DNA of 64,000 nt. It comes from Nitrospirota bacterium (GTDB lineage Bacteria > Nitrospirota > UBA9217). The translations under genes were made by a program, and so were the position numbers. Positions within the stretch are counted from its first letter, which is position 1. The number at the start of each line of letters is the position of its first letter. The DNA is taken from assembly GCA_963840455.1 (NCBI GenBank), contig CAWIYV010000014.1, positions 416,001-480,000 of the forward strand, written 5' to 3'. Under the pieces are notes generated by a model that worked only from the letters and a program-made list of their open reading frames with translations, did not search any database and was not told the origin of the DNA. Below, one piece after another: positions 1 to 64,000 of the stretch.

Positions 1-2
1 AA

Positions 3-584
3 CAGGGTCAAACCCTTCCGGACCTTCAGACCTATTCTCACCTTGTCATCATGGGCGGTCCCATGGCGGTCTACGAGATGGACCGCACCTCCTATCTCCG
101 GGGCGAGGCCCGTCTCATCGAGAAAGCGATCAACGCGAACAAACACGTCCTCGGTGTCTGCCTCGGCGCCCAGATGCTTGCCCACGTCCTCGGTGCCCGG
201 GTCTATCCGGGCCACACAAAGGAGATCGGCTGGTACGAGGTGACGCTTACGGAAGAGGGGATGCATGATTCCTGCATGGCGGCGCTCGCTGTACCCGGCA
301 GACGTGCAGCACAGGTCTTCCAGTGGCATGGCGACACCTTCGATCTGCCTGAGGGAGCAGCACGACTGGCGTCATCAGAACTCTATCCGAACCAGGCGTT
401 CCGCTATGGCGACCGGGTCTACGCACTTCAGTTCCATATCGAGGTCACACCGGGCATCGTCCACGGGTGGCTCAAGAACGAGAAGGGAATAGACTTTCCG
501 TTGATCGACACCCGGTCAAAAGAGATCTACGGACCCTATCTCGCAAGGGCGGGAGGATTTTACCGGCGGTTCTTTGGAAGGTGA
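3..584 (+). CDS. Type 1 glutamine amidotransferase (GMP synthase-like), 5'-truncated by window edge
   Basis: Frame open from base 3; MGGPM, GVCLGAQML (catalytic Cys), FQWHGDTF and LQFHIE motifs. Confidence 0.85.
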   Translation, partial: QGQTLPDLQTYSHLVIMGGPMAVYEMDRTSYLRGEARLIEKAINANKHVLGVCLGAQMLAHVLGARVYPGHTKEIGWYEVTLTEEGMHDSCMAALAVPGRRAAQVFQWHGDTFDLPEGAARLASSELYPNQAFRYGDRVYALQFHIEVTPGIVHGWLKNEKGIDFPLIDTRSKEIYGPYLARAGGFYRRFFGR

Positions 585-631
585 GGGAGGGGAAAACCGC
601 CGTTTTTCCGCGAAGTTCCGTTCCAAAAGAA

Positions 632-660
632 TTGACAATACCGAAGCATAAGAGTATAAT
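632..660 (+). promoter_or_regulatory. Sigma70 promoter of the gsp operon
   Basis: TTGACA(632-637)-17 bp-TATAAT(655-660), perfect consensus, just upstream of gspC. Confidence 0.8.
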
Positions 661-677
661 TTTTTAGGTGCATTATA

Positions 678-1511
678 ATGAAGGAAAAAAGCAAAACATA
701 TGTCCTTACGTTGATCGCGCTTCTTACCCTGTCGGCCTATCTTCTGGCCGATACCGTCGATGCCATGATCGGCAGGAGCCTTGACGCATCCGCGAAGGTT
801 TCGAGGCCCATGGACCAGGAGCGGTCAGTGATCGAGCCCCGCAGGGAGCTGTCCGACTATTCTTCGATCCTGGAACGCGGGCTCTTCGGAGAGGGCAAAG
901 GCCCCTCCGCCGGTCCCGCGGCCGCAGAATCCTACTCTTCCTATACGCTCATCGGCACTATCGAGGGCGAGAGCTTTTCCGGGGCCGTGCTCGCCGATGC
1001 CACGAACCAGCAGGCCTTCTATCGCCGTGACCAGAAGCTTCCTGACGGTTCGATGATCGTGAAGGTGAAGCACGACCGGGTGACCCTCAAGAGGTCTGAC
1101 GGGTCGACCGTCGAGCTCCAGACCGTCGACGACACGAAGATCGTGAACGTCGCGAAGGCGGTCCCGGGTAGCGGCGTCAGGAAGGTCGGCGAAGGCAGGT
1201 TCATGGTGGACCAGCGGGAGATAACGTCCAGCACCGAGAATCTGAACCAGGTCCTCACACAGGCCCGCGCCCTCCCCTATATGGAAGCAGGCAAGACCGT
1301 TGGTTTCCGCATCAGTGAGATCGTACCGGGCAGCATCTATGAGAAGATCGGGCTCCTGAACGGCGACGTGGTCCAGCGGGTGAACTCGCAGGACGTCGAC
1401 GATCCGGGCAAGTTCTTCCAGCTCTACCAGGGGCTGAAGGACGAGAAGCGCATCTCCATCGACCTTCTCAGGAACGGCCAGCGGCAGTCCCTCAATTACG
1501 ACGTCCGGTAG
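678..1511 (+). CDS. gspC: Type II secretion protein C with PDZ domain
   Basis: N-terminal TM, HR domain (LIGTI..GAVL), C-terminal PDZ (GSIYEKIGLLNGDVV); first gene of T2SS cluster. Confidence 0.85.
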   Translation: MKEKSKTYVLTLIALLTLSAYLLADTVDAMIGRSLDASAKVSRPMDQERSVIEPRRELSDYSSILERGLFGEGKGPSAGPAAAESYSSYTLIGTIEGESFSGAVLADATNQQAFYRRDQKLPDGSMIVKVKHDRVTLKRSDGSTVELQTVDDTKIVNVAKAVPGSGVRKVGEGRFMVDQREITSSTENLNQVLTQARALPYMEAGKTVGFRISEIVPGSIYEKIGLLNGDVVQRVNSQDVDDPGKFFQLYQGLKDEKRISIDLLRNGQRQSLNYDVR

Positions 1512-1522
1512 CACCGATCATG

Positions 1523-1595
1523 TAACCACTGGGTCGCCGGGGCACAGAGACATCCTTCCGATCATGCTCTCCGTGCCGCAGCCTCTCCGTGGTTC
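1523..1595. repeat. Palindromic intergenic element (AACCAC...GTGGTT ends)
   Basis: taaccactggg...ctccgtggtt imperfect inverted repeat between gspC and gspD. Confidence 0.45.
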
Positions 1596-1619
1596 AATTA
1601 TTCCTGGAGGTCCTCCCAC

Positions 1620-3632
1620 GTGAAAAGAATCACGGCCCTGCTCCTCGCAGGGCTTCTTAGTATCGGCCCGGCCTTTGCCCAGACCGGCGCCCCGCCTGCG
1701 AAGGAGCGGCAGGAGTTTCCGAAGATCAGCAAGGCGGGGGACGACTACATCACCCTCAACTTTTCGAACATCGACATCGCCGCGCTCGTGAAGGTCATGA
1801 GCGAGTTAACGCGCAAGAACTTCATCCTCGACGAGAAGGTCACCGGCAAGGTGACGCTCATGACTCCCACCAAGATCTCTCCGGGAGAGGCATACCAGGT
1901 ATTTCTTTCGGCGCTGGAGATCAAGGGCTTCACCGCCGTGGAGGACGGCAGGATCATCCGCATCGTCCCCACGGCGACGGTCAGGCAGAGCGGCCTCAGG
2001 GTGATGGAGGATGGTGACATGCAGGGTGAGGGCTATGTCACCAAGCTCATCCGCATGAACTACGTGAACCCCCAGGAGATCGTCCGGACGCTTACGCCGC
2101 TCATCACCAAGGACGGCAATCTCATCGCTTATCCCGCCACGAACTCCCTCATCATCACCGACTCCGTATCCGCCATCCGGAAGATCGAGAGGCTGGTCGC
2201 GGCCCTGGACGTCCCGACGCCCACGGGGAAGGGCAAGATCAACGTGTATTATCTCAAGCACGCGAGTTCCGAGGACATCGCCAAGGTCATGCAGGCGCTG
2301 GTGTCGAGGCTCCCGGTCCCGCCGGCGGGCGGCCAGGCCCAACCCGTTGGCCCGGCCACCATCCTCGAGGGAGCGGTCACTATCACCGCGGACAAGCTTA
2401 CCAACTCTCTTATCATCGTTGCCTCGCCCATCGACTACGAGACCATGAAGGACGTTATCCAGAAGCTCGACATCCGGCGGCGGCAGGTGTACGTTGAGGC
2501 GGCCATCATCGAGATGGGGCTGACCAAGTCTCGGGAACTGGGATTTGAGTTCCAGGCGGCCAACCTCGATAAGCTGGGGAACAACCAGACCATGGTCATC
2601 GGCGGGACCAACTTCGGGGGTATCGGCCAGGCGACCTTGAACGGCCCCGCCGCGTTTGCCAATTTCACCGGCCTCGCCGTCGGGGCGGTGAAAGGGACCT
2701 TTACCTACAATGGGACGGAGTTCCTGAACATCGGGGCCCTGCTCCGCGCGCTCCAGTCGGATTCGGAAGTGAACGTACTGTCCACACCCAACATCCTGAC
2801 GAGCGACAACCAGAAAGCCGAGATCATGGTGGGCCAGAACGTACCGTTTACCACCGGTCAGACGCAGAACGCGACAACCGGCAGCGGGAGCATATTCAAT
2901 ACCGTCGAGCGAAAGGACGTAGGCATCAAACTAACGATCACGCCGCAGATATCCTCTGATGATAGCATCCGGCTTGATGTCAACCAGGAGATCTCCGACG
3001 TTGTCCCGGCCTCCTACCTGAATCCCAGCGGCCTCGTCACCAATAAACGGTCGGCGATCACTACCGTCGTGGTAAAGGACCGCGAGACCATGGTCATCGG
3101 CGGTTTGATCAGGGACAATCTGAATACATCGGAGACCAAGGTGCCTTTCCTCGGAGACATCCCGCTCCTCGGCTGGCTCTTCAAGTACAAGACCACGAAG
3201 ATCGAAAAGGTCAACCTCATGCTCTTTGTTACGCCCTATATCATCAAGAACGACGAGGATGCGCAGGACATCACGCGCCGCAAGGGTGATGCCCTTGAGA
3301 AGTTCCGCGATGAGCACCGCATCGAGAAGAAGAACGTGGGCAACCTCATCGAAACCCGCAAGCCCGCCGCACCAGGGAATCGTCCTGAATCGGGCGGAAC
3401 GGACGTTCAGCCCGAAGGAAAGGATGAGTCCACGGGGGCAGGTGCCGTGGGCGCCCCGATGCCTGCGAACGAACTCGGTACGGAGCCGTCGGTCCCCATG
3501 ACGGCCCCCACGTCCACGGGGGCAGGTGCCGTGGGTGCCCCGATGCCTGCGAACGAACTCGGTACGGAGCCGTCGGTCCCCGCGACGGCCCCCACGTCCA
3601 CCGGCACGGACCCCGCGGAGGGACCGAGGTGA
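1620..3632 (+). CDS. gspD: Type II secretion secretin
   Basis: Signal peptide, N0 domain (LNFSNIDI..NFILDEKVTGKVT), LDIRRRQVYVEA, KVPFLGDIPLLGWLFK secretin motif. Confidence 0.95.
   Translation: MKRITALLLAGLLSIGPAFAQTGAPPAKERQEFPKISKAGDDYITLNFSNIDIAALVKVMSELTRKNFILDEKVTGKVTLMTPTKISPGEAYQVFLSALEIKGFTAVEDGRIIRIVPTATVRQSGLRVMEDGDMQGEGYVTKLIRMNYVNPQEIVRTLTPLITKDGNLIAYPATNSLIITDSVSAIRKIERLVAALDVPTPTGKGKINVYYLKHASSEDIAKVMQALVSRLPVPPAGGQAQPVGPATILEGAVTITADKLTNSLIIVASPIDYETMKDVIQKLDIRRRQVYVEAAIIEMGLTKSRELGFEFQAANLDKLGNNQTMVIGGTNFGGIGQATLNGPAAFANFTGLAVGAVKGTFTYNGTEFLNIGALLRALQSDSEVNVLSTPNILTSDNQKAEIMVGQNVPFTTGQTQNATTGSGSIFNTVERKDVGIKLTITPQISSDDSIRLDVNQEISDVVPASYLNPSGLVTNKRSAITTVVVKDRETMVIGGLIRDNLNTSETKVPFLGDIPLLGWLFKYKTTKIEKVNLMLFVTPYIIKNDEDAQDITRRKGDALEKFRDEHRIEKKNVGNLIETRKPAAPGNRPESGGTDVQPEGKDESTGAGAVGAPMPANELGTEPSVPMTAPTSTGAGAVGAPMPANELGTEPSVPATAPTSTGTDPAEGPR
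3428..3601 (+). repeat. 84-bp (28-aa) tandem duplication in the GspD C-terminal tail
   Basis: Units start at 3428 and 3512 (STGAGAVGAPMPANELGTEPSVPxTAPT), partial third at 3596. Confidence 0.9.
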
Positions 3633-5317
3633 GACGCCTGCTCGGCGAGATACTCGTTGAGTCAGGACTTTCCCCCGAACGGCTCAAGAAGGCCCTCGAC
3701 CTCCAGAAGAAACGGGGCGGCCGCATCGGCACGCTCCTGATACGGCTGAACTTCGCGACCGAGGCCGAGGTGCTCACGGCCCTCGGCGCCCAGCTTGGTC
3801 TCAGCTTCCGGCCGGAGCTCGGCGAAATCGACCGCGAACTGGCCCTGAAGCTCCCCATCACGTACGCCAAGAAGTCCGTCGTCATCCCCCTCAAGAAAGA
3901 GAACGGCACGGTCATCGCTGCCACGTCTGAACCGCTCCTGCTCACGACCGTAGACGACCTTGCCGTGCTGTTCGGCGCCGGCATCGAGCTCTGCATCGCC
4001 CCGTCGGAGCTCATCCTGGACAACCTGAACCGCCTGCACAGCGAGGACCTGAACAAGGCCGAGGACACCGCCCAGGAGATGGAGGAAGAGGACCTGTCAT
4101 TCCTCGCCGCCGAGCTCGAGGAGCCGACGGACCTGCTCGAGGCCACCGACGACGCTCCCATCATCCGGCTGGTGAACTCCCTCCTGTCCCAGGCCATCCG
4201 TGAACGTTCCAGTGACATCCACATCGAACCGTTCGAGAAGGAGGTCGTGGCGCGATTCCGCATCGACGGCATCCTCTACAACATCCTGACCATCCAGAAG
4301 CGCTTCCAGGCCAGCATCGCCTCGCGCGTCAAGATCATGTCGGGCCTGAACATCGCCGAAAAAAGGCTGCCCCAGGACGGCGGCATGCGGATCAAGATCG
4401 GCGGCAAGGACGTTGACATCCGCGTCTCCATCGTGCCCACGGCCTTCGGCGAGCGCATCGTGCTGCGCCTGCTCTACCGTGAGAGCGCGCTCCTGCCGCT
4501 TGAGCAGATCGGGTTCTCCGGAGAAAATCTCACTCACTTTAATGAGCTGATCACGCGGCCGCACGGGATCATTCTCGTGACGGGGCCGACGGGAAGCGGC
4601 AAGACCACAACGCTGTACGCGTCGCTCTCGAAGATAAATTCGCCGGACAAGAACATTATCACCATCGAGGACCCGATCGAGTATCAGCTCAAGGGCATCG
4701 GCCAGATACAGGTGAACGCCAAGATCCAGCTGACCTTCGCGGCCGGGCTCCGGTCGGTGCTGCGTCAGGACCCGGATGTGATCCTCGTGGGCGAGATCCG
4801 CGATGCGGAGACCGCCGAGATCGCGATCCAGGCGGCGCTCACCGGCCACCTCGTTTTCTCCACGCTCCATACGAACGATGCGGCCGGCGCCGTGACGAGA
4901 TTGATCGACATGAAGATCGAACCCTTCCTGATCTCGTCCTCGGTGATGGCGATCCTGGCCCAGCGCCTTGTGCGCGTGCTGTGCAAGGAGTGCCGCGAAC
5001 CGTATCAAATGACTCCCGCCGAGATCACGGAGCTCGAGATAAAGGGCGGGGCCGCGGGGGCCACCGTGTACCGGGCCAAGGGATGTGCCACCTGTTTCAA
5101 TACGGGTTACCTCGGGCGCAAGGCGATCTACGAACTGCTGCTTATCGATGACGAGATCCGCCAGCTCATCATGAAAAACACCGACTCTGCCACCCTCAAG
5201 GCCGTGGCCATGCAGAAGGGCATGCGTACGCTCCGCCAGGACGGCGCGGACAACATTCTCCAGGGCATAACGTCCGTCGACGAGGTCGTGCGGGTGACGC
5301 AGAAGGAAACGCAGTAG
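3629..5317 (+). CDS. gspE: Type II secretion ATPase
   Basis: MshEN-like N-terminus (LLGEILV, RIGTLLI), Walker A GPTGSGKTT, LRQDPDVILVGEIRD, CxxC zinc motifs. Confidence 0.95.
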   Translation: MRRLLGEILVESGLSPERLKKALDLQKKRGGRIGTLLIRLNFATEAEVLTALGAQLGLSFRPELGEIDRELALKLPITYAKKSVVIPLKKENGTVIAATSEPLLLTTVDDLAVLFGAGIELCIAPSELILDNLNRLHSEDLNKAEDTAQEMEEEDLSFLAAELEEPTDLLEATDDAPIIRLVNSLLSQAIRERSSDIHIEPFEKEVVARFRIDGILYNILTIQKRFQASIASRVKIMSGLNIAEKRLPQDGGMRIKIGGKDVDIRVSIVPTAFGERIVLRLLYRESALLPLEQIGFSGENLTHFNELITRPHGIILVTGPTGSGKTTTLYASLSKINSPDKNIITIEDPIEYQLKGIGQIQVNAKIQLTFAAGLRSVLRQDPDVILVGEIRDAETAEIAIQAALTGHLVFSTLHTNDAAGAVTRLIDMKIEPFLISSSVMAILAQRLVRVLCKECREPYQMTPAEITELEIKGGAAGATVYRAKGCATCFNTGYLGRKAIYELLLIDDEIRQLIMKNTDSATLKAVAMQKGMRTLRQDGADNILQGITSVDEVVRVTQKETQ

Positions 5318-5408
5318 CCAGGAGACAGAAATCAGGAGTCAGAAGATCTGCACGTTGACCTTTTCCTTTCTCCTGGCTCCTGTATTCCGGCTCCAGATTA
5401 TTTAACCC

Positions 5409-6629
5409 ATGCCCGTCTACGATTATAAAGGCGTCAATGCCAACGGCAAGAGCATCTCCGGAGTACTCGACGGGGAGAGCCTGAAGGCCGTAAAGTCGAG
5501 GCTCAAGAAGGACGGCATCATCGTCCTTGAGGTCCATGAGGGCGGAGCGCTGCGCGCCGCCGGGCGACCGCGGGAGTTCAAGTTGGGCGCCGGACGGGTG
5601 CGGCTTGGAGACCTTGCGAATGCAACCCGTCAGCTTGCAACACTGCTCTCCTCCGGCATGCCGCTCATGGACTCCCTGACCGTTCTCGTTGAGCAGGAAG
5701 AGACCCAGGCCTTGAAATCGGCGCTTTCGTCGGTGCGGGATGCGGTCCGGGAAGGCGCGTCGCTGGCGGACGCGCTCAAGGCGAAGCCGAAGGCCTTTTC
5801 GCAGCTCTACGTCAACATGGTCTCCGCCGGCGAGGCGAGCGGCACCCTTGAGATCACCCTTGACCGCCTCGCGGATTTTCTCGATGAGCAGGTCAGATTC
5901 CGTGGCAAGTTCGCTGCGGCCCTTGCGTACCCGGCGATCATGACGTTGGTCGGCGTCGGCGTGCTCTTTTTCCTTTTCAGCTTCGTGCTGCCGCGCGTGG
6001 TCGGAATGTTCGAGGACATGAAACAGCAGCTGCCCTTCATGACCCTTGCGCTCCTCTGGCTCGTGCGGATCGTATCCTCGGCGTGGTGGGCGATCCTCAT
6101 CGCCATGGGAGGGGCCGCCTATTATCTCCGGCGCTACTTCGCGACGGCCGAGGGCAAGGCGTGGCTCGATGCGCGCATCCTGCGGCTCCCGGTGTTCGGC
6201 AACCTCATCAAGATGATCGCCGTATCGCGATTCACGCGCACGCTCGGTACGCTCCTCCAAAGTGGAGTGCCGACGCTTATGGCGCTCGATATCGTAAAAA
6301 GCGTGGTCGGGAATACCGTGCTCGCCGACGCCATCCACAAGGCGCGGGAGAACGTGCGGGAGGGTGAGTCGATCGCCGACCCGCTGAGAAGAAGCGGCCT
6401 GTTCCCCCCCGTCGTGATCCAGATGGTCGCGGTGGGGGAAAAGAGCGGCGAACTCGAAAAGATGCTGCTCAAGATCTCCGATTCCTTCGACCGCACCGTG
6501 GAAACGCGCATCACGGCGCTTATGTCGCTGCTTGAGCCGATCATCATTCTCGTGATGGGGTTGATCGTCGGGTTCATCGTCATTGCGATCATGCTGCCGA
6601 TCCTCCAGATGAGCTCAGGCGTGAGGTGA
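5409..6629 (+). CDS. gspF: Type II secretion inner-membrane platform protein
   Basis: TRQLATLLSSGMPL, AGEASGTL, VGEKSGEL, LLEPIIIL motifs. Confidence 0.95.
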   Translation: MPVYDYKGVNANGKSISGVLDGESLKAVKSRLKKDGIIVLEVHEGGALRAAGRPREFKLGAGRVRLGDLANATRQLATLLSSGMPLMDSLTVLVEQEETQALKSALSSVRDAVREGASLADALKAKPKAFSQLYVNMVSAGEASGTLEITLDRLADFLDEQVRFRGKFAAALAYPAIMTLVGVGVLFFLFSFVLPRVVGMFEDMKQQLPFMTLALLWLVRIVSSAWWAILIAMGGAAYYLRRYFATAEGKAWLDARILRLPVFGNLIKMIAVSRFTRTLGTLLQSGVPTLMALDIVKSVVGNTVLADAIHKARENVREGESIADPLRRSGLFPPVVIQMVAVGEKSGELEKMLLKISDSFDRTVETRITALMSLLEPIIILVMGLIVGFIVIAIMLPILQMSSGVR

Positions 6630-6703
6630 AGCAATTGCGGATTTCGGATTGCGGAACGCGGATTGAAATAGCATCGAGTGAAATCCTATTAAGGAGATTG
6701 CAC

Positions 6704-7138
6704 ATGAAGAACCAAAAAGGCTTTACCCTTATTGAGATCATGGTTGTGGTCATTATTCTCGGCCTGCTCGCCGGGCTGGTGCTGCCCAGGATCCTGGGAC
6801 AGGAGGAAAAGGCGAAGTTCGAGGCTGCAAAGGTGCAGATCCGATCGCTGGAGAGCGCATTGGATGCCTTCAAGCTTGACAACGGTTTTTATCCGGCTAC
6901 CGACCAGGGGCTCGATGCGCTCATCAAGAAGCCGGAAGCCGGCCGCATCCCGAACAAATGGCGCGAAGGCGGCTACCTGAAGCCTGCGCGAATCCCCAAG
7001 GACCCCTGGGGCAAAGATTTTGTTTATTTTTCTCCGGGCAGCGAGGGGAGGGAATACGAGATCATCTCCTACGGCGCGGACAACGAGCCGGGCGGCGAGG
7101 GGAATAACGCCGACATCCAGAGCTGGAAGATGGAGTAA
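6704..7138 (+). CDS. gspG: Major pseudopilin
   Basis: AAGGAG RBS; KG|FTLIEIMVV prepilin site; PKDPWG and SYGAD motifs. Confidence 0.95.
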   Translation: MKNQKGFTLIEIMVVVIILGLLAGLVLPRILGQEEKAKFEAAKVQIRSLESALDAFKLDNGFYPATDQGLDALIKKPEAGRIPNKWREGGYLKPARIPKDPWGKDFVYFSPGSEGREYEIISYGADNEPGGEGNNADIQSWKME

Positions 7139-7142
7139 GGCC

Positions 7143-7727
7143 ATGCGGGCCGCATGTCCATTGCGGATTGCGAATCGCGGATTGCGGAGTAAAAGAAAAA
7201 AACAAAATCTGCATTCCGCATTTCGCGATTCGCGGGCGAAAGGCTTTACTCTCATCGAGCTCGCGGTCGTCGTCGCGATACTCGGGGTCATGATCGCGCT
7301 TGTCGCCCCGAAGCTTGGAGAGCTCGGCGAAGCCAACCTGAAACGGAGCGCCAGGCACCTGACAGGGATGATCCGTTTCCTGCATGAGGAGTCCCAGGCG
7401 AAAAAGATGGAATACCGTCTCCGGTTCGATATCCAGGACGGACGCTACTGGGCTGAATCGTTTAAGCTTATTTCGGAAAGTGCAGGCGAGTTCCAAAAGG
7501 CGACGTCGGTCATCGCAGGAGAAGGAAGTCTTTTTGGACAAACCACGTTCCGCGATATCAAGGCAGGCAGCCACCCCGAAGAACCCTATATCCTGTTCAC
7601 TCCGGATGGTTGGGTGGAAGCTACGATCATCCATCTCCGCGACGGCAGTGACCGGGATTTTTCCCTGCTCGTGAAGCCGCTCACCGCGAATACTGAACTC
7701 CGCGAAGGCTATGTGGAGGAAAGATGA
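7143..7727 (+). CDS. gspH: Minor pseudopilin H (start uncertain)
   Basis: KG|FTLIELAVV methylation site; position after gspG. Confidence 0.8.
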   Translation: MRAACPLRIANRGLRSKRKKQNLHSAFRDSRAKGFTLIELAVVVAILGVMIALVAPKLGELGEANLKRSARHLTGMIRFLHEESQAKKMEYRLRFDIQDGRYWAESFKLISESAGEFQKATSVIAGEGSLFGQTTFRDIKAGSHPEEPYILFTPDGWVEATIIHLRDGSDRDFSLLVKPLTANTELREGYVEER

Positions 7728-8134
7728 CGGACACGGGGACACGGGGACACGGAGACGCGGGGAAGCACTTCAACGGTTTTACCCTGCTCGAGGTCATGGT
7801 CGCAGTGGCCATCCTGGGCATGGTGCTGGTATCGCTGATCGGATTGAAGAACAGGAGCATGCAGGATGTAGCGCTCGCGGACCACATCACGACGGCGACG
7901 CTGCTGGCAAAGCGCAAGATGAATGAGAACCTTGTGACCGCCGGCACCAGAACGGTCTTTCAGAAAGAGGACGAAGGGGAGTTCCCCGAAGAGGAGTTCA
8001 AAGAGTACACGTGGAAGGAATCGATCTCACAGCTGCAGCCGGTGGAAAACGTCAAGATCACTGAAGTGCGGGTAGCAGTACTCTGGAAGGAAGGCGAACG
8101 GCAGGAGATGGTGGAGCTGAAGAGCTATGAGTAA
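7724..8134 (+). CDS. gspI: Minor pseudopilin I
   Basis: NG|FTLLEVMVAVAI; size and operon order. Confidence 0.8.
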   Translation: MTDTGTRGHGDAGKHFNGFTLLEVMVAVAILGMVLVSLIGLKNRSMQDVALADHITTATLLAKRKMNENLVTAGTRTVFQKEDEGEFPEEEFKEYTWKESISQLQPVENVKITEVRVAVLWKEGERQEMVELKSYE

Positions 8135-8777
8135 CGCCACTCCACGATCGAGCGGTTTTACCCTTCTCGAAGTGCTTCTCGCCATGGCGATTCTTGCCGT
8201 GATCATGACTGTGGTCTACGCTAGCTTCTCCACGGCGGGAAAGAATGTTGAACAGGCGGAGGCGATCCGGGACGAGAACGATATTGCGCGAATTTTAATG
8301 GCCCGGCTTTCGGATGATATCGCAAATGCATATATTTACCCAAGCACGAATCCGCAGGCAAGCCTGACGATCTTCTATGGGAAGATGGAGGAGGTCGAGG
8401 GTGGACCCGGGAATGAGAAGATCAGGCATGACAGTATTTCTTTTACCACATTGACGCACTGGCGGAAACCCGGATCCAAAGAGACCGAGCTCTGGGAAGT
8501 AGGATACTTCTTTAAAGAGAAACCGGACGGCAAGGGATCTGTTCTCTTCAGGAGGGAAAAGCGGGAGCTCAGCAAGGAAGTGCCGGCGCTCGAAGGAGGA
8601 GACGAGTACGAGATCACGGACCGGGTGGAGAGCCTGCAGTTTCGCTACAAACAGGGGGCCCAGAGCCCCTGGAAAGATTCATGGGATACGAAGAGTGCTT
8701 TGCCGTTGCTCGTTGAGATCGCACTTACCCTTGATACCGGCAAGCTGTATATCACGCAGGTGGCTATAGGTCAGTGA
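8127..8777 (+). CDS. gspJ: Minor pseudopilin J
   Basis: SG|FTLLEVLLAMAI; WKDSWD..LPLLVEI C-terminal motif. Confidence 0.85.
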   Translation: MSNATPRSSGFTLLEVLLAMAILAVIMTVVYASFSTAGKNVEQAEAIRDENDIARILMARLSDDIANAYIYPSTNPQASLTIFYGKMEEVEGGPGNEKIRHDSISFTTLTHWRKPGSKETELWEVGYFFKEKPDGKGSVLFRREKRELSKEVPALEGGDEYEITDRVESLQFRYKQGAQSPWKDSWDTKSALPLLVEIALTLDTGKLYITQVAIGQ

Positions 8778-9646
8778 TGACGTTTCCCGAACAAGAGAAA
8801 ATCCTGAGATCGCAGAGAAGGCGGAACGATCGAGGTGTAGCGCTGCTGATCGTGCTCCTGGTGACAGCGCTTTTGATCGCGCTCATCTTCGAATTCTCCT
8901 ATGCGACGCGGATTAGCCTGAACAACGCGATCAATTTTCGCGACAGCCAGCGAGCGTATTTTCTCGCCCGTTCCGGAATATTTGCGTTTATCAAATATGG
9001 GAAGCTGCTTCGAGATATCATTCCTCAGGGCGAATGGGGTGTTGTTCCGATGATCAGTGACGGCGACACCGAGGTCAGGGTGAAATGGGAGGATGAATCC
9101 GGGAAGATCAAGATCAATGATATAAGAAACGATACTGTAACGCTCATGGTTGTCAAAGCACTCTTTGAGAACGTTAAAGGCATCGATACCACCGTCGTTG
9201 ACAGGATCTATGATCCGCAAAGCAATATCGGCAGCCTCGCCTTATTGTCAGGCCTCCATCAGTATATGAGCGACGAAGATTTTAATAAGGTATATGAGAG
9301 TTTAACCGTGGCATCAGTGAGCCAAAATAAAGTTACTATCAACATAAACACTGCTTCAGCCGATGTCCTTCGAAGTCTTGGGATAAATGACCTGGATGTG
9401 AAAAGGATCATGACGGAGAGACAGGCGACACCATATATCGATGCCGATCGCGCGAGCACCGGAACCGGGCGATTATCGTCGATTATCGGAAACATACAGA
9501 TCAATAGACAATATCTGTCGAATTTCTTAACGACGAGTTCAAGTGAATACTACAAGGTATTCGCCTATGCCACGGTCGGTGGCTATACGAAGCAGATAGA
9601 GGCCATTGTCAGAGGAAATACCTTCTCCTACTGGAGAGCATTGTGA
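8774..9646 (+). CDS. gspK: Minor pseudopilin K
   Basis: RG|VALLIVL (no Glu5), DESGKIKIN and ININTAS motifs. Confidence 0.85.
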   Translation: MMTFPEQEKILRSQRRRNDRGVALLIVLLVTALLIALIFEFSYATRISLNNAINFRDSQRAYFLARSGIFAFIKYGKLLRDIIPQGEWGVVPMISDGDTEVRVKWEDESGKIKINDIRNDTVTLMVVKALFENVKGIDTTVVDRIYDPQSNIGSLALLSGLHQYMSDEDFNKVYESLTVASVSQNKVTININTASADVLRSLGINDLDVKRIMTERQATPYIDADRASTGTGRLSSIIGNIQINRQYLSNFLTTSSSEYYKVFAYATVGGYTKQIEAIVRGNTFSYWRAL

Positions 9647-10968
9647 AGATCGTAGGTCTTAAAATAGAGAAGGGGCTCGTTGCCGCGGCAGTGGTGCAGA
9701 AGGACTTCCGCCGGACGGAACTGGTGGATTCCTTCAGTCAGCCCTTTGCCACTGATGCCGAGCTGGTGGATATCCTCAAGGACAGATCAAAGGACTGGGC
9801 GGGGGCGAAGATCATCTCGTCCATTCCGGGCCACCTCTTCACCCAGCGTACGCTTACGTTCCCCTTTGCCGACCGGAAGCGCATCGAGAAGGCCTTGCCC
9901 TTCGAGGTCGAGGACGCCGTTCCATTTGACCTCGGCGACGTCGTGCTCGACCATCTCATGCTCGGGAGCACGGTCGGGAAGAAAGATGCGGCATCGCAGG
10001 TGCTCTGCTTGATGCTCCCGAAAACAGTCCTGCGCCAGCACCTCGATCTTCTTTCCAGCGCGGGGCTCGATCCCCAGGTCATTGTCCCGTCCTATGCCGG
10101 GCTTTCTGCGGTCGCGAAGATGATGCCGCCGGATACCGGGGCGCTCCTGCTCTGCGGTTCCGATCTGTGTTTCCGGCAGAATGGCGTCCTGAAAACCCTC
10201 CGGAGCTTCTCCGTCAGTCAGTCCACCGGCGGCCTTCACCACATCCTCCAGGCCCTCGAGACCGAGCACAAGGAGAAAGTGGAGAAGGCGGCGCTGCTGA
10301 TCGACGACGGGGCTGCACGGGCTGTCCTGGCTGAAGCTGGCATGGCTGTCGAACTGGTCATTCCCGAGATCAACGGGAGGAAGGCACAGGACCCGGTGAG
10401 CCTGGGGATAGCGCTCCTCGACGACGCGAACTTCCGCAAGGGCGACTTCGCGTACAGGCTGGCCGATGAGGGGACGCGCCGCAGGATGCGTACGCTCATC
10501 ATCGCCGGGGCCGTCGCGGCCCTGCTGTTCACCGTGAATATCGTCGTGAAGTTCTCCGTCATCCAGTCGGGCTATGGAAAGCTCGACGCCGAGATCAAGG
10601 AGATCTACCGCCAGACCTTTCCCGACGGAAAACCGTCGGCAGATCCCGTGCGGCAGATGCGCGACAAGATGAGCGAAGCGAAAAAACTCTTCGGCGCCCT
10701 GGGTTCCGGAACCTCGGCGCTGGATGTGATGAAAACGGTAACGGACGGCATCCCGAAGGAGGTCCGGGTCATCTTCACCGAGTTTGTCTTGGAAGGGGAC
10801 CGGTTGAGACTCCAGGGCGAGGTATCTTCCTTCGATTCCGTGGACAAGATCAAGGCCGAGCTCCAGAAATCGCCGCTCTTCACCGACGTGTCGGTGCAGG
10901 ACACACGCATGGGCGTGGACAACAAGGTGAAATTCCGGCTCGAGATGAAGCTGAAGCAGGCGATGTAA
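9643..10968 (+). CDS. gspL: Type II secretion protein L
   Basis: Actin-like cytoplasmic domain (LPFEVED.VPF), single TM, PilN-like periplasmic domain. Confidence 0.85.
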   Translation: MKIVGLKIEKGLVAAAVVQKDFRRTELVDSFSQPFATDAELVDILKDRSKDWAGAKIISSIPGHLFTQRTLTFPFADRKRIEKALPFEVEDAVPFDLGDVVLDHLMLGSTVGKKDAASQVLCLMLPKTVLRQHLDLLSSAGLDPQVIVPSYAGLSAVAKMMPPDTGALLLCGSDLCFRQNGVLKTLRSFSVSQSTGGLHHILQALETEHKEKVEKAALLIDDGAARAVLAEAGMAVELVIPEINGRKAQDPVSLGIALLDDANFRKGDFAYRLADEGTRRRMRTLIIAGAVAALLFTVNIVVKFSVIQSGYGKLDAEIKEIYRQTFPDGKPSADPVRQMRDKMSEAKKLFGALGSGTSALDVMKTVTDGIPKEVRVIFTEFVLEGDRLRLQGEVSSFDSVDKIKAELQKSPLFTDVSVQDTRMGVDNKVKFRLEMKLKQAM

Positions 10969-11044
10969 TCCGAAGCTGGAATACGAAAGAATGGTAGTTT
11001 GATATGCCGTTATCTGTGTTCATCTGTGGTTGCGAGGTCGTTCT

Positions 11045-11545
11045 GTGAAGTTAGAACCGAGAGATAAAAAGACGCTCATCATCGGCGGGTCCGTCGCGGC
11101 GGTCATCGTGCTGTACACCTTCGTCCTGTCGCCGTTCCTTTCCGACCTGTCACGCAAGCGCGACCTGATCCCCAAGAGGGAACATGATCTGGTCGAAATG
11201 AAAAAGCTTCGCGATGAGTACCGGGAGATCCAGAAACAGCTCCTGGTGGCCCAGGAGGCCGCGTCCAAGCGCGGCCCGCTGCTCACGGAGATCGAGAACC
11301 TTACGAAGCGCGCGAACCTGAACAGCAAGATCGTCTCCCTCAAGCCCCAGACGGGGAGCCAGACCGCAGGCTTCAAGGAAAGCATCGTTGAGATCAGGCT
11401 CGACAGCATCACGCTCTATGACGTGGTGAACTACGTATATCTGCTGGAGAAAGCCACGCTCCGTGTGCGGAAGCTCTCTTTCAAGCCGCGGTTCGACAAC
11501 CCCAAGCTCCTGAACGCCACGCTCCTTGTTTCCAGCGCAGGGTAG
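11045..11545 (+). CDS. gspM: Type II secretion protein M
   Basis: GTG start after GAGGT; LEPRDK + TM + coiled coil + ferredoxin-like end; operon order. Confidence 0.8.
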   Translation: MKLEPRDKKTLIIGGSVAAVIVLYTFVLSPFLSDLSRKRDLIPKREHDLVEMKKLRDEYREIQKQLLVAQEAASKRGPLLTEIENLTKRANLNSKIVSLKPQTGSQTAGFKESIVEIRLDSITLYDVVNYVYLLEKATLRVRKLSFKPRFDNPKLLNATLLVSSAG

Positions 11546-11598
11546 GATCTTGGACAATTCGCACCCTACGCTCGAGGGAACTACGGGATCGCCTTATC

Positions 11599-12429
11599 AT
11601 GATCGATAGACCGACACTCATCCGCAGGCTTTCCTTCGCCCTCTATTTCGTCATTGCCTTCATGACGTTCCTCGTTGTCCTGTTCCCTTTTGACCGGATC
11701 AAGACCAAGCTGGAATCCGAGACCCGCTCGCGGACGTCCCTGGAGCTGAACATCGCACGCATCTCGCCGCGGTTTCTCAACCGGTTCGTCCTGGCCGATG
11801 TAGTGCTGTCCGACCCGACCGGCAGGGTCCTGTTCGAGAGTCCAGTGGTCCATGCGCATGTTTCGCTCTTCGGGTTCCTCAGGGGCCTTCTCTCCGTGGA
11901 CTTCAAGGCCCAGGCCTATACGGGCGAGCTGCACGTCCGGACCGAGCAGGGGGCGAAGCGCCAGTTCTTCGCCGTCGATGCCGAAAGCCTCGACCTGGCA
12001 TCCTATGCGCTCCTCAAGAACCTCGGGCTGAAGCTGTCGGGCAGGCTCGGGGGAGCTTTCGAAATGAGCGGCGACGCAGGCAAGGGGCGGTTCCTGATCA
12101 AGAACCTGGCGAGCCGCGAGCTCAAGATCAAGGGTTTTCCCGTCCCGGACCTGGACTTCGAGCAGGGTTGGATCGAGGGAGACGTCAAGGGCGACCGGTT
12201 GACGATCAAAAAGCTGGAACTGGACGGCAAGGAACTGAAGGTGCGAGTGTCCGGGGACCTGGTGATGCGGGAGCGCGGCACGTTGAACCTTGCCGTGAAG
12301 CTGAAAGTATCGGAGCGGCTCGCAAAGGAGCAGGCCGGACTGCTGTCCCTGCTGAAGAACCGGGACCCCGAAGGATTCTACCTGTTCTCGCTCGGGGGGA
12401 CAGTGGCTGAACCGATGCCGCGGTTGTGA
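11599..12429 (+). CDS. gspN: Type II secretion protein N
   Basis: N-terminal TM ending LFPFD, beta-rich body, C-terminal LGGTVAEP; last gene of operon. Confidence 0.75.
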   Translation: MIDRPTLIRRLSFALYFVIAFMTFLVVLFPFDRIKTKLESETRSRTSLELNIARISPRFLNRFVLADVVLSDPTGRVLFESPVVHAHVSLFGFLRGLLSVDFKAQAYTGELHVRTEQGAKRQFFAVDAESLDLASYALLKNLGLKLSGRLGGAFEMSGDAGKGRFLIKNLASRELKIKGFPVPDLDFEQGWIEGDVKGDRLTIKKLELDGKELKVRVSGDLVMRERGTLNLAVKLKVSERLAKEQAGLLSLLKNRDPEGFYLFSLGGTVAEPMPRL

Positions 12430-12450
12430 CTTGCTCGTGATACGGTTGTG

Positions 12451-13497
12451 TCAGAACCAGCGGCTGAAGAGGACGGTAATTGTTGTCTGCTGTGACGTGA
12501 TCTTGTCGTTGATGCCGGTGTAAACGAGCCCTGATCCATCATAGAATGTCTGGGTCTGGGTCCCCGTCGTGTCGATCTTGAGGTACTGTCCCCCGACCTG
12601 AAGACAGTCGTTGTCCTGAATGTTCCATTGCATGGTGGCCGTTGCAAGGTACGCTTTTCCCGTGGTGCTTGCTTTCGACACCTTTTGCCTCAGGATATGG
12701 TCGTCCCTATCGTCAGCCCAGGCCCAGGGACTGTATCCGAGGTCAATGATCGTCTGGAACTGATGCCCGAGCTGAATTTGCGAATGGACGCCCAGATACG
12801 GTATGGCGTAGGTCACTTCGTAGGTCAATACCTTTCCCGGAACGGTCACTGTATACCATGGCGAATAGGGACCGTATCCCACTTGCTGCACGTTGCTCGC
12901 GTCAAATTGGAATTTCTGATAGAGGAACCCACCGGAAGGCCCCACGCTCAGGGTGCCTGAGATCCAGTTGTTGTACGACCCCCGGATATCGATGATGTTC
13001 GCTTTTAACGATATGTCGGACTCGGAATAGATATCCTTGCCGGGATGGGGATATCCCGAGTTGGGAGGATTCGGCGGTGACGGCGGGGCCTGGATATCGT
13101 AGTTGTTCGTGAGCCAATCCGAGTCCTTGAGTTTGCCCGAACCATGATCGATGCTCGTCAGCCACTGCAGTGTTATCTTGACCTTATCCCGCCCCTTCGG
13201 GTCCTTGCTGAGATACCCGCCCTGGATACTGAACAGAAATGTCTTGAGCGGGAACTCAAGCTCGCTTTCGATCCCTTGCCCCGTCGTGTCATAACTGCTG
13301 ATATGATAGAGCGTGTTCCCGTTCAGATAACCGATCCCGAGACCGAACGTAATGTCGTTCGAACTCTGCTGTACCGGCTGGGCGGCCTGTACTGTCACGG
13401 ATGACGAGAGGAACAGGCATATTGCCGCCATAATAACGGGGATGCAGACGCGATACAAGGCCATGTATCTTCGATGCTGTCCGGATTTTCTTGGCAT
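12451..13497 (-). CDS. Omptin-family outer-membrane beta-barrel protease (start may be 13464)
   Basis: Signal peptide; ESELEFP, GKLKDSDW and DDRDDHILR resemble omptin catalytic segments; terminal aromatic residue (RWF). Confidence 0.65.
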   Translation of the reverse strand: MPRKSGQHRRYMALYRVCIPVIMAAICLFLSSSVTVQAAQPVQQSSNDITFGLGIGYLNGNTLYHISSYDTTGQGIESELEFPLKTFLFSIQGGYLSKDPKGRDKVKITLQWLTSIDHGSGKLKDSDWLTNNYDIQAPPSPPNPPNSGYPHPGKDIYSESDISLKANIIDIRGSYNNWISGTLSVGPSGGFLYQKFQFDASNVQQVGYGPYSPWYTVTVPGKVLTYEVTYAIPYLGVHSQIQLGHQFQTIIDLGYSPWAWADDRDDHILRQKVSKASTTGKAYLATATMQWNIQDNDCLQVGGQYLKIDTTGTQTQTFYDGSGLVYTGINDKITSQQTTITVLFSRWF

Positions 13498-13506
13498 GAC
13501 GGCGGT

Positions 13507-14715
13507 CTAGAACATCAGCGCAAGGCTCGCCGAGGCCTGGGCTTCCTGCTCCTTGAAGTCATAGGCGCCGGCAAGGTCGAGCCGAAACGCGGCCAGACGC
13601 AGGCCGAGCCCCGCGGTATAGACCACGTTGGCATTCGTGTTCGCGGTGTTCTTGTACGCGCCGGCACGCAGGCTCAGGACCTCATTCAGCATCGTCAGCT
13701 CTACGCCTCCTGCCACGGTCTGGTCCTCGGTGCGCTCGGTAAAGGACTTGTTCTTGGACAGGTCATAATCCGCCGACAGGGTCAGATTATCCAACGGCTT
13801 CCACGCGACGCCGGCACGGTATTGCGGTTTCAACTCGATCTCGTCGGTCACCGGCAGGGTCGATATCTGCACATCACCATCGCCCTGTTGCACGGCAACC
13901 TTGCCGGTGATGGGGAAGGACGGGGAATTCAGGTATCTTCCCACAACGCCCAGGTTCAGGTTCTTGACGGGTTTGACCAGGATGCCCGCATCGACGGACG
14001 CTTTATTGCTTTTGGTCTCACTGTTGTTCAGGTTGCTGATAAAGGTGCTGTAGTCTCCTGTCCGGAGGTAGTCGGAATGGATGAAGGTGCTGGCATAGAT
14101 CATCTTGGCATTGGCTCCGATGAAGATGCTGTCGCCCAGCGATGTGGCGAACGAAATCGCCGGCTCGACAGTGACTATGCCGATGCCGGTGGCAGCGGAA
14201 TCATTGAGAGCAATGTTGGTGGCTGTCAGTGTCGGTGACGTATTGAGGTGAAAGGTATCGATCGTAGGGATGATCTCGGCAGATCCCAGGCCGAGCGCGC
14301 TGAGCGCGATGGCCGACCTTCCGACGGGGATCGACAGGAGCAAGCCGCCGGAAGCGTCCAGGTTGGTGACGGAGTCGGGCTTGTTCAGGTCGAGGAGCAT
14401 TTGTTGCAGCTGGGCTGCCGCTGCCGGATCTCCTGCGAGCCCGGCTGAATAGATATTGTTGATATCCGACCACGTGGTTTTGAGCCCTGCATAATCTCTG
14501 ACAGCCGCGCTGGCTGGGATGCGGATATCGACCTTCCTGAAATCGGCAAGGGCCGCTGGGTTCCAGTAGACGGCCGTGGAGTCGTTTACCGCGGCTACCG
14601 ACGCGCCGCCCATGCCGAGGGCGCGCGGGCCAACGACGGAGAACTGGGCTGCGTGCGCCGAGACCGGCGCGACCAGCAATGCTGCGGTCAGGAGCAAAAA
14701 GGAATATTTATTCAT
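13507..14715 (-). CDS. TraF/PorV/FadL-like outer-membrane beta-barrel protein
   Basis: Signal peptide AHA|A, GPRALGMGGA..AV.NDSTAVYWNPAAL hatch motif, C-terminal Phe. Confidence 0.7.
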   Translation of the reverse strand: MNKYSFLLLTAALLVAPVSAHAAQFSVVGPRALGMGGASVAAVNDSTAVYWNPAALADFRKVDIRIPASAAVRDYAGLKTTWSDINNIYSAGLAGDPAAAAQLQQMLLDLNKPDSVTNLDASGGLLLSIPVGRSAIALSALGLGSAEIIPTIDTFHLNTSPTLTATNIALNDSAATGIGIVTVEPAISFATSLGDSIFIGANAKMIYASTFIHSDYLRTGDYSTFISNLNNSETKSNKASVDAGILVKPVKNLNLGVVGRYLNSPSFPITGKVAVQQGDGDVQISTLPVTDEIELKPQYRAGVAWKPLDNLTLSADYDLSKNKSFTERTEDQTVAGGVELTMLNEVLSLRAGAYKNTANTNANVVYTAGLGLRLAAFRLDLAGAYDFKEQEAQASASLALMF

Positions 14716-14759
14716 TCGCTGTTACCTCCTAAAGATCTCTATACTGCGGGATTAGGAGA

Positions 14760-14787
14760 AGAATAGCATGGAGACACTATTTGTCAA
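14760..14787 (-). promoter_or_regulatory. Putative sigma70 promoter for the two OM-protein genes
   Basis: Minus strand TTGACA-16 bp-TATTCT with extended -10 TG. Confidence 0.5.
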
Positions 14788-14914
14788 GTATTTGGATCAC
14801 AAAAGAGGAACATCGAGAGGAACCCTCTGCGGGGGACGCGTCCTTCTCTTTTCCTCAGGCGGGCCGTCATACATATTATTAAAAGGACCGTGCCGGGCCG
14901 GTGGGAAATAGGGT

Positions 14915-14943
14915 TTGACAAGGGTATGGCTTAACAATAGAAT
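14915..14943 (+). promoter_or_regulatory. Sigma70 promoter of radA
   Basis: TTGACA-17 bp-TAGAAT, ending 9 bp before the ATG. Confidence 0.65.
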
Positions 14944-14952
14944 GCCTGCATC

Positions 14953-16323
14953 ATGAAAGCAAAGGTCAAAACCGTCTACGTCTGCCAGTCATGCGGCTCC
15001 CAGTCCCCGCGGTGGATGGGGAAATGCCCGGACTGCGGCCAGTGGAACACCTTGGTCGAGGAGCGGGTTGAGAAGCCGAAGGACATCGGGAGCGCCAAGC
15101 GGGGCCACGGCACTGAGCCCCTGTCCCTGGACGAGATCAAGACCGGCGACGAGGACCGCTTCGTCACCAGGATCGGTGAGCTGGACCGCGTGCTGGGCGG
15201 CGGGATCGTGACAGGCTCGGTGGTGCTGATCGGCGGCGACCCGGGCATCGGTAAGTCCACGCTGGTGCTCCAGATGCTCCGCCAGGTCTCGGAGTTCCGC
15301 GGCAAGGCGCTCTATGTCTCGGGCGAGGAGTCTCCCGCCCAGATCAAGATGCGCGCCCAGCGGCTGGGCGTCAAGGCAGAGAACCTCTACGTGCTGGCCG
15401 AGACGTCGCTCGACGAGGTCCTCCGCGCGGCTGATGAGCTCCAGCCGCAGGTGATCGTCGTCGATTCGGTCCAGACGGTCTACACTTCGGAGCTGCCTTC
15501 GGCCCCCGGCAGCGTGGGCCAGGTGCGCGAGGTGTCGGGCAGGCTCATGCTCTATGCCAAGCGCACGGGCATTCCCACCTTCCTCGTCGGCCACGTGACC
15601 AAGGACGGCGCCATCGCCGGCCCCCGCGTGCTCGAGCACATCGTGGACACGGTGCTCTATTTCGAGGGCGACCGGGGACACGCGTTCCGCATCCTGCGCG
15701 CGGTCAAGAACCGCTTCGGCTCAACGAACGAGATCGGCGTGTTCGAGATGAAGGAGAGTGGCCTTGCCGAGGTGGCGAATCCCTCGGAGCTGTTCCTGGC
15801 GGAGCGGCCGAAGGACGCAACAGGCTCGGTCGTTGTCTCTTCCCTCGAGGGCACGCGGCCCATCCTGGCCGAGCTCCAGGCGCTGGTGACGCCCACCAAG
15901 ATGACCATGCCGCGCCGCACCTCCATCGGCGTTGACTACAACCGCGTGTCGCTGCTCATCGCGGTGCTCGAGAAGCGCGTGGGCATGCACCTCATGGGCA
16001 TGGACGTGTTCGTGAACGTGGTGGGCGGCCTCAAGATCGACGAGCCGGCTGTTGATCTCGGCATCATCGCGGCCGTGGCGTCGAGCTTCCGCGAGAAGCC
16101 GATCAACGCGAATACCGTGGTCATGGGTGAGGTGGGCCTTGCCGGCGAGGTGCGGGCCATCAGTCAGGCAGAGCTTCGGCTGAAGGACGCGGCCAAGCTC
16201 GGGTTCACGCGCTGCATCCTGCCGGCCGTGAACGTGGAGAAGCTCGAGAAGACAGCGGGCATTGCCAAGATGCAGCTCATGGGCGTGCGGACTGTGGACG
16301 AGGCGATGGAGAGGCTGTTTTAG
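14953..16323 (+). CDS. radA: DNA repair protein RadA/Sms
   Basis: C4 zinc finger, GGDPGIGKST, KNRFG motif, Lon-like C-terminus. Confidence 0.97.
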   Translation: MKAKVKTVYVCQSCGSQSPRWMGKCPDCGQWNTLVEERVEKPKDIGSAKRGHGTEPLSLDEIKTGDEDRFVTRIGELDRVLGGGIVTGSVVLIGGDPGIGKSTLVLQMLRQVSEFRGKALYVSGEESPAQIKMRAQRLGVKAENLYVLAETSLDEVLRAADELQPQVIVVDSVQTVYTSELPSAPGSVGQVREVSGRLMLYAKRTGIPTFLVGHVTKDGAIAGPRVLEHIVDTVLYFEGDRGHAFRILRAVKNRFGSTNEIGVFEMKESGLAEVANPSELFLAERPKDATGSVVVSSLEGTRPILAELQALVTPTKMTMPRRTSIGVDYNRVSLLIAVLEKRVGMHLMGMDVFVNVVGGLKIDEPAVDLGIIAAVASSFREKPINANTVVMGEVGLAGEVRAISQAELRLKDAAKLGFTRCILPAVNVEKLEKTAGIAKMQLMGVRTVDEAMERLF

Positions 16324-16482
16324 CATCACCACTCCTTTTAACTTTGCGTTATGAAATGTTATAAAAAATGGGGAACCGCCAAGGCGCGAAGGACGCGAAA
16401 TGGAACAATAACCATAACGATCGTGCCTCCCTTTGTGCTCGTAGCGTCTTCGCGGTAAACTTCCTTCTCGTTCGCTTTCACT

Positions 16483-18390
16483 ATGGCCATCGGCACGCTC
16501 TGGAAATTTTTCGGCAACCGCCGCGGGATGATCATCCTTCTCATCCAGCTCGCCCTCCTGCTTACCTTCCTTCATTATTTTAGCGGCTATCAATCGAGCG
16601 ATAGATGTGCAGCCTGCCACGCGGACAAGGAGCGCATGACGAAACTGGGCTATCCTCAGTTCGTGATGACGCGCGAGCAGGTCCAGAAGGAATCGCGCCA
16701 CCCGAACACCGAATGCCGCGACTGTCACCTGGGCAACGGCCTCTCCGACGACCCTGACAAAGCGCACAAGGGGATGCTGAAGCTCATTGTGCTGGACAAT
16801 GACCTGAACGTCATGCCGCGGAAAGGGCATGTCACGCGGCTCCTCCCGTCAGGCAGCGACCGCCAGCGGAACATGCTGCCCCGCCTGGCTGACGGCGAGC
16901 TCGATTACGACGTGGGTACGCTCATGTGGCACGACCGAGATCCTGTCACCCTCGGCTACGACCCGAAGATCGCAGAGAGGACCTGCGGCAAGGCTGCCTG
17001 CCATCCCGACCAGGTGAAGCAGTTCTCCACGAGCAACATGGGATCGAACTTCCGGCAGCGGTCCATGCGGACGTGGAACGACATCCACGGCCCGAACAAT
17101 TGAGGCCCCTCCTTTGCGGACACCCTGCCGGTCGGCAGGGCGGAAGGCGACAAGTTCTCCTTCGATAACACCAGCAAGATCATGGAAGAGATCAACTACC
17201 CGCTGTCGCGTGAGCAGGCGGTGGCAAAGCAGAAGGCCTGCAACATCTGCCACACCGGCTGCCTCGACTGCCACTACACGCCGACAAAGGAGCGGGGCTC
17301 CCATGCCATGAGCCGCATCCCCCCTGCGCTGAACTGCACCGGGAACGGCAGGAGCACCTTCGTCTGCCATGCGGGCACCATGGAGCGCAGGCGCGGCGAC
17401 AGCTATCTGGGCAATGACTTCTCCGAGCCGGCCGGGCTTCCCGAGGACGTGCACGTGAAGCAAAAGATGGAATGCGTTGACTGCCACCAGACCGGACCGG
17501 GCGGTATGGGCCACATCGAACGTCGCGCCACCTGCCAGGATTGCCATCCCGAGGTCGAACAGGCCATGGCGCGGAGCATGCACAGGAACGTGGCCTGCGA
17601 GTCCTGCCACGTGAAGATCCTCGGCGGCTACGAGATGACCTCCTGGGGACCGGGCATGGTGCTGTCCCGGCCGAACCCCTTCAAGAAGTATTCATTATAT
17701 TACGGCCCCCAGGCGCCACCGATCCTCATCAAGGACCAGAAGGGCATCTGGATCCCGACCAAGATCTGGCCGAACAGTATGGGCGGCTTCAAAAATAGGG
17801 TCCAGCCGAAACCGGGCCTCGTGTTCCGGTGGCCTGACGGCCAGACGCGGGACGCCTACGCCCAGCTCGGGACCTTCAGCGTTCCCGGCGGGAACAACAA
17901 CTACCTCGCCTGGATCCAGGTGGAGCAGGTGGCCCATCCGCTCGGGAAATCCCGCACCTGCGGGAGCTGCCACGACGGCGCGGCGCAGACCGCGAAGGTG
18001 GCGTGGAGGTTCTTCGACACTCAGGGCGCGGAGCCTTTCACGGGCAGCCAGAAGGTGGTGGCGGACAGGAACGGGCTCCAGGTAAAGGACATCAAGGCCA
18101 CGTCGTCGATCACGCTCATGGAAGGCGGAAAGATCGAGAACTTCGCGGCATGGATGAAGCTCGGTGATATCTGGAAAACGAGCGGGGATTTCTCGATCCC
18201 CAAGTCGGATCCCGTGAAGTATCGGAAGCTGGAGGCCGGCATCCGCGATGCCATGAGGAAGCTCGATGCGGAGGACCGCGAGCTCAAGCGTCGCGAGGCG
18301 AATGGCGATGATATGAAGAAGCTGCGGCGCAGGTGGAAAGAGGCGAAGGCTGCTGCGGTGCATGAGGCCGGTCAGGTGGTGTTCCCGTGA
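16483..18390 (+). CDS. Membrane-anchored multiheme cytochrome c, probable selenoprotein (UGA at 17101-17103 read as Sec; 635 aa)
   Basis: ORFs 16483-17103 and 17182-18390 share a frame, separated only by TGA (HGPNN-U-GPSFAD); 8 CxxCH plus CX4CH and CX9CH motifs; SECIS-like hairpin follows the TGA. Confidence 0.85.
17104..17147 (+). promoter_or_regulatory. Bacterial SECIS element
   Basis: Stem ccctgcc(17123-29)/ggcaggg(17134-40), apical loop GGTC starting 26 nt after UGA, lower stem cctttgcg/cggaagg. Confidence 0.8.
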
Positions 18391-18547
18391 GATATCCTTC
18401 GAGGACCCGCGACGACAGGATCGACCGCCGGGATGCGCTCATGACAGCGCTGATCGCATCCGCGCTGTTCTGTGGGTCTCCTGGACGGATAAACAGGGAA
18501 TCTGAGCCCGGCCCGGACCGCGACCGGCGTCAAGCAGGGGACACCCC

Positions 18548-19159
18548 ATGAACACCCTCATCAAGACCATCGAGGTCATCGGCATCTTTGCCTTCGCGAT
18601 CTCGGGCATCATCGAGGCGCGCAAGAAGGGCATGGACATCGTGGGCATCTATGTCGTCGGGATGGTCACGGCCTTCGGCGGCGGCTCGCTCCGTGACCTG
18701 GTCCTGAACCGCCATCCGCTCTTCTGGGTGGAGCACTACTGGTATCCCGTCATCCTGCTGTTCCTCTCCGCGCTTGCCAGCGCGATCGTGCGGCACGTGA
18801 CCGAGCACACGCGGTCCATGACCGTGGTCCAAGTGCTCGACGCGTTGGGCCTGGGGCTTTTCGCCGCCTCCGGTGCGTCGGTGGCCCATCAGGCCGGAAC
18901 CAACCCCTTCATTTCCTCGCTCATCGGGGTCATGACAGGCGTGTTCGGCGGCGTGTTCCGGGACATCATCTGCAACGAGATCCCCTATGTGTTCCAGCGC
19001 ACGGAGCTCTATGCGACCTGCGCGTTCGCGGGGGCGTGGTCCTATCTGCTGGTCATCGGCGCGGGGGGCGACGAGCTTACGGCCGTGATGAGCTGCATCA
19101 CCATCACCTTCGTGTTGCGGATTCTGGCGATACGGTATAAGATCAGGCTGCCGGTATAG
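18548..19159 (+). CDS. TRIC / UPF0126 (YadS-like) membrane protein
   Basis: Duplicated halves: FAISG..MD..G....VTAFGGGSLRD and DALGLGLF..TGVFGGVFRD. Confidence 0.9.
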   Translation: MNTLIKTIEVIGIFAFAISGIIEARKKGMDIVGIYVVGMVTAFGGGSLRDLVLNRHPLFWVEHYWYPVILLFLSALASAIVRHVTEHTRSMTVVQVLDALGLGLFAASGASVAHQAGTNPFISSLIGVMTGVFGGVFRDIICNEIPYVFQRTELYATCAFAGAWSYLLVIGAGGDELTAVMSCITITFVLRILAIRYKIRLPV

Positions 19160-19227
19160 AGAACGTGATGCGTGAAGGGTCAGGGGTAAGGCGAGAGATA
19201 AGAGACGAGGGACGAGGAGACCACACC

Positions 19228-19434
19228 ATGCCATATGTGAACATCAAGATCACGAATGAAGGTGCTACCGCAGAGAAAAAGGCGCAGTTGATCGCCGGGG
19301 TGACCAAGATGCTGCAGGACATCCTGGGTAAGAACCCCCAGACGACCTGTGTGGTCATCGAGGAGGTCCCGACGGACAACTGGGGCATCGGCGGTGAGAC
19401 CATCACGGAGAGGCGGAAGCGGGAGAAGAAGTAG
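19228..19434 (+). CDS. 4-oxalocrotonate tautomerase family protein
   Basis: M-P-YVNIK (catalytic Pro1), EEV..DNWGIGG. Confidence 0.9.
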   Translation: MPYVNIKITNEGATAEKKAQLIAGVTKMLQDILGKNPQTTCVVIEEVPTDNWGIGGETITERRKREKK

Positions 19435-19442
19435 GAAGACCT

Positions 19443-19645
19443 TTTTACCGCAGAGAACGCAGAGCTCGCTGAGGTGGTTCAAGATCAACGGCGAAGGAAC
19501 ATCTGGTGAACATACGGCTGGGCTCACGTTAAAGCCACGGCTAGATCCTGTTTTGCGATGTACTACAGAAGAACGCTAACAGAAGAGATGCATGAGGACA
19601 TTGTACTTTGCTTTTCTCCGCGTCCTCTGCGTTCTCTGCGGTAAT
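19443..19645. repeat. Palindromic REP/MITE-like element
   Basis: ttaccgcagagaacgcagag ... ctctgcgttctctgcggtaa, a 20-bp perfect terminal inverted repeat. Confidence 0.75.
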
Positions 19646-19666
19646 ACAGCTGTTGGAGGGGCTTTC

Positions 19667-20686
19667 ATGCTCATCGTGCTGAACCATACGGCCTCGGCCA
19701 GGGACGTCGAGAACATCAAGAAGATCATCGTGAAGATGGGCCTTAAGCCGGTGGCCATCCCCGGCGCCGAGCGGACCGCCATCGGCGTCATCGGCAACCA
19801 GGGCTGGGTCGACGACACCGCGCTTAAGGGCAACAGGGCCATCATGGAGATCATCCACGTCACCAAGCCCTACAAGCTCGTGAGCCGCGACTTCCATCCT
19901 GCTGACACGGTGGTGACGCTCGGCGGGAAGGTGAAGGTCGGCGGCAGGTCGCCCTTCCTGATGATCGCGGGTCCCTGCGCGGTGGAGAGCCGGGACCAGC
20001 TTATGAAGACCGCGAAGTTCCTGAAGAAGCTGGGCGTCCCCGTGATGCGAGGCGGGGCGTACAAGCCCCGGACGAGCCCGCACAGCTTCCAGGGTCTGCG
20101 GGAAGGCGGCCTGGACCTGCTGGACGAGGTGCGGAAGGAGACCGGCTTGCTCGTGGTCACCGAGATCGTGAGCCCCGAGCACGTGGAGATCGTTGCCGAC
20201 AAGGTGGACATCCTGCAGATCGGTGCGCGGAACATGCAGAACTTTGATCTGCTGACCGAGGTCGGCAAAGCCAACAAGCCGGTCATCCTGAAGCGCGGCC
20301 TTTCGGGGACCGTCGAGGAATGGCTCGGCTCTGCGGAATATATCCTCGTGAACGGCAACCCCGACGTGGTGCTGTGCGAGCGCGGCATCCGGACCTTCGA
20401 GACCGCTACGCGAAACACGGCCGACCTCGCCATCATCCCGCTGGTGAAGAAATTGACCCATCTGCCCGTGATCTTCGATCCCAGCCATGCGACGGGCAAA
20501 CGCGACCTGGTGACCCCCACGGCGCTGGCGTCGGTGGTCGTGGGCAGCCACGGTGCCATGATCGAGGTCCATCCCGAGCCCGAGCATGCTCTGTCCGACG
20601 GACCGCAGTCGCTGCACTTCAAAGAGTTTGAGAAACTGCTGGGACAGGTGAAAAAGCTGGAGACGTACGCGAGAAAGAACCTGTGA
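19667..20686 (+). CDS. aroF: 3-deoxy-7-phosphoheptulonate (DAHP) synthase, type I-beta with ferredoxin-like regulatory domain
   Basis: IAGPCAVES, RGGAYKPRTSP, QIGARNMQNF, DPSHATG motifs. Confidence 0.95.
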   Translation: MLIVLNHTASARDVENIKKIIVKMGLKPVAIPGAERTAIGVIGNQGWVDDTALKGNRAIMEIIHVTKPYKLVSRDFHPADTVVTLGGKVKVGGRSPFLMIAGPCAVESRDQLMKTAKFLKKLGVPVMRGGAYKPRTSPHSFQGLREGGLDLLDEVRKETGLLVVTEIVSPEHVEIVADKVDILQIGARNMQNFDLLTEVGKANKPVILKRGLSGTVEEWLGSAEYILVNGNPDVVLCERGIRTFETATRNTADLAIIPLVKKLTHLPVIFDPSHATGKRDLVTPTALASVVVGSHGAMIEVHPEPEHALSDGPQSLHFKEFEKLLGQVKKLETYARKNL

Positions 20687-20847
20687 GATGGGGAAAGCCT
20701 TTTGTAACCACGGGTCCCGACTTTGCCGGGACGCACAGATAAACACCGGACCTCATTATTTTTCGTTCGCGCTTTAGACCGTGTGCGGTGGAGCCGCCCG
20801 TGGTTAATACGTTATTTCATTGGAACTGCCAACAGGAGGTCGGTGCC

Positions 20848-21117
20848 ATGAACGAGATCTATATCGACATCGGATGGGCAATCGTCTTTACCATGGTGGG
20901 CGGCATCATCGGCATCCTGCTGATCCTCGCCTCGACGCTGCTCATCCCCCGCATCTTGACCAGATTGACCCCGAACCTGAACGAGGACAAGGAGATCGCC
21001 CGGGGCAACCGCGCCGTGGCCGAGTACTTCGGCAGGGTCGTGGGCTCCACCATCATCGCCATCGGTATCGTGATCGCCGCCGCAATCCTCGGCGGGATCA
21101 TCGCGGCACTGTTCTAA
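20848..21117 (+). CDS. DUF350-like small membrane protein
   Basis: CAGGAGG RBS; hydrophobic helices flanking LTP....KEIARGNRAVA, typical of DUF350. Confidence 0.7.
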   Translation: MNEIYIDIGWAIVFTMVGGIIGILLILASTLLIPRILTRLTPNLNEDKEIARGNRAVAEYFGRVVGSTIIAIGIVIAAAILGGIIAALF

Positions 21118-21147
21118 CACCTCTCTCCGGACCCTTCGAGCGCTTCA

Positions 21148-23775
21148 ATGACGACTTTCGTTCAACGGATCATTGTACTATCAGCCTTTGTTCTCGGTTC
21201 CAGTCTGTTCGCCCCGGAGTCGCACGCGAGGGGAGGCGGCGGCTGTGTCGAGCAGGGCACCCATGTCCTCACGCCTTCCGGTCCTGTCCCGATCGAGCGG
21301 TTGAAGACCGGCGATACCGTGCTCGGCGTGGACCGGCAGATGCTCCGTCCCGTTACCGTCCGGTCGCTCATGCAGGTCCGGACGGAAGAATATGTTGAAC
21401 TCTCTGTGAACGGCCGCTTTCTGCGGCTCACCGCTGAACATCCCGTCGAAACAGCTCCGGGTGTCTTTCGGAACGCATCCCGTCTCAGGCAGGGTGATAA
21501 GGTCATCCTCCACGAGGACGGACTCATTGCCGATGCGGCAATAGTATCCATCAGACGCATTCAAAACAGCAAGCCCGCATACAACCTGCTTGTTTCGCCT
21601 GCCGGAACCTACTTGGCAAATACCATCGTGGTCCACAACAAGGGATGCTTCCTTCCCGACACACCGGTCCGGACGGCCGACGGTTCGGAAGTGCCGATCT
21701 CCGGGGTCCGGCAGGGCGACCGGCTGCTCGCGTTCACCGCTGATGGACATGTCGTCGCAGCAACGGTCCGTCAGGTGCTCACCCACGCTGCCGATGAATA
21801 CCGCATCGTACGGACCAGCAGCATGGTCCTGCAGGTCACACCGGAGCATCCTTTCTATGTCGGCGATGGAACATTCAAGACGCTCGAAGCCCTGCAGCCC
21901 GGCGACAGGATCTTTGCCTATGACGGGAGCGGTCTTAATCCTCAACGGATCGAGAGCATCGAGGCCGTGCGCGCTCCGGTCCGTGTCTATAACCTTATGA
22001 CCGACGCACCGCATACCTTCTTTGCGAATGGAATCGCAGTGCATAATAAAGGAGGAGGTGGCGGCTGTTTCCCGCCGGGGACAGAGGTCCTGACACCGCG
22101 AGGCGAGGTCCCGATCGAACATATTGCACCAGGCGAAACGGTCATCACGGTAGATGAGAATGGGCAACAGGTCCCCTCGATGGCGCTGTCAACGCATGCT
22201 GCCCGATCCCGGCTGCTGGTCATACGAACAACGCAGGGCGACCTGACGACGACCTCCGAGCATCCGCTGGCACTTGCGTCAGGAGGATTCCTGCAGGCGG
22301 GCCGGCTGGTCCCGGGCGATGCCGTGCTCGCGTGGAAGGACGGGTATACGAAGGCGCAGGTAACCGGCGTTGAACCGCTCGACGCCGATGCACTGGTATA
22401 TAATCTCACCGTGGACGGTCCGCACACGTTCATCGCCGGAGGGTTCGTCGTCCATAACAAGGGAGGGGGCGGTGGTGGATTCCGCAGCAGCGGCGGACGG
22501 TCCTCCTCGGGCGGCGGGTCCGGCACGGAGGGCGAGGGGCCGTTCATTGCGATGATCGTCCTCGGTGCGGTCATCATCGTCATCATTGCCGTCCGGAAGG
22601 AGAGGTCTGACAACCTTGACCAACTATTCAACAGGGGGGACATCGAGAAGAAGAGCGAAAAGACGGAGAAGCTTCTCGCGTTCATCGCGCAGCAGGACTC
22701 GACCGTCTCGCCCGACGTTCTCAAAAAAACCGTGGAAACCACCTTCCGAAAACTCCAGGAGTGCTGGCAGGCCCGGGAGTACGAGCCCATGAAGCCTCTC
22801 CTGATGCCAGACCTCTATGCCGACCATCTTGGCCAGATCCGCGGCATGGCGCGAAACCACGAGATCAATGTAATCTCCGGCCTGCAGGTCGACGCGGTCG
22901 ACCTGGTGAACGTCAGGTATACGCTCAAAGAGGAGGACCGGGAGTTCACGGCGCTCATCACGGCCACGGCGACGGACTTCTACATCGATGATCGTACGAA
23001 TGAGCGGATTCGCGGCGACCAGGGGGCCGCGCCGTTCCAGGAGTTCTGGACCTTCCAGTATCACCAGGACAAATGGCTCCTGCGGGAGATCGAACAGACC
23101 GCCGAGTCCGACATCCTGAATGACGACAACTTCTTCGAACAGTTCACCGACAAAGGCGTGGAGCAGGTCGAGGGCGCTGCGGCAAAGAAGGAGGGGCCGG
23201 AAGGCCCGTGGCTCGAAGGGGCGGTCATGACCAAGGAGCGCCGCGTCGAGCGGATGCTCAATTTCCTCGTAAAGACCGACAGCATCTGGGACCGGAAGAA
23301 GATGATGCTCACGGGCCGGAGCGTCTTCCTTGCAGTGACCGGGGCGTGGGAGGCAGGCGACCCGAGAGCGGTCCCCGCAGCAGACCTGTTCCCGGAGCTC
23401 GCCCGGGACCTTCACGATGCAATCAGGAAGAACCGGGACAAAGGCATCAGCCTCGAGTTCCGGAATCTTGCTGTTCGGAAGGTGGAACTGGTCCTGGTCA
23501 GGAACTTCGCCGACAACACCCAGGACGAATATATGGCGCGCATCCGTGCCCATGCCCAGAAGATCATGAAAGTGGCGGGCAACGTCGTCCGGCAGGACGA
23601 TGACGTGACGGCCTTCGAACAGTTCCTGACCTTCGGAAGGCTCGACAGCAGATGGAAGCTGAAGGAGGTTGTCCTGCCGCACGAGGCGGAGGGCGTGGTG
23701 GAGCAGGAGAATGTCGATCAGGAAGCATCGAAGCAGCAGGTCGAGTGGTACTACCAGCACACGCGGGCGGTGTGA
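21148..23775 (+). CDS. Exported protein: signal peptide + three tandem Hint (intein-like/BIL) domains + Gly/Ser linker + TM + Tim44-like domains
   Basis: SHA|RGGGG; Hints 21244-21639, 21646-22047, 22066-22458 each C...TxEHP...YNL...VHN; TM FIAMIVLGAVIIVIIAV; FQEFWTF...WLLREIEQ and FEQFLTF...WKLKEV Tim44-like ends. Confidence 0.85.
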   Translation: MTTFVQRIIVLSAFVLGSSLFAPESHARGGGGCVEQGTHVLTPSGPVPIERLKTGDTVLGVDRQMLRPVTVRSLMQVRTEEYVELSVNGRFLRLTAEHPVETAPGVFRNASRLRQGDKVILHEDGLIADAAIVSIRRIQNSKPAYNLLVSPAGTYLANTIVVHNKGCFLPDTPVRTADGSEVPISGVRQGDRLLAFTADGHVVAATVRQVLTHAADEYRIVRTSSMVLQVTPEHPFYVGDGTFKTLEALQPGDRIFAYDGSGLNPQRIESIEAVRAPVRVYNLMTDAPHTFFANGIAVHNKGGGGGCFPPGTEVLTPRGEVPIEHIAPGETVITVDENGQQVPSMALSTHAARSRLLVIRTTQGDLTTTSEHPLALASGGFLQAGRLVPGDAVLAWKDGYTKAQVTGVEPLDADALVYNLTVDGPHTFIAGGFVVHNKGGGGGGFRSSGGRSSSGGGSGTEGEGPFIAMIVLGAVIIVIIAVRKERSDNLDQLFNRGDIEKKSEKTEKLLAFIAQQDSTVSPDVLKKTVETTFRKLQECWQAREYEPMKPLLMPDLYADHLGQIRGMARNHEINVISGLQVDAVDLVNVRYTLKEEDREFTALITATATDFYIDDRTNERIRGDQGAAPFQEFWTFQYHQDKWLLREIEQTAESDILNDDNFFEQFTDKGVEQVEGAAAKKEGPEGPWLEGAVMTKERRVERMLNFLVKTDSIWDRKKMMLTGRSVFLAVTGAWEAGDPRAVPAADLFPELARDLHDAIRKNRDKGISLEFRNLAVRKVELVLVRNFADNTQDEYMARIRAHAQKIMKVAGNVVRQDDDVTAFEQFLTFGRLDSRWKLKEVVLPHEAEGVVEQENVDQEASKQQVEWYYQHTRAV

Positions 23776-23789
23776 TGTTTTAATAGCTG

Positions 23790-23820
23790 ACAAGCCTGCA
23801 AGCCTGCAAGCCGGCAAGCT
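23790..23820 (+). repeat. Short octamer tandem repeat (CAAGCCTG)
   Basis: caagcctg caagcctg caagccgg caagct. Confidence 0.6.
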
Positions 23821-23841
23821 CAGATGCCGTCGGAGGTGTAT

Positions 23842-24447
23842 ATGACAACGGTCTTGGTCGACATCAAGGGGCAGGACTTTCGGAAGCCGGACCACGACAT
23901 CGAGCCATTCTTCGCGAATCGCTGGTCGCCGCGGGCAATGACCGGTGATGAGATCACCCGAGAGGAGCTGATGCGTCTTTTCGAGGCCAGCCGGTGGGCC
24001 ATGTCGTCCATGAATAACCAGCCCTGGCGGTTCCTCTATGCCCTCCGGAACACACTGCACTGGGAGACCTTCTTCAACTTATTGGCGCCGGGGAATCAGG
24101 CTTGGTGCAAGAACGCCGCGGTACTGCTTGTCATGGTCTCGAAGACGACCTTTGACAGCGGCAAGCCGGCCCGCACGCATTCCTACGACACGGGCGCCGC
24201 GTGGTACAGCTTCGCACTGCAGGGCACGATGATCGGACTGGTCGTGCACGGCATGCAGGGGTTCAATTACGACAAGGCAAAAGAGCTTCTGGGCGTGACC
24301 GATGAGTACCAGGTCGAGGCAATGGCGGCCGTGGGAAGGCCGGGGAACAGAGAAGACCTGCCGCAGAACCTGCAGGAGCGTGAGACCCCGTCACAGCGGA
24401 AGAAGGTGTCGGTGTTTGCGTTCGAGGGAGGGTTTGAGAAGGCCTAA
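23842..24447 (+). CDS. Nitroreductase family protein
   Basis: RWSPRAM, EASRWAMSSMNNQPWRF, VHGMQGF motifs; GGAGG RBS. Confidence 0.9.
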   Translation: MTTVLVDIKGQDFRKPDHDIEPFFANRWSPRAMTGDEITREELMRLFEASRWAMSSMNNQPWRFLYALRNTLHWETFFNLLAPGNQAWCKNAAVLLVMVSKTTFDSGKPARTHSYDTGAAWYSFALQGTMIGLVVHGMQGFNYDKAKELLGVTDEYQVEAMAAVGRPGNREDLPQNLQERETPSQRKKVSVFAFEGGFEKA

Positions 24448-24553
24448 GGAATGAAGGGGGTCAAGGGCAATGCCTGACACCCCTGTTTCTCATTTCCCTT
24501 GCTCGTTCCGCAAAAAGAGAGTACGCTTGCCATATTAGAAGAGGGGGCGGCAA

Positions 24554-24748
24554 ATGGCAAATACAACGGCAACGATCCCCTGTCCGGGATGCAGCGGTAA
24601 AGGGTTCATAGTGTGTCCTGTCTGCCGCGGGCAGGGAAGACAGCACAGTAGCAATGCGTCTCAACGTCCTTGCCCGAGCTGCCACGGATCGGGGAAAAAC
24701 GTCTGTCCTCAGTGCCGGGGAGCTAAAAAAGTAATCGGAGAAAAATAA
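24554..24748 (+). CDS. Stand-alone DnaJ-type zinc-finger miniprotein
   Basis: Four CxxCxG(xG) repeats in 64 aa; GAGGGG RBS. Confidence 0.7.
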   Translation: MANTTATIPCPGCSGKGFIVCPVCRGQGRQHSSNASQRPCPSCHGSGKNVCPQCRGAKKVIGEK

Positions 24749-24920
24749 CAAGCATGACAGGTTTTCTGGGAGCCGTCGGGGGCCAAACTTGATTCCGTCG
24801 TTGTCTGGAGCAACTCTCTGTTGGCGTGCCGTTGGTGATCAGAGACCAGAGCGAAGTCTTTCCATCGCTTTCAGCACTAATTCAGCGGACATCAGTTACG
24901 CATCCCGCCCATCCCCGTCC

Positions 24921-24948
24921 TTGACAATCCCCTGCCAAGCCGTATAAT
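24921..24948 (+). promoter_or_regulatory. Sigma70 promoter of the MFS gene
   Basis: TTGACA-16 bp-TATAAT, 8 bp upstream of the ATG. Confidence 0.7.
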
Positions 24949-24956
24949 CCCTGACC

Positions 24957-26501
24957 ATGTCAGTTGAATACCATGAACCCCTGCCGGCCGGTCCGGCCGA
25001 GGTCCGGACTGTCTTCGCCGGGCTCATGCTTGCCCTTGCCCTTGCCTCGCTCGACCAGAACATCGTCGGCGTCGCGCTGCCGAGGATCGTGAGCGATCTG
25101 GGCGGCCTGTCCCATCTATCCTGGGTGGTCACGGCGTTCCTCGTGACCTCCACGGCAACGACGCCGATCTACGGCAAGCTCTCGGACATGTACGGCAGGA
25201 AGCCGCTCTTCATCGTCGCGATCATCATCTTCCTGATCGGGTCAAGCCTCTGCGGTCTGTCGCGCTCCATGACCGAGCTCGTGGTCTTTCGGGGGATCCA
25301 GGGGCTGGGCGCGGGCGGGCTCATCGCCCTTGCGCAGACGACCATCGCCGACCTTGTTGCGCCGCGGGACCGCGGACGCTATCAAGGTCTGTTCGGTGCG
25401 GTCTTCGCTTTTTCGAGCATCGCCGGGCCGCTGCTGGGAGGATTCATCACCGACGTCCTGTCGTGGCGCTGGATCTTCTACGTCAACGTGCCGGTCGGCA
25501 TCCTTGCGCTGGCGCTCATCACCTTCGGGTTCCGCCGTCCGCACCACGCCGTTGCCCACCGCATCGACTACGCGGCGATCACGCTGCTCACTTCGGCCAC
25601 GGTAGTCTTGCTGCTCGTCCTCACCTGGGGAGGCGTGCAGTTCCCCTGGTCATCGCCGATCATCATCAGCCTGGCAATCCTGGCCGCGGTGCTTACCGGG
25701 CTGCTCATCGGCGTTGAGCGGCGATCGACGGAGCCCATTCTCTCACCGCACATCTTCCATAATCGGATCGTCGTGATCGGCACTTCGGTCATGGGGCTCA
25801 CGTTCATGGGCCTCTTTGGTGTCGCGGTTTTCCTCCCGCTCTTCTTCCAGCTCGTGCTGGGCTATCCGCCGACCCAGGCAGGTCTCCTGATGGCTCCCAT
25901 GACCGTCGGCATGATCACGGCGTCGTTCATCGGCGGCCGCATGGTGTCCAGAACAGGCAGGTACAAGATCTTCCCGGTGGTCGGCCTGGCCGGCGCAGCC
26001 CTGTCCTACGTCGTGGTGATGCTGGCGGCGACCATGGGCGCCGGCATCGGCGTGGTCGAGGCGGCGCTCATCGTTCTGGGCATCGGCTTCGGACTGGTGA
26101 TGCCGAATCTCGTAGTGGCCATCCAGAACGCCGTGGGACCGCGCGAACAGGGCGCAGCAACGGCAACGGCCGCGTACTTCCGGTCCCTGGGCGGCACTTT
26201 CGGCGTTGCTCTGTCGGGCACCATTATGACCGGCGAGCTGCGGTCGCTTGAAGCCGGACGCTGGGCGGGCATGGCGAGGGGCGGACGGACCTTGCTCGAT
26301 CAGGGGCTTCAGGACATCGCCCTGCTGCCCGAGGCGCAGCGCATTGTTGTCATAGCGGCATACCGCCATGCCATCAGCACAACCTTCCTTGTCGGCGCGA
26401 TCATCACTGCCCTGGCCTTCATGCTGGTGCTCTTTCTGCCGGAGAAGCCGCTTCAGACGGCACGACCTGCGGATGCGGGGGAAGAACGGGATCAGGCTTG
26501 A
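24957..26501 (+). CDS. MFS drug:H+ antiporter, DHA2 (EmrB/QacA) family
   Basis: LDQNIVGVALP, GKLSDMYGRK motif A, WRWIFYVNVP; ~14 TM. Confidence 0.92.
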   Translation: MSVEYHEPLPAGPAEVRTVFAGLMLALALASLDQNIVGVALPRIVSDLGGLSHLSWVVTAFLVTSTATTPIYGKLSDMYGRKPLFIVAIIIFLIGSSLCGLSRSMTELVVFRGIQGLGAGGLIALAQTTIADLVAPRDRGRYQGLFGAVFAFSSIAGPLLGGFITDVLSWRWIFYVNVPVGILALALITFGFRRPHHAVAHRIDYAAITLLTSATVVLLLVLTWGGVQFPWSSPIIISLAILAAVLTGLLIGVERRSTEPILSPHIFHNRIVVIGTSVMGLTFMGLFGVAVFLPLFFQLVLGYPPTQAGLLMAPMTVGMITASFIGGRMVSRTGRYKIFPVVGLAGAALSYVVVMLAATMGAGIGVVEAALIVLGIGFGLVMPNLVVAIQNAVGPREQGAATATAAYFRSLGGTFGVALSGTIMTGELRSLEAGRWAGMARGGRTLLDQGLQDIALLPEAQRIVVIAAYRHAISTTFLVGAIITALAFMLVLFLPEKPLQTARPADAGEERDQA

Positions 26502-26734
26502 ACCCATCAATTATTTCAACGGCCTTCTAGCCTGGACAATCAAGCCGAAACCAATAAATGTCTCACGCAAAGCCGCAACGGCCTAAAAAATGAATCAGTC
26601 ACTTGGGGAATCACGCGAAGGAAATCTGGAGACTTGGTTTCATACCCATGAAGCGGCATTTTTTTTGCGAGCTCGACCCACGGGGATCACATCTTTTCGA
26701 GACTGCCGGCTATCCGGCCAAAAGGAAAACGACC

Positions 26735-26800
26735 ATGAACAACGTCGCAGAGCCTCCAATACTGTATCTCGGCACCCCTGTGGTGCTTATTCGTCACTGA
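26735..26800 (+). pseudogene. Possible 5' relic of a flavin reductase-like gene
   Basis: AAGGA RBS then MNNVAEPPILYLGTPVVLIRH*, resembling the EPxILYFGTPVVLIST start of flavin reductase-family proteins (from recall). Confidence 0.4.
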
Positions 26801-26892
26801 ACCTTTATGGGAGGTTAAAGACGGGAGGGGAATGCCAAGAGGGCTACCCGAATCGGCGTCTGTTTTTTTGCCCTGACACAGCAACCATGATC

Positions 26893-26925
26893 AAAAAAAG
26901 CGCCCTGCCTTGCGACAGGGCGCTT
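26893..26925 (-). terminator. Intrinsic terminator of the repeat-cytochrome gene
   Basis: Minus strand aagcgccctg-tcgcaagg-cagggcgc followed by T7. Confidence 0.85.
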
Positions 26926-26946
26926 CGAGATGTCTTACTTCATCGT

Positions 26947-28905
26947 TTACCAGGTCCTTGTTCCGTGGCACGATGGAGAGCAGGAGCTCGCGGTCGCGTT
27001 AAAGTTCAAGGAAGCTACGGTGTTTGTAACGCCATTCATGTGCGTCGCAGCAGTCACGGCAGTTGAACTATAGCCAGCGCCGTGGCAGGTGGAGCACTGA
27101 TACCCCCGCGAATTCACGTGGAAATCGTGCTGGCCCGATGCCGGCGGGATGGCGTGGCAGCTGCCACATGCCGGCGTCGGCGGTACATAGGTGCAGGCCT
27201 GCGACAGGACCGGCGTTCCTCCGGTGCAGCCTGCGGGAGACGACGTTGCTACGTTCCTGGTCTGGGTGTTGTTCGACTGGCAAGCTCCCCAGGCCGAGTA
27301 GGTGAACGAGGTGCAGGCCGTGACCGGCGGTACATAGGTGCATGCCTGGGAGAGGACCGGCGTTCCTCCGGTGCAGCCTGCGGGAGACGACGTTGCTACG
27401 TTCCTGGTCTGGGTGTTGTTGGACTGGCAAGCTCCCCACGCCGAGTACGTGAACGAAGTGCAGGCCGTGACCGGCGGTACATAGGTGCATGCCTGGGAGA
27501 GGACCGGCGTTCCTCCGGTGCAGCCTGCGGGAGACGACGTTGCTACGTTCCTGGTCTGGGTATTGTTGGACTGGCAAGCTCCCCAGGCCGCGTACGTGAA
27601 CGAGGTGCAGGCCGTGACCGGCGGTACATAGGTGCATGCCTGGGAGAGGACCGGCGTTCCTCCGGTGCAGCCTGCGGGAGACGACGTTGCTACGTTCCTG
27701 GTCTGGGTATTGTTGGACTGGCAAGCTCCCCAGGCCGCGTACGTGAACGAGGTGCAGGCCGTGACCGGCGGTACATAGGTGCATGCCTGGGAGAGGACCG
27801 GCGTTCCTCCGGTGCAGCCTGCGGGAGACGACGTTGCTACGGTCCTGGTCTGGGTGTTGTTCGACTGGCAAGCTCCCCAGGCCGAGTACGTGAACGAGGT
27901 GCAGGCTGTGACCGGCGGTACATAGGTGCAGGCCCGAGTCAGGGCCGGCGTTCCTGTACAGCCCGCCGGAGATGACGACAGAAGGTCCCTGAGCTGCGTT
28001 CCGGTTGACTGGCATGCGCCCCACGCGCCATAGGTGTAGGTGCAGGCCGTTGGAGTCGGCGGTGTGCAGGCCTGTGACAGGATAGGCGTTCCCGTGCATC
28101 CTGCGGGAGACGAGGTCAGGAGGTTCCTGGTCTGCGTTCCGTTTGACTGGCATGCGCCCCACGCGTCATAGGTGTAGGTGCAGGACGTCGAACCTCCCGG
28201 CCCGGCAGGCATATTCTCCGGATAGAAGGTCCCCGCGGAGATATCCCTGAGGGATCCTGAAAAGATAACGCCGCCGGTCAGCCTGTTCTTAACGACTACT
28301 TTCCCGTCCTCAACTATAAACCGCACGTCGCGGAACAGTGCACGAAGGCCGCTGGAATCACTGTCGTCATCGTCATCGTCGGAGACTGCGTTCCCGGAAA
28401 TCTGGTACAGCGCAAACAGAGGCGCCAGCACGGTGCGCAGGCGGTAGATGATCCCTTCGAAATCGTCCGTGCTCCTGCGGTAATGATCGTCACTGGACTG
28501 CATGGTGTAGAGCGCGCTCGAATTCGTATCATTCGCTGAAGCGGCCACTGCCGTGTCCGAAAGCGGGTTGATGTTGGCACGGCCTCCGCTTTTCGAAATA
28601 GAGTACAGGGTCTGGTCAGTCCCTTCGGCCTTGAGAACGAAAGGCGGCTTGAGCCCCCTCACGTCAACAGTGTAAACTCCGTTGCTGTTGCTGTCTGCCG
28701 TTTTTTCCTGAACCGGCATCGAAGAATCCCTCACAGAAATAGTACTGGTACCTGCCGTGTCCAGCGATGCGACACCGAATACCGAAGACTTAGAGGTATT
28801 AGACACGGTCGGCGAATCCTTCGAACCAGCGCTGCAGCCGTTCACGATCAAGGCGAAGATCATCAGAAATACCGGGGACAGATTCGTGATCCATTTTTTC
28901 ATCAT
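26947..28905 (-). CDS. Putative lipoprotein cytochrome c with seven thrombospondin type 1-like repeats and a C-terminal triheme domain
   Basis: Lipobox-like LIVNG|C; repeats C..TY.AWGACQ...TQTR......PAGC; C-terminal CGSCH, CSTCH, CSPSCH; AAGGAG RBS. Confidence 0.8.
   Translation of the reverse strand: MMKKWITNLSPVFLMIFALIVNGCSAGSKDSPTVSNTSKSSVFGVASLDTAGTSTISVRDSSMPVQEKTADSNSNGVYTVDVRGLKPPFVLKAEGTDQTLYSISKSGGRANINPLSDTAVAASANDTNSSALYTMQSSDDHYRRSTDDFEGIIYRLRTVLAPLFALYQISGNAVSDDDDDDSDSSGLRALFRDVRFIVEDGKVVVKNRLTGGVIFSGSLRDISAGTFYPENMPAGPGGSTSCTYTYDAWGACQSNGTQTRNLLTSSPAGCTGTPILSQACTPPTPTACTYTYGAWGACQSTGTQLRDLLSSSPAGCTGTPALTRACTYVPPVTACTSFTYSAWGACQSNNTQTRTVATSSPAGCTGGTPVLSQACTYVPPVTACTSFTYAAWGACQSNNTQTRNVATSSPAGCTGGTPVLSQACTYVPPVTACTSFTYAAWGACQSNNTQTRNVATSSPAGCTGGTPVLSQACTYVPPVTACTSFTYSAWGACQSNNTQTRNVATSSPAGCTGGTPVLSQACTYVPPVTACTSFTYSAWGACQSNNTQTRNVATSSPAGCTGGTPVLSQACTYVPPTPACGSCHAIPPASGQHDFHVNSRGYQCSTCHGAGYSSTAVTAATHMNGVTNTVASLNFNATASSCSPSCHGTRTW
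27183..28185 (-). repeat. 147-bp (49-aa) coding tandem repeat: five near-identical plus two diverged units
   Basis: gtacataggt recurs at 27183, 27330, 27477, 27624, 27771, 27918. Confidence 0.95.
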
Positions 28906-29044
28906 GCAAGATCTCCTTCGATTGATAGATTGTTACTGCTGGAGTAACCTAACAGACGGCTTGCTCCCTGATGGGGCAGCCGTGTTCGCAGACATGATCC
29001 CATCACCTCCTTGTGGACGCCCGCCTGTGCGCGCTCGTTCGAAC

Positions 29045-29090
29045 AAAAAAGCCGGGCGCCTCGATATCGAAGATATTTCGGCAGCCCGGC
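29045..29090 (-). terminator. Riboswitch expression-platform terminator
   Basis: Minus strand gccgggctgcc...ggcgcccggc followed by T6; overlaps the aptamer 3' end. Confidence 0.8.
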
Positions 29091-29155
29091 TGTCTCATGG
29101 AGATCCTGGGGTTTTCCGCCCCATCCTCGCGGATGGTTGAGTATTATCGTGTATC
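29072..29155 (-). ncRNA. c-di-GMP-I (GEMM-I) family riboswitch, likely the c-AMP-GMP-sensing Ib variant
   Basis: Minus strand gatacacgATAATACtcaaccatccGCGAggatggggcgGAAAaccccaggatctccatgagacagccgggctgccgAAATATC matches GEMM-I architecture. Confidence 0.9.
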
Positions 29156-29173
29156 TATTGTTGCCTGCCTTAT

Positions 29174-29189
29174 AGCAAGGGCCGTGCCA
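29174..29189 (-). promoter_or_regulatory. Sigma54 (-24/-12) promoter
   Basis: Minus strand TGGCACG-GCCC-TTGCT, consensus spacing, placing +1 just upstream of the riboswitch. Confidence 0.85.
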
Positions 29190-29437
29190 ATTCCGGCAAG
29201 ACAGGCTTTAAGCGTTGTTTACGAGGATATTCGCGGTGTTACGAAGGAGTCGCAGAAGAGTTTTCCCCGGCGTGCTGTAGGCTTTTTCCTACGATCAAAG
29301 TGACCGTCCGATGGGAAAAAAGGGAGATGCACTGGAATATCAACAAGTTCAGGAGCTGTATGCTTTTGCAAACAGATGGAGGGTAAAGCCTAGATCGTTT
29401 CGGATCAGATGAATTTAACGAGGTCACCCCATGCCGA

Positions 29438-29887
29438 TCAAAACATCCCGTTCGTGTTGGCGGCTTTCTCGGGTATCTCCTGGTTAACGTCCCAGTGCTC
29501 CACGATCTTGCCGTTCTCGAGCCTGAAGATATCGACAATGGCGCTGCCGCGTGTGCCAGGCTCCCGTACTGCGTGCACGTGCAGGATTACATGGTCTCCG
29601 TCGGCGAACACGCGCTTGATCTCGCTGTGCGAGTTCGGATACCTTTCCCGAAGGAACTTGAGGAACGCTTGCAGCCCCGTTGCGCCGTCGGCTGCATTCG
29701 GGTTGTGCTGGGTGTATTTCGGGCCCATGTACTTCGAGGCTGCCTCGAAATCCTTCTGATTGATCGCCTTCTCGTAGAATTCGACCACGGCCCTCTTGTT
29801 CTGTTCCTCCTGCTTGTCGGCACCGAATACCGCGTGCGTCATAAGGACCAAGCCTAAGATCATTACAGCGCTCACGATCCTGATCAT
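29438..29887 (-). CDS. Exported SnoaL-like / NTF2-family protein
   Basis: Signal peptide; YTQHNP, ADGDHV..H, DIFRLENGKIVEHWDV. Confidence 0.85.
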   Translation of the reverse strand: MIRIVSAVMILGLVLMTHAVFGADKQEEQNKRAVVEFYEKAINQKDFEAASKYMGPKYTQHNPNAADGATGLQAFLKFLRERYPNSHSEIKRVFADGDHVILHVHAVREPGTRGSAIVDIFRLENGKIVEHWDVNQEIPEKAANTNGMF

Positions 29888-30116
29888 ACCGTCCTCCGCG
29901 TATTACCTGTTACCAGGGATTTGATCTGTCTTTCTCTTCATTATTATATCAGCAAAACGAGGTGTGTTCTCATATCGCAAAGTGTACATATCGTCTCCCT
30001 GCATCTCAGGTCGCCTGCCCGGTACTTTCTCCGCTGGCATCCCCGAAGTTCTCCCTGCGATGTATAATACCATTAGGGAATGATCTGACATTATCCGGGA
30101 AAAGGAGGACCTGCTT

Positions 30117-30503
30117 ATGAAACAGCTTGCAAAGTATGAAAGTCAGGCCTACGCCTTGATGCGCATCGTGGCGGGATTCATGTTCTCATTCCATGGAGCA
30201 CAGAAGGTCCTGGGGATGCTCGCTGAGATGCAGCCGGCGATTGGATCGCAGCTCTGGATCGGCGGAGTCATCGAACTCGTCGGAGGGCTTGCGATCATGC
30301 TGGGCTTAAGGACCCGCTGGGCCGCCTTCATCTGCAGCGGCGAGATGGCCGTGGCCTATTTCCAGTTCCACTGGAAGTTCCAAATGGGACCCGCGTTTTT
30401 TCCCGGCGTGAACAAAGGTGAGCTGGCCGTCCTCTACTGCTTCGTGTTCCTTCTCATTGCCTGTAAAGGCGCGGGCATATGGAGCCTGGACAAGGCGGAT
30501 TAA
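30117..30503 (+). CDS. DoxX family membrane protein
   Basis: MRIVAG..FSFHGAQK, GLRTRWAA, GELAVLY, GAGIWSLD. Confidence 0.9.
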   Translation: MKQLAKYESQAYALMRIVAGFMFSFHGAQKVLGMLAEMQPAIGSQLWIGGVIELVGGLAIMLGLRTRWAAFICSGEMAVAYFQFHWKFQMGPAFFPGVNKGELAVLYCFVFLLIACKGAGIWSLDKAD

Positions 30504-31228
30504 AGAACAGCACCGAAAATCATCAAGGTGGATCATCCTGCTTGTCTGTTATTTACCACGATTATCTGGGAACACGAGATCTCTCATATCTGCAAGGCTT
30601 CTGCCTGCTTGATTACAAGGAGCCCTGCAGACCAGCGTGAAAACGAAGGTCTTCAGGCGCTCCTCGACCGGGTCCATCCGTTTCTTTATTGCCACCACAT
30701 TCGATGGTTTTTCATGTTCATCACCTTCCGTTCCGGGACAGGCATTGGATCGCGGTAAATCTTCGCTTATGGGCTCTATTCATTTGGGAGCTGCTGCTAC
30801 TTGCCGGCAGCCGGCGAGGGATCCAAGTGGAGCGCATTCCCCGTAGTTTGCTGCGGGTTAGCATGCTGCAGGGAGCTTCAATGCCTTGACCCGCCGCCTT
30901 CCATGAATATTATAACTCTCTGGACATCGATGGGTTGCATCGCCATGGATAACGTAGGGCATGCAGAAGACATACCGCTCGAACCTGACTCGGTACCCGG
31001 TTGCCACCTGTTTTGTACGTCCGTTCCCCAAACGATTTGAAGGTGTCCCGTCATCAGGCTGCGATCAGGATGACCATTTCACTTTGAAACGCTTTTGCCC
31101 AACACTGCGCACCTATGCAAGCTGATCAAAAAAATTGTGTTAGAGTTGTGTTTGATTATAAGAATTCCACGGAGTTATAATATAGAGCAGTTGTATATGT
31201 TGGACAGAGGGAAGGAGGTGTATTGATC

Positions 31229-31867
31229 ATGTTGAAGCGAATTATCGCGACCATGCTTTCCCTGGCGTTGGTAACCATGTTCACAGCGGCTCCACCCGCA
31301 GCCTGGGGAAAGGGCATGAAGGAGACGCCGAAAGGCGTTGAGCTGAAGATGGCGTTGCGGGACCTGTGGCTGGGACATATTTTCTGGGTCCGGTCCGTGG
31401 TCTTCGCGACAAATTACGGTGACGCCGGTTCGGCCAAGGTGGCCGAGGAGAACGTGGTGAAGAACGCACGGGCCATCGGCGATGCCGTTGCCGGCTATTA
31501 CGGGAAGGAAGCGGGCGACAAGCTGTTCGGGCTGCTCGCAGGCCATTACGGCGCGGTGAAGGAGTATCTGACCGCGGCCATGGCTGGTAACAAGGGCGGC
31601 AAGGACACGGCGGTCGACAAGCTGAAAAAGAACGCCGAGGAGATCGCAACGTTTCTGAGTTCAGCGAATCCGAAGAACTGGCCGAAGGAAACGCTGGTGT
31701 CGCTCCTGATGGCCCACGGTGGTCATCACATCATGCAGATAGATCAGGTCATCATGAAGGACTATGGCGCCGAAGCGGCGACCTGGGACACCATGCGGAT
31801 GCATATCTACACGATCGCTGATGCGCTGGCAGGCGGGATCGAGAAGCAGTTCCCGAAGAAGTTCTAG
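31229..31867 (+). CDS. Exported all-helical protein of unknown function
   Basis: AGGAGGT RBS, signal peptide, typical codon usage; LRDLWLGH, LLAGH, LMAHGGHH, MRMH. Confidence 0.75.
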   Translation: MLKRIIATMLSLALVTMFTAAPPAAWGKGMKETPKGVELKMALRDLWLGHIFWVRSVVFATNYGDAGSAKVAEENVVKNARAIGDAVAGYYGKEAGDKLFGLLAGHYGAVKEYLTAAMAGNKGGKDTAVDKLKKNAEEIATFLSSANPKNWPKETLVSLLMAHGGHHIMQIDQVIMKDYGAEAATWDTMRMHIYTIADALAGGIEKQFPKKF

Positions 31868-32047
31868 CGTATAGAAGAAATAACGATGAAGGTGAAGGGA
31901 ATGGATCGAGCAGGTCCATTCCCCTTGTTCGTTCTTTATCCGGCGGTTGCTCGTTTCACGACATCTCACCGGGCAGGACCTTTTCTTCAGGGCTTTGAGC
32001 TACACCGGTGTCAGCTGGGCCTTGACCTTGCATCCTTCCCGTTGACG

Positions 32048-33205
32048 TCAGCGCCGCCGGCTCTTGCCGGACCTCCTGTCCTTCCCTGTTCTTCGCTCGT
32101 GCGAGGGGAGCGTTGCGGTCGGATATTTTCTTCGGTCTCCGCGTGATCGACGGTCAGCCCGTGTCCTGCGTTCCCGTTCAAACTGCGCGAAGATGCCGTC
32201 GAGCAGGTCATGCCGTTTTTTCCGCAGAACGTCCTCATGTGCTGGCTCGCTGCTCACAACACCCACCTTCAGCTCGAAACAATAGTCCCTGATGAGCGTG
32301 ACGAGGGCCTGCTCGATCTGCATGAATACCGCCAGGTCCTGATCACCTCTGTCGTCCCGCCCGCCCCCGGTTTTCGCCAGCAGACCGTCGATCGCGCCGG
32401 CGGTACGCCGAACGTGCTCGTGGATGGCCTCGTACAACCCCGTCATCGCGTAAATATCCTGCCGGACAATGGCCGTGATCTCCCGGGAGAGAACGTCGAC
32501 GTCTTTTTTGGCATCCTCAAGCAGCTGCCGGGGGACCGGACCGAGCTGCAGAGAATCCTTGATGCTGGCCTTGATCTGCTCCTTGATGTCCCCGATCAGC
32601 TGCTGCTCAGCTTGCTGCGAGACGAGGAGATCGACGAGGATGCCGATCGATTTTTCGCAGAGGCGTTCGATCCTGACCAGGTTGTCCCTGATGTACTGCG
32701 CAATGTCGCGCAGCTCCTGGGACAGGTCCGAGCGCCGCCTCCTCAGGGAGGCGAGCGCCTGCTTCCGCTCCTCGACCATACCGCGCAAACGCTCCAACTT
32801 TGCCGCATCGCTCTTCCTCTTCGGGTCAAGGCCCGCTATCTCTTCTTTGGCGGTCTTGATGAACGCCTCCGGCTTCCGGAAGTCCAGCGCCATGAGAATA
32901 TGGAGGTGATATTTGAACTGCCCCACGGCGAGTTTTAGGACGGGATGGACGAATTGCGAAAAACCGAGCACGCCGTAGAACATTCTGTCCCCGATGTTCT
33001 GAGGCTCCTCGTCAACGCGCTGCTGGCGCGTGAACTCCCGGATGCTTTCGATCAGACCGTGGTACCGGGCCAAGTCGCTGCTGTGCGGCTCTCGACTGCC
33101 TGCTTTTTGGGTGCTCGCGAGAAAATGCCCGAGTTCGTCCTGCGTCGGATTGAGGTCGGCATTCGATTCGAAACGAAGACCAAATATGCGTGTGTCTTTC
33201 GGCAT
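32048..33205 (-). CDS. Hypothetical coiled-coil protein with Arg-rich (D/E)RR tail (start uncertain)
   Basis: Long ORF, coiled-coil composition, ERRTRADRRSRGDRRK...ERRTGKDRRSGKSRRR. Confidence 0.7.
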   Translation of the reverse strand: MPKDTRIFGLRFESNADLNPTQDELGHFLASTQKAGSREPHSSDLARYHGLIESIREFTRQQRVDEEPQNIGDRMFYGVLGFSQFVHPVLKLAVGQFKYHLHILMALDFRKPEAFIKTAKEEIAGLDPKRKSDAAKLERLRGMVEERKQALASLRRRRSDLSQELRDIAQYIRDNLVRIERLCEKSIGILVDLLVSQQAEQQLIGDIKEQIKASIKDSLQLGPVPRQLLEDAKKDVDVLSREITAIVRQDIYAMTGLYEAIHEHVRRTAGAIDGLLAKTGGGRDDRGDQDLAVFMQIEQALVTLIRDYCFELKVGVVSSEPAHEDVLRKKRHDLLDGIFAQFERERRTRADRRSRGDRRKYPTATLPSHERRTGKDRRSGKSRRR

Positions 33206-33446
33206 GCCCCTGCCCGTGCTCCTGATGGAACTCCTGGGTGCCGGATTCCGCTGCTCACCAGGAATGTTCGCCCGGAACGCATCCATGGCGCAACAACGCA
33301 GTTCCGCTCCTCTTGCGTGCTGCTGTGCAATCAATACAATAATAGAATAGTATTGCCGTATTTGCAAGCCCACAAGTGCTGCATACAAGGTGGGCATGCA
33401 GTTCTCCAATTGCACCCGTTCATCAAGGGCTACAAGGGACACCTCT

Positions 33447-33953
33447 TCACTCAGTTTCGCAGGGCGGGACCTTTGTTTTCAAGGTTTTGAGCCGCGCCGG
33501 CGTCAACGAACTCTTGACCTCGTAGCCGACCTTCGCGTGAGCATCCTTCTTCTTCATCAGCAGCCACTCTTTGCCGGTCGATCTCGGCAGATGCTTCATC
33601 TGCGCAAGGGCGAAGGCGCCTTTCAGCTTCTTTCCCTTCAGCTCAAAGCCGAGCTTGCCGTTCTTCAGTGAGCTCTCAGGGTCATCGGTATCGAGCGGGA
33701 CGAACGCACCGGTGTCCCACACGACCACCGGTCCGGCGCCGTAATGTCCTTCGGGGATGACGGCCTCGAAGTCGATATACTCAAGCGGATGGTCCGGCAC
33801 CATGACCGCAAGACGCTTGTCTGCGGGGTCCAGTGACGGCCCCTTGGGGATGGCCCAGGACTTGAGCACGCCGTTGATCTCCAGCCGAAAATCATAATGG
33901 AGCCGCTTCGACCGGTGCTCGTGAACGACGAACCGGAGTGTCTTTTCCGCCAT
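33447..33953 (-). CDS. Stand-alone LigD 3'-phosphoesterase domain protein
   Basis: FVVHEH...LHYDFRLE..GVLKSWAIPKGPS, DHPLEY, YGAGPVVVWD; GGAGGT RBS. Confidence 0.9.
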   Translation of the reverse strand: MAEKTLRFVVHEHRSKRLHYDFRLEINGVLKSWAIPKGPSLDPADKRLAVMVPDHPLEYIDFEAVIPEGHYGAGPVVVWDTGAFVPLDTDDPESSLKNGKLGFELKGKKLKGAFALAQMKHLPRSTGKEWLLMKKKDAHAKVGYEVKSSLTPARLKTLKTKVPPCETE

Positions 33954-34048
33954 GACCGCCACCTCCTGGAAGAGTATGTGAACTGCGATGCTTCTATGAT
34001 ACAATAGTACTGTTTGTACCACAAGCGTTGACAAAGAGACCGGACCAC

Positions 34049-35884
34049 ATGACCAGAGAAGCATATATAAGGAAGAAGCTGGATGATAATTTTCAGCTCT
34101 GGTGCGGAAGGGCGTCCCTCTGGGGGTGCTTCCTCTTCCTGTCCCTGGGCGTGCTGGACTACCTGGCGACGCCAGAGAACTTTTTCCTATTTCTCCGGTA
34201 TCGGGCCGTCGTAGCTCTGGTCCTCCTTGCGGGATATTTTTTCACTTGGCGGCTCCCGAAAGCATATCTCTCGACGCTCGCTTTTGTTATGGTCGCCAGC
34301 GCCGCAATCGCCATCGAGCTCATGATCCTTAACTTCGGCGGACATGAGTCGCCTTACTACGTGGGCATGATCCTGCTTGGCATATCGGTCGTCGGCTTTA
34401 TCCCAGCACGATTCTCATTCCATATAATTATCGCAATAATGATTTACACGATCTATCTCTTTCCGATCCTGATTATAGAAACTATCACAGGCCACCGGGA
34501 TTTTGTTATCGCGAACGCGTTTATGGTATTGATCTTCTCCACCCTGCTTCTCATGCGGTACATGAGCGGGAATGCATTGGCGGCCGAACTGGGCCTCCAG
34601 TACGACCTCGAGCAGTACCGCGAGCGTCTCGAGATGGTCGTCGAAGAGCGGACCGCCGAGCTCAGGCATGCCGTGCAGGACCTGAAAAAGGAGATCGTCG
34701 AGCGCCAGAGGGCGGAAGCGGAGCGGAAGCTGCTGCAGGCCCAGCTGCTGCAGGCCCAGAAGATGGAATCCATCGGCCGCCTCGCCGGGGGCGTGGCCCA
34801 CGACTTCAACAACATCCTTACGGCGATCCTGAGCTATGCCGAGCTTTCCCTCATGAAGCTTCCCGAACATGACCCGCTCAGGGGCCATCTGATCTCCATC
34901 CAGGAAGCGAGCGAAAAGGCCGCTACGCTGACGCACCAGCTCCTGGCGTTCAGCCGCAGGCAGGTCCTGGAAATGAAGGTGGTGGACCTGAACGACGTCA
35001 TCAGGGGTCTGGCGAAGATGCTGACGAGGATGATCGGCGAGGACATGCCCCTTGAGCTTAGGACCGGCGCGACGGCAAGCTTCGTGCGCGCGGACGAGGG
35101 GCAGATCGAGCAGGTCCTGATGAACCTTGCGGTGAACGCGCGGGACGCGATGCCGTCGGGAGGCCGCCTCGTGATCGAGACGGCGGATGCGAACCCGGAC
35201 GATGCGGTCCTGAAGGCGCAAGGGGTGGCCGATCCGGGACAGTACGTCATGCTGTCCGTGACCGATTCAGGCGCCGGGATGTCGGCGGAAGTGCGGGAGC
35301 GGATCTTTGAGCCCTTCTTTACGACCAAGGAGCTTGGCCGGGGGACCGGCCTGGGCCTTGCCACGGTCTATGGGATCGTGAAGCAGCACGGCGGCCACAT
35401 CATCGTGGACAGCGAACCGGGAAAAGGGACCATCTTTCGGATTTTACTTCCCCTGACCGCGGGTCCCGGGCCGCAGCAGGCAGCGGAGCCGAGCGGCCCC
35501 CTGCCGGAGGGGACGGAGACCCTCCTGGTCGTCGAGGACGACGAACTGGTCCGGGGCCTTATCGACGAGGTGCTGGCGCCGCTGGGCTACCGGGTCCTTA
35601 CCACAGCATCGGGCGATGAAGCCCTCAAGACCAGCGATTCCTTCCCGGGCCACGTGGACCTGCTGCTGACGGACGTGGTGATGCCGGGCATGAACGGCAG
35701 GCAGCTCGCCGAGATCATGCGCACCAGGCGGCCGGGGATCAAGGTGCTGTTCATGTCAGGATATACTCAGGACGCCCTTTCCACGCAGGGGATCCTGGAG
35801 CCGGGGGTCGCTTTGATCCACAAGCCGCTCCGGGCCGGAACGCTGGCACGGCAGATCCGGCAGGTGTTGGACAGCGTCCGGTAG
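34049..35884 (+). CDS. Membrane hybrid sensor histidine kinase / receiver
   Basis: N-terminal TMs, [10 protein letters not shown]-box, [20 protein letters not shown], receiver LLTDVVMP. Confidence 0.93.
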
Positions 35885-35930
35885 GGCAGGAACACTTGCC
35901 CCGGGGCCGATCGCTATCCCCCGAAATTTC

Positions 35931-35960
35931 TTGACAAACCTTGCTTCCGCCGTATACAAT
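35931..35960 (+). promoter_or_regulatory. Putative sigma70 promoter of cysS
   Basis: TTGACA-18 bp-TACAAT. Confidence 0.55.
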
Positions 35961-36015
35961 CTCACGCTTATTCGGACCGCAGTGAACACGGTCCTGGATG
36001 GAGAACAGTTCAGCC

Positions 36016-37491
36016 ATGATCAAGCTCTATAACACCTTGACCGGGAAAAAAGAAGAGTTCGTGCCGGTAACGCCGGGAACGGTGAACATGTATGCCTGCG
36101 GTGTGACGGTGTACGATTTTTCGCACCTGGGTCACGCCCGAGGCGCAGTCGCCTTCGACGTGATCCAGCGGTACTTCCGACGCCGGGGATACCAGGTCAA
36201 GTACGTGCGAAACTTCACCGACGTGGATGACAAGATCATCAACCGGGCGAGGGAAGAGGGCATTTCCGCGGCCGAGGTCGCGCGCAAGTACATCGACGCC
36301 TACCAGGAGGACATGAAGCGCCTGGGCGTGGGCAGGCCCGACGAAGAACCGCTTGCCACCGAGCATATCAAGGAGATGATCGACGTCATCCGGCGGCTCG
36401 TCGAGAAAGGGCACGCCTACGCGGTGGACGGCGATATCTATTTCCGCGTTGCGAGCTTCAAGGACTACGGCAAGCTCTCGAAGCGGAACCTCGAGGACAT
36501 GAAGGCCGGAGCGCGGGTGGAGGTGGACGAGCGGAAGGAAGATCCGCTGGATTTCGCCCTGTGGAAGGCCTCGAAGCCCGGCGAACCCGCTTGGGACAGC
36601 CCCTGGGGCCCGGGCAGGCCCGGCTGGCACATCGAGTGCACGGCCATGGGCTTCAAGCACCTGGGCGAGACCTTCGACATCCATGCCGGCGGCAAGGACC
36701 TTATCTTCCCCCACCATGAGAACGAGATCGCCCAGAGCGAGGCCTCATCGGGCAGGAAGTTCGTGAACTACTGGCTGCACAACGGCTTCGTCAACATCAA
36801 TGAGGAGAAGATGTCCAAGTCCCTGGGCAACTTCTTCACCATCCGCGACATCCTGGACAAGTACGACGCGGAGATCGTCAGGCTCTTCCTGCTCTCGACC
36901 CACTACCGGAGCCCCATCGATTTCTCCGACGCAAACCTCAAGGACGCGCGGGCGGGCCTCGACCGCTTCTATACCATGAAAGAAGGGATCAGGAACTTCC
37001 TTGCCGGAAAGAAGCCGCCGGCGGTCAAACCCGAAGAGGTGGTCGAGTCAGCGGACCGTCCGCTGTACGAGAAGACCCTGAACCTGCCGGGGGCCTTCGA
37101 GGAGGCCATGGATGACGACTTCAATACGGCGTTGGCCATCGGGCTCATCTATGACCTGGTCCGGGACGTGAACAAGTTCATCGCCGAACTGCATACGAAG
37201 AACGAGCAGGGTGCATACATCATCCTGTCGGCGGCGCATGAATCGTTCGATAATGTCAGCCGGACCCTTGGCATCTTCCTGCGCGAGCCTGAAGAGTGGT
37301 TCCAGGAAGCGCGGCTCGGCGAACACAAGATAACGCTGTCGGTGGAGCAGATCGAGGAGCATATCCATCTCAGGAACAATGCGCGGGCTGGAAAGGACTG
37401 GGCCGAGGCGGACCGCATCCGGAAGGTCCTGGACGATGCCGGCGTCACGCTCTTCGACCGGCCTGGCGGCACGGTCTGGAAGCCGAAGTAA
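36016..37491 (+). CDS. cysS: Cysteine--tRNA ligase
   Basis: CGVTVYD, HLGH, GRPGWHIEC, KMSKS. Confidence 0.97.
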   Translation: MIKLYNTLTGKKEEFVPVTPGTVNMYACGVTVYDFSHLGHARGAVAFDVIQRYFRRRGYQVKYVRNFTDVDDKIINRAREEGISAAEVARKYIDAYQEDMKRLGVGRPDEEPLATEHIKEMIDVIRRLVEKGHAYAVDGDIYFRVASFKDYGKLSKRNLEDMKAGARVEVDERKEDPLDFALWKASKPGEPAWDSPWGPGRPGWHIECTAMGFKHLGETFDIHAGGKDLIFPHHENEIAQSEASSGRKFVNYWLHNGFVNINEEKMSKSLGNFFTIRDILDKYDAEIVRLFLLSTHYRSPIDFSDANLKDARAGLDRFYTMKEGIRNFLAGKKPPAVKPEEVVESADRPLYEKTLNLPGAFEEAMDDDFNTALAIGLIYDLVRDVNKFIAELHTKNEQGAYIILSAAHESFDNVSRTLGIFLREPEEWFQEARLGEHKITLSVEQIEEHIHLRNNARAGKDWAEADRIRKVLDDAGVTLFDRPGGTVWKPK

Positions 37492-37502
37492 TGAAAAGGG
37501 CA

Positions 37503-37691
37503 TTTACCGCAGAGGACGCAGAAAAATCAGAGCAGCCGTGAGATGGTTTACCTCGGATGAACACGGATCGATTCCTTGTTGACGACTGTTCATTGAGAAT
37601 AGAAAGACGTGCTGGTTCCTTGGTCTCATGAGCAAGAAAAATAATATTGTCTTGTCGTCGATTTACCTTCCTCTGCATCCTCTGCGGTAAA
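37503..37691. repeat. Palindromic REP/MITE-like element
   Basis: tttaccgcagaggacgcaga ... tctgcatcctctgcggtaaa; same family as 19443-19645. Confidence 0.75.
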
Positions 37692-37709
37692 ACTTTTTCA
37701 ACCCGCGCT

Positions 37710-38450
37710 ATGTCCAGAGACAAGATCATCGGCATCAATCCCGTCCTCGAGGCCCTGAAGGCAGGCAGGCCGGTCCAGCGTCTCCTGGTCGCCGACCAGC
37801 GGAGGCAGGACCGCGATATCCAGGCGATTCTCCACCTTGCCCGGGAATGCGGTGCCGAGATCCGGTTCGCGAGCCGTGAGGCACTGAACCGGGAGGCGCC
37901 GGGCACGAAGCATCAGGGGGTCATCGCGATCGCTGCGGCAAAGCAATACGCGACCCTTGACGAGATTCTCGCGGCCCCCGCAAAGCGGGGAAAAGCGCCG
38001 CTCTTCCTGGTCCTCGACGGAGTCGAAGACCCCCGCAATCTCGGCGCCATCATCCGAACCGCTGACGCCGCCGGCGTCCATGGTGTCATCATCCCGGAGC
38101 GGCGGGCCACTGGCCTGACCGAGACCGTAGCCAAGGCGGCGGCTGGCGCCATGGAGCACGTTCCCGTGGTCAAAGTGGTGAACATCGTCAATACCCTGGA
38201 AGATCTCAAGAAGGCAGGGGTGTGGGTCGCGGGAGCCGAAGCAGGCGGGGAAACCGTTTACTGGGACGCAGACTTTGTCCGGCCGACGGCCCTGGTCCTG
38301 GGCGGCGAGGACCGGGGTGTCCGCAGGCTCGTGCGGGAACGATGCGATTACCTGGTATCCCTGCCCCTCCTGGGCAGGATCAGCTCCCTGAATGTGTCCG
38401 TGGCAGCGGGGATCCTGCTGTACGAAGCCCTCAGACAGCGGTCCCGGTAA
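37710..38450 (+). CDS. rlmB: 23S rRNA Gm2251 2'-O-methyltransferase
   Basis: HQGV, DPRNLGAIIRTA, SLNVSVA SPOUT motifs; follows cysS. Confidence 0.93.
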   Translation: MSRDKIIGINPVLEALKAGRPVQRLLVADQRRQDRDIQAILHLARECGAEIRFASREALNREAPGTKHQGVIAIAAAKQYATLDEILAAPAKRGKAPLFLVLDGVEDPRNLGAIIRTADAAGVHGVIIPERRATGLTETVAKAAAGAMEHVPVVKVVNIVNTLEDLKKAGVWVAGAEAGGETVYWDADFVRPTALVLGGEDRGVRRLVRERCDYLVSLPLLGRISSLNVSVAAGILLYEALRQRSR

Positions 38451-38506
38451 TCTTTCGGGCTTTCCGGCGGTCCTGGTTCCCTCCGCGTTTTTATTCAAAT
38501 TTTTTG

Positions 38507-38535
38507 TTGACATCGGGGATGCTCTCGGCTAGAAT
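38507..38535 (+). promoter_or_regulatory. Sigma70 promoter of the tRNA-tuf operon
   Basis: TTGACA-17 bp-TAGAAT. Confidence 0.7.
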
Positions 38536-38593
38536 ACCAACTTCCGTGAAAAGCGGTCACAGCCGTGGTGTGCCCAGGGGATTTCGACGTATC

Positions 38594-38669
38594 GCCACCG
38601 TAACTCAGTTGGTAGAGTAGCTGATTTGTAATCAGCCTGTCGTGGGTTCGATTCCCTCCGGTGGCTCCA
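38594..38669 (+). tRNA. tRNA-Thr(TGT)
   Basis: Cloverleaf, ctgat-tTGTaa-tcag anticodon arm, TTCGA, CCA. Confidence 0.95.
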
Positions 38670-38723
38670 GCTATCTGCCGGTCACAGCAATCAAATCATC
38701 CATCACGTAAGGTAGTTGTAATC

Positions 38724-38809
38724 GGGGAGGTGCCCGAGTGGCCAAAGGGAACAGACTGTAAATCTGTCGGCGTCAGCCTACGGAGGTTCGAAACCTCCCC
38801 TCCCCACCA
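38724..38809 (+). tRNA. tRNA-Tyr(GTA)
   Basis: acaga-ctGTAaa-tctgt, long variable arm, CCA. Confidence 0.95.
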
Positions 38810-38886
38810 CTTCATACTGTGCGGATTGACCATCGCGGAGTGCGGTCCCTTATCAGGGACCCGCGGTCCGAAATCCGAAAGAGAAT

Positions 38887-38963
38887 GCGGGAATAGCTCA
38901 GCTGGCTAGAGCGCCAGCCTTCCAAGCTGGGGGTCGCGGGTTCGAATCCCGTTTCCCGCTCCA
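38887..38963 (+). tRNA. tRNA-Gly(TCC)
   Basis: ccagc-ctTCCaa-gctgg, TTCGAA, CCA. Confidence 0.95.
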
Positions 38964-39010
38964 TACATCAAATTTTAAATTTATAATTTTGAATTTAAAA
39001 TTGAGGCAAC

Positions 39011-39086
39011 GCCCATGTAGCTCAGTTGGTAGAGCACATCCTTGGTAAGGATGAGGTCAGCGGTTCAATCCCGCTCATGGGCTCCA
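39011..39086 (+). tRNA. tRNA-Thr(GGT)
   Basis: atcc-ttGGTaa-ggat, TTCAA, CCA. Confidence 0.95.
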
Positions 39087-39129
39087 TAGCATTTATTCCT
39101 TTTCTGAATTCCTTGATCCGGAGGGCTCT

Positions 39130-40329
39130 ATGGCAAAAGCGAAATTTGAGAGAACGAAGCCGCATGTGAACGTGGGGACCATCGGCCACGTTGACCACGG
39201 CAAGACGACGCTGACGGCTGCGATCACGAAGGTGCTGGCGTTCAAGAACATGGCCAGCTTCGTGTCGTACGACAACATCGACAAGGCGCCCGAGGAACGG
39301 GAGCGCGGCATCACGATCGCGACGGCGCACGTGGAGTACCAGACCGAGAAGCGCCACTACGCCCATGTGGACTGCCCGGGCCATGCCGATTACATCAAGA
39401 ACATGATCACCGGCGCGGCGCAGATGGACGGAGCGATCCTGGTGGTCTCGGCCGCTGACGGCCCCATGCCCCAGACGCGCGAGCACATCCTTTTGGCCCG
39501 CCAGGTTGGCGTGCCCTATATCGTCGTGTACATGAACAAGGTCGACATGGTCGACGATCCCGAGCTCCTGGAGCTGGTCGAACTTGAGGTCCGCGAGCTC
39601 CTGTCCAAGTACCAGTTCCCCGGCGACAAGACCCCGATCATCAAAGGCAGCGCCCTGAAGGCGCTCCAGAGCGAGAGCAAGGACATCAATGCGCCCGAGT
39701 ACAAGAGCATCCTTGAACTCATGGACGCCCTGGACAGCTACATTCCCCAGCCCAAGCGCGATATCGACAAGCCCTACCTGATGCCGATCGAGGACGTGTT
39801 CTCCATCGCCGGCCGCGGCACCGTGGTGACGGGCCGCATCGAGCGGGGCATCGTGAAAGTGGGCGACGAGATCGAGATCGTGGGCATCAAGCCCACGCAG
39901 AAGACCGTGGTCACCGGTGTTGAGATGTTCCGGAAGCTCCTGGATTCGGGCGAGGCCGGCGACAATGTCGGCGTCCTGCTCCGGGGCGTGAAGAAGGAAG
40001 AAGTGGAGCGCGGCATGGTCCTGGCCAAGCCCGGGAGCATCACCCCGCACACGAAGTTCAAGGCCGAGGCCTACGTTCTGACGAAGGAAGAGGGCGGCCG
40101 CCACACCCCGTTCTTCAAGGGATACCGTCCGCAGTTCTACTTCCGGACGACGGACGTGACGGGCGTGGTGACGCTGGCCGAAGGCGTCGAGATGGTGATG
40201 CCGGGCGACAACATGAGCTGCAGCGTTGAGCTCATCACCCCCATCGCCATGGACAAGGAGCTCCGGTTCGCCATCCGCGAGGGCGGCCGCACCGTGGGCG
40301 CCGGCGTGATCACCGAAGTGATCGAGTAA
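39130..40329 (+). CDS. tuf: Elongation factor Tu (copy 1)
   Basis: [21 protein letters not shown]; follows the Thr-Tyr-Gly-Thr tRNAs. Confidence 0.99.
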
Positions 40330-40435
40330 GCAGGCACGAAGCAGTGCGGAATTCGGAATGGCGAATGCGGAATGAGGAACAGATCCGCACCCCGCGCTCC
40401 GCACTCCGAATTTGATATAGAGAGAGGCTACAGAA

Positions 40436-40588
40436 ATGCGTGAGATCATTCTCCTCGCCTGCAGTGAGTGCAAGCGGAAAAACTATTCGACGACCAAGAA
40501 CAAGCGGAACACGCCTGACAAGCTGAACCTGGACAAGTATTGCCGGTTCTGCCGCAAGCATACGACGCACAAGGAAACCAAGGCGTAA
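40436..40588 (+). CDS. rpmG: 50S ribosomal protein L33 (zinc-binding type; below ORF-track cutoff)
   Basis: [50 protein letters not shown]. Confidence 0.95.
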
Positions 40589-40679
40589 TACCAAATTCAA
40601 AGATAAAAAAGTAAAATGTAAAATAAAGGTTCCTTTCTACCATTTTTCATTTTGCATTTTATATTTTGAATTTTTTCAC

Positions 40680-40755
40680 AGGCCAGTAGCTCTAATGGTA
40701 GAGCTCCGGACTCCAAATCCGGCTGCTGGGGGTTCGAGTCCCTCCTGGCCTGCCA
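40680..40755 (+). tRNA. tRNA-Trp(CCA)
   Basis: ccgga-ctCCAaa-tccgg, TTCGAG, CCA; usual position before secE. Confidence 0.95.
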
Positions 40756-40785
40756 AATCTTCTATTGCGGGAGAGGCTTAATCCC

Positions 40786-40971
40786 ATGTTCAACAGGATC
40801 GCGGAGTTCTTCCACGACGTAAAGCTGGAGCTCAAGAAGGTAGTGTTTCCCTCGAAGAAAGAGGTCATCGGGTCCACCTGGGTGGTGATCGTGTCGGTGC
40901 TCATCGCTTCGGTGTTCCTGGGGATCGTGGACATGGCGCTGGGGAAGTTCATGACCACGGTCTTTAAATAG
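40786..40971 (+). CDS. secE: Preprotein translocase SecE
   Basis: ELKKVVFPSKKE + TM. Confidence 0.93.
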   Translation: MFNRIAEFFHDVKLELKKVVFPSKKEVIGSTWVVIVSVLIASVFLGIVDMALGKFMTTVFK

Positions 40972-40979
40972 AGAGAACT

Positions 40980-41525
40980 ATGTCAACCAAGAACTGGTAC
41001 GTCGTACACACCTACGCGGGCTTCGAGAACAAGGTGAAGGCCAGCATCCTGGAAACGGTCTCGAAACTGGGCCTGCAGGAGAGGATATCCCAGGTCCTGG
41101 TCCCCACCGAAGAAGTGCTGTCGCTCAAGGCGGGCAAGAAGAGGAAGTCGCAGAGGAAGTTCTTCCCCGGCTATATCCTCGTCGAGATGGAGATGGACGA
41201 CAACACCTGGCATGTGGTGAAGGACACGCCGAAGGTGACCGGTTTCGTCGGGGGGAGTCTCAACCCCACGCCGCTCTCCGAAGAGGAGGTCAGCCATATC
41301 CTGAAGCAGGCGGAGGAGGGTGCGGTGGCTCCGACCCAGCCGAAGATCGCGTACCAGAAGGGCGATCGGGTACGGGTCATCGACGGCCCCTTCAGCAGCT
41401 TCATCGGCACCGTGGAGGACGTCAACCCGGCGCACGGCAGGCTCCGGGTGATGGTCAGCATCTTTGGCCGATCGACGCCCGTGGAGCTTGAATTCCTCCA
41501 AGTGGAGCGAGAGAAGGAAAAATAA
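40980..41525 (+). CDS. nusG: Transcription factor NusG
   Basis: [37 protein letters not shown]. Confidence 0.97.
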
Positions 41526-41582
41526 TATTCGGAATCACCGAATTATTCATGTAGCACGAAATTGAGAAGGTAGGAGTTACCC

Positions 41583-42008
41583 ATGGCAAAAGAGATATCG
41601 GCAAAGATCAAACTGCAGGTCCCGGCAGGCAAGGCCAATCCGGCGCCCCCGGTCGGTCCGGCCCTGGGCCAGCACGGCGTCAATATCATGGAGTTTTGCA
41701 AAGCGTTCAACGCAAAGACCCAGAAGATGGGGGAAACGATCGTTCCCGTCATCATCACCGTGTACACGGACCGGTCCTTCACGTTCATTACGAAGACCCC
41801 GCCGGCAGCAGAGCTCCTGAAGAAGGCCGCCGGCATCATCAAGGGCTCAGGCGTGCCGAACAAGGACAAGGTCGGCAAAGTGACCCGCGCGCAGATCAAG
41901 GAGATCGCGCAGACGAAGATGCCCGACCTCAACGCGGCAAGCGTCGAGTCGGCCATGCGCATGATCGAAGGGTCGGCAAAGAGCATGGGGCTGGAAATCG
42001 TCGACTAA
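41583..42008 (+). CDS. rplK: 50S ribosomal protein L11
   Basis: [23 protein letters not shown]. Confidence 0.98.
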
Positions 42009-42081
42009 ATTCAAATGCGAAGCTCGAAGCACGAAATCCTAATTTAGACATTCGAAATTAGAATTTCGAATTCGTTGTATG

Positions 42082-42114
42082 TGCGGGAGGCCGACAACGG
42101 CCGTTATGACCGCA
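42082..42114 (+). promoter_or_regulatory. Possible L1-binding autoregulatory hairpin upstream of rplA
   Basis: tgcgggag-gccg..cggc-cgttatgaccgca: GGGAG asymmetric-loop hairpin abutting the SD. Confidence 0.45.
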
Positions 42115-42124
42115 AGGAGGAACC

Positions 42125-42826
42125 ATGGCAGGGAAGAAGTTCAAGGCAGCAGCAGCATTGGTTGAGCGGAACAAGCTGTACAGCGTCGAAGAGGCGATCG
42201 GTCTCGCGAAGAAGACGGCGCGGACGAAGTTCGACGAGACCGTCGATCTGGCGGTGAACCTCGGTGTTGACCCCAAGCAGGCGGACCAGATGGTGCGCGG
42301 CACGGTTGTACTTCCTCACGGCACCGGCAAGAAGGTCAAGGTCCTGGTCTTCGCCAAGGGCGAGAAGGAAAAAGAGGCGAGGGATGCCGGCGCCGACTAT
42401 GTGGGCGCCGAGGACCTTGCCGACAAGATCCAGAAGGAAGGGTGGACGGACTTTGACACAGTCGTCGCCACGCCGGACATCATGGGGCTCGTCGGGAAGC
42501 TCGGCAAGGTGCTGGGCCCCCGCGGATTGATGCCGAACCCCAAGACGGGCACGGTAACGTTCGATGTCACCAAGGCCATCAAGGAGATCCGGGCCGGCAA
42601 GGTGGAGTACCGGGTGGAGAAGGCCGGCATCGTTCACGTGCCGGTGGGAAAGGCCTCGTTCGACGAACAGAAACTTATTGAGAACGCCAGGGCGGTGCTG
42701 GAGTCCATCCTGAAGGCCAAGCCGTCATCGAGCAAGGGTAAGTATCTGAAGGCGGTCACGGTTTCCACCACCATGGGGCCCGGCGTCAAGATGGATACCA
42801 TGCTGGTCGAGAAGATCGCGGGATAA
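42125..42826 (+). CDS. rplA: 50S ribosomal protein L1
   Basis: [30 protein letters not shown]. Confidence 0.98.
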
Positions 42827-42944
42827 TTAAGATAATAATTGTAAACAAATCCAATATACGAGACCCTAAACGTTAGGATTTCGGATTTAGGATTGAGAGG
42901 TTGCAGGAACAAAAGGTCGGCCCTCGTTTCACGAAGAGGGATGC

Positions 42945-43020
42945 GGTCCGAGACAGCAGGCACGGAAGAGAGGAACGGCGACTCTTTCGTTTAATCCCCC
43001 CAGCGGGGCCTGCCGAGACC
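42945..43020 (+). promoter_or_regulatory. L10 leader (rplJ autoregulatory RNA)
   Basis: ccGAGACAGCAGG...TTAA...CCTGCCGAGa pattern upstream of rplJ. Confidence 0.7.
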
Positions 43021-43111
43021 CGGGTAAAAAAGAACGTACGCGACCAAGCGCTGCTTTCTTTTGAGGTTCCCGGGAGGGTCATCGGGAATTCTTGAAAGAA
43101 AGGAGGACAGA

Positions 43112-43624
43112 GTGAACAAGGAAGAGAAAAAAGCAGCAATCGACGAGCTCCACGAGAAATTTTCCCGCGCGAAGACCGCGGTGATCACCGGCTACAGCGG
43201 GATCAATGTTGAGCAGATCACGGCGCTTCGGTCCAAGCTCCGGCAGTCGAATGTCGAGTACCGTGTTGTGAAGAACACCCTGGCGCGGAAGGCCGCGGAA
43301 GGAACAAGCCTCGAGCCGCTGAAGGATTACTTCGTAGGCCCGGTGGGCATCGCGCTGGGATTCGACGACGTGGTCGCTCCGGCCAAGGTGCTGTTCGAAT
43401 TCAGCAAGACGCAGGCGAAGCTCGAGCTCAAGTTCGGCGTGCTGGACGGCAAACTGCTCAAGCAGGCCGACATCAAGGCGCTCGCGAACCTGCCGTCGCT
43501 CAATGCACTTCGCGGCAAGATCGTGGGGCTTCTGCAGGCGCCGGCATCGCGGATCGTTGGTGTGCTTGCGGCACCGGGCGGTCAGATCGCACGGGTCATC
43601 AGGGCAAAGGCAGACAAAGGGTAG
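43112..43624 (+). CDS. rplJ: 50S ribosomal protein L10
   Basis: GTG after AGGAGG; VVKNTLA, LANLPS. Confidence 0.95.
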   Translation: MNKEEKKAAIDELHEKFSRAKTAVITGYSGINVEQITALRSKLRQSNVEYRVVKNTLARKAAEGTSLEPLKDYFVGPVGIALGFDDVVAPAKVLFEFSKTQAKLELKFGVLDGKLLKQADIKALANLPSLNALRGKIVGLLQAPASRIVGVLAAPGGQIARVIRAKADKG

Positions 43625-43706
43625 GCAGGGTGTCCCGGTAACGGGCAACCTGCTTAACACAAATTTCAACAAACATCAGGCATTTAATTGAGGAGGATAT
43701 ACTGAA

Positions 43707-44081
43707 ATGGCAGATCTGGCGAAAATCGTTGACGAACTGAGCAGCCTTTCCGTTCTGGAGGCCGCTGAGCTGAGCAAGATGCTCGAAGAGAAGTGGGGCG
43801 TTTCGGCAGCAGCGCCCGTGGCTGTTGCGGCCGTCGGCGCGGCCGGCGGTGCAGCAGCGGTCGAAGAGAAGACTGCGTTCGACGTTATCCTGGCGAGTGC
43901 CGGGGCGCAGAAGATCAACGTGATCAAGGTTGTCCGCGAGCTTACCGGCCTTGGCCTCAAGGAGGCGAAGGACCTGGTGGAGGGTGCTCCCAAGCCCGTG
44001 AAGACCGGCGTTGCGAAGGAAGAGGCCGAGACCATGAAGAAGAAGCTGACCGAAGCGGGCGCGACCGTCGAGGTCAAGTAA
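43707..44081 (+). CDS. rplL: 50S ribosomal protein L7/L12
   Basis: [31 protein letters not shown]. Confidence 0.98.
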
Positions 44082-44107
44082 GCAGGCTCATTGAGGCAGT
44101 ACTGACC

Positions 44108-44151
44108 AAGTCCTTGCCCTCCGGGACTCCCGGAGGGCAGAGGACTTTTTT
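44108..44151 (+). terminator. Intrinsic terminator/attenuator between rplL and rpoB
   Basis: gtccttgccctccggg-act-cccggagggcagaggac followed by T6. Confidence 0.8.
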
Positions 44152-44268
44152 GCGTTTTTAGTGGATGGCGCGAAATGGCGCCGGGGCACTGACGGCAATT
44201 CATCATTATTCACGGTCTTATCGGTAGTTATCGGCGGGAAATGGAAATTCCCGCAGAGGGGTGCGGAC

Positions 44269-47200
44269 ATGTCTAAGGAAAAACGGGAAATGATTCGGGT
44301 ACGGAAGGATTTTTCGAGGATCCCCACGATCCTGGAGATCCCTGATCTCATCGAGATCCAGAAGCGTTCGTATGACACGTTCCTGCAGAAGGATCTCGCC
44401 TCGGACAAGCGGAAGGACATGGGGCTCCAGGCGGCGTTCAAGAGCGTCTACCCCATTTACGACTTCAATGAGACGGCGATGGTGGACTATCTTGGCTATT
44501 CTCTGGGCGAGCCCAAGTACACGCTCTGGGAGTGCCTGCAGCGCGGAGCGACCTTTGCCGCTCCGCTGAAGATCAAGATCCGCCTCGTCTTCTTCGACAA
44601 GGACGAGCAGGCCGGGACGAAGCGTGTCAAGGACATCAAGGAGCAGGAGGTGTATGTCGGCGACCTCCCGCTCATGACCGAGAACGGCACGTTCATTGTG
44701 AACGGCACCGAGCGCGTGGTCGTGAGCCAGCTCCACCGCTCGCCGGGGGCGTTCTTTACCCATGACAAAGGCCGCACCCATGCCAGCGGCAAGATCCTCT
44801 ACTCGGCGCGGATCATCCCCTATCGTGGCTCGTGGCTTGACTTCGAGTTCGACGTGAAAGACATCGTGTACGTCCGGATCGACCGGCGCCGGAAAATCCC
44901 CGCCACCATCCTGCTCAAGGCCTTCGGCTATTCCAACGAGGACCTGCTGCGGATGTACTATCCCATCGAGGACATCAAGATCAAGAAGGACGGCTTCACC
45001 CGGAACGTGTCCGACGTGCTTGCAGGCCACAAGGCACCCGCCACGATCACCGAGAAGGGGAGCCGCGAGCAGATTGTGAAGGAAGGCGCCAAGATCACCA
45101 AAATGGCGATCAAGAAGATGGAAGCCGCGGGCATCAACGAGATTCCGATCTCCCGCGAAGAGCTCGTCGACCGCGTCGTCCTGCGGGACGTCATCGATCC
45201 GGAGACAGGTGAGGTCCTCCTTCCGGCCAATGAGAAGATCTCCGACCAGTTCCTGACCCGCGTCGCCGCCACCAAGGTGGAGAAGATGGAAGTGATCTAC
45301 ATGGACGGCATCCACGTGATCCCGGCCATGCGCGACACACTCCTGGCGGACAAGGTCCAGACCTCCGACGAGGCGCTCCTCGAAATCTACCGCAAGATGC
45401 GTCCCGGCGAACCGCCGACGGTCGACATGGCCCGCAACCTGTTCGCCGGTATGTTCTTCAACCCCAAGCGCTATGACCTCTCCCCGGTCGGGAGGCTGAA
45501 GCTCAACAAGAAACTGAACCTTGACATTCCGCTGGAGAAGACCACCCTTACGGCGCAGGACGTCGTGGAGGTGATCCGCTATCTCGTCAATCTCCGGACA
45601 GGCAAGGGAGAGGTGGACGATATCGACCATCTCGGCAACCGCCGCGTCCGCTCCGTGGGCGAGCTTCTCGAGAACCAGATCCGCGTTGGCCTTGCCCGCA
45701 TGGAGCGGGCCATCAAGGAGCGCATGAGCCTTCAGGACGTGGATGCCCTCATGCCGCACGACATCATCAACCCCAAGCCGGTGATCGCTGCCATCAAGGA
45801 GTTCTTCGGGTCCAGCCAGCTGTCGCAGTTCATGGACCAGACGAACCCCCTGGCGGAGATCACGCACAAGCGCAGGCTATCGGCGCTGGGGCCTGGCGGC
45901 CTCACGCGTGAGCGCGCAGGCTTCGAAGTTCGCGATGTGCACACGACCCACTACGGCAGGATCTGCCCCATTGAGACGCCGGAAGGTCCGAACATCGGTC
46001 TCATTGTCTCCCTGGCGACCTATGCGCGGGTGAACGATTACGGCTTCATTGAAGCGCCTTATCGCCAGGTCAAGCTGGGGAGGGTGACCGAGGAGATCGA
46101 ATACCTTTCCGCCGTGGACGGGGAGAACTACGTCATTGCCCAGGCCAACACGCCCCTCGACAGCCGCGGCAAGATCGCCGTTGACAGCGTCTCCGCCCGC
46201 GTGGGCGGCGAGTTCATGCTGGTGACGGCCGAGGAAGTGCAGTACATGGACGTGTCCCCGAAACAGATCGTCTCGGTCTCGGCGGCGCTCATCCCGTTCC
46301 TCGAGAACGATGACGCCAACCGCGCTCTCATGGGCTCGAACATGCAGCGCCAGGCAGTGCCGCTGCTCCGGCCCCAGGCCCCGGTCGTGGGTACGGGCAT
46401 GGAGCGTGTGGCTGCACGCGATTCCGGCGCCATCATCGGAGCGAAGCGCGACGGCATCGTTGAAGCGGTCGATTCGACGGCCATCGTGGTCAAGGGCGAG
46501 GACGCCCGGGGCAGGACCGTGGTTGACAACTATCCCCTGACCAAGTTCCACCGTTCCAACCAGAACACCTGCATGAACCAGAAGTCCATCGTGCGGGTCG
46601 GCGACAAGATCAAGAAAGGCCAGGTCATCGCCGACGGACCGGCGACCGACCTTGGCGAGCTGGCCCTGGGCCAGAATGTGCTCGTGGCCTTCATGCCCTG
46701 GAGCGGATTCAACTTCGAGGACGCCATCATCATCAGCGAGAAGCTCGTGAAGGAGGACCGGTATACCTCCATCCACATCGAAGAGTTCGAGATCGAGGCC
46801 CGTGACACCAAGCTCGGCAAGGAAGAGATCACCCGCGACATCCCGAACCTCGGCGAGGAGACCCTGCGCAACCTGGACGAGAACGGCATCATCCGCATCG
46901 GTGCCGAGGTGATGCCTGGTGACATCCTGGTGGGCAAGGTGACGCCCAAGGGCGAGACCCAGCTTACGCCGGAGGAGAAGCTCCTGCGGGCCATCTTCGG
47001 CGAGAAGGCCGGCGACGTACGCGACGCTTCCCTCTATGCCCCCCCGGGGATCGAGGGCACGGTCATTGACGTGAAGGTCTTCTCCCGCAAGGGCGAGGAC
47101 AAGAACGAGCGTCTCAAGACGCAGGAAAGCGAGGAGATCACCCGCCTCCAGAAGGAATACAGCGAAGAGAAGAAGGCCATCCAGGAGGACAAGTACAAGC

Positions 47201-48258
47201 GTATCCGCCGGATTCTCATCGGCAAGACCACAGCCGACAAGGTAGCGAACTCCAAGACCGGAAAAACGGAGATTGCGAAGGGGAAGAAGATCTCCGCCGA
47301 CATGCTGGACAAGATCCCGGAGAAGGAGCTTGCCAAGATCAAGGTTGAGTCCGAAGATTACCCGGCGAAGCTGCAGGAGATCCTGGACAGCGCCGAGAAC
47401 CAGCTCGGCATCCTGGAGTCCATCTACGACGAGAAGATCGGCCGCCTCAAACGGGGCGATGACCTTCCCCCGGGCGTGGTGAAGCTCGTGAAGGTCTATG
47501 TCGCGATGAAGCGCAAACTCTCCGTTGGCGACAAGATGGCTGGCCGTCACGGGAACAAGGGCGTCGTATCCCGGATCGTTCCCGAGGAGGACATGCCTTA
47601 CCTACCCGACGGGACGCCTGTCGAGATCGTCCTGAATCCCCTGGGCGTGCCGTCCCGTATGAACGTGGGCCAAATCCTTGAGACCCATCTTGGCTGGGCT
47701 GCCAAGGCCCTGGGCCTGCATGTGGCCACGCCCGTGTTCGATGGCGCGACCGAGGAGCAGATCAAGAGCCTGCTCAAGGATGCGAAACTGCCGAAGACGG
47801 GCCAGTCCGTCCTCTATGACGGCCGCACCGGCGACCCGTACGACAAGCCGGTCACTGTCGGCTATATGTACATGCTGAAGCTGCACCATCTTGTGGACGA
47901 CAAGCTGCATGCGCGGTCCATTGGCCCCTATTCCCTGGTCACGCAGCAGCCCCTGGGCGGCAAGGCCCAGTTCGGCGGCCAGCGGCTCGGTGAGATGGAG
48001 GTCTGGGCGCTCCAGGCCTACGGCGCCGCCTACTGCCTCCAGGAGTTCCTCACGGTGAAGTCCGACGACGTGTCGGGCAGGGCAAAGATCTACGAGGCCA
48101 TCGTGAAGGGCGAGCATACCCTGGAGCCGGGGCTTCCCGAGTCGTTCTACGTCCTCATCAAGGAGCTCCAGAGCCTCTGTCTTGATGTGGAGCTGATCGA
48201 GCGGAAGAACGGCAAGGAGCGGCTGATCGGGCTTGAAAAGATCTCATCGGCCCGGTAG
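44269..48258 (+). CDS. rpoB: RNA polymerase beta subunit
   Basis: [34 protein letters not shown]. Confidence 0.99.
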
Positions 48259-48346
48259 CTTGGCGCGGATGGCTGCAGGAAATTGGACAGGAACTAATCA
48301 ATAGCTAGGTGAGCGGGGCCGAGTGGCCCCTTTCAGGAGGTTGACC

Positions 48347-52477
<4,131 letters not shown>

Positions 52478-52491
52478 GGAATCCAAGTCAG

Positions 52492-52527
52492 GCGGGAGCC
52501 GTTGTCACGCGGTTCCCGCTTTTTGTT
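52492..52527 (+). terminator. Intrinsic terminator after rpoC
   Basis: gcgggagccg...cggttcccgc followed by tttttgtt. Confidence 0.8.
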
Positions 52528-52573
52528 CCCCAGAACGATCGATAACTTTTTCACAAAAAGGCCGAAAAAAGCC

Positions 52574-52602
52574 TTGACAAGGTATTAATAGATAAGTATA
52601 AT
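52574..52602 (+). promoter_or_regulatory. Sigma70 promoter of the str operon
   Basis: TTGACA-17 bp-TATAAT, perfect consensus. Confidence 0.85.
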
Positions 52603-52675
52603 CATCGGGTTTTGACTCAACTAAAGTAAGTTTTTTTGCGTTAGTCATCTACTTGTTTTTTAAGGAGTTATTGTC

Positions 52676-53047
52676 ATGCCTACGATCAGCCAGCTGGTAA
52701 GAAAGGGCCGGACGCTCGCGTCGAGCAAGACCAAGAGTCCCGCACTCAAGGCATGCCCCCAGAAACGGGGTGTCTGCATCAGGGTGTACACCACGACGCC
52801 GAAGAAGCCGAACTCAGCTCTTCGCAAGGTCGCCAGGGTGCGGCTTACGAACCAGATGGAGGTCACGACGTACATCCCGGGCGTAGGACACAATCTTCAG
52901 GAGCATTCCATCGTCATGATCCGCGGCGGCAGGGTGAAGGACCTTCCCGGCGTACGCTATCACATCGTCCGCGGCACGCTGGATACCGTGGGCGTGGCCA
53001 ATCGCAAGCAGGGTCGTTCCAAATACGGAGCAAAGAGGCCGAAGTAA
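52676..53047 (+). CDS. rpsL: 30S ribosomal protein S12
   Basis: [21 protein letters not shown]. Confidence 0.99.
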
Positions 53048-53104
53048 GCACTATTCAGCGCTATCAAGAAGCATATCAGCCACTCATAAACAGGAAAGCA
53101 AACT

Positions 53105-53575
53105 ATGCCGAGAAAACAGGTTGTCGTAAAAAGAGAGATCCTTCCCGATCCGAAGTTCAACAGCAAGATGCTCGCCAAGTTCGTGAACGTGCTCATGCGC
53201 AAGGGCAAGAAGAGCACGGCAGAGGCCATCTGCTACAAGGCGCTCGACCGCATCCAGCAGAAGACGAACGGCGATCCCATCGCTATCTTCAAGAAGGCTG
53301 TTGAGAACGTGAAGCCGACCCTCGAGGTTAAGTCGCGCCGGGTGGGCGGCGCATCCTATCAGGTGCCCATCGAGGTCAAGCAGCCGCGCAGGCTCTCCCT
53401 GGCATTCCGCTGGCTCAGACTTTATGCTGAGCAGCGCCCGGAGAAGTCCATGGTTGACAAACTGGCGGGAGAGATCCTCGATGCGTCGAACAACACCGGC
53501 GCAGCAGTCAAGAAAAGAGAAGACGTGCACCGCATGGCGGATGCGAACAAGGCATTTGCCCATTATCGCTGGTAA
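53105..53575 (+). CDS. rpsG: 30S ribosomal protein S7
   Basis: [21 protein letters not shown]. Confidence 0.99.
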
Positions 53576-53601
53576 GGTGTTCAAGGAGAGCGGAGGAAGT
53601 T

Positions 53602-55692
53602 TTGGCTAGGCAGTATTCACTGGAAAACACGAGAAACATCGGGATCATGGCCCACATCGACGCCGGCAAGACGACGACGACCGAGCGGATCCTGTATTAT
53701 ACCGGTGTGTCCTATAAGATCGGCGAAGTGCACGACGGTACTGCGGTCATGGACTGGATGGTGCAGGAGCAGGAGCGCGGCATAACCATCACCTCTGCTG
53801 CGACGACCTGCTTCTGGCGGGACAAGCGCATCAACATCATCGATACGCCCGGCCACGTGGACTTTACGATCGAAGTGGAGCGTTCGCTCCGCGTGCTTGA
53901 TGGCGCAGTTGCTGCCTTCGACTCGGTGAGCGGTGTGGAGCCCCAGTCCGAGACGGTCTGGCGCCAGGCGGACAAATATCAGGTCCCGCGCATCGCGTTC
54001 ATGAACAAGATGGACCGCATCGGAGCGGACTTTTACATGAGCGTCCAGTCAATGATCGACCGGCTTGGCGCGAATCCGCTGCCGATCCAGCTCCCCATCG
54101 GTGCCGAGGACAAGTTCCGCGGCTGTATTGACCTGGTCAAGATGAAGGCTGTGCTGTTCGATGACGAGACCCTCGGCGCAAAGTATGTCGTTGGGGATAT
54201 CCCTGCGGACCTGCTGCCCAAGGCGAAGGAATACCGCACCTCGATGATCGAGAAGCTCGCCGATGTCGACGACGTCATTGCGGACAAGTTCCTGAACGAC
54301 CAGCAGCCGACCGAGGCCGAGATCATGGCGGCAATCCGCAAGGGAACGATTGCCATGAGCATCTTCCCGGTCATCTGCGGATCGGCGTTCAAGAACAAGG
54401 GCGTACAGCTGCTGCTGGATGCGGTCGTGGACTATCTTCCGTCTCCGCTCGATATCCCGCCGGTCACCGGCATTGGACCAAAGGGCGAGGAGGTCGTCCG
54501 CAAGACCTCTGACAGCGAGCCATTTGCCGCCGTGGCGTTCAAGATCATGACCGATCCCTTCGTGGGCCAGCTCACGTTCATCCGGGTCTATTCCGGGACG
54601 CTGACCTCCGGATCGTATGTGTACAACTCGACCAAGGGTACGAGGGAGCGCGTCGGCAGACTGCTCAAGATGCATGCGAACAAACGAGAAGAGATCGAGC
54701 AGATCTATTCCGGCGATATTTGTGCGGCCGTGGGCCTTAAGAGCACGCTTACGGGGCATACGCTCTGCGATGAAAAATCCTCTGTTATCCTGGAGGCGAT
54801 GACCTTTCCGGAGCCCGTGATCTCGGTGGCCATTGAGCCCAAGACCAAGGCTGACCAGGAAAAACTCGGCCTCTCGCTTCAGAAGCTCATGCAGGAAGAC
54901 CCCTCGTTCCGCGTGTTCACCGATCAGGAAACGGGGCAGACGATCATCTCGGGCATGGGTGAGCTTCACCTCGAGATCATCGTGGACCGGCTCATGCGTG
55001 AGTTCAAGGTTGACGCGAACGTGGGTAAGCCCCAGGTCGCCTATCGTGAAACGATCAAGAAGAAGGTCACTGCCGAGGGCAAGTACATCCGCCAGACCGG
55101 AGGCCGCGGCCAGTATGGCCATGCGGTGCTGGAGCTTGAGCCTCAGGAGCCCGGGAAGGGCTTTGAGTTCGTGAACAAGACGGTTGGCGGTTCGGTCCCC
55201 AAGGAATACGTCGCTCCGATCGAGAAGGGCATTGTAGAGGCCATGGAGAACGGCGTGCTCGCCGGCTATCCCGTGGTCGATATCAAGATCACCCTCATCG
55301 ACGGGTCCTATCATGACGTGGACTCATCGGAAATGGCCTTTAAGATCGCCGGCTCCATGGCTTTTAAAGAAGGAGCAAATAAGGCTGCACCGACATTGCT
55401 CGAACCGATCATGGCAGTCGAGGTCGTCTGCGCCGAGGAGTACATGGGTGACATCATCGGTGACCTCAACTCCCGTCGCGGCCGGGTGCAGGGCATGAAC
55501 ATGCGGGGTGCGGGGCGGGTCATCACGGCACAGGTGCCGCTTTCCGAGATGTTCGGTTATGCCACGGACATCCGGTCCAAGACCCAGGGCCGCGCGACCT
55601 ATACGATGCAGTTCGCGCATTATGAGGAAGTGCCGAAGAACATATCCGAGCAAATCATCGCCAAGGTGAAGGGCGAGACCGTCAAGAAGTAG
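53602..55692 (+). CDS. fusA: Elongation factor G (TTG start)
   Basis: [28 protein letters not shown]. Confidence 0.99.
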
Positions 55693-55735
55693 TTCGGCAA
55701 AATAGGATTTCATCTTCCCAAGAGGAGGCGGGAAC

Positions 55736-56935
55736 ATGGCAAAAGCGAAATTTGAGAGAACGAAGCCGCATGTGAACGTGGGGACCATCGGCCACGTTGA
55801 CCACGGCAAGACGACGCTGACGGCTGCGATCACGAAGGTGCTGGCGTTCAAGAACATGGCCAGCTTCGTGTCGTACGACAACATCGACAAGGCGCCCGAG
55901 GAACGGGAGCGCGGCATCACGATCGCGACGGCGCACGTGGAGTACCAGACCGAGAAGCGCCACTACGCCCATGTGGACTGCCCGGGCCATGCCGATTACA
56001 TCAAGAACATGATCACCGGCGCGGCGCAGATGGACGGAGCGATCCTGGTGGTCTCGGCCGCTGACGGCCCCATGCCCCAGACGCGCGAGCACATCCTTTT
56101 GGCCCGCCAGGTTGGCGTGCCCTATATCGTCGTGTACATGAACAAGGTCGACATGGTCGACGATCCCGAGCTCCTGGAGCTGGTCGAACTTGAGGTCCGC
56201 GAGCTCCTGTCCAAGTACCAGTTCCCCGGCGACAAGACCCCGATCATCAAAGGCAGCGCCCTGAAGGCGCTCCAGAGCGAGAGCAAGGACATCAATGCGC
56301 CCGAGTACAAGAGCATCCTTGAACTCATGGACGCCCTGGACAGCTACATTCCCCAGCCCAAGCGCGACATCGACAAGCCCTACCTGATGCCCATCGAGGA
56401 CGTGTTCTCCATCGCCGGCCGCGGCACCGTGGTGACGGGCCGCATCGAGCGGGGCATCGTGAAAGTGGGCGACGAGATCGAGATCGTGGGCATTAAGCCC
56501 ACGCAGAAGACCGTGGTCACCGGTGTTGAGATGTTCCGGAAGCTCCTGGATTCGGGCGAGGCCGGCGACAATGTCGGCGTCCTGCTCCGGGGCGTGAAGA
56601 AGGAAGAAGTGGAGCGCGGCATGGTCCTGGCCAAGCCCGGGAGCATCACCCCGCACACGAAGTTCAAGGCCGAGGCCTACGTTCTGACGAAGGAAGAGGG
56701 CGGCCGCCACACCCCGTTCTTCAAGGGATACCGTCCGCAGTTCTACTTCCGGACGACGGACGTGACGGGCGTGGTGACGCTGGCCGAAGGCGTCGAGATG
56801 GTGATGCCGGGCGACAACATGAGCTGCAGCGTTGAGCTCATCACCCCCATCGCCATGGACAAGGAGCTCCGGTTCGCCATCCGCGAGGGCGGCCGCACCG
56901 TGGGCGCCGGCGTGATCACCGAAGTGATCGAGTAA
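55736..56935 (+). CDS. tuf: Elongation factor Tu (copy 2)
   Basis: Protein identical to 39130-40329. Confidence 0.99.
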
Positions 56936-56962
56936 GCAAGAAACGAGAGGAAGGGCGACTCA

Positions 56963-57268
56963 GTGACGCAGAAGATCAGGATACGGCTTAAAGGATATGA
57001 CCATCGTCTGCTGGACCAGTCGGTGGTGGAGATCATGGACACGGCAAAGCGGACCGGCGCCAAAGTATCGGGCCCCATTCCGTTGCCGACCCGGATCAAC
57101 CGCTGGACGGTGCTCCGTTCGCCCCATGTGGACAAGAAATCACGGGAACAGTTCGAGATCAGGACGCACAAGCGGCTCCTCGATATCCTGGACCCGACAC
57201 CGCAGACCGTGGATGCGCTGATGAAGCTCGACCTCGCTGCAGGTGTTGACGTGGAGATCAAGCTCTAA
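56963..57268 (+). CDS. rpsJ: 30S ribosomal protein S10
   Basis: [21 protein letters not shown]. Confidence 0.98.
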
Positions 57269-57325
57269 CCAGAGAGACCGGCGTGAACGGATTGATGTTC
57301 ACGGTCGTGGTAAAGGGACCATACA

Positions 57326-57937
57326 ATGAGCGTAGGCATTATTGGAAAAAAGCTCGGCATGAGCCAGGTGTTCGACGGCAGGGAACTGGTCCCGGTCACG
57401 GTGATCCAGGCCGGGCCGTGCAAGGTCGTGCAGAAGAAGACCGTGGCGAAGGACGGCTACGAGGCCGTGCAGCTCGCCTTCCAGGAAGAGAAGAAGCAGG
57501 GGCGGGTCACCAAGGCGGCCGCGGGCCACTTCAAAAAGTCCGAAACGGTGCCGCACCGGTTCCTCCGCGAATTTCGCATGGCGGGGTACGAGCAGGGGCA
57601 GGACGTGAAGGTGGACATCTTCAAAAAAGGCGAGCTGATCGCCGTCAGCGGCGTGAGCAAGGGCAAGGGCTTTGCCGGTGTTATGAAGCGGCATAACTTC
57701 GCGGGCGGTCCCGGTGGCCACGGTTCCATGTTCAACCGCGCGCCGGGCTCCATCGGCGCCAGTGCCTATCCCTCGCGCGTGTGGCCTGGCAAGAAACTTC
57801 CGGGACACATGGGCTCTGCCACGGTCACGGTGAAAAACTTGAAGATCATCGAAGTGCGGCCCGATCAGAACCTGCTGTTCGTGCGCGGTGCGGTACCCGG
57901 CGGCGACAACGCGCTGGTCCTGATCACCAAGGGATAA
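57326..57937 (+). CDS. rplC: 50S ribosomal protein L3
   Basis: GKKLGMSQVF, SKGKGFAG, RAPGSIG. Confidence 0.98.
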   Translation: MSVGIIGKKLGMSQVFDGRELVPVTVIQAGPCKVVQKKTVAKDGYEAVQLAFQEEKKQGRVTKAAAGHFKKSETVPHRFLREFRMAGYEQGQDVKVDIFKKGELIAVSGVSKGKGFAGVMKRHNFAGGPGGHGSMFNRAPGSIGASAYPSRVWPGKKLPGHMGSATVTVKNLKIIEVRPDQNLLFVRGAVPGGDNALVLITKG

Positions 57938-57961
57938 TAAGACAGATAGAGGGTCTCTACA

Positions 57962-58585
57962 ATGGCATCAGTAGCGATGGTTGATATGAGCAACAAGAAG
58001 GTGAAGGACGTGGAGCTTCCCGCCGTGTTCGGCGTGGAGGTGAAGTCCCATCTGCTCCATTCGGCGGTAGTGAACCAGCTTGCCAACCGGCGGGCCGGAA
58101 CCGCGGCCACGAAGACGAAGGGACTGGTGAGCGGCGGCGGCAAAAAGCCGTTCAAGCAGAAGGGCACGGGCCGCGCACGTGCGGGCAGCACCCGTTCTCC
58201 GCTCTGGCGGCACGGCGGAACGGTCTTTGGACCGACCCCGCGTGACTACTCCTACAGCATGCCCAAGAAGGAGAAGCGTGCTGCACTGGCGGCAGCCCTT
58301 TCCTCGAAGGTGAACGACAACCGGATGGTCCTTTTGGACAAACTGGAGCTTGCCGGGCCCCGGACGAAGCAGATGGCGGAGCTCCTGAAGGCCCTCGGCG
58401 TGGCCGAGAGCGCACTGGTGCTGATCACTGCTGAGAACAAGAACGTGGCCCTCGCGTCGCGAAACATGCCGAACGTCAAGGTCCTCCGGATGGAGAACAT
58501 CAACGTGTACGATCTCCTCAAGTACCGGTACCTGATCACGACGCAGGACGCGCTCACCACCATGCAGGAGGTATACGGGAAATGA
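57962..58585 (+). CDS. rplD: 50S ribosomal protein L4
   Basis: KPFKQKGTGRARAGS. Confidence 0.98.
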   Translation: MASVAMVDMSNKKVKDVELPAVFGVEVKSHLLHSAVVNQLANRRAGTAATKTKGLVSGGGKKPFKQKGTGRARAGSTRSPLWRHGGTVFGPTPRDYSYSMPKKEKRAALAAALSSKVNDNRMVLLDKLELAGPRTKQMAELLKALGVAESALVLITAENKNVALASRNMPNVKVLRMENINVYDLLKYRYLITTQDALTTMQEVYGK

Positions 58586-58875
58586 CGATGGACCATTATG
58601 ACATTATCCGGGTACCCCGCATCACGGAGAAAGGCTCGCGTCTGAAGGAACAGAGCAATGTACTGACGTTCGAAGTGCGGAACGATGCCAACAAGGTCCA
58701 GGTCCGTAAGGCGATCGAGGGCATTTTCAAGGTGAAGGTGCTTGACGTGACCACGGTGAACGTCGCGGGCAAGAAGAAGCGCATGGGTGCGCGGGTGGGC
58801 CGCAGGTCCGATTGGAAAAAAGCGTTTGTGACGCTGAAGCCAGGCGAAAAGATCGATATTTTTGAGGGTGCATAA
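58582..58875 (+). CDS. rplW: 50S ribosomal protein L23
   Basis: [14 protein letters not shown]. Confidence 0.97.
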
Positions 58876-58877
58876 TC

Positions 58878-59705
58878 ATGCCGGTAAAGAGCTATAATCC
58901 AACCTCCCCCGGGAGACGGTGGCAGACCGTATCGACGTTCGAGGAAGTGACGAGGAGCAGGCCCGAGAAGTCGCTCGTTGTCCGGGTCCCTGAGCAGGGC
59001 GGCAGGAACAACCGCGGCAAGATCACGGTCCGGTATCGGAGCGGTTGGCACAAGAAGAAGTACCGGATCATCGATTTTCAGAGGGAGAAGTTCGGCGTTC
59101 CCGCGAAGGTCGCCCACATCGAGTACGACCCGAACCGCACGGCACGCATTGCCCTGTTGCACTATGCTGACGGTGAGAAGCGCTACATCATCTCGCCGCT
59201 TGGCCTGAACGTCGGCGACACGGTCATGTCCGGGCCTGAAGCGGACATCAAAACGGGCAATGCGCTTCCCATGGCCTCGATCCCGGTGGGTACGGTGATC
59301 CACAATGTTGAGCTTAAGAAGGGTGCCGGCGGACAGCTCGCACGCAGTGCCGGGGCTTCGGTCCAGTTGCTGGCCCGGGAAGGCGACTATGCGACGCTCC
59401 GCCTCAACTCCGGCGAGGTCCGCAAGGTCCGCTCCGAGTGTATGGCAACGATCGGCCAGGTGGGTAACCTCGACCACGAGAACGTCAGCATCGGCAAGGC
59501 GGGCAGGGCGCGCTGGATGGGCAGGCGGCCGCGGGTCCGCGGCGTTGTCATGAACCCGGTAGACCATCCGCTGGGTGGCGGCGAAGGAAAATCCTCAGGC
59601 GGCCGACCGGGTTGTTCGCCATGGGGGCTTCCTGATGGGGTGAGAACAAGGAAAAACAAAAAAACGACCAAGCTTATTATTTCCAGAAGGACTAAGAGCA
59701 GGTAA
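58878..59705 (+). CDS. rplB: 50S ribosomal protein L2
   Basis: [25 protein letters not shown]. Confidence 0.98.
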
Positions 59706-59717
59706 ACGGAGGGCGCA

Positions 59718-60008
59718 GTGCCGAGATCAGTTAAAAAAGGACCTTTTGTGGATGCGAGCCTCAGCAGGAAGATCGAGGCCATGAACACGTCGGGGGACAA
59801 GAAGATCCTGAAGACGTGGTCGCGGCGGTCGACCATCCTGCCGGAGTTCGTAGGCCATACCCTGGCCGTACATAACGGAAAGAAGTTCATCCCGGTCTAT
59901 TTGACCGAGAACATGGTGGGACACAAGCTCGGCGAGTTCTCGCCGACCAGGACCTTCAAGGGCCACGGCGGTTCCAAAGCCGCCGAAAAGGCCACCGCGC
60001 CCAAGTAA
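59718..60008 (+). CDS. rpsS: 30S ribosomal protein S19
   Basis: [20 protein letters not shown]. Confidence 0.98.
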
Positions 60009-60047
60009 CCATCGCCGGGTATCGGGCACTCAAGAGAGGACTGTAAC

Positions 60048-60377
60048 ATGGAAGCAAGCGCAACAGCCAAACATATACGGATCACACCGCGGAAGGCCCG
60101 CCTGGTGATCGATCTCATTCGCGGGAAGATGGTGGGCGACGCCAGGAGCATTCTTACGTTCACGCCGCTCCACGCTGCTCGCATCGTGAAGAAGGTCCTG
60201 GACTCGGCCGTTGCGAACGCCGAGCAGAAGAAACTTGGTGACGTTGATTCCCTCAAGATCGCGAAGGCCTATGTTAGCCAAGGTGTCGCAATGAAGCGGA
60301 TGCGCGCAGCCGCCATGGGCCGCGGGAACATGATCAAGAAGAGGACCAGCCACATAACGCTGGTACTGTCGGCATAG
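60048..60377 (+). CDS. rplV: 50S ribosomal protein L22
   Basis: PRKARLV, SAVANAE, KRTSHIT. Confidence 0.97.
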
Positions 60378-60396
60378 ACGTTACTCTGGAGGCATA

Positions 60397-61038
60397 ATGG
60401 GTCAGAAAGTTCATCCGATCGGATTTCGGCTTGGGGTCATCAAAACATGGGACTCGCGCTGGTACGCAAAGAAGAACTATGCTTCGCTGCTGCACGAGGA
60501 CATCAAGATCCGGAACATTGTGAAAGAGCGGCTGACGCATGCCGGGGTCTCCAAGATCGAGATCGAGCGAGCCGGCCAGAAGGCGAAGATCAATATCCAT
60601 ACTGCCCGTCCCGGTATCATCATCGGAAAGAAGGGCGCCGAGGTCGACAAGCTCAAGAAGGACCTCGAGGCCATGACGGGCAAGCAGATGTTCATCAATA
60701 TCCAGGAGATCCGGAGGCCCGAGCTCGAAGCGCAGCTTGTGGCCGAGAACATCGCGCTGCAGCTCGAGCGTCGCATCGCCTTCCGCCGTGCTATGAAGAA
60801 GTCGGTCACTTCGGCCCTTCGCCTGGGCGCACAGGGGATCAAGATCACCTGCGCCGGCAGGTTGGCCGGATCGGAGATCGCCCGCACCGAGTGGTACCGT
60901 GAGGGACGAGTGCCGCTCCATACGCTGCGCGCCGATATCCAGTATGGTTTCGCCGAAGCCAAGACCACCATGGGTCAGATCGGCGTCAAGGTCTGGATCT
61001 ACAAGGGTGACGTGCTGCAGCCGGCCAAGGCGGTTTAA
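60397..61038 (+). CDS. rpsC: 30S ribosomal protein S3
   Basis: [25 protein letters not shown]. Confidence 0.98.
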
Positions 61039-61089
61039 GGAAGGCGCAGAAAACAAGATTACCACGATCACAGATAAAGGATAAAGATC

Positions 61090-61506
61090 ATGTTAGCACC
61101 GAAACGGGTCAAGTTCAGAAAAATGCACAAAGGTCGGATGACCGGGACCGGCTACCGCGGTTCCGAGGTGAGCTACGGCGAGTATGGTCTTAAGGCCATG
61201 GAGCCAGCCTGGGTCTCGAGCCGTCAGATCGAGGCTGCCCGTATCGCGATGACGCGGTATGTGAAGCGGGGCGGCAAGATATGGATCCGCATATTCCCTG
61301 ACAAACCGATCACCAAGAAGCCCGCCGAGACCCGTATGGGGAAAGGCAAGGGCGCGCCTGAGTACTGGGTAGCGGTCGTGAAACCGGGCCGGGTGCTGTA
61401 CGAGATGGGCGGCGTTGATGAGTCCGTGGCCCGTGAGGCCTTCCGTCTCGCGGCGTACAAACTGCCCATGGCGACGAAGTTTATCTCTCGGGAGGCTGAA
61501 CTATGA
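61090..61506 (+). CDS. rplP: 50S ribosomal protein L16
   Basis: [17 protein letters not shown]. Confidence 0.98.
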
Positions 61507-61703
61507 AGTCGAACGCGCGGGAGATGCGGGACCTGTCCCAAGAGGAACTGACGGCCAAGGCCGCGGAACTGAAAAAGGAGCTGTTCAACCTCCGGTTCCA
61601 GCAGGCCATGGGCCAGATCGAGAACCCCATGCGGCTCAGGACGCTCCGCAAGGACATCGCAAAAACCAAAACGATCTTAAGGGAAAAACATGGGCGAGTC
61701 TAA
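61503..61703 (+). CDS. rpmC: 50S ribosomal protein L29
   Basis: [16 protein letters not shown]. Confidence 0.95.
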
Positions 61704-61947
61704 TAAAAGAAAATCATTTATCGGTCGCGTGGTAAGTGACAAGATGGACAAGACGGTCGTGCTGGCAGTGACCCGGCGGATCGCGCACTCCCGCTACAAC
61801 AAAGTGGTGAAGCGTACGACCAAGTACAAGGCCCATGATGAGAAGAACGAGTGCAAGGTGGGCGACATGGTGCGGGTCATCGAGACCCGGCCCATCTCCA
61901 AGGACAAGCGCTGGAAGGTCCTTGAGATCGTTGAAAAGGCGATCTGA
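61690..61947 (+). CDS. rpsQ: 30S ribosomal protein S17
   Basis: [24 protein letters not shown]. Confidence 0.97.
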
Positions 61948-61992
61948 TCTCCAGAGCTCGAAATCAGAACAGCGAAGAGAAGGTACTAGACC

Positions 61993-62361
61993 ATGATCCA
62001 GCAGCAGACGGTTTTGGACGTAGCAGACAATTCGGGAGCAAAACGGGTGATGTGCATCAAGGTGCTCGGCGGTACCCGCAAACGGTATGCTTCCCTCGGG
62101 GACGTCATCGTGGTGGCCATCAAGACGGCGATACCCGACGGGCAGGCGAAGAAGGGCACCGTTGCCAAGGCGGTCGTTGTACGCACCGCCAAGGAAGTGC
62201 GCCGCCCCGACGGCTCCTATATCAAGTTCGACCGGAACGCGGCGGTGCTGATCAACAACGCGAACGAGCCGATCGGGACACGCATCTTCGGCCCCGTGGC
62301 GCGTGAGCTCCGCAGGAAGAACTTTATGAAGATCATTTCGTTGGCCCCGGAAGTGCTCTAG
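61993..62361 (+). CDS. rplN: 50S ribosomal protein L14
   Basis: [27 protein letters not shown]. Confidence 0.98.
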
Positions 62362-62408
62362 GGCACCGGCGGCAGGACGATCTCTGAACAAGAACAGGAA
62401 GAACGACA

Positions 62409-62720
62409 ATGCAGATCAAGAAGAATGACACCGTACTGGTCACATCCGGCAAAGAGAAGGGAAAACGCGGCAGGGTGATCGCCGTGTATCCGCGGGAGAA
62501 CCGGGTCCTGATCGAGAAGCTGAACATGATCAAGCGGCACACGAGGCCGAACCAGCAGCTCCGCCAGGGCGGGATCGTGGAGAAGGAAAGCCCCATCTCG
62601 GCTGCGAACGTTAAGCTCATTTGCGCAAAGTGCGACAAGCCCACCAGCATTGCCCGGAAGGCCCAGGGGGATGGGACCCGGGTCCGCGTGTGCAAGGCCT
62701 GTGACGCAACCTTGGAATAA
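62409..62720 (+). CDS. rplX: 50S ribosomal protein L24
   Basis: KOW motif SGKEKGKRG, GGIVEKESPI. Confidence 0.97.
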   Translation: MQIKKNDTVLVTSGKEKGKRGRVIAVYPRENRVLIEKLNMIKRHTRPNQQLRQGGIVEKESPISAANVKLICAKCDKPTSIARKAQGDGTRVRVCKACDATLE

Positions 62721-62741
62721 GTAGGTTAGGAAAAACGACCA

Positions 62742-63434
62742 ATGGCTGACAAGAAAGACAAGACAAAAGAAGCAAAGGGCGAGGAGAAGAAAAAGGCCCC
62801 GGCGAAAGCTGCGCCGGGAAAGGCCAAGGCTCCCGCCGCAGCAGCAAAGAAGGAGGCGAAGGCTGCTGCGCCTGCAGTGCGCGAAAAGGCGCCGACGCCC
62901 CGGCTCAAGGAGCGGTACCAGAAGGACGTGGTCCCCTCTCTGATGAAGCAGTTCAATTACAGGAATCCCATGCAGGTCCCCCGGCTGGTCAAGGTGGTCC
63001 TGAACATGGGGATGGGCGAGGCGATCTCGAATGCGAAGGCCCTCGACCATGCCGTCAGCGAGCTGGAGCTCATATCAGGACAACACCCGGTGATCACCCG
63101 TGCGAAGAAGTCCATTGCGACGTTCAAGCTCCGGGAGGGGATGCCGATCGGCTGCATGGTCACCCTCCGGAAGCAGCGCATGTTCGAGTTCCTGGACCGC
63201 TTCATCAGCGCGGCGCTGCCCCGCATCAGGGACTTTAAGGGCATCCCGAGCAAATCCTTCGATGGCAGGGGAAACTACTCGATCGGGATCAAGGAACAGA
63301 TCATTTTCCCGGAGATCGAGATCGACAAAGTAGACTCGATCCACGGTATGGATATTGTAATCGTCACGACGGCAAAGACAGATGAAGAGGGTCGGGCGCT
63401 GCTCGGCTATCTCGGCATGCCGTTCAGAAAGTAG
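62742..63434 (+). CDS. rplE: 50S ribosomal protein L5 with Lys/Ala-rich N-terminal extension
   Basis: [24 protein letters not shown]. Confidence 0.97.
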
Positions 63435-63450
63435 CAAAGGCGGAGGCACC

Positions 63451-63636
63451 ATGGCAAAGAAGTCGTTGATCGCGAAGGCAAAGGCGGCACCCAAGTTCAA
63501 GGTGCGGGCATATCACCGTTGTCCGCTGTGCGGCAGGTCCCGGGGATATCTGAGAAAGTTCGACATGTGCCGCATTTGTTTCCGGAACAGGTCGCTCCGG
63601 GGCGAGATCCCGGGCGTAGTCAAGGCCAGTTGGTAA
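63451..63636 (+). CDS. rpsN: 30S ribosomal protein S14, zinc-binding type Z
   Basis: [27 protein letters not shown]. Confidence 0.97.
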
Positions 63637-63655
63637 GCGAGAGGGGTTTGAACCG

Positions 63656-64000
63656 ATGATGACCGATCCGATCGCGGATATGCTGACGCGCATCCGCAAT
63701 GGCAGCAAGGCAAAACTCGAGAAGGTTGATATTCCGTCCTCGAAGATGAAGCTCGAGATCGCGAAGATCCTGAAGGACGAGGGATATATCAAGAACCTCA
63801 AGATGGTCAAGGACCGGCGGCAGGGCGTTATCCGCGTCTATCTGAAATATACTGATGACGAGGCCCCGGTGATCCAGGGGATCAAGCGCATCAGCAAGCC
63901 CGGGTGCCGGGTGTATGCCGGGAACGATGCGATCCCCAAGGTCCTGGCAGGGCTGGGCGTTGCCATCCTGTCCACACCGAAGGGTATCCAGACGGGAAAA
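63656..64000 (+). CDS. rpsH: 30S ribosomal protein S8, 3'-truncated by window edge
   Basis: [30 protein letters not shown]. Confidence 0.97.

Follow-up and report, generated by a model that had tools for sequence, protein, structure and literature searches.

This study indicates that a gene of a Nitrospirota bacterium, located in a window of 64,000 nucleotides (the whole stretch of DNA that was analysed), encodes a membrane-anchored ten-heme cytochrome c in which an in-frame UGA codon is almost certainly read as selenocysteine (Sec). Our main reading combines the decoding of the UGA as Sec, a ten-heme membrane cytochrome with the fold of octaheme tetrathionate reductase (Otr), and a role of Sec207 as the nucleophile of a catalytic pocket, and we assign it a probability of about 0.75 as a whole; within it, what Sec does in the pocket, which substrate it acts on and where the electrons come from are put forward as proposals. 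The core of this reading, a single cytochrome gene with a Sec UGA and a SECIS element, comes from an original prediction made on this DNA, and is supported here by the alignment with cysteine homologs, the hairpin, the synonymous sites and the Sec machinery of the genome.

The ORF listing gives two ORFs in the same frame, 16483..17103 (206 aa) and 17182..18390 (402 aa). They had been interpreted as one frame split by a single TGA, and the codon at 17101-17103 is indeed its sole internal stop, followed by 26 open codons (17104-17181) up to the next ATG. The predicted length of 635 aa, N-terminal anchor and set of heme motifs were likewise confirmed: the read-through product carries eight CxxCH motifs, one CGKAACH and one CTGNGRSTFVCH, its AlphaFold model has a helix at residues 13-37, and the UGA stands in the context DIHGPNN-U-GPSFAD. 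The features are as follows.

16483..18390, plus strand: whole gene, a 635-codon read-through ORF with Sec at codon 207 and start ATG at 16483
16519..16593, plus strand: N-terminal hydrophobic helix, residues 13-37 (AlphaFold helix and hydrophobic sequence)
16606-16620, plus strand: heme motif 1, CAACH, in an extension region (16606..16728) that has no Otr counterpart
16714-16728, plus strand: heme motif 2, CRDCH, outside the Otr-aligned range 162-577
16966..18213, plus strand: predicted Otr-like octaheme core, residues 162-577 (VIA-align, Foldseek, hhalign)
16984-17004, plus strand: heme motif 3, CX4CH, octaheme core
17101..17103, plus strand: in-frame UGA, putatively read as selenocysteine (U207), aligned with the invariant Cys of homologs
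17104..17181, plus strand: 26 inter-ORF codons, coding, from the UGA to the ATG used by gene callers, with the SECIS inside
17123..17140, plus strand: putative SECIS hairpin (stem 17123-17129, loop GGUC 17130-17133, stem 17134-17140)
17239-17253, plus strand: heme motif 4, CNICH, octaheme core
17260-17274, plus strand: heme motif 5, octaheme core
17335-17370, plus strand: heme motif 6, CX9CH, octaheme core
17473-17487, plus strand: heme motif 7, octaheme core
17533-17547, plus strand: heme motif 8, octaheme core
17596-17610, plus strand: heme motif 9, octaheme core
17959-17973, plus strand: heme motif 10, octaheme core
18388-18390, plus strand: true stop TGA, end of the read-through frame

The ten heme motifs, all invariant across 29 near and far family members, the match of the read-through protein to PF14522 in a Pfam profile search (33.2 bits against a cut-off of 24.8) and the N-terminal helix identify the predicted product as a multiheme cytochrome c. 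The helix is presumed to act as a signal anchor that places the heme domain in the periplasm. The Sec lies outside the heme-attachment motifs, as originally proposed, and the cysteine found at its position, C207, is the only one outside the motifs that is invariant throughout the family.

The comparison with cysteine homologs had been suggested as a check on the Sec assignment. Cys was found at the position of residue 207 in all 80 full-length homologs among the 120 matches listed, in 20/20 sequences of alignment A1 and invariantly in the 91-row alignment A3, and the full-length Cys homologs, 47-76% identical, align end to end as single chains. Across 110 loci, the codon is TGA in 63, TGC in 30 and TGT in 17. 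Exactly one in-frame TGA was present in 47 of the 50 same-order genomes with an ortholog match spanning residue 207, and none in the other three; where the codon position was verified, in 30 same-order loci, 29 had TGA and one TGT. The Sec forms (n = 35) make up one derived clade nested in the Cys forms. Among 38 TGA orthologs, the seven residues that follow the UGA (+1 to +7, GPSFADT) never change, although six of them are encoded by 2-4 different codons; only the codon for Thr (+7) is fixed. The search for selA, selB, selC and selD was also positive: the genome encodes selA, selB, selD and two tRNA-Sec genes, and selD carries its own in-frame TGA and would itself be Sec-containing. These sequence data indicate that coding continues past the UGA and support the decoding of TGA 17101-17103 as selenocysteine, with actual Sec insertion being predicted.

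With regard to the SECIS element, the hairpin reads CCCUGCC-GGUC-GGCAGGG. The 7-bp stem and GGTC loop had been described correctly, but the stem had been placed 26 nt downstream of the TGA; it begins 19 nt after the TGA and the loop 26 nt after it. When the 81-nt fold is considered alone, it is unexceptional (z = -0.69; 42 of 200 shuffles fold equally well). What raises the hairpin above chance is the comparison, because it is present in all TGA orthologs and in no Cys ortholog: 38 of 38 distinct TGA-bearing stretches, from which the pattern itself was derived, against 0 of 46 Cys-bearing ones, with mean MFEs of -12.0 and -5.8 kcal/mol, respectively. In the nearest Cys ortholog (L022/L044), both loop and stem are gone. 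Third positions are invariant at codons +7, +9, +10 and +12, whereas flanking invariant residues use 2-4 codons. Stem positions are paired in 91.5% of cells, compared with 21-51% after the partner strand has been shifted. Three sequences (L043, L030, L087) show compensatory changes, with two pairs altered on both sides, and the covariation score was equalled by 1 of 500 shuffles; this covariation is thin, three cells only, because the sequences are close relatives. Like bacterial SECIS elements of the E. coli fdhF type, the hairpin lies immediately 3' of the UGA and has a G-rich apical loop. The loop here begins 29 nt from the U of the UGA, against a reference window of 16-37 nt, and the loop of E. 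coli fdhF contains GGUC. Unlike the fdhF type, it has no match to Rfam models (a permissive search of 17000-17300 gave no SECIS family and only chance-level matches), and stem position 4 is mostly mismatched, being unpaired in 22 of 37 sequences. As a side observation, a crude whole-genome scan for a UGA followed by a GGUC hairpin returned 54 candidates, most of them noise and a few plausible.

Two other explanations of the TGA were weighed. A pseudogene or an assembly error is hardly credible, since nothing more than the stop codon itself speaks for it, while the same TGA occurs in 38 distinct orthologs from separate assemblies and the frame is otherwise intact and conserved. The TGA is also intact in contigs from other metagenomes, contrary to the assembly error that the original prediction had considered: the codon is covered in three metagenome runs of three other studies with no difference listed, and one metagenome contig (X4, 16785-17139) bridges it. 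In an RNA run (X20), two contigs of 151 nt were obtained, both within 16718-16998, which is not enough for a claim of expression. Termination at the UGA, which would give two proteins, a membrane-anchored cytochrome of 206 aa with three hemes and a heptaheme protein of 402 aa, agrees with the two pieces annotated by gene callers; pipelines do split the gene, as had been foreseen, and among the 120 listed homologs 39 consist of the C-terminal part alone, 380-435 aa long and starting after the Sec site. Moreover, Sec insertion is seldom complete, so that some truncated product is likely. As an account of the locus, however, termination is very improbable. Selection at the protein level acts on the 26 codons that follow the TGA, the called C-terminal ORFs start at many different, non-homologous points, the C-terminal piece has no export signal, and the Cys homologs are single chains; the hairpin and the frozen synonymous sites would be left unexplained.

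The read-through protein is a remote homolog of Otr at the superfamily level. An earlier AlphaFold model, from 21 sequences, had a pLDDT of 66, and Foldseek and VIA returned nothing for it or a C-terminal helix pair only. The model obtained from the 91-sequence alignment, which like the earlier one is heme-free, reached a pLDDT of 90.1. Its residues 162-577 align with residues 17-434 of Shewanella oneidensis Otr (1sp3_A; VIA-align Z 9.5, rmsd 4.4, 251 residues), and 1sp3 was the only structure with a VIA Z of at least 8 and the only Foldseek match at E ≤ 0.001 (E 3.4e-4, probability 0.92). At the profile level, hhalign against eight true Otr orthologs gave a probability of 97.0% (E 9.5e-11), and distant family members gave 97.7% against the same eight. 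The Otr model TIGR04315 (cut-off 375 bits) was not matched by the protein at E ≤ 1 or by the window gene at E ≤ 10. The predicted likeness covers the fold across the whole Otr chain and eight heme sites in the same order, such that heme motifs 3-10 correspond to Otr hemes 1-8, as well as an invariant Cys between core hemes 1 and 2 that is replaced by Sec in part of the family. In contrast to Otr, the protein has an additional N-terminal membrane helix along with two hemes, as well as a helical hairpin at its C-terminus; core hemes 1 and 4 have CX4CH and CX9CH rather than plain CxxCH, and the loop has 14 residues fewer ahead of the Cys and 36 more behind it. Sec is also found in the true Otr family: in another phylum, 28 of 67 TIGR04315 matches above the cut-off have one TGA, which replaces the Cys matching 1sp3 Cys64 in all five TGA loci that were read. 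A 2026 review table lists the Otr family as a GenBank-annotated selenoprotein.

Matches to other cytochromes were more limited. MccA octaheme sulfite reductase (PDB 4rkm) shows a weak fold echo (Foldseek E 0.09), and MccA is known for a heme motif with a long inter-cysteine insert, CX15CH. NrfA (E 4e-7) and NrfH (E 6e-4) match over residues 298-378. In comparison with the NapC/NirT/NrfH quinol dehydrogenases, in which a membrane helix precedes a tetraheme module, the NrfH match falls at residues 328-377 rather than at the N-terminus; only the anchor-then-heme layout is NrfH-like. All these matches span only a few heme motifs and indicate no family-level relation. PDB sequence searches gave heme-motif-level matches only, and in the protein atlas a natural Cys homolog (P0004) fell in 'cytochrome c family' clusters only.

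The original prediction had cited ExtKL as a precedent, which holds as an analogy and fails as a membership. According to Mihara et al. (Sci Adv 2026, PMC13510729), MccSep is a Sec-containing pentaheme polysulfide reductase. Biochemical proof of Sec in multiheme cytochromes came only in 2026, with this enzyme. MccSep/ExtKL (GSU2937-2936; NF040886) and the protein described here are both periplasmic multiheme cytochromes c, at least as predicted for the latter; each has a single Sec/Cys site, and a hairpin directly follows the UGA; annotation splits both genes, and both are present in the same genome and lineage. The comparison with the Ext families found no relation beyond weak NCBIfam matches to the Ext-operon neighbours ExtN/ExtO (17 bits, where the cut-off is 200) and heme-motif fragments. 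A divergent MccSep/ExtKL member is scarcely plausible, and we rejected it because profile, BLASTP and hhalign were all against it: NF040886 (cut-off 250 bits) had no match at E ≤ 1, whereas the genome's own ExtKL (C4:2263-3576) scores 571 bits; BLASTP against ExtKL gave heme-motif fragments only; and the hhalign probability was 7.8%. MccSep is, furthermore, a soluble tetramer with five hemes instead of ten, and its Sec belongs to an HxIPDGUP motif in an Ig-like domain at the C-terminus, beside a Cys-ligated heme, whereas the Sec described here is in the heme domain. The Cys forms of MccSep are reported to have arisen within Sec clades (PMC13510729), while the ten-heme family has a Sec clade inside Cys forms.

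We propose the following mechanism. When the ribosome nears the UGA, SelB with Sec-tRNA(Sec) would be recruited by the hairpin with the GGUC loop, 19 nt past this codon, and translation would run through to give one 635-residue protein. The N-terminal helix would hold the cytochrome in the cytoplasmic membrane, with ten covalent hemes on the periplasmic side, and residues 162-577 form a diverged copy of the Otr fold. The homology with Otr puts U207 and Otr Cys64 in the same loop, the one that joins core hemes 1 and 2; in Otr, the lysine ligand and Cys64 of the catalytic heme-2 pocket both come from this loop. We propose that Sec207 is the redox-active nucleophile of the pocket, adjacent to the heme bound by motif 4 (CNICH), and that it would attack a chalcogen-chalcogen or oxyanion substrate, for example tetrathionate, polysulfide or selenite. 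The adduct would then be reduced by electrons travelling along the heme chain; their point of entry would be the two additional hemes close to the membrane, and the quinol pool is a possible source.

Alternatively, Sec207 could itself be the axial ligand of the catalytic heme, replacing Lys56 of Otr and giving a selenolate-ligated heme c, which we regard as unlikely. In its favour, hhalign sets GPxNC opposite the PGKGK/Lys56 region of Otr rather than the NNFC of Cys64, although this loop alignment is gapped and of low confidence, and global, local and sub-region alignments gave no firm register of U207 against Lys56 or Cys64; the Cys/Sec is preceded by NN here as well. From the W to the Cys there are 9 residues, whereas the corresponding spacing in Otr is 23 for Cys64 and 15 for Lys56. 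The ten-heme family alignments contain no conserved Lys before the Sec/Cys site, and thus no conserved counterpart of Lys56, and candidate distal ligands are scarce, with five His and one Met universally conserved outside the motifs for ten hemes and two further positions partly conserved. His/Cys-ligated catalytic hemes do exist, being described for MccSep (PMC13510729) and for TsdA. On the other hand, true Otr genes have Sec at Cys64 and not at the ligand, and MccSep has Sec as a free residue and Cys as the ligand. A wider version, with Sec207 in the place of the Otr lysine, electrons from the quinol pool and the protein as a core respiratory module, encoded by a single gene, in subsurface Nitrospirota, is slightly more doubtful still. 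We know of no natural Sec-ligated heme, and Sec207 as a ligand would be the first. Whether nucleophile, as we favour, or ligand, residue 207 is marked as the chemically important one by the swap of Cys to Sec. It offers a concrete target for mutagenesis and a handle on what Otr-type enzymes do, which is still unsettled; the physiological substrate of Otr is debated.

The neighbours of the gene are housekeeping genes (radA, a TRIC channel, DAHP synthase) and give no pointer to substrate or partner. Among 81 loci, radA lies upstream in 17 Sec and 7 Cys loci, and 18 Sec loci have a TRIC-type channel on the downstream side; neither a redox partner nor a dedicated heme lyase was seen among the neighbours. 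A literature search found no description of a ten-heme Sec cytochrome family, the word 'cytochrome' is absent from the deep-Sep and BSepDB main texts, and neither NCBIfam nor the available part of the 2026 review table holds a curated model for it. This putative ten-heme selenoprotein family appears to be absent from current catalogues, and an uncharacterised family is now linked to the Otr fold. Because the genes are cut short in public annotation, the heme counts and metabolic reconstructions made for aquifer Nitrospirota contain an error at this locus. The protein would be a second, unrelated Sec multiheme cytochrome in one organism, beside MccSep/ExtKL. Of the 64 genomes of the order, 54 contain the ten-heme family. 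Its Cys forms extend through Thermodesulfovibrionales-type genomes, and the single derived clade of Sec forms nested in the Cys forms provides a clean natural experiment on the replacement of Cys by Sec.

The frame running from the ATG at 16483 to the TGA at 18388-18390 is single, its sole internal stop being the TGA at 17101-17103. The ORF listing of the locus gives two pieces, 16483..17103 (206 aa) and 17182..18390 (402 aa), separated by 26 codons, all of which are open. Both direct reading and this listing bear out the original prediction of one frame broken by one TGA, and its eight CxxCH and two atypical heme motifs were likewise recovered. We put the probability that UGA 17101-17103 is decoded as selenocysteine (Sec, residue 207) at about 0.9.

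Features of the window gene
16483..18390, + strand: read-through product, 635 residues
Residues 13-37 of the read-through product: hydrophobic N-terminal helix
Read-through product: eight CxxCH motifs
Residues 168-174: CX4CH variant motif, CGKAACH
Residues 285-296: CX9CH variant motif, CTGNGRSTFVCH
17123-17140, + strand: hairpin CCCUGCC-GGUC-GGCAGGG, 19 nt past the TGA

A homolog search over 5.8 billion proteins returned 640 matches. Among the 120 of these listed, all 80 full-length homologs have a Cys aligned with the UGA position, within the invariant block (H/Y)GP(N/H)N-C-GPSFAD; another 39, of 380-435 aa and 72-99% identity, have assorted starts past the UGA site and are truncated gene calls. 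A family match is present in 54 of 64 genomes of the same order. According to our own tally from the genome-match table, restricted to ortholog-level matches spanning residue 207, exactly one in-frame TGA is found in 47 of 50 such genomes and none in the other three. Codon 207 is TGA in 29 of the 30 loci fetched from this order and TGT in the remaining one; together with 80 named MAG contigs, the resulting 110 loci comprise 63 TGA, 30 TGC and 17 TGT, or 84 distinct 120-nt stretches (38 TGA, 46 Cys). Contigs of three other studies span the codon without a listed difference, and one bridges it.

Taken alone, the hairpin is unremarkable (z = -0.69; equally good fold in 42 of 200 shuffles), and the case for a SECIS element and for Sec therefore rests on comparison. 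A GGUC-loop hairpin occurs at a constant offset in 38/38 TGA stretches and 0/46 Cys stretches, but as the search pattern was derived from the TGA set itself, the informative parts are its absence from the Cys stretches and the codon data. Mean MFE is -12.0 in the TGA stretches versus -5.8 kcal/mol in the Cys stretches. The 38 TGA sequences show no third-position variation at codons +7, +9, +10 and +12, while invariant residues nearby use 2-4 codons. The hairpin-encoded peptide, PVGRA, varies among Cys relatives, and neither loop nor stem survives in the closest Cys ortholog (L022/L044). Pair counts over 37 distinct sequences showed the stem cells paired at 91.5%, against 21-51% with the partner slid, and two stem pairs are altered on both sides (U-A in L043; G-C and G-U in L030; A-U in L087). 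The observed covariation score was reached by 1 of 500 shuffles; stem position 4 is mismatched in 22 of the 37 sequences.

Like the Cys homologs, the Sec machinery to which the original prediction had looked (selA, selB, selC, selD) was found: adjoining selA and selB, a selD that itself contains …CGU…, and two tRNA-Sec genes predicted by ARAGORN (C1:311722-311820 and C9:389438-389532 of the source genome). The homologs, loci, hairpin, Sec machinery and independent samples together make it very unlikely that the TGA is an assembly error, that the locus is a pseudogene, or that it holds two separate genes split at the TGA, as the ORF listing presents it.

While the Sec cytochrome reading stands, the assignment to an ExtKL-like family does not and is corrected to an Otr-like one (Otr, octaheme tetrathionate reductase). 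PMC13510729 characterises ExtKL (2026) as MccSep, a polysulfide reductase that is soluble and tetrameric, has five hemes and carries Sec325 on a C-terminal Ig-like domain, beside a Cys-ligated heme. Tried as a relative of MccSep, the window protein gave only heme-motif fragments in BLASTP and an hhalign probability of 7.8%. A genuine MccSep gene lies elsewhere in the source genome (C4:2263-3576, locus L124:2263-3576; 571 bits on NF040886), with five CxxCH and an in-frame TGA (HAIPDG-U-PTPNR), so that the organism is predicted to carry two unrelated Sec multiheme cytochromes.

Pfam returned only a generic cytochrome c7/c3 signal for the window protein, NCBIfam no score above 17 bits, and the Otr family model TIGR04315 no match to the gene. 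An AlphaFold model built with a 91-sequence alignment (pLDDT 90.1, pTM 0.88) was matched by Foldseek to the Shewanella oneidensis octaheme cytochrome 1sp3, which is Otr (E 3.4e-4, probability 0.92). VIA-align, an independent aligner, chose the same structure as its only match with Z of at least 8 (Z 9.5, rmsd 4.4 Å, 251 residues; model 162-577, chain 17-434). Related genomes supplied true Otr orthologs, among them L136, whose match to 1sp3 has E 1.6e-175. Profile-profile comparison with these orthologs gave 97.0% for the window family (E 9.5e-11, 267 columns) and 97.7% for its distant members. In the alignment, heme motifs 3-10 correspond to Otr hemes 1-8; CX4CH is heme 1 with two extra residues and CX9CH is heme 4 carrying a GxGRGT insert of seven residues, an argument that both variant motifs bind heme. 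Relative to TIGR04315, the gene forms a branch of its own, deeply diverged, to which a presumed membrane anchor, two further hemes and a C-terminal helical hairpin have been added.

Numbering of 1sp3 from the L136 match places heme 1 at C22-H26, heme 2 at C74-H78, and K56 and C64 between them (…GKKNSINNFC…). Otr Cys64 reportedly lines the pocket, a finding ascribed to Mowat et al. 2004. By our own tally, 28 of 67 above-cut-off TIGR04315 matches in 401 genomes of another phylum contain one TGA; in all five such loci read (L147, L149, L150, L155, L156) it lies exactly at Cys64 (NNF-U or NSF-U), with a G-loop hairpin after it. This matches the listing of the Otr family as a GenBank-annotated selenoprotein in a 2026 review. 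The Otr catalytic heme is described in PMC13562315 as having a lysine proximal ligand despite CxxCH attachment.

Residue 207 lies within the same heme1-heme2 loop as K56 and C64, is preceded by Asn-Asn, and is the only invariant Cys (or Sec) outside the heme motifs (29/29 near and far members; 91/91 alignment rows). Sec207 is thus likely to sit in the catalytic heme pocket, and we somewhat favour a free nucleophile equivalent to Otr Cys64. That Sec207 is instead a heme ligand is a live but rather improbable rival: hhalign sets it nearer the Lys56 region than in register with Cys64, in a gapped, low-confidence stretch, and only five His and one Met outside the motifs are universally conserved for ten hemes, whereas TGA replaces Cys64 exactly in the Otr-family loci read. 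Given the low-confidence register and the few conserved His and Met, we go no further than placing Sec207 in the pocket of the catalytic heme.

In a FastTree phylogeny (LG+gamma; 79 distinct sequences and five distant outgroups, duplicates and sequences <560 aa dropped), all 35 Sec forms constitute one clade (SH-like 0.94), nested inside a larger clade that also holds two Cys forms (0.997) and is sister to Thermodesulfovibrionales-type Cys forms. Sec is thus derived from Cys in this family; PMC13510729 reports the opposite for MccSep. Distant database members retain Cys, and several same-order genomes (G022, G021, G026, G038 and others) hold stop-free paralogs of 35-44% identity alongside the Sec ortholog. 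The named relatives are uncultured Nitrospirota throughout. The assembly of one relative (L072) is placed in class UBA9217 by the data file of PMC13510729, and the window's genome is probably a member too; the class is described as anaerobic, aquifer-dwelling and dsrAB-rich, and dsrA is present in the source genome. The flanks are housekeeping genes with partial synteny, radA lying upstream in 24 of the 81 loci; no redox partner was seen among neighbours in the 81 loci, which fits a self-contained, membrane-anchored enzyme.

Sec in multiheme cytochromes is already known from MccSep and from the entries for the Otr and GSU2204 families in the 2026 review. What is new is that this family is a predicted selenoprotein related to the Otr fold, with ten hemes, an anchor and a Cys-to-Sec origin; no paper describing the family was found in the literature searched.

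Elsewhere in the window, an Omptin-family outer-membrane protease homolog (12451-13497, -; PF01278, E 3.6e-15) adjoins type II secretion/pilus assembly-like genes. An 875-aa ORF (21148-23775, +) combines Hint/intein-type domains (PT-HINT, Hint_2, Intein_splicing) with subsequent Tim44-like domains, an unusual pairing. The selB model also matches EF-Tu-like GTPases at 39166-40068 (+) and 55772-56977 (+; C14:471772-472977), the latter with one internal TAA that may mark a gene end or a tuf duplicate. Other in-frame TGAs in the source genome, each with a hairpin downstream and a plausible selenoprotein context, lie at C8:80735 (…EHGG-U-GNG…), C10:75603 (…IGGY-U-PGT…; strong GGUC hairpin) and C14:49646 (…PT-U-GCT…); their motifs suggest, as a guess, C_GCAxxG-like, YedE-like and DUF1573-like families, respectively.

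What the first reader, a model, noticed from the sequence alone, without database searches (positions are those of the whole stretch)
20848..23775. Triple-Hint (poly-intein-like) exported Tim44 protein paired with DUF350: candidate envelope self-splicing or peptide-ligation system
SEEN: after a signal peptide (SHA|R) the protein reads RGGGG-[Hint1, 132 aa]-KG-[Hint2, 134 aa]-KGGGGG-[Hint3, 131 aa]-KGGGGGGFRSSGGRSSSGGGSG-TM-two Tim44-like domains. All three Hints keep Cys1, block-B TxEH, block-F YNL and terminal His-Asn, lack an endonuclease, and are strongly diverged from each other, so this is not a recent duplication. Every N-junction is Gly|Cys and every C-junction is Asn|Lys-Gly. KNOWN: canonical inteins need Cys/Ser/Thr at +1; A-type bacterial intein-like (BIL) domains lack it yet self-cleave and can splice. 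Bacterial Tim44-domain membrane proteins often begin with a Gly-rich segment after the signal peptide, and DUF350 genes occur in envelope-stress (PspA/YjfJ-type) neighbourhoods. INFERENCE: the Hints lie outside the membrane and either splice out to rebuild a Gly/Lys-rich N-terminus, or act as built-in ligases that activate the tiny peptides RGGGG, KG and KGGGGG as C-terminal Gly thioesters (ubiquitin-like chemistry) for transfer to amines such as the +1 Lys, cell wall, lipid or other proteins. I know of no described system with three tandem Hints separated by 2-6-residue exteins.
Basis: partly seen in the sequence, partly recalled or inferred. Interest (0 to 1): 0.92.

Follow-up and report, generated by a model that had tools for sequence, protein, structure and literature searches.

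The report
Tandem intein-like array on Tim44 protein
A bacterial membrane protein carries three self-processing, intein-like domains in a row inside its glycine-rich exported tail; this layout, always beside one small partner gene, recurs in hundreds of species but has never been studied, so it may show a new natural use of protein self-splicing chemistry.

Summary
ORF 21148-23775 (875 aa) reads signal peptide, RGGGG, Hint, KG, Hint, KGGGGG, Hint, Gly/Ser/Arg tail, TM, two Tim44-like domains. An 89-aa DUF350 gene lies 30 nt upstream.

This is a widespread, unnamed two-gene module, not a one-off. 322 species genomes from more than ten phyla encode a relative. DUF350 is upstream in 127 of 128 evaluable loci. 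Arrays hold 1-6 Hints of three position-specific types (A-KG-B-KGn-C). In 103 clean homologs, all 267 Hints start with Cys, end His-Asn and are followed by Lys-Gly; Gly precedes 266.

The closest solved relatives are the C. thermocellum type A bacterial intein-like (BIL) domain and the Tetrahymena BUBL BIL2 domain. Hint-less relatives carry the same "A|RGGGG...RSSGG" tail uninterrupted, so the Hints sit like inteins in an ancestral tail.

My best reading is BIL-type self-excision with re-ligation by amine attack. Cleavage only, and isopeptide or cyclic products, are not excluded. The biological purpose is unknown. No paper describing the architecture was found. I rate it a new variant of a known kind and interesting to intein and BIL biochemists.

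The parts
20848..21117 (+). DUF350-family gene, 89 aa, two predicted TM segments joined by a conserved loop (TPxxDExKEIxRGNxAVxxY); the conserved upstream partner
   Evidence: Pfam PF03994 E 5.1e-7, above the cut-off. Hydropathy. 33-row alignment with 70% mean column identity. Upstream of the Hint gene in 127 of 128 evaluable loci.
21148..23775 (+). Gene for the 875-aa precursor: signal peptide, triple Hint array in a Gly-rich tail, TM, two Tim44-like domains
21148..21228 (+). Predicted Sec signal peptide (aa 1-27, ...SHA|R)
   Evidence: Hydrophobic segment at the N-terminus. The residue before R is A or G in 99 of 103 homologs. The cleavage itself is inferred.
21229..21243 (+). N-extein RGGGG (aa 28-32)
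   Evidence: [AG]RGGGG in 99 of 103 clean homologs. A-R-G also invariant in 4 Hint-less relatives.
21244..21639 (+). Hint 1, type A (aa 33-164): Cys1, TAEHP, YNL, VHN
21640..21645 (+). Linker Lys-Gly (aa 165-166) between Hint 1 and Hint 2
   Evidence: The A-to-B linker is KG in 125 of 131 junctions.
21646..22047 (+). Hint 2, type B (aa 167-300): Cys1, TPEHP, YNL, VHN; the most conserved Hint
   Evidence: Aligns to Tetrahymena BIL2, PDB 6TMM.
22048..22065 (+). Linker KGGGGG (aa 301-306)
   Evidence: Linker census.
22066..22458 (+). Hint 3, type C (aa 307-437): Cys1, TSEHP, YNL, VHN
   Evidence: Aligns to 2LWY, E 9.5e-12.
22459..22539 (+). Gly/Ser/Arg-rich tail KGGGGGGFRSSGGRSSSGGGSGTEGEG (aa 438-464), predicted disordered
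   Evidence: pLDDT below 50 at 438-465. Same composition as the tails of Hint-less relatives.
22540..22608 (+). Transmembrane helix (aa about 465-487) followed by RKERSD (positive-inside)
   Evidence: Hydropathy peak at 460-487. Helix 465-482 in the model.
22633..23112 (+). Tim44-like domain 1 (aa about 496-655), predicted cytoplasmic
   Evidence: Pfam PF04280, best stretch 510-650. Alpha+beta domain in the model.
23233..23757 (+). Tim44-like domain 2 (aa about 696-870)
   Evidence: Pfam PF04280 gives 2 stretches. Second alpha+beta domain in the model. The boundaries are taken from the model.

Best explanation
This is a conserved two-gene membrane module. The first gene encodes a small DUF350 protein with two TM segments. 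The second encodes a bitopic protein with two cytoplasmic Tim44-like domains and an exported N-terminal Gly/Ser/Arg-rich tail. An array of type A BIL-like Hint domains has become lodged in that ancestral tail, directly after the mature N-terminus RGGGG. The window's protein has three such Hints, in the order A-KG-B-KGGGGG-C. Each Hint keeps the full autoprocessing kit. Inferred mechanism: after export and signal-peptide removal, Cys1 of each Hint converts the preceding Gly-Cys bond into a thioester. The terminal Asn then cyclises and cuts the Asn-Lys bond. The freed amine of the +1 Lys attacks the Gly thioester and rejoins the flanks. This releases three Hints of about 14-15 kDa each and leaves a mature protein whose tail reads RGGGG-KG-KGGGGG-KGGGGGGFRSSGG..., like the uninterrupted tails of Hint-less relatives. 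Shown here: the architecture, its conservation, the synteny, purifying selection and extein continuity. Inferred only: export, the catalysis itself, ligation as opposed to cleavage, and any physiological role such as delayed or condition-dependent maturation.
For: Catalytic and junction residues are invariant. In 103 clean homologs, 267 of 267 Hints start with C, end HN and are followed by KG, and Gly precedes 266 of 267. The same holds in 36-55% identity representatives. Closest solved relatives: 2LWY, a type A BIL, at E 9.5e-12 and TM 0.86 with 32% identity; Tetrahymena BIL2 is the top Foldseek hit at E 2e-10. Type A BILs are reported to cleave and to splice by attack of the freed amino group on the thioester (review passages). 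Extein continuity: Hint-less relatives read YA|RGGGGGGTGGGGGGGFGGGYSG (P0370), A|RGGLLSSDSGSSGSYSG (P0362, 58% identical to 2-Hint P0284 over 379 aa) and ACA|RAGGGGRSSGGSRSS (L094, L095). The N-extein [AG]RGGGG is kept in 99 of 103 homologs, which makes sense if it stays on the product. Purifying selection over whole Hints: dN/dS 0.28, 0.13 and 0.32, against 0.11 for the Tim44 part (one pair). Position-specific Hint clades across phyla: 117 of 135 first-position Hints fall in one clade with support 0.92. Module conservation: 322 species genomes; DUF350 upstream in 69 of 70 evaluable genome loci and 58 of 58 evaluable metagenome loci.
Against: There is no experiment. The reviews read say that cleavage products dominate for type A BILs and that splicing is minor. 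The alpha-amine route does not by itself need Lys, so the invariant +1 Lys is not explained. Plain splicing would only recreate a tail that could be encoded directly, so the ordered A/B/C types, the fixed KG between A and B, and the retention of at least one Hint in nearly all close family members suggest something more. A periplasmic, possibly oxidising location is unfavourable for a lone catalytic Cys. Export is inferred from hydropathy alone. Hint-less forms nest inside the Hint-bearing tree, so the Hints are dispensable for the core function.
Confidence: 0.5

Rival explanations
1. Cleavage only. The Hints act as self-cutting spacers in the way most BILs do. N- and C-terminal cleavage releases RGGGG, KG, KGGGGG and free Hints. 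The membrane protein is left with a new N-terminus, NH2-KGGGGGG..., and nothing is re-joined. The function would be irreversible trimming or activation of the tail, or release of soluble Hints.
For: Reviews state that BILs give predominantly cleaved products. All residues needed for both cleavages are invariant.
Against: The N-extein RGGGG is kept in 99 of 103 homologs, and A|RGG is kept in Hint-less relatives. That is hard to explain if the peptide is discarded. Hint-less relatives have the tail uninterrupted.
Confidence: 0.2
2. Ligation machine. Each Hint is a single-use activator of a C-terminal Gly thioester, and the thioester is captured by something other than the alpha-amine route. One option is the epsilon-amine of the +1 Lys, giving an isopeptide-branched tail. 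Another is the linker's own freed N-terminus, giving cyclic KGn or RGGGG peptides. A third is an envelope amine such as peptidoglycan, a lipid or another protein.
For: +1 Lys is invariant in 267 of 267 Hints. Tetrahymena BIL2, the top structural match and a sequence match of Hint 2, is reported to splice with formation of a Lys epsilon-amine isopeptide and to conjugate to other proteins (section read). The layout 'C-terminal Asn cut, short peptide, N-terminal thioester' is what cyclisation needs (my inference). Copy number varies from 1 to 6, as expected if each Hint is one 'charge'.
Against: There is no direct evidence. In other tandem arrays the +1 residue can be Arg (P0383, P0331), which is a poor nucleophile, so a basic residue may be needed for another reason. 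Hint-less relatives with the same tail argue that the tail is the product. The N-exteins are only tiny peptides.
Confidence: 0.15
3. Evolutionary reading, compatible with splicing. The Hints are persistent, essentially selfish BIL insertions in a tolerant low-complexity tail. They are kept active only because an inactive copy would cripple the host protein, and they expand or contract by recombination at the repeated HNKG/Gly-codon junctions. They have no adaptive role.
For: Hint-less forms nest within the Hint-bearing tree: P0362 beside P0284, support 1.0. Copy number differs between close relatives, with 2, 3 or 4 Hints at 85% or more identity in the Tim44 part. Short direct repeats sit at the junctions. 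The same array occurs on an unrelated membrane protein (P0356, P0378). The distribution within a phylum is patchy.
Against: All 120 of the closest longer homologs carry at least one Hint. The ordered A/B/C types are conserved across phyla. Hint B is as constrained as the Tim44 domains. There is no homing endonuclease. No precise Hint-less allele was seen among the 120 closest shorter hits.
Confidence: 0.3
4. Polymorphic-toxin protein, as some database names imply ('polymorphic toxin-type HINT domain-containing protein').
For: PT-HINT is the best Pfam match, and NCBI uses that name for homologs.
Against: There is no toxin domain. What follows the Hints is a TM and two Tim44 domains. The downstream gene is a nitroreductase, not an immunity-like gene. 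PADLOC finds nothing relevant. The C-terminal part is conserved, not polymorphic.
Confidence: 0.02

Closest known systems
Type A bacterial intein-like (BIL) domains, e.g. the Clostridium thermocellum BIL of PDB 2LWY
   Same: Cys1, block B T-x-x-H, C-terminal His-Asn and no Cys/Ser/Thr at +1. It is the best sequence match in the PDB (E 9.5e-12), with 32% identity and TM 0.86. Its reported chemistry is a thioester plus Asn cyclisation with optional amine-mediated ligation.
   Different: Known BILs are described in hypervariable regions of non-conserved proteins. Here the Hints sit at one fixed site of a conserved protein, in ordered tandem arrays of 1-6, with invariant G(-1) and K(+1)G(+2) and linkers of only 2-8 residues.
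BIL2 of the Tetrahymena thermophila BUBL1 polyubiquitin-like locus (PDB 6Y75, 6TMM)
   Same: It is a Hint domain placed between small units that end in Gly, and it is the top structural match (E 2e-10). It is reported to join Gly to a Lys epsilon-amine, which gives a precedent for a Lys-dependent outcome.
   Different: It is eukaryotic and cytoplasmic, and it is flanked by folded ubiquitin-like domains. Here the flanks are 2-6-residue Gly/Lys peptides in a bacterial exported tail.
Canonical class 1 mini-inteins
   Same: Same fold and blocks A, B, F and G. Inserted in a host sequence that also exists uninterrupted in relatives.
   Different: The +1 nucleophile is absent (Lys). The insertion site is a low-complexity tail, not a conserved active site. 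The arrays are tandem, and there is no endonuclease.
Hedgehog Hog/Hint autoprocessing domain
   Same: G|CF start and a Gly thioester on an exported protein. Sequence and fold matches to 1AT0.
   Different: There is no sterol-recognition region. The terminal His-Asn is present, and the N-terminal 'cargo' is only a few residues.
Bacterial Tim44-like membrane proteins with a signal peptide and Gly-rich start (e.g. L094, L095 in the same phylum)
   Same: A|R(A/G)GGGG...RSSGG tail, TM and Tim44-like domain.
   Different: They have a single Tim44 domain, no Hints, and no DUF350 within about 1.1 kb upstream.
DUF350 / YjfL family
   Same: Pfam match above the cut-off. The family is known as a membrane partner in PspA/polyamine envelope-stress operons.
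   Different: This is a half-size (89 aa, 2 TM) subfamily dedicated to the Hint-Tim44 gene. No PspA or polyamine genes are adjacent in the window.

Membership tests
HINT superfamily | Significant match to Hint-type profiles | tested here: met
   PT-HINT 107 bits (cut-off 27.7), Hint_2 84.9 and Hint 74.4, each in 3 stretches
HINT superfamily | Hint fold | tested here: met
   AlphaFold2 model with pLDDT of about 80-90 over the three domains. Foldseek hits to BIL2, inteins, 2LWY and Hedgehog, with target TM-scores of 0.76-0.86.
HINT superfamily | N-terminal Cys/Ser nucleophile and block B Thr-x-x-His | tested here: met
   C33, C167, C307; TAEHP, TPEHP, TSEHP. C1 in 267 of 267 homolog Hints.
Canonical (class 1) intein | Cys, Ser or Thr at +1 of the C-extein | tested here: not met
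   Lys at +1 in all three Hints and in 267 of 267 homolog Hints
Canonical (class 1) intein | Host sequence exists uninterrupted in relatives (intein-less alleles) | tested here: met
   P0370, P0362, P0354, P0373, L094 and L095 have the tail without Hints
Canonical (class 1) intein | Protein splicing demonstrated | not testable with these tools
   Needs expression and mass spectrometry
Type A BIL domain | Cys1 plus C-terminal His-Asn, with no +1 nucleophile | tested here: met
   The definition is taken from review passages.
Type A BIL domain | Closest sequence relatives are known BILs | tested here: met
   2LWY is the best PDB sequence hit, E 9.5e-12
Type A BIL domain | Located in hypervariable regions of non-conserved proteins | tested here: not met
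   Fixed site after RGGGG in a protein conserved at 45-60% identity across phyla
Type A BIL domain | Autocleavage or splicing activity | not testable with these tools
Polymorphic toxin with pre-toxin HINT | Variable C-terminal toxin domain after the Hint, with an adjacent immunity gene | tested here: not met
   The Hints are followed by a TM and two conserved Tim44 domains. The downstream gene is a nitroreductase.
BUBL-type polyubiquitin-like locus | Ubiquitin-like domains between the Hint domains | tested here: not met
   The linkers are KG and KGGGGG. Linkers in homologs are K plus 1-7 Gly/Ser.
Tim44-like domain (PF04280) | Profile match above the cut-off | tested here: met
   69.8 bits (cut-off 29.6), 2 stretches
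Tim44-like domain (PF04280) | Tim44 C-terminal-domain fold | tested here: inconclusive
   Two confident alpha+beta domains appear in the model, but the listed Foldseek hits were all to the Hint part, and the C-terminal half was not searched alone.
Tim44/TimA adaptor subfamily (NF033779) | Score above the NCBIfam cut-off | tested here: not met
   32.6 bits against a cut-off of 80
DUF350 (PF03994) | Profile match above the cut-off | tested here: met
   30.2 bits against a cut-off of 26, covering the second half of the profile

The most novel reading that the evidence does not exclude
The tandem Hints are not just removable inserts. They would form a periplasmic, ATP-free, single-turnover ligation device. 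Each Hint charges the Gly before it as a thioester, and the invariant +1 Lys (or the freed end of the short linker) captures it. The products would be an isopeptide-branched Gly/Lys tail, or small cyclic peptides such as cyclo(KG), cyclo(KGn) and cyclo(RGGGG), or covalent attachment to an envelope amine. The number of Hints (1-6) would set the number of ligation events per molecule.
Probability: 0.15. Interest if true: 0.9.

Novelty: new variant of a known kind. Interest (0 to 1): 0.7.

Why it matters
The natural role of bacterial intein-like domains has been unclear since they were described. They are known mostly from variable secreted proteins, where only cleavage could be guessed. This family offers a conserved and easily recognised test case. 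It has a fixed site, invariant Gly|Cys and His-Asn|Lys-Gly junctions, ordered domain types, exteins of only 2-6 residues, and natural Hint-less controls. If the Hints splice, this is the densest natural array of splicing elements known to me (recalled, not searched exhaustively), and it would show amine-mediated splicing in a native context. If Lys is the nucleophile, it would be bacterial, ATP-free, ubiquitin-like chemistry in the envelope. It also corrects a misleading database name ('polymorphic toxin-type HINT'), and it defines a DUF350-Tim44 membrane module that gives a handle on two domains of unknown bacterial function.

Tried and rejected
Complex prediction of DUF350 (alignment A3) with residues 455-875 (alignment A1): ipSAE 0.00, no verdict. 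It is not evidence either way.

Expression: no RNA holder was listed for the locus.

Contigs of four DNA runs from four studies were laid on the locus. The locus is covered, and no contig joins across a Hint unit. The listed joints lie in the Tim44 part, with short sides and low likeness, and probably come from other organisms. This gave nothing on copy-number variants.

Tree of the last 400 aa with all apparent Hint-less proteins: uninformative. Most 'TM-first' short proteins are truncated gene calls, and many start inside VHNKGGG or inside the TM. I repeated it with 14 hand-picked Hint-less proteins and 76 Hint-bearing ones. P0001-P0120 were thinned to one in four, and proteins without a complete N-terminus and a 400-aa C-terminal part were dropped. 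For the TM-first forms (P0236, P0311, P0367 and others) I could not tell real loss from broken gene calls, because their DNA was not reached.

Search for P0236-like loci in the order of G301: 3 of 251 genomes matched, and all three were Hint-bearing.

Metagenome scan seeded with Hint-less proteins: every complete locus was Hint-bearing. Whether DUF350 accompanies Hint-less double-Tim44 forms therefore stays open.

PADLOC: only a weak 'homing endonuclease' hit to the Hint end.

My DNA-level identities between the Hints (63-73%) come from a gap-tolerant global alignment of GC-rich DNA. I do not use them.

One search's raw Hint counts include a few domains that the profile search split in two.

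One search's A/B/C types were seeded from position in 3-Hint proteins, which is partly circular. The unsupervised tree is the independent check.

The dN/dS values rest on a single pair, because L085 and L044 proved to be the same sequence.

Not done: fold search of the C-terminal half alone, a second structure job, the ESM Atlas, and PHROGs.

Papers. Passages were read from PMC7664689, PMC4031507, PMC7765530, PMC3482391 and 10.1101/2020.09.24.301986. Section 2.4 of PMC8616854 was read in full. The original BIL papers (Amitai 2003, Dassa 2004, Aranko 2013, Chiarini 2021) were seen only as citations. No supplements were consulted.

'Not in print' rests on searches of the held library only.

Full report
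**Observation.** The window holds an 875-aa ORF at 21148-23775 (+). Thirty bases upstream lies a small ORF whose ATG at 20848 gives an 89-aa product.

Pfam finds three Hint-type stretches: PT-HINT at E 9.8e-31, Hint_2 at 9.2e-24 and Hint at 1.3e-20. It also finds two Tim44 stretches (3.6e-19) in the large protein and DUF350 (5.1e-7, above the cut-off) in the small one. NCBIfam finds the intein N- and C-terminal splicing regions three times each, and no family-level model.

A script located the junctions:
- signal peptide ending ...ESHA
- RGGGG
- Hint at 33-164
- KG
- Hint at 167-300
- KGGGGG
- Hint at 307-437
- KGGGGGGFRSSGGRSSSGGGSG, then a hydrophobic segment followed by RKERSD

Each Hint starts with Cys after Gly, has T-x-E-H-P and Y-N-L, and ends His-Asn before Lys-Gly.

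The Hints are 31-38% identical to one another. Only short direct repeats of 20 nt or less mark the junctions.

An AlphaFold2 model (25-row alignment, mean pLDDT 78.7, pTM 0.43) shows three confident beta-rich domains, a helix at 465-482 and two alpha+beta domains. The linkers at 19-31, 301-306 and 438-465 are disordered.

**It is a family, not a curiosity.** I searched 5.8 billion proteins with the Tim44 half, restricted to lengths of 481-1532 aa. This gave 921 hits among 8000 scored candidates. All 120 listed hits carry Hint domains. The source names were only 'polymorphic toxin-type HINT domain-containing protein', 'TIM44-like domain-containing protein', or Tim44/YgcG-type COG labels.

In the 103 of those 120 hits with clean, complete Hints:
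- 267 of 267 Hints begin with Cys, end His-Asn and are followed by Lys-Gly.
- The residue before Cys is Gly in 266 of 267.
- The N-extein is [A/G]|RGGGG in 99 of 103 proteins.
- The 164 linkers are KG (100), KGGG (34), KGGGGG (17), KGGGG (6), KGG (5), KGGS (1) and KGGGGGGG (1).

An exhaustive HMMER search of 1.84 billion representatives gave 212 proteins at E of 1e-30 or better. The same junctions hold in members only 36-55% identical, with rare Ser1 variants.

A pattern scan of one genome per species found 322 species genomes encoding a relative. The best 80 come from Nitrospirota, Planctomycetota, Lentisphaerota, Verrucomicrobiota, Desulfobacterota, Gammaproteobacteria (including one cultured Legionella species), Elusimicrobiota, Acidobacteriota, Kiritimatiellota and others.

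Within the window's own phylum the module is patchy. Of 301 genomes, 21 match at E of 1e-10 or better. About ten carry the full gene, mostly in two genera.

The window's own genome has Hint matches only inside this ORF.

**Grammar of the array.** I took 152 proteins with complete arrays and classified each Hint with profiles for the first, second and third positions. The array patterns were:

| Pattern | Count |
|---|---|
| ABC | 57 |
| AB | 48 |
| B | 11 |
| ABCC | 7 |
| ABB | 6 |
| C | 5 |
| ABAB | 4 |
| BC | 4 |
| AC | 2 |
| Eight other patterns, including ABABAB | 1 each |

That means 1 to 6 Hints per protein. The A-to-B linker is KG in 125 of 131 cases.

Those types were seeded by position, so I checked them with an unsupervised tree of all 385 Hints. 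In that tree, 117 of 135 first-position Hints fall in one clade of 123 (support 0.92), and 124 of 135 second-position Hints fall in a clade of 150 (support 0.63).

Across phyla, Hint B is about as conserved as the Tim44 part (for example 63% against 61% to P0041). Hints A and C are somewhat less conserved.

Against the closest genomic homolog, dN/dS is 0.28, 0.13 and 0.32 for Hints 1-3, 0.11 for the Tim44 part and 0.74 for the tail plus TM. This is a single pair.

**The partner gene.** A DUF350-like gene lies within 800 nt upstream, on the same strand, in 69 of 70 evaluable genome loci and in 58 of 58 evaluable metagenome loci (first seen). The remaining loci were cut by contig ends or lacked a visible N-terminus.

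The one exception, L033, has a LemA gene directly upstream instead.

The DUF350 proteins are very conserved: 70% mean column identity over 33 sequences, with an invariant loop motif.

The only other recurrent neighbour is LemA (PF04011), found in 29 of 80 loci. The window's other neighbours are a DAHP synthase, a nitroreductase, a small zinc-finger protein and an MFS transporter. They are not conserved with the module.

**What the Hints are.** The best sequence match in the PDB is 2LWY, the C. thermocellum bacterial intein-like domain (E 9.5e-12). Next comes the BIL2 domain of the Tetrahymena BUBL1 locus, which aligns to Hint 2. By fold, BIL2, mini-inteins, 2LWY (32% identity, TM 0.86) and Hedgehog lead the list.

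Review passages define type A BILs by Cys1, a C-terminal His-Asn and the lack of a +1 nucleophile. They say that cleavage products dominate. They also say that splicing, where it occurs, runs through a thioester, Asn cyclisation and attack by the freed amino group.

Those defining residues are all met here. The canonical intein requirement of Cys/Ser/Thr at +1 is not met.

One described trait of BILs is also not met. Known BILs sit in hypervariable regions of non-conserved proteins, whereas these Hints occupy one fixed site of a conserved protein.

The 'polymorphic toxin' label fails as well. There is no toxin domain and no immunity-like neighbour, and the C-terminus is conserved.

**Where the Hints sit.** Hint-less relatives show what the host sequence looks like:
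- P0370 begins with a signal peptide, then YA|RGGGGGGTGGGGGGGFGGGYSG..., a TM and Tim44 domains.
- P0354, P0362 and P0373 begin A|RGG followed by Gly/Ser-rich tails.
- P0362 is 58% identical over 379 aa to the 2-Hint P0284. With its Hints removed, P0284's flanks read A|RGGG^KG^KGGGGGFSGGHYYHSSS.
- Two distant single-Tim44 proteins of the window's own phylum begin ACA|RAGGGGRSSGGSRSSASSSSGSRGSR, and have no DUF350 within about 1.1 kb upstream.

The window protein with its Hints removed reads HA|RGGGG^KG^KGGGGG^KGGGGGGFRSSGGRSSSGGGSG.

So the array lies inside an ancestral exported Gly/Ser/Arg tail, directly after its conserved mature N-terminus. The Lys-Gly comes with the Hint unit.

The same KG-linked array plus tail also occurs on an unrelated, C-terminally anchored protein (P0356, P0378). 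Longer arrays with K/R-containing linkers occur on other proteins without Tim44.

**How it most likely works.** Combining the invariant catalytic kit, the BIL chemistry in print and the extein continuity, I think the Hints excise themselves and the flanks are re-joined by amine attack. That would give a mature tail like that of the Hint-less relatives. The conserved RGGGG N-extein makes most sense if it remains on the product.

The following are all inference: export (from hydropathy and the positive-inside pattern), catalysis, and ligation as opposed to cleavage.

Several points count against a plain splicing story:
- Reviews say BILs mostly cleave.
- The alpha-amine route does not need Lys.
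- Ordered domain types, a fixed KG between A and B, and at least one Hint in nearly all close members suggest added function.

Other points count against an essential function:
- Hint-less forms nest inside the Hint-bearing tree (with P0362 next to P0284 at support 1.0).
- Copy number changes between close relatives.

The occurrence of Arg at +1 in other arrays speaks for a basic residue being needed, and not necessarily a nucleophile.

**Novelty.** Six searches of the held library found no paper that describes the architecture: BIL with Tim44, DUF350 with Tim44, Hint/tandem/glycine-rich/autoprocessing, BIL domains/tandem, Tim44 with intein, and tandem or adjacent inteins or Hints. The DUF350 literature I read links the family to PspA/polyamine operons only.

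I therefore class it as a new variant of a known kind: type A BIL-like Hints in a new, conserved, tandem context.

Tools that gave nothing are listed under Tried and rejected.

Noticed in passing
window 26947-28905 (-): A 652-aa secreted-looking protein with about seven near-identical tandem repeats of roughly 45 aa (ACTSFTY[SA]AWGACQSNNTQTRNVATSSPAGCTGGTPVLSQACTYVPPVT). Its C-terminal part has C-x-x-C-H heme-type motifs. No Pfam family matched.
   Followed up: no
window 17182-18390 (+): A 402-aa protein with many C-x-x-C-H motifs and a weak Cytochrome_C7 match, so a multihaem cytochrome.
   Followed up: no
window 18548-19159 (+): A membrane protein with two 'Gly_transporter' (PF03458) repeats lies three genes upstream of the Gly-rich-tail protein (a tautomerase, the DAHP synthase and DUF350 lie between). 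It is probably coincidence, because it is not conserved in the 80 homolog loci.
   Followed up: partly
window 24554-24748 (+): A 64-aa Cys-rich ORF with four C-x-x-C-x-G-x-G-like units (weak DnaJ-type zinc-finger matches below the cut-offs) sits downstream of the module.
   Followed up: no
L011:5075-5638 and 28 other homolog loci: A LemA-family gene (PF04011, E 1.4e-56) lies just upstream of DUF350 in 29 of 80 loci. In L033 it directly precedes the Hint gene with no DUF350 between. It is absent from the window.
   Followed up: partly
P0356, P0378 (proteins): The same KG/KGGGG-linked three-Hint array and Gly/Ser tail is fused to a different protein, with a Ser/Lys-rich spacer, a conserved unnamed domain and a C-terminal TM. 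No signal peptide is visible and there is no Tim44.
   Followed up: partly
P0253, P0256, P0273, P0276: These family variants carry an extra Cys-rich segment of about 100-150 aa between the Gly tail and the TM.
   Followed up: no
L092 (G087) and L093 (G046): In two genomes of the window's phylum the gene is broken. One has an in-frame TGA and pieces in different frames, and the other is split into two overlapping ORFs. These could be pseudogenes or assembly errors.
   Followed up: no
P0331, P0383 (proteins): These are long arrays of Hint domains with linkers of one to three residues (K, KC, RC, R, KGG, KGA), ending in Pro/Gly/Cys-rich tails, with no Tim44. Tandem Hints with a basic +1 residue therefore exist beyond this family.
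   Followed up: partly
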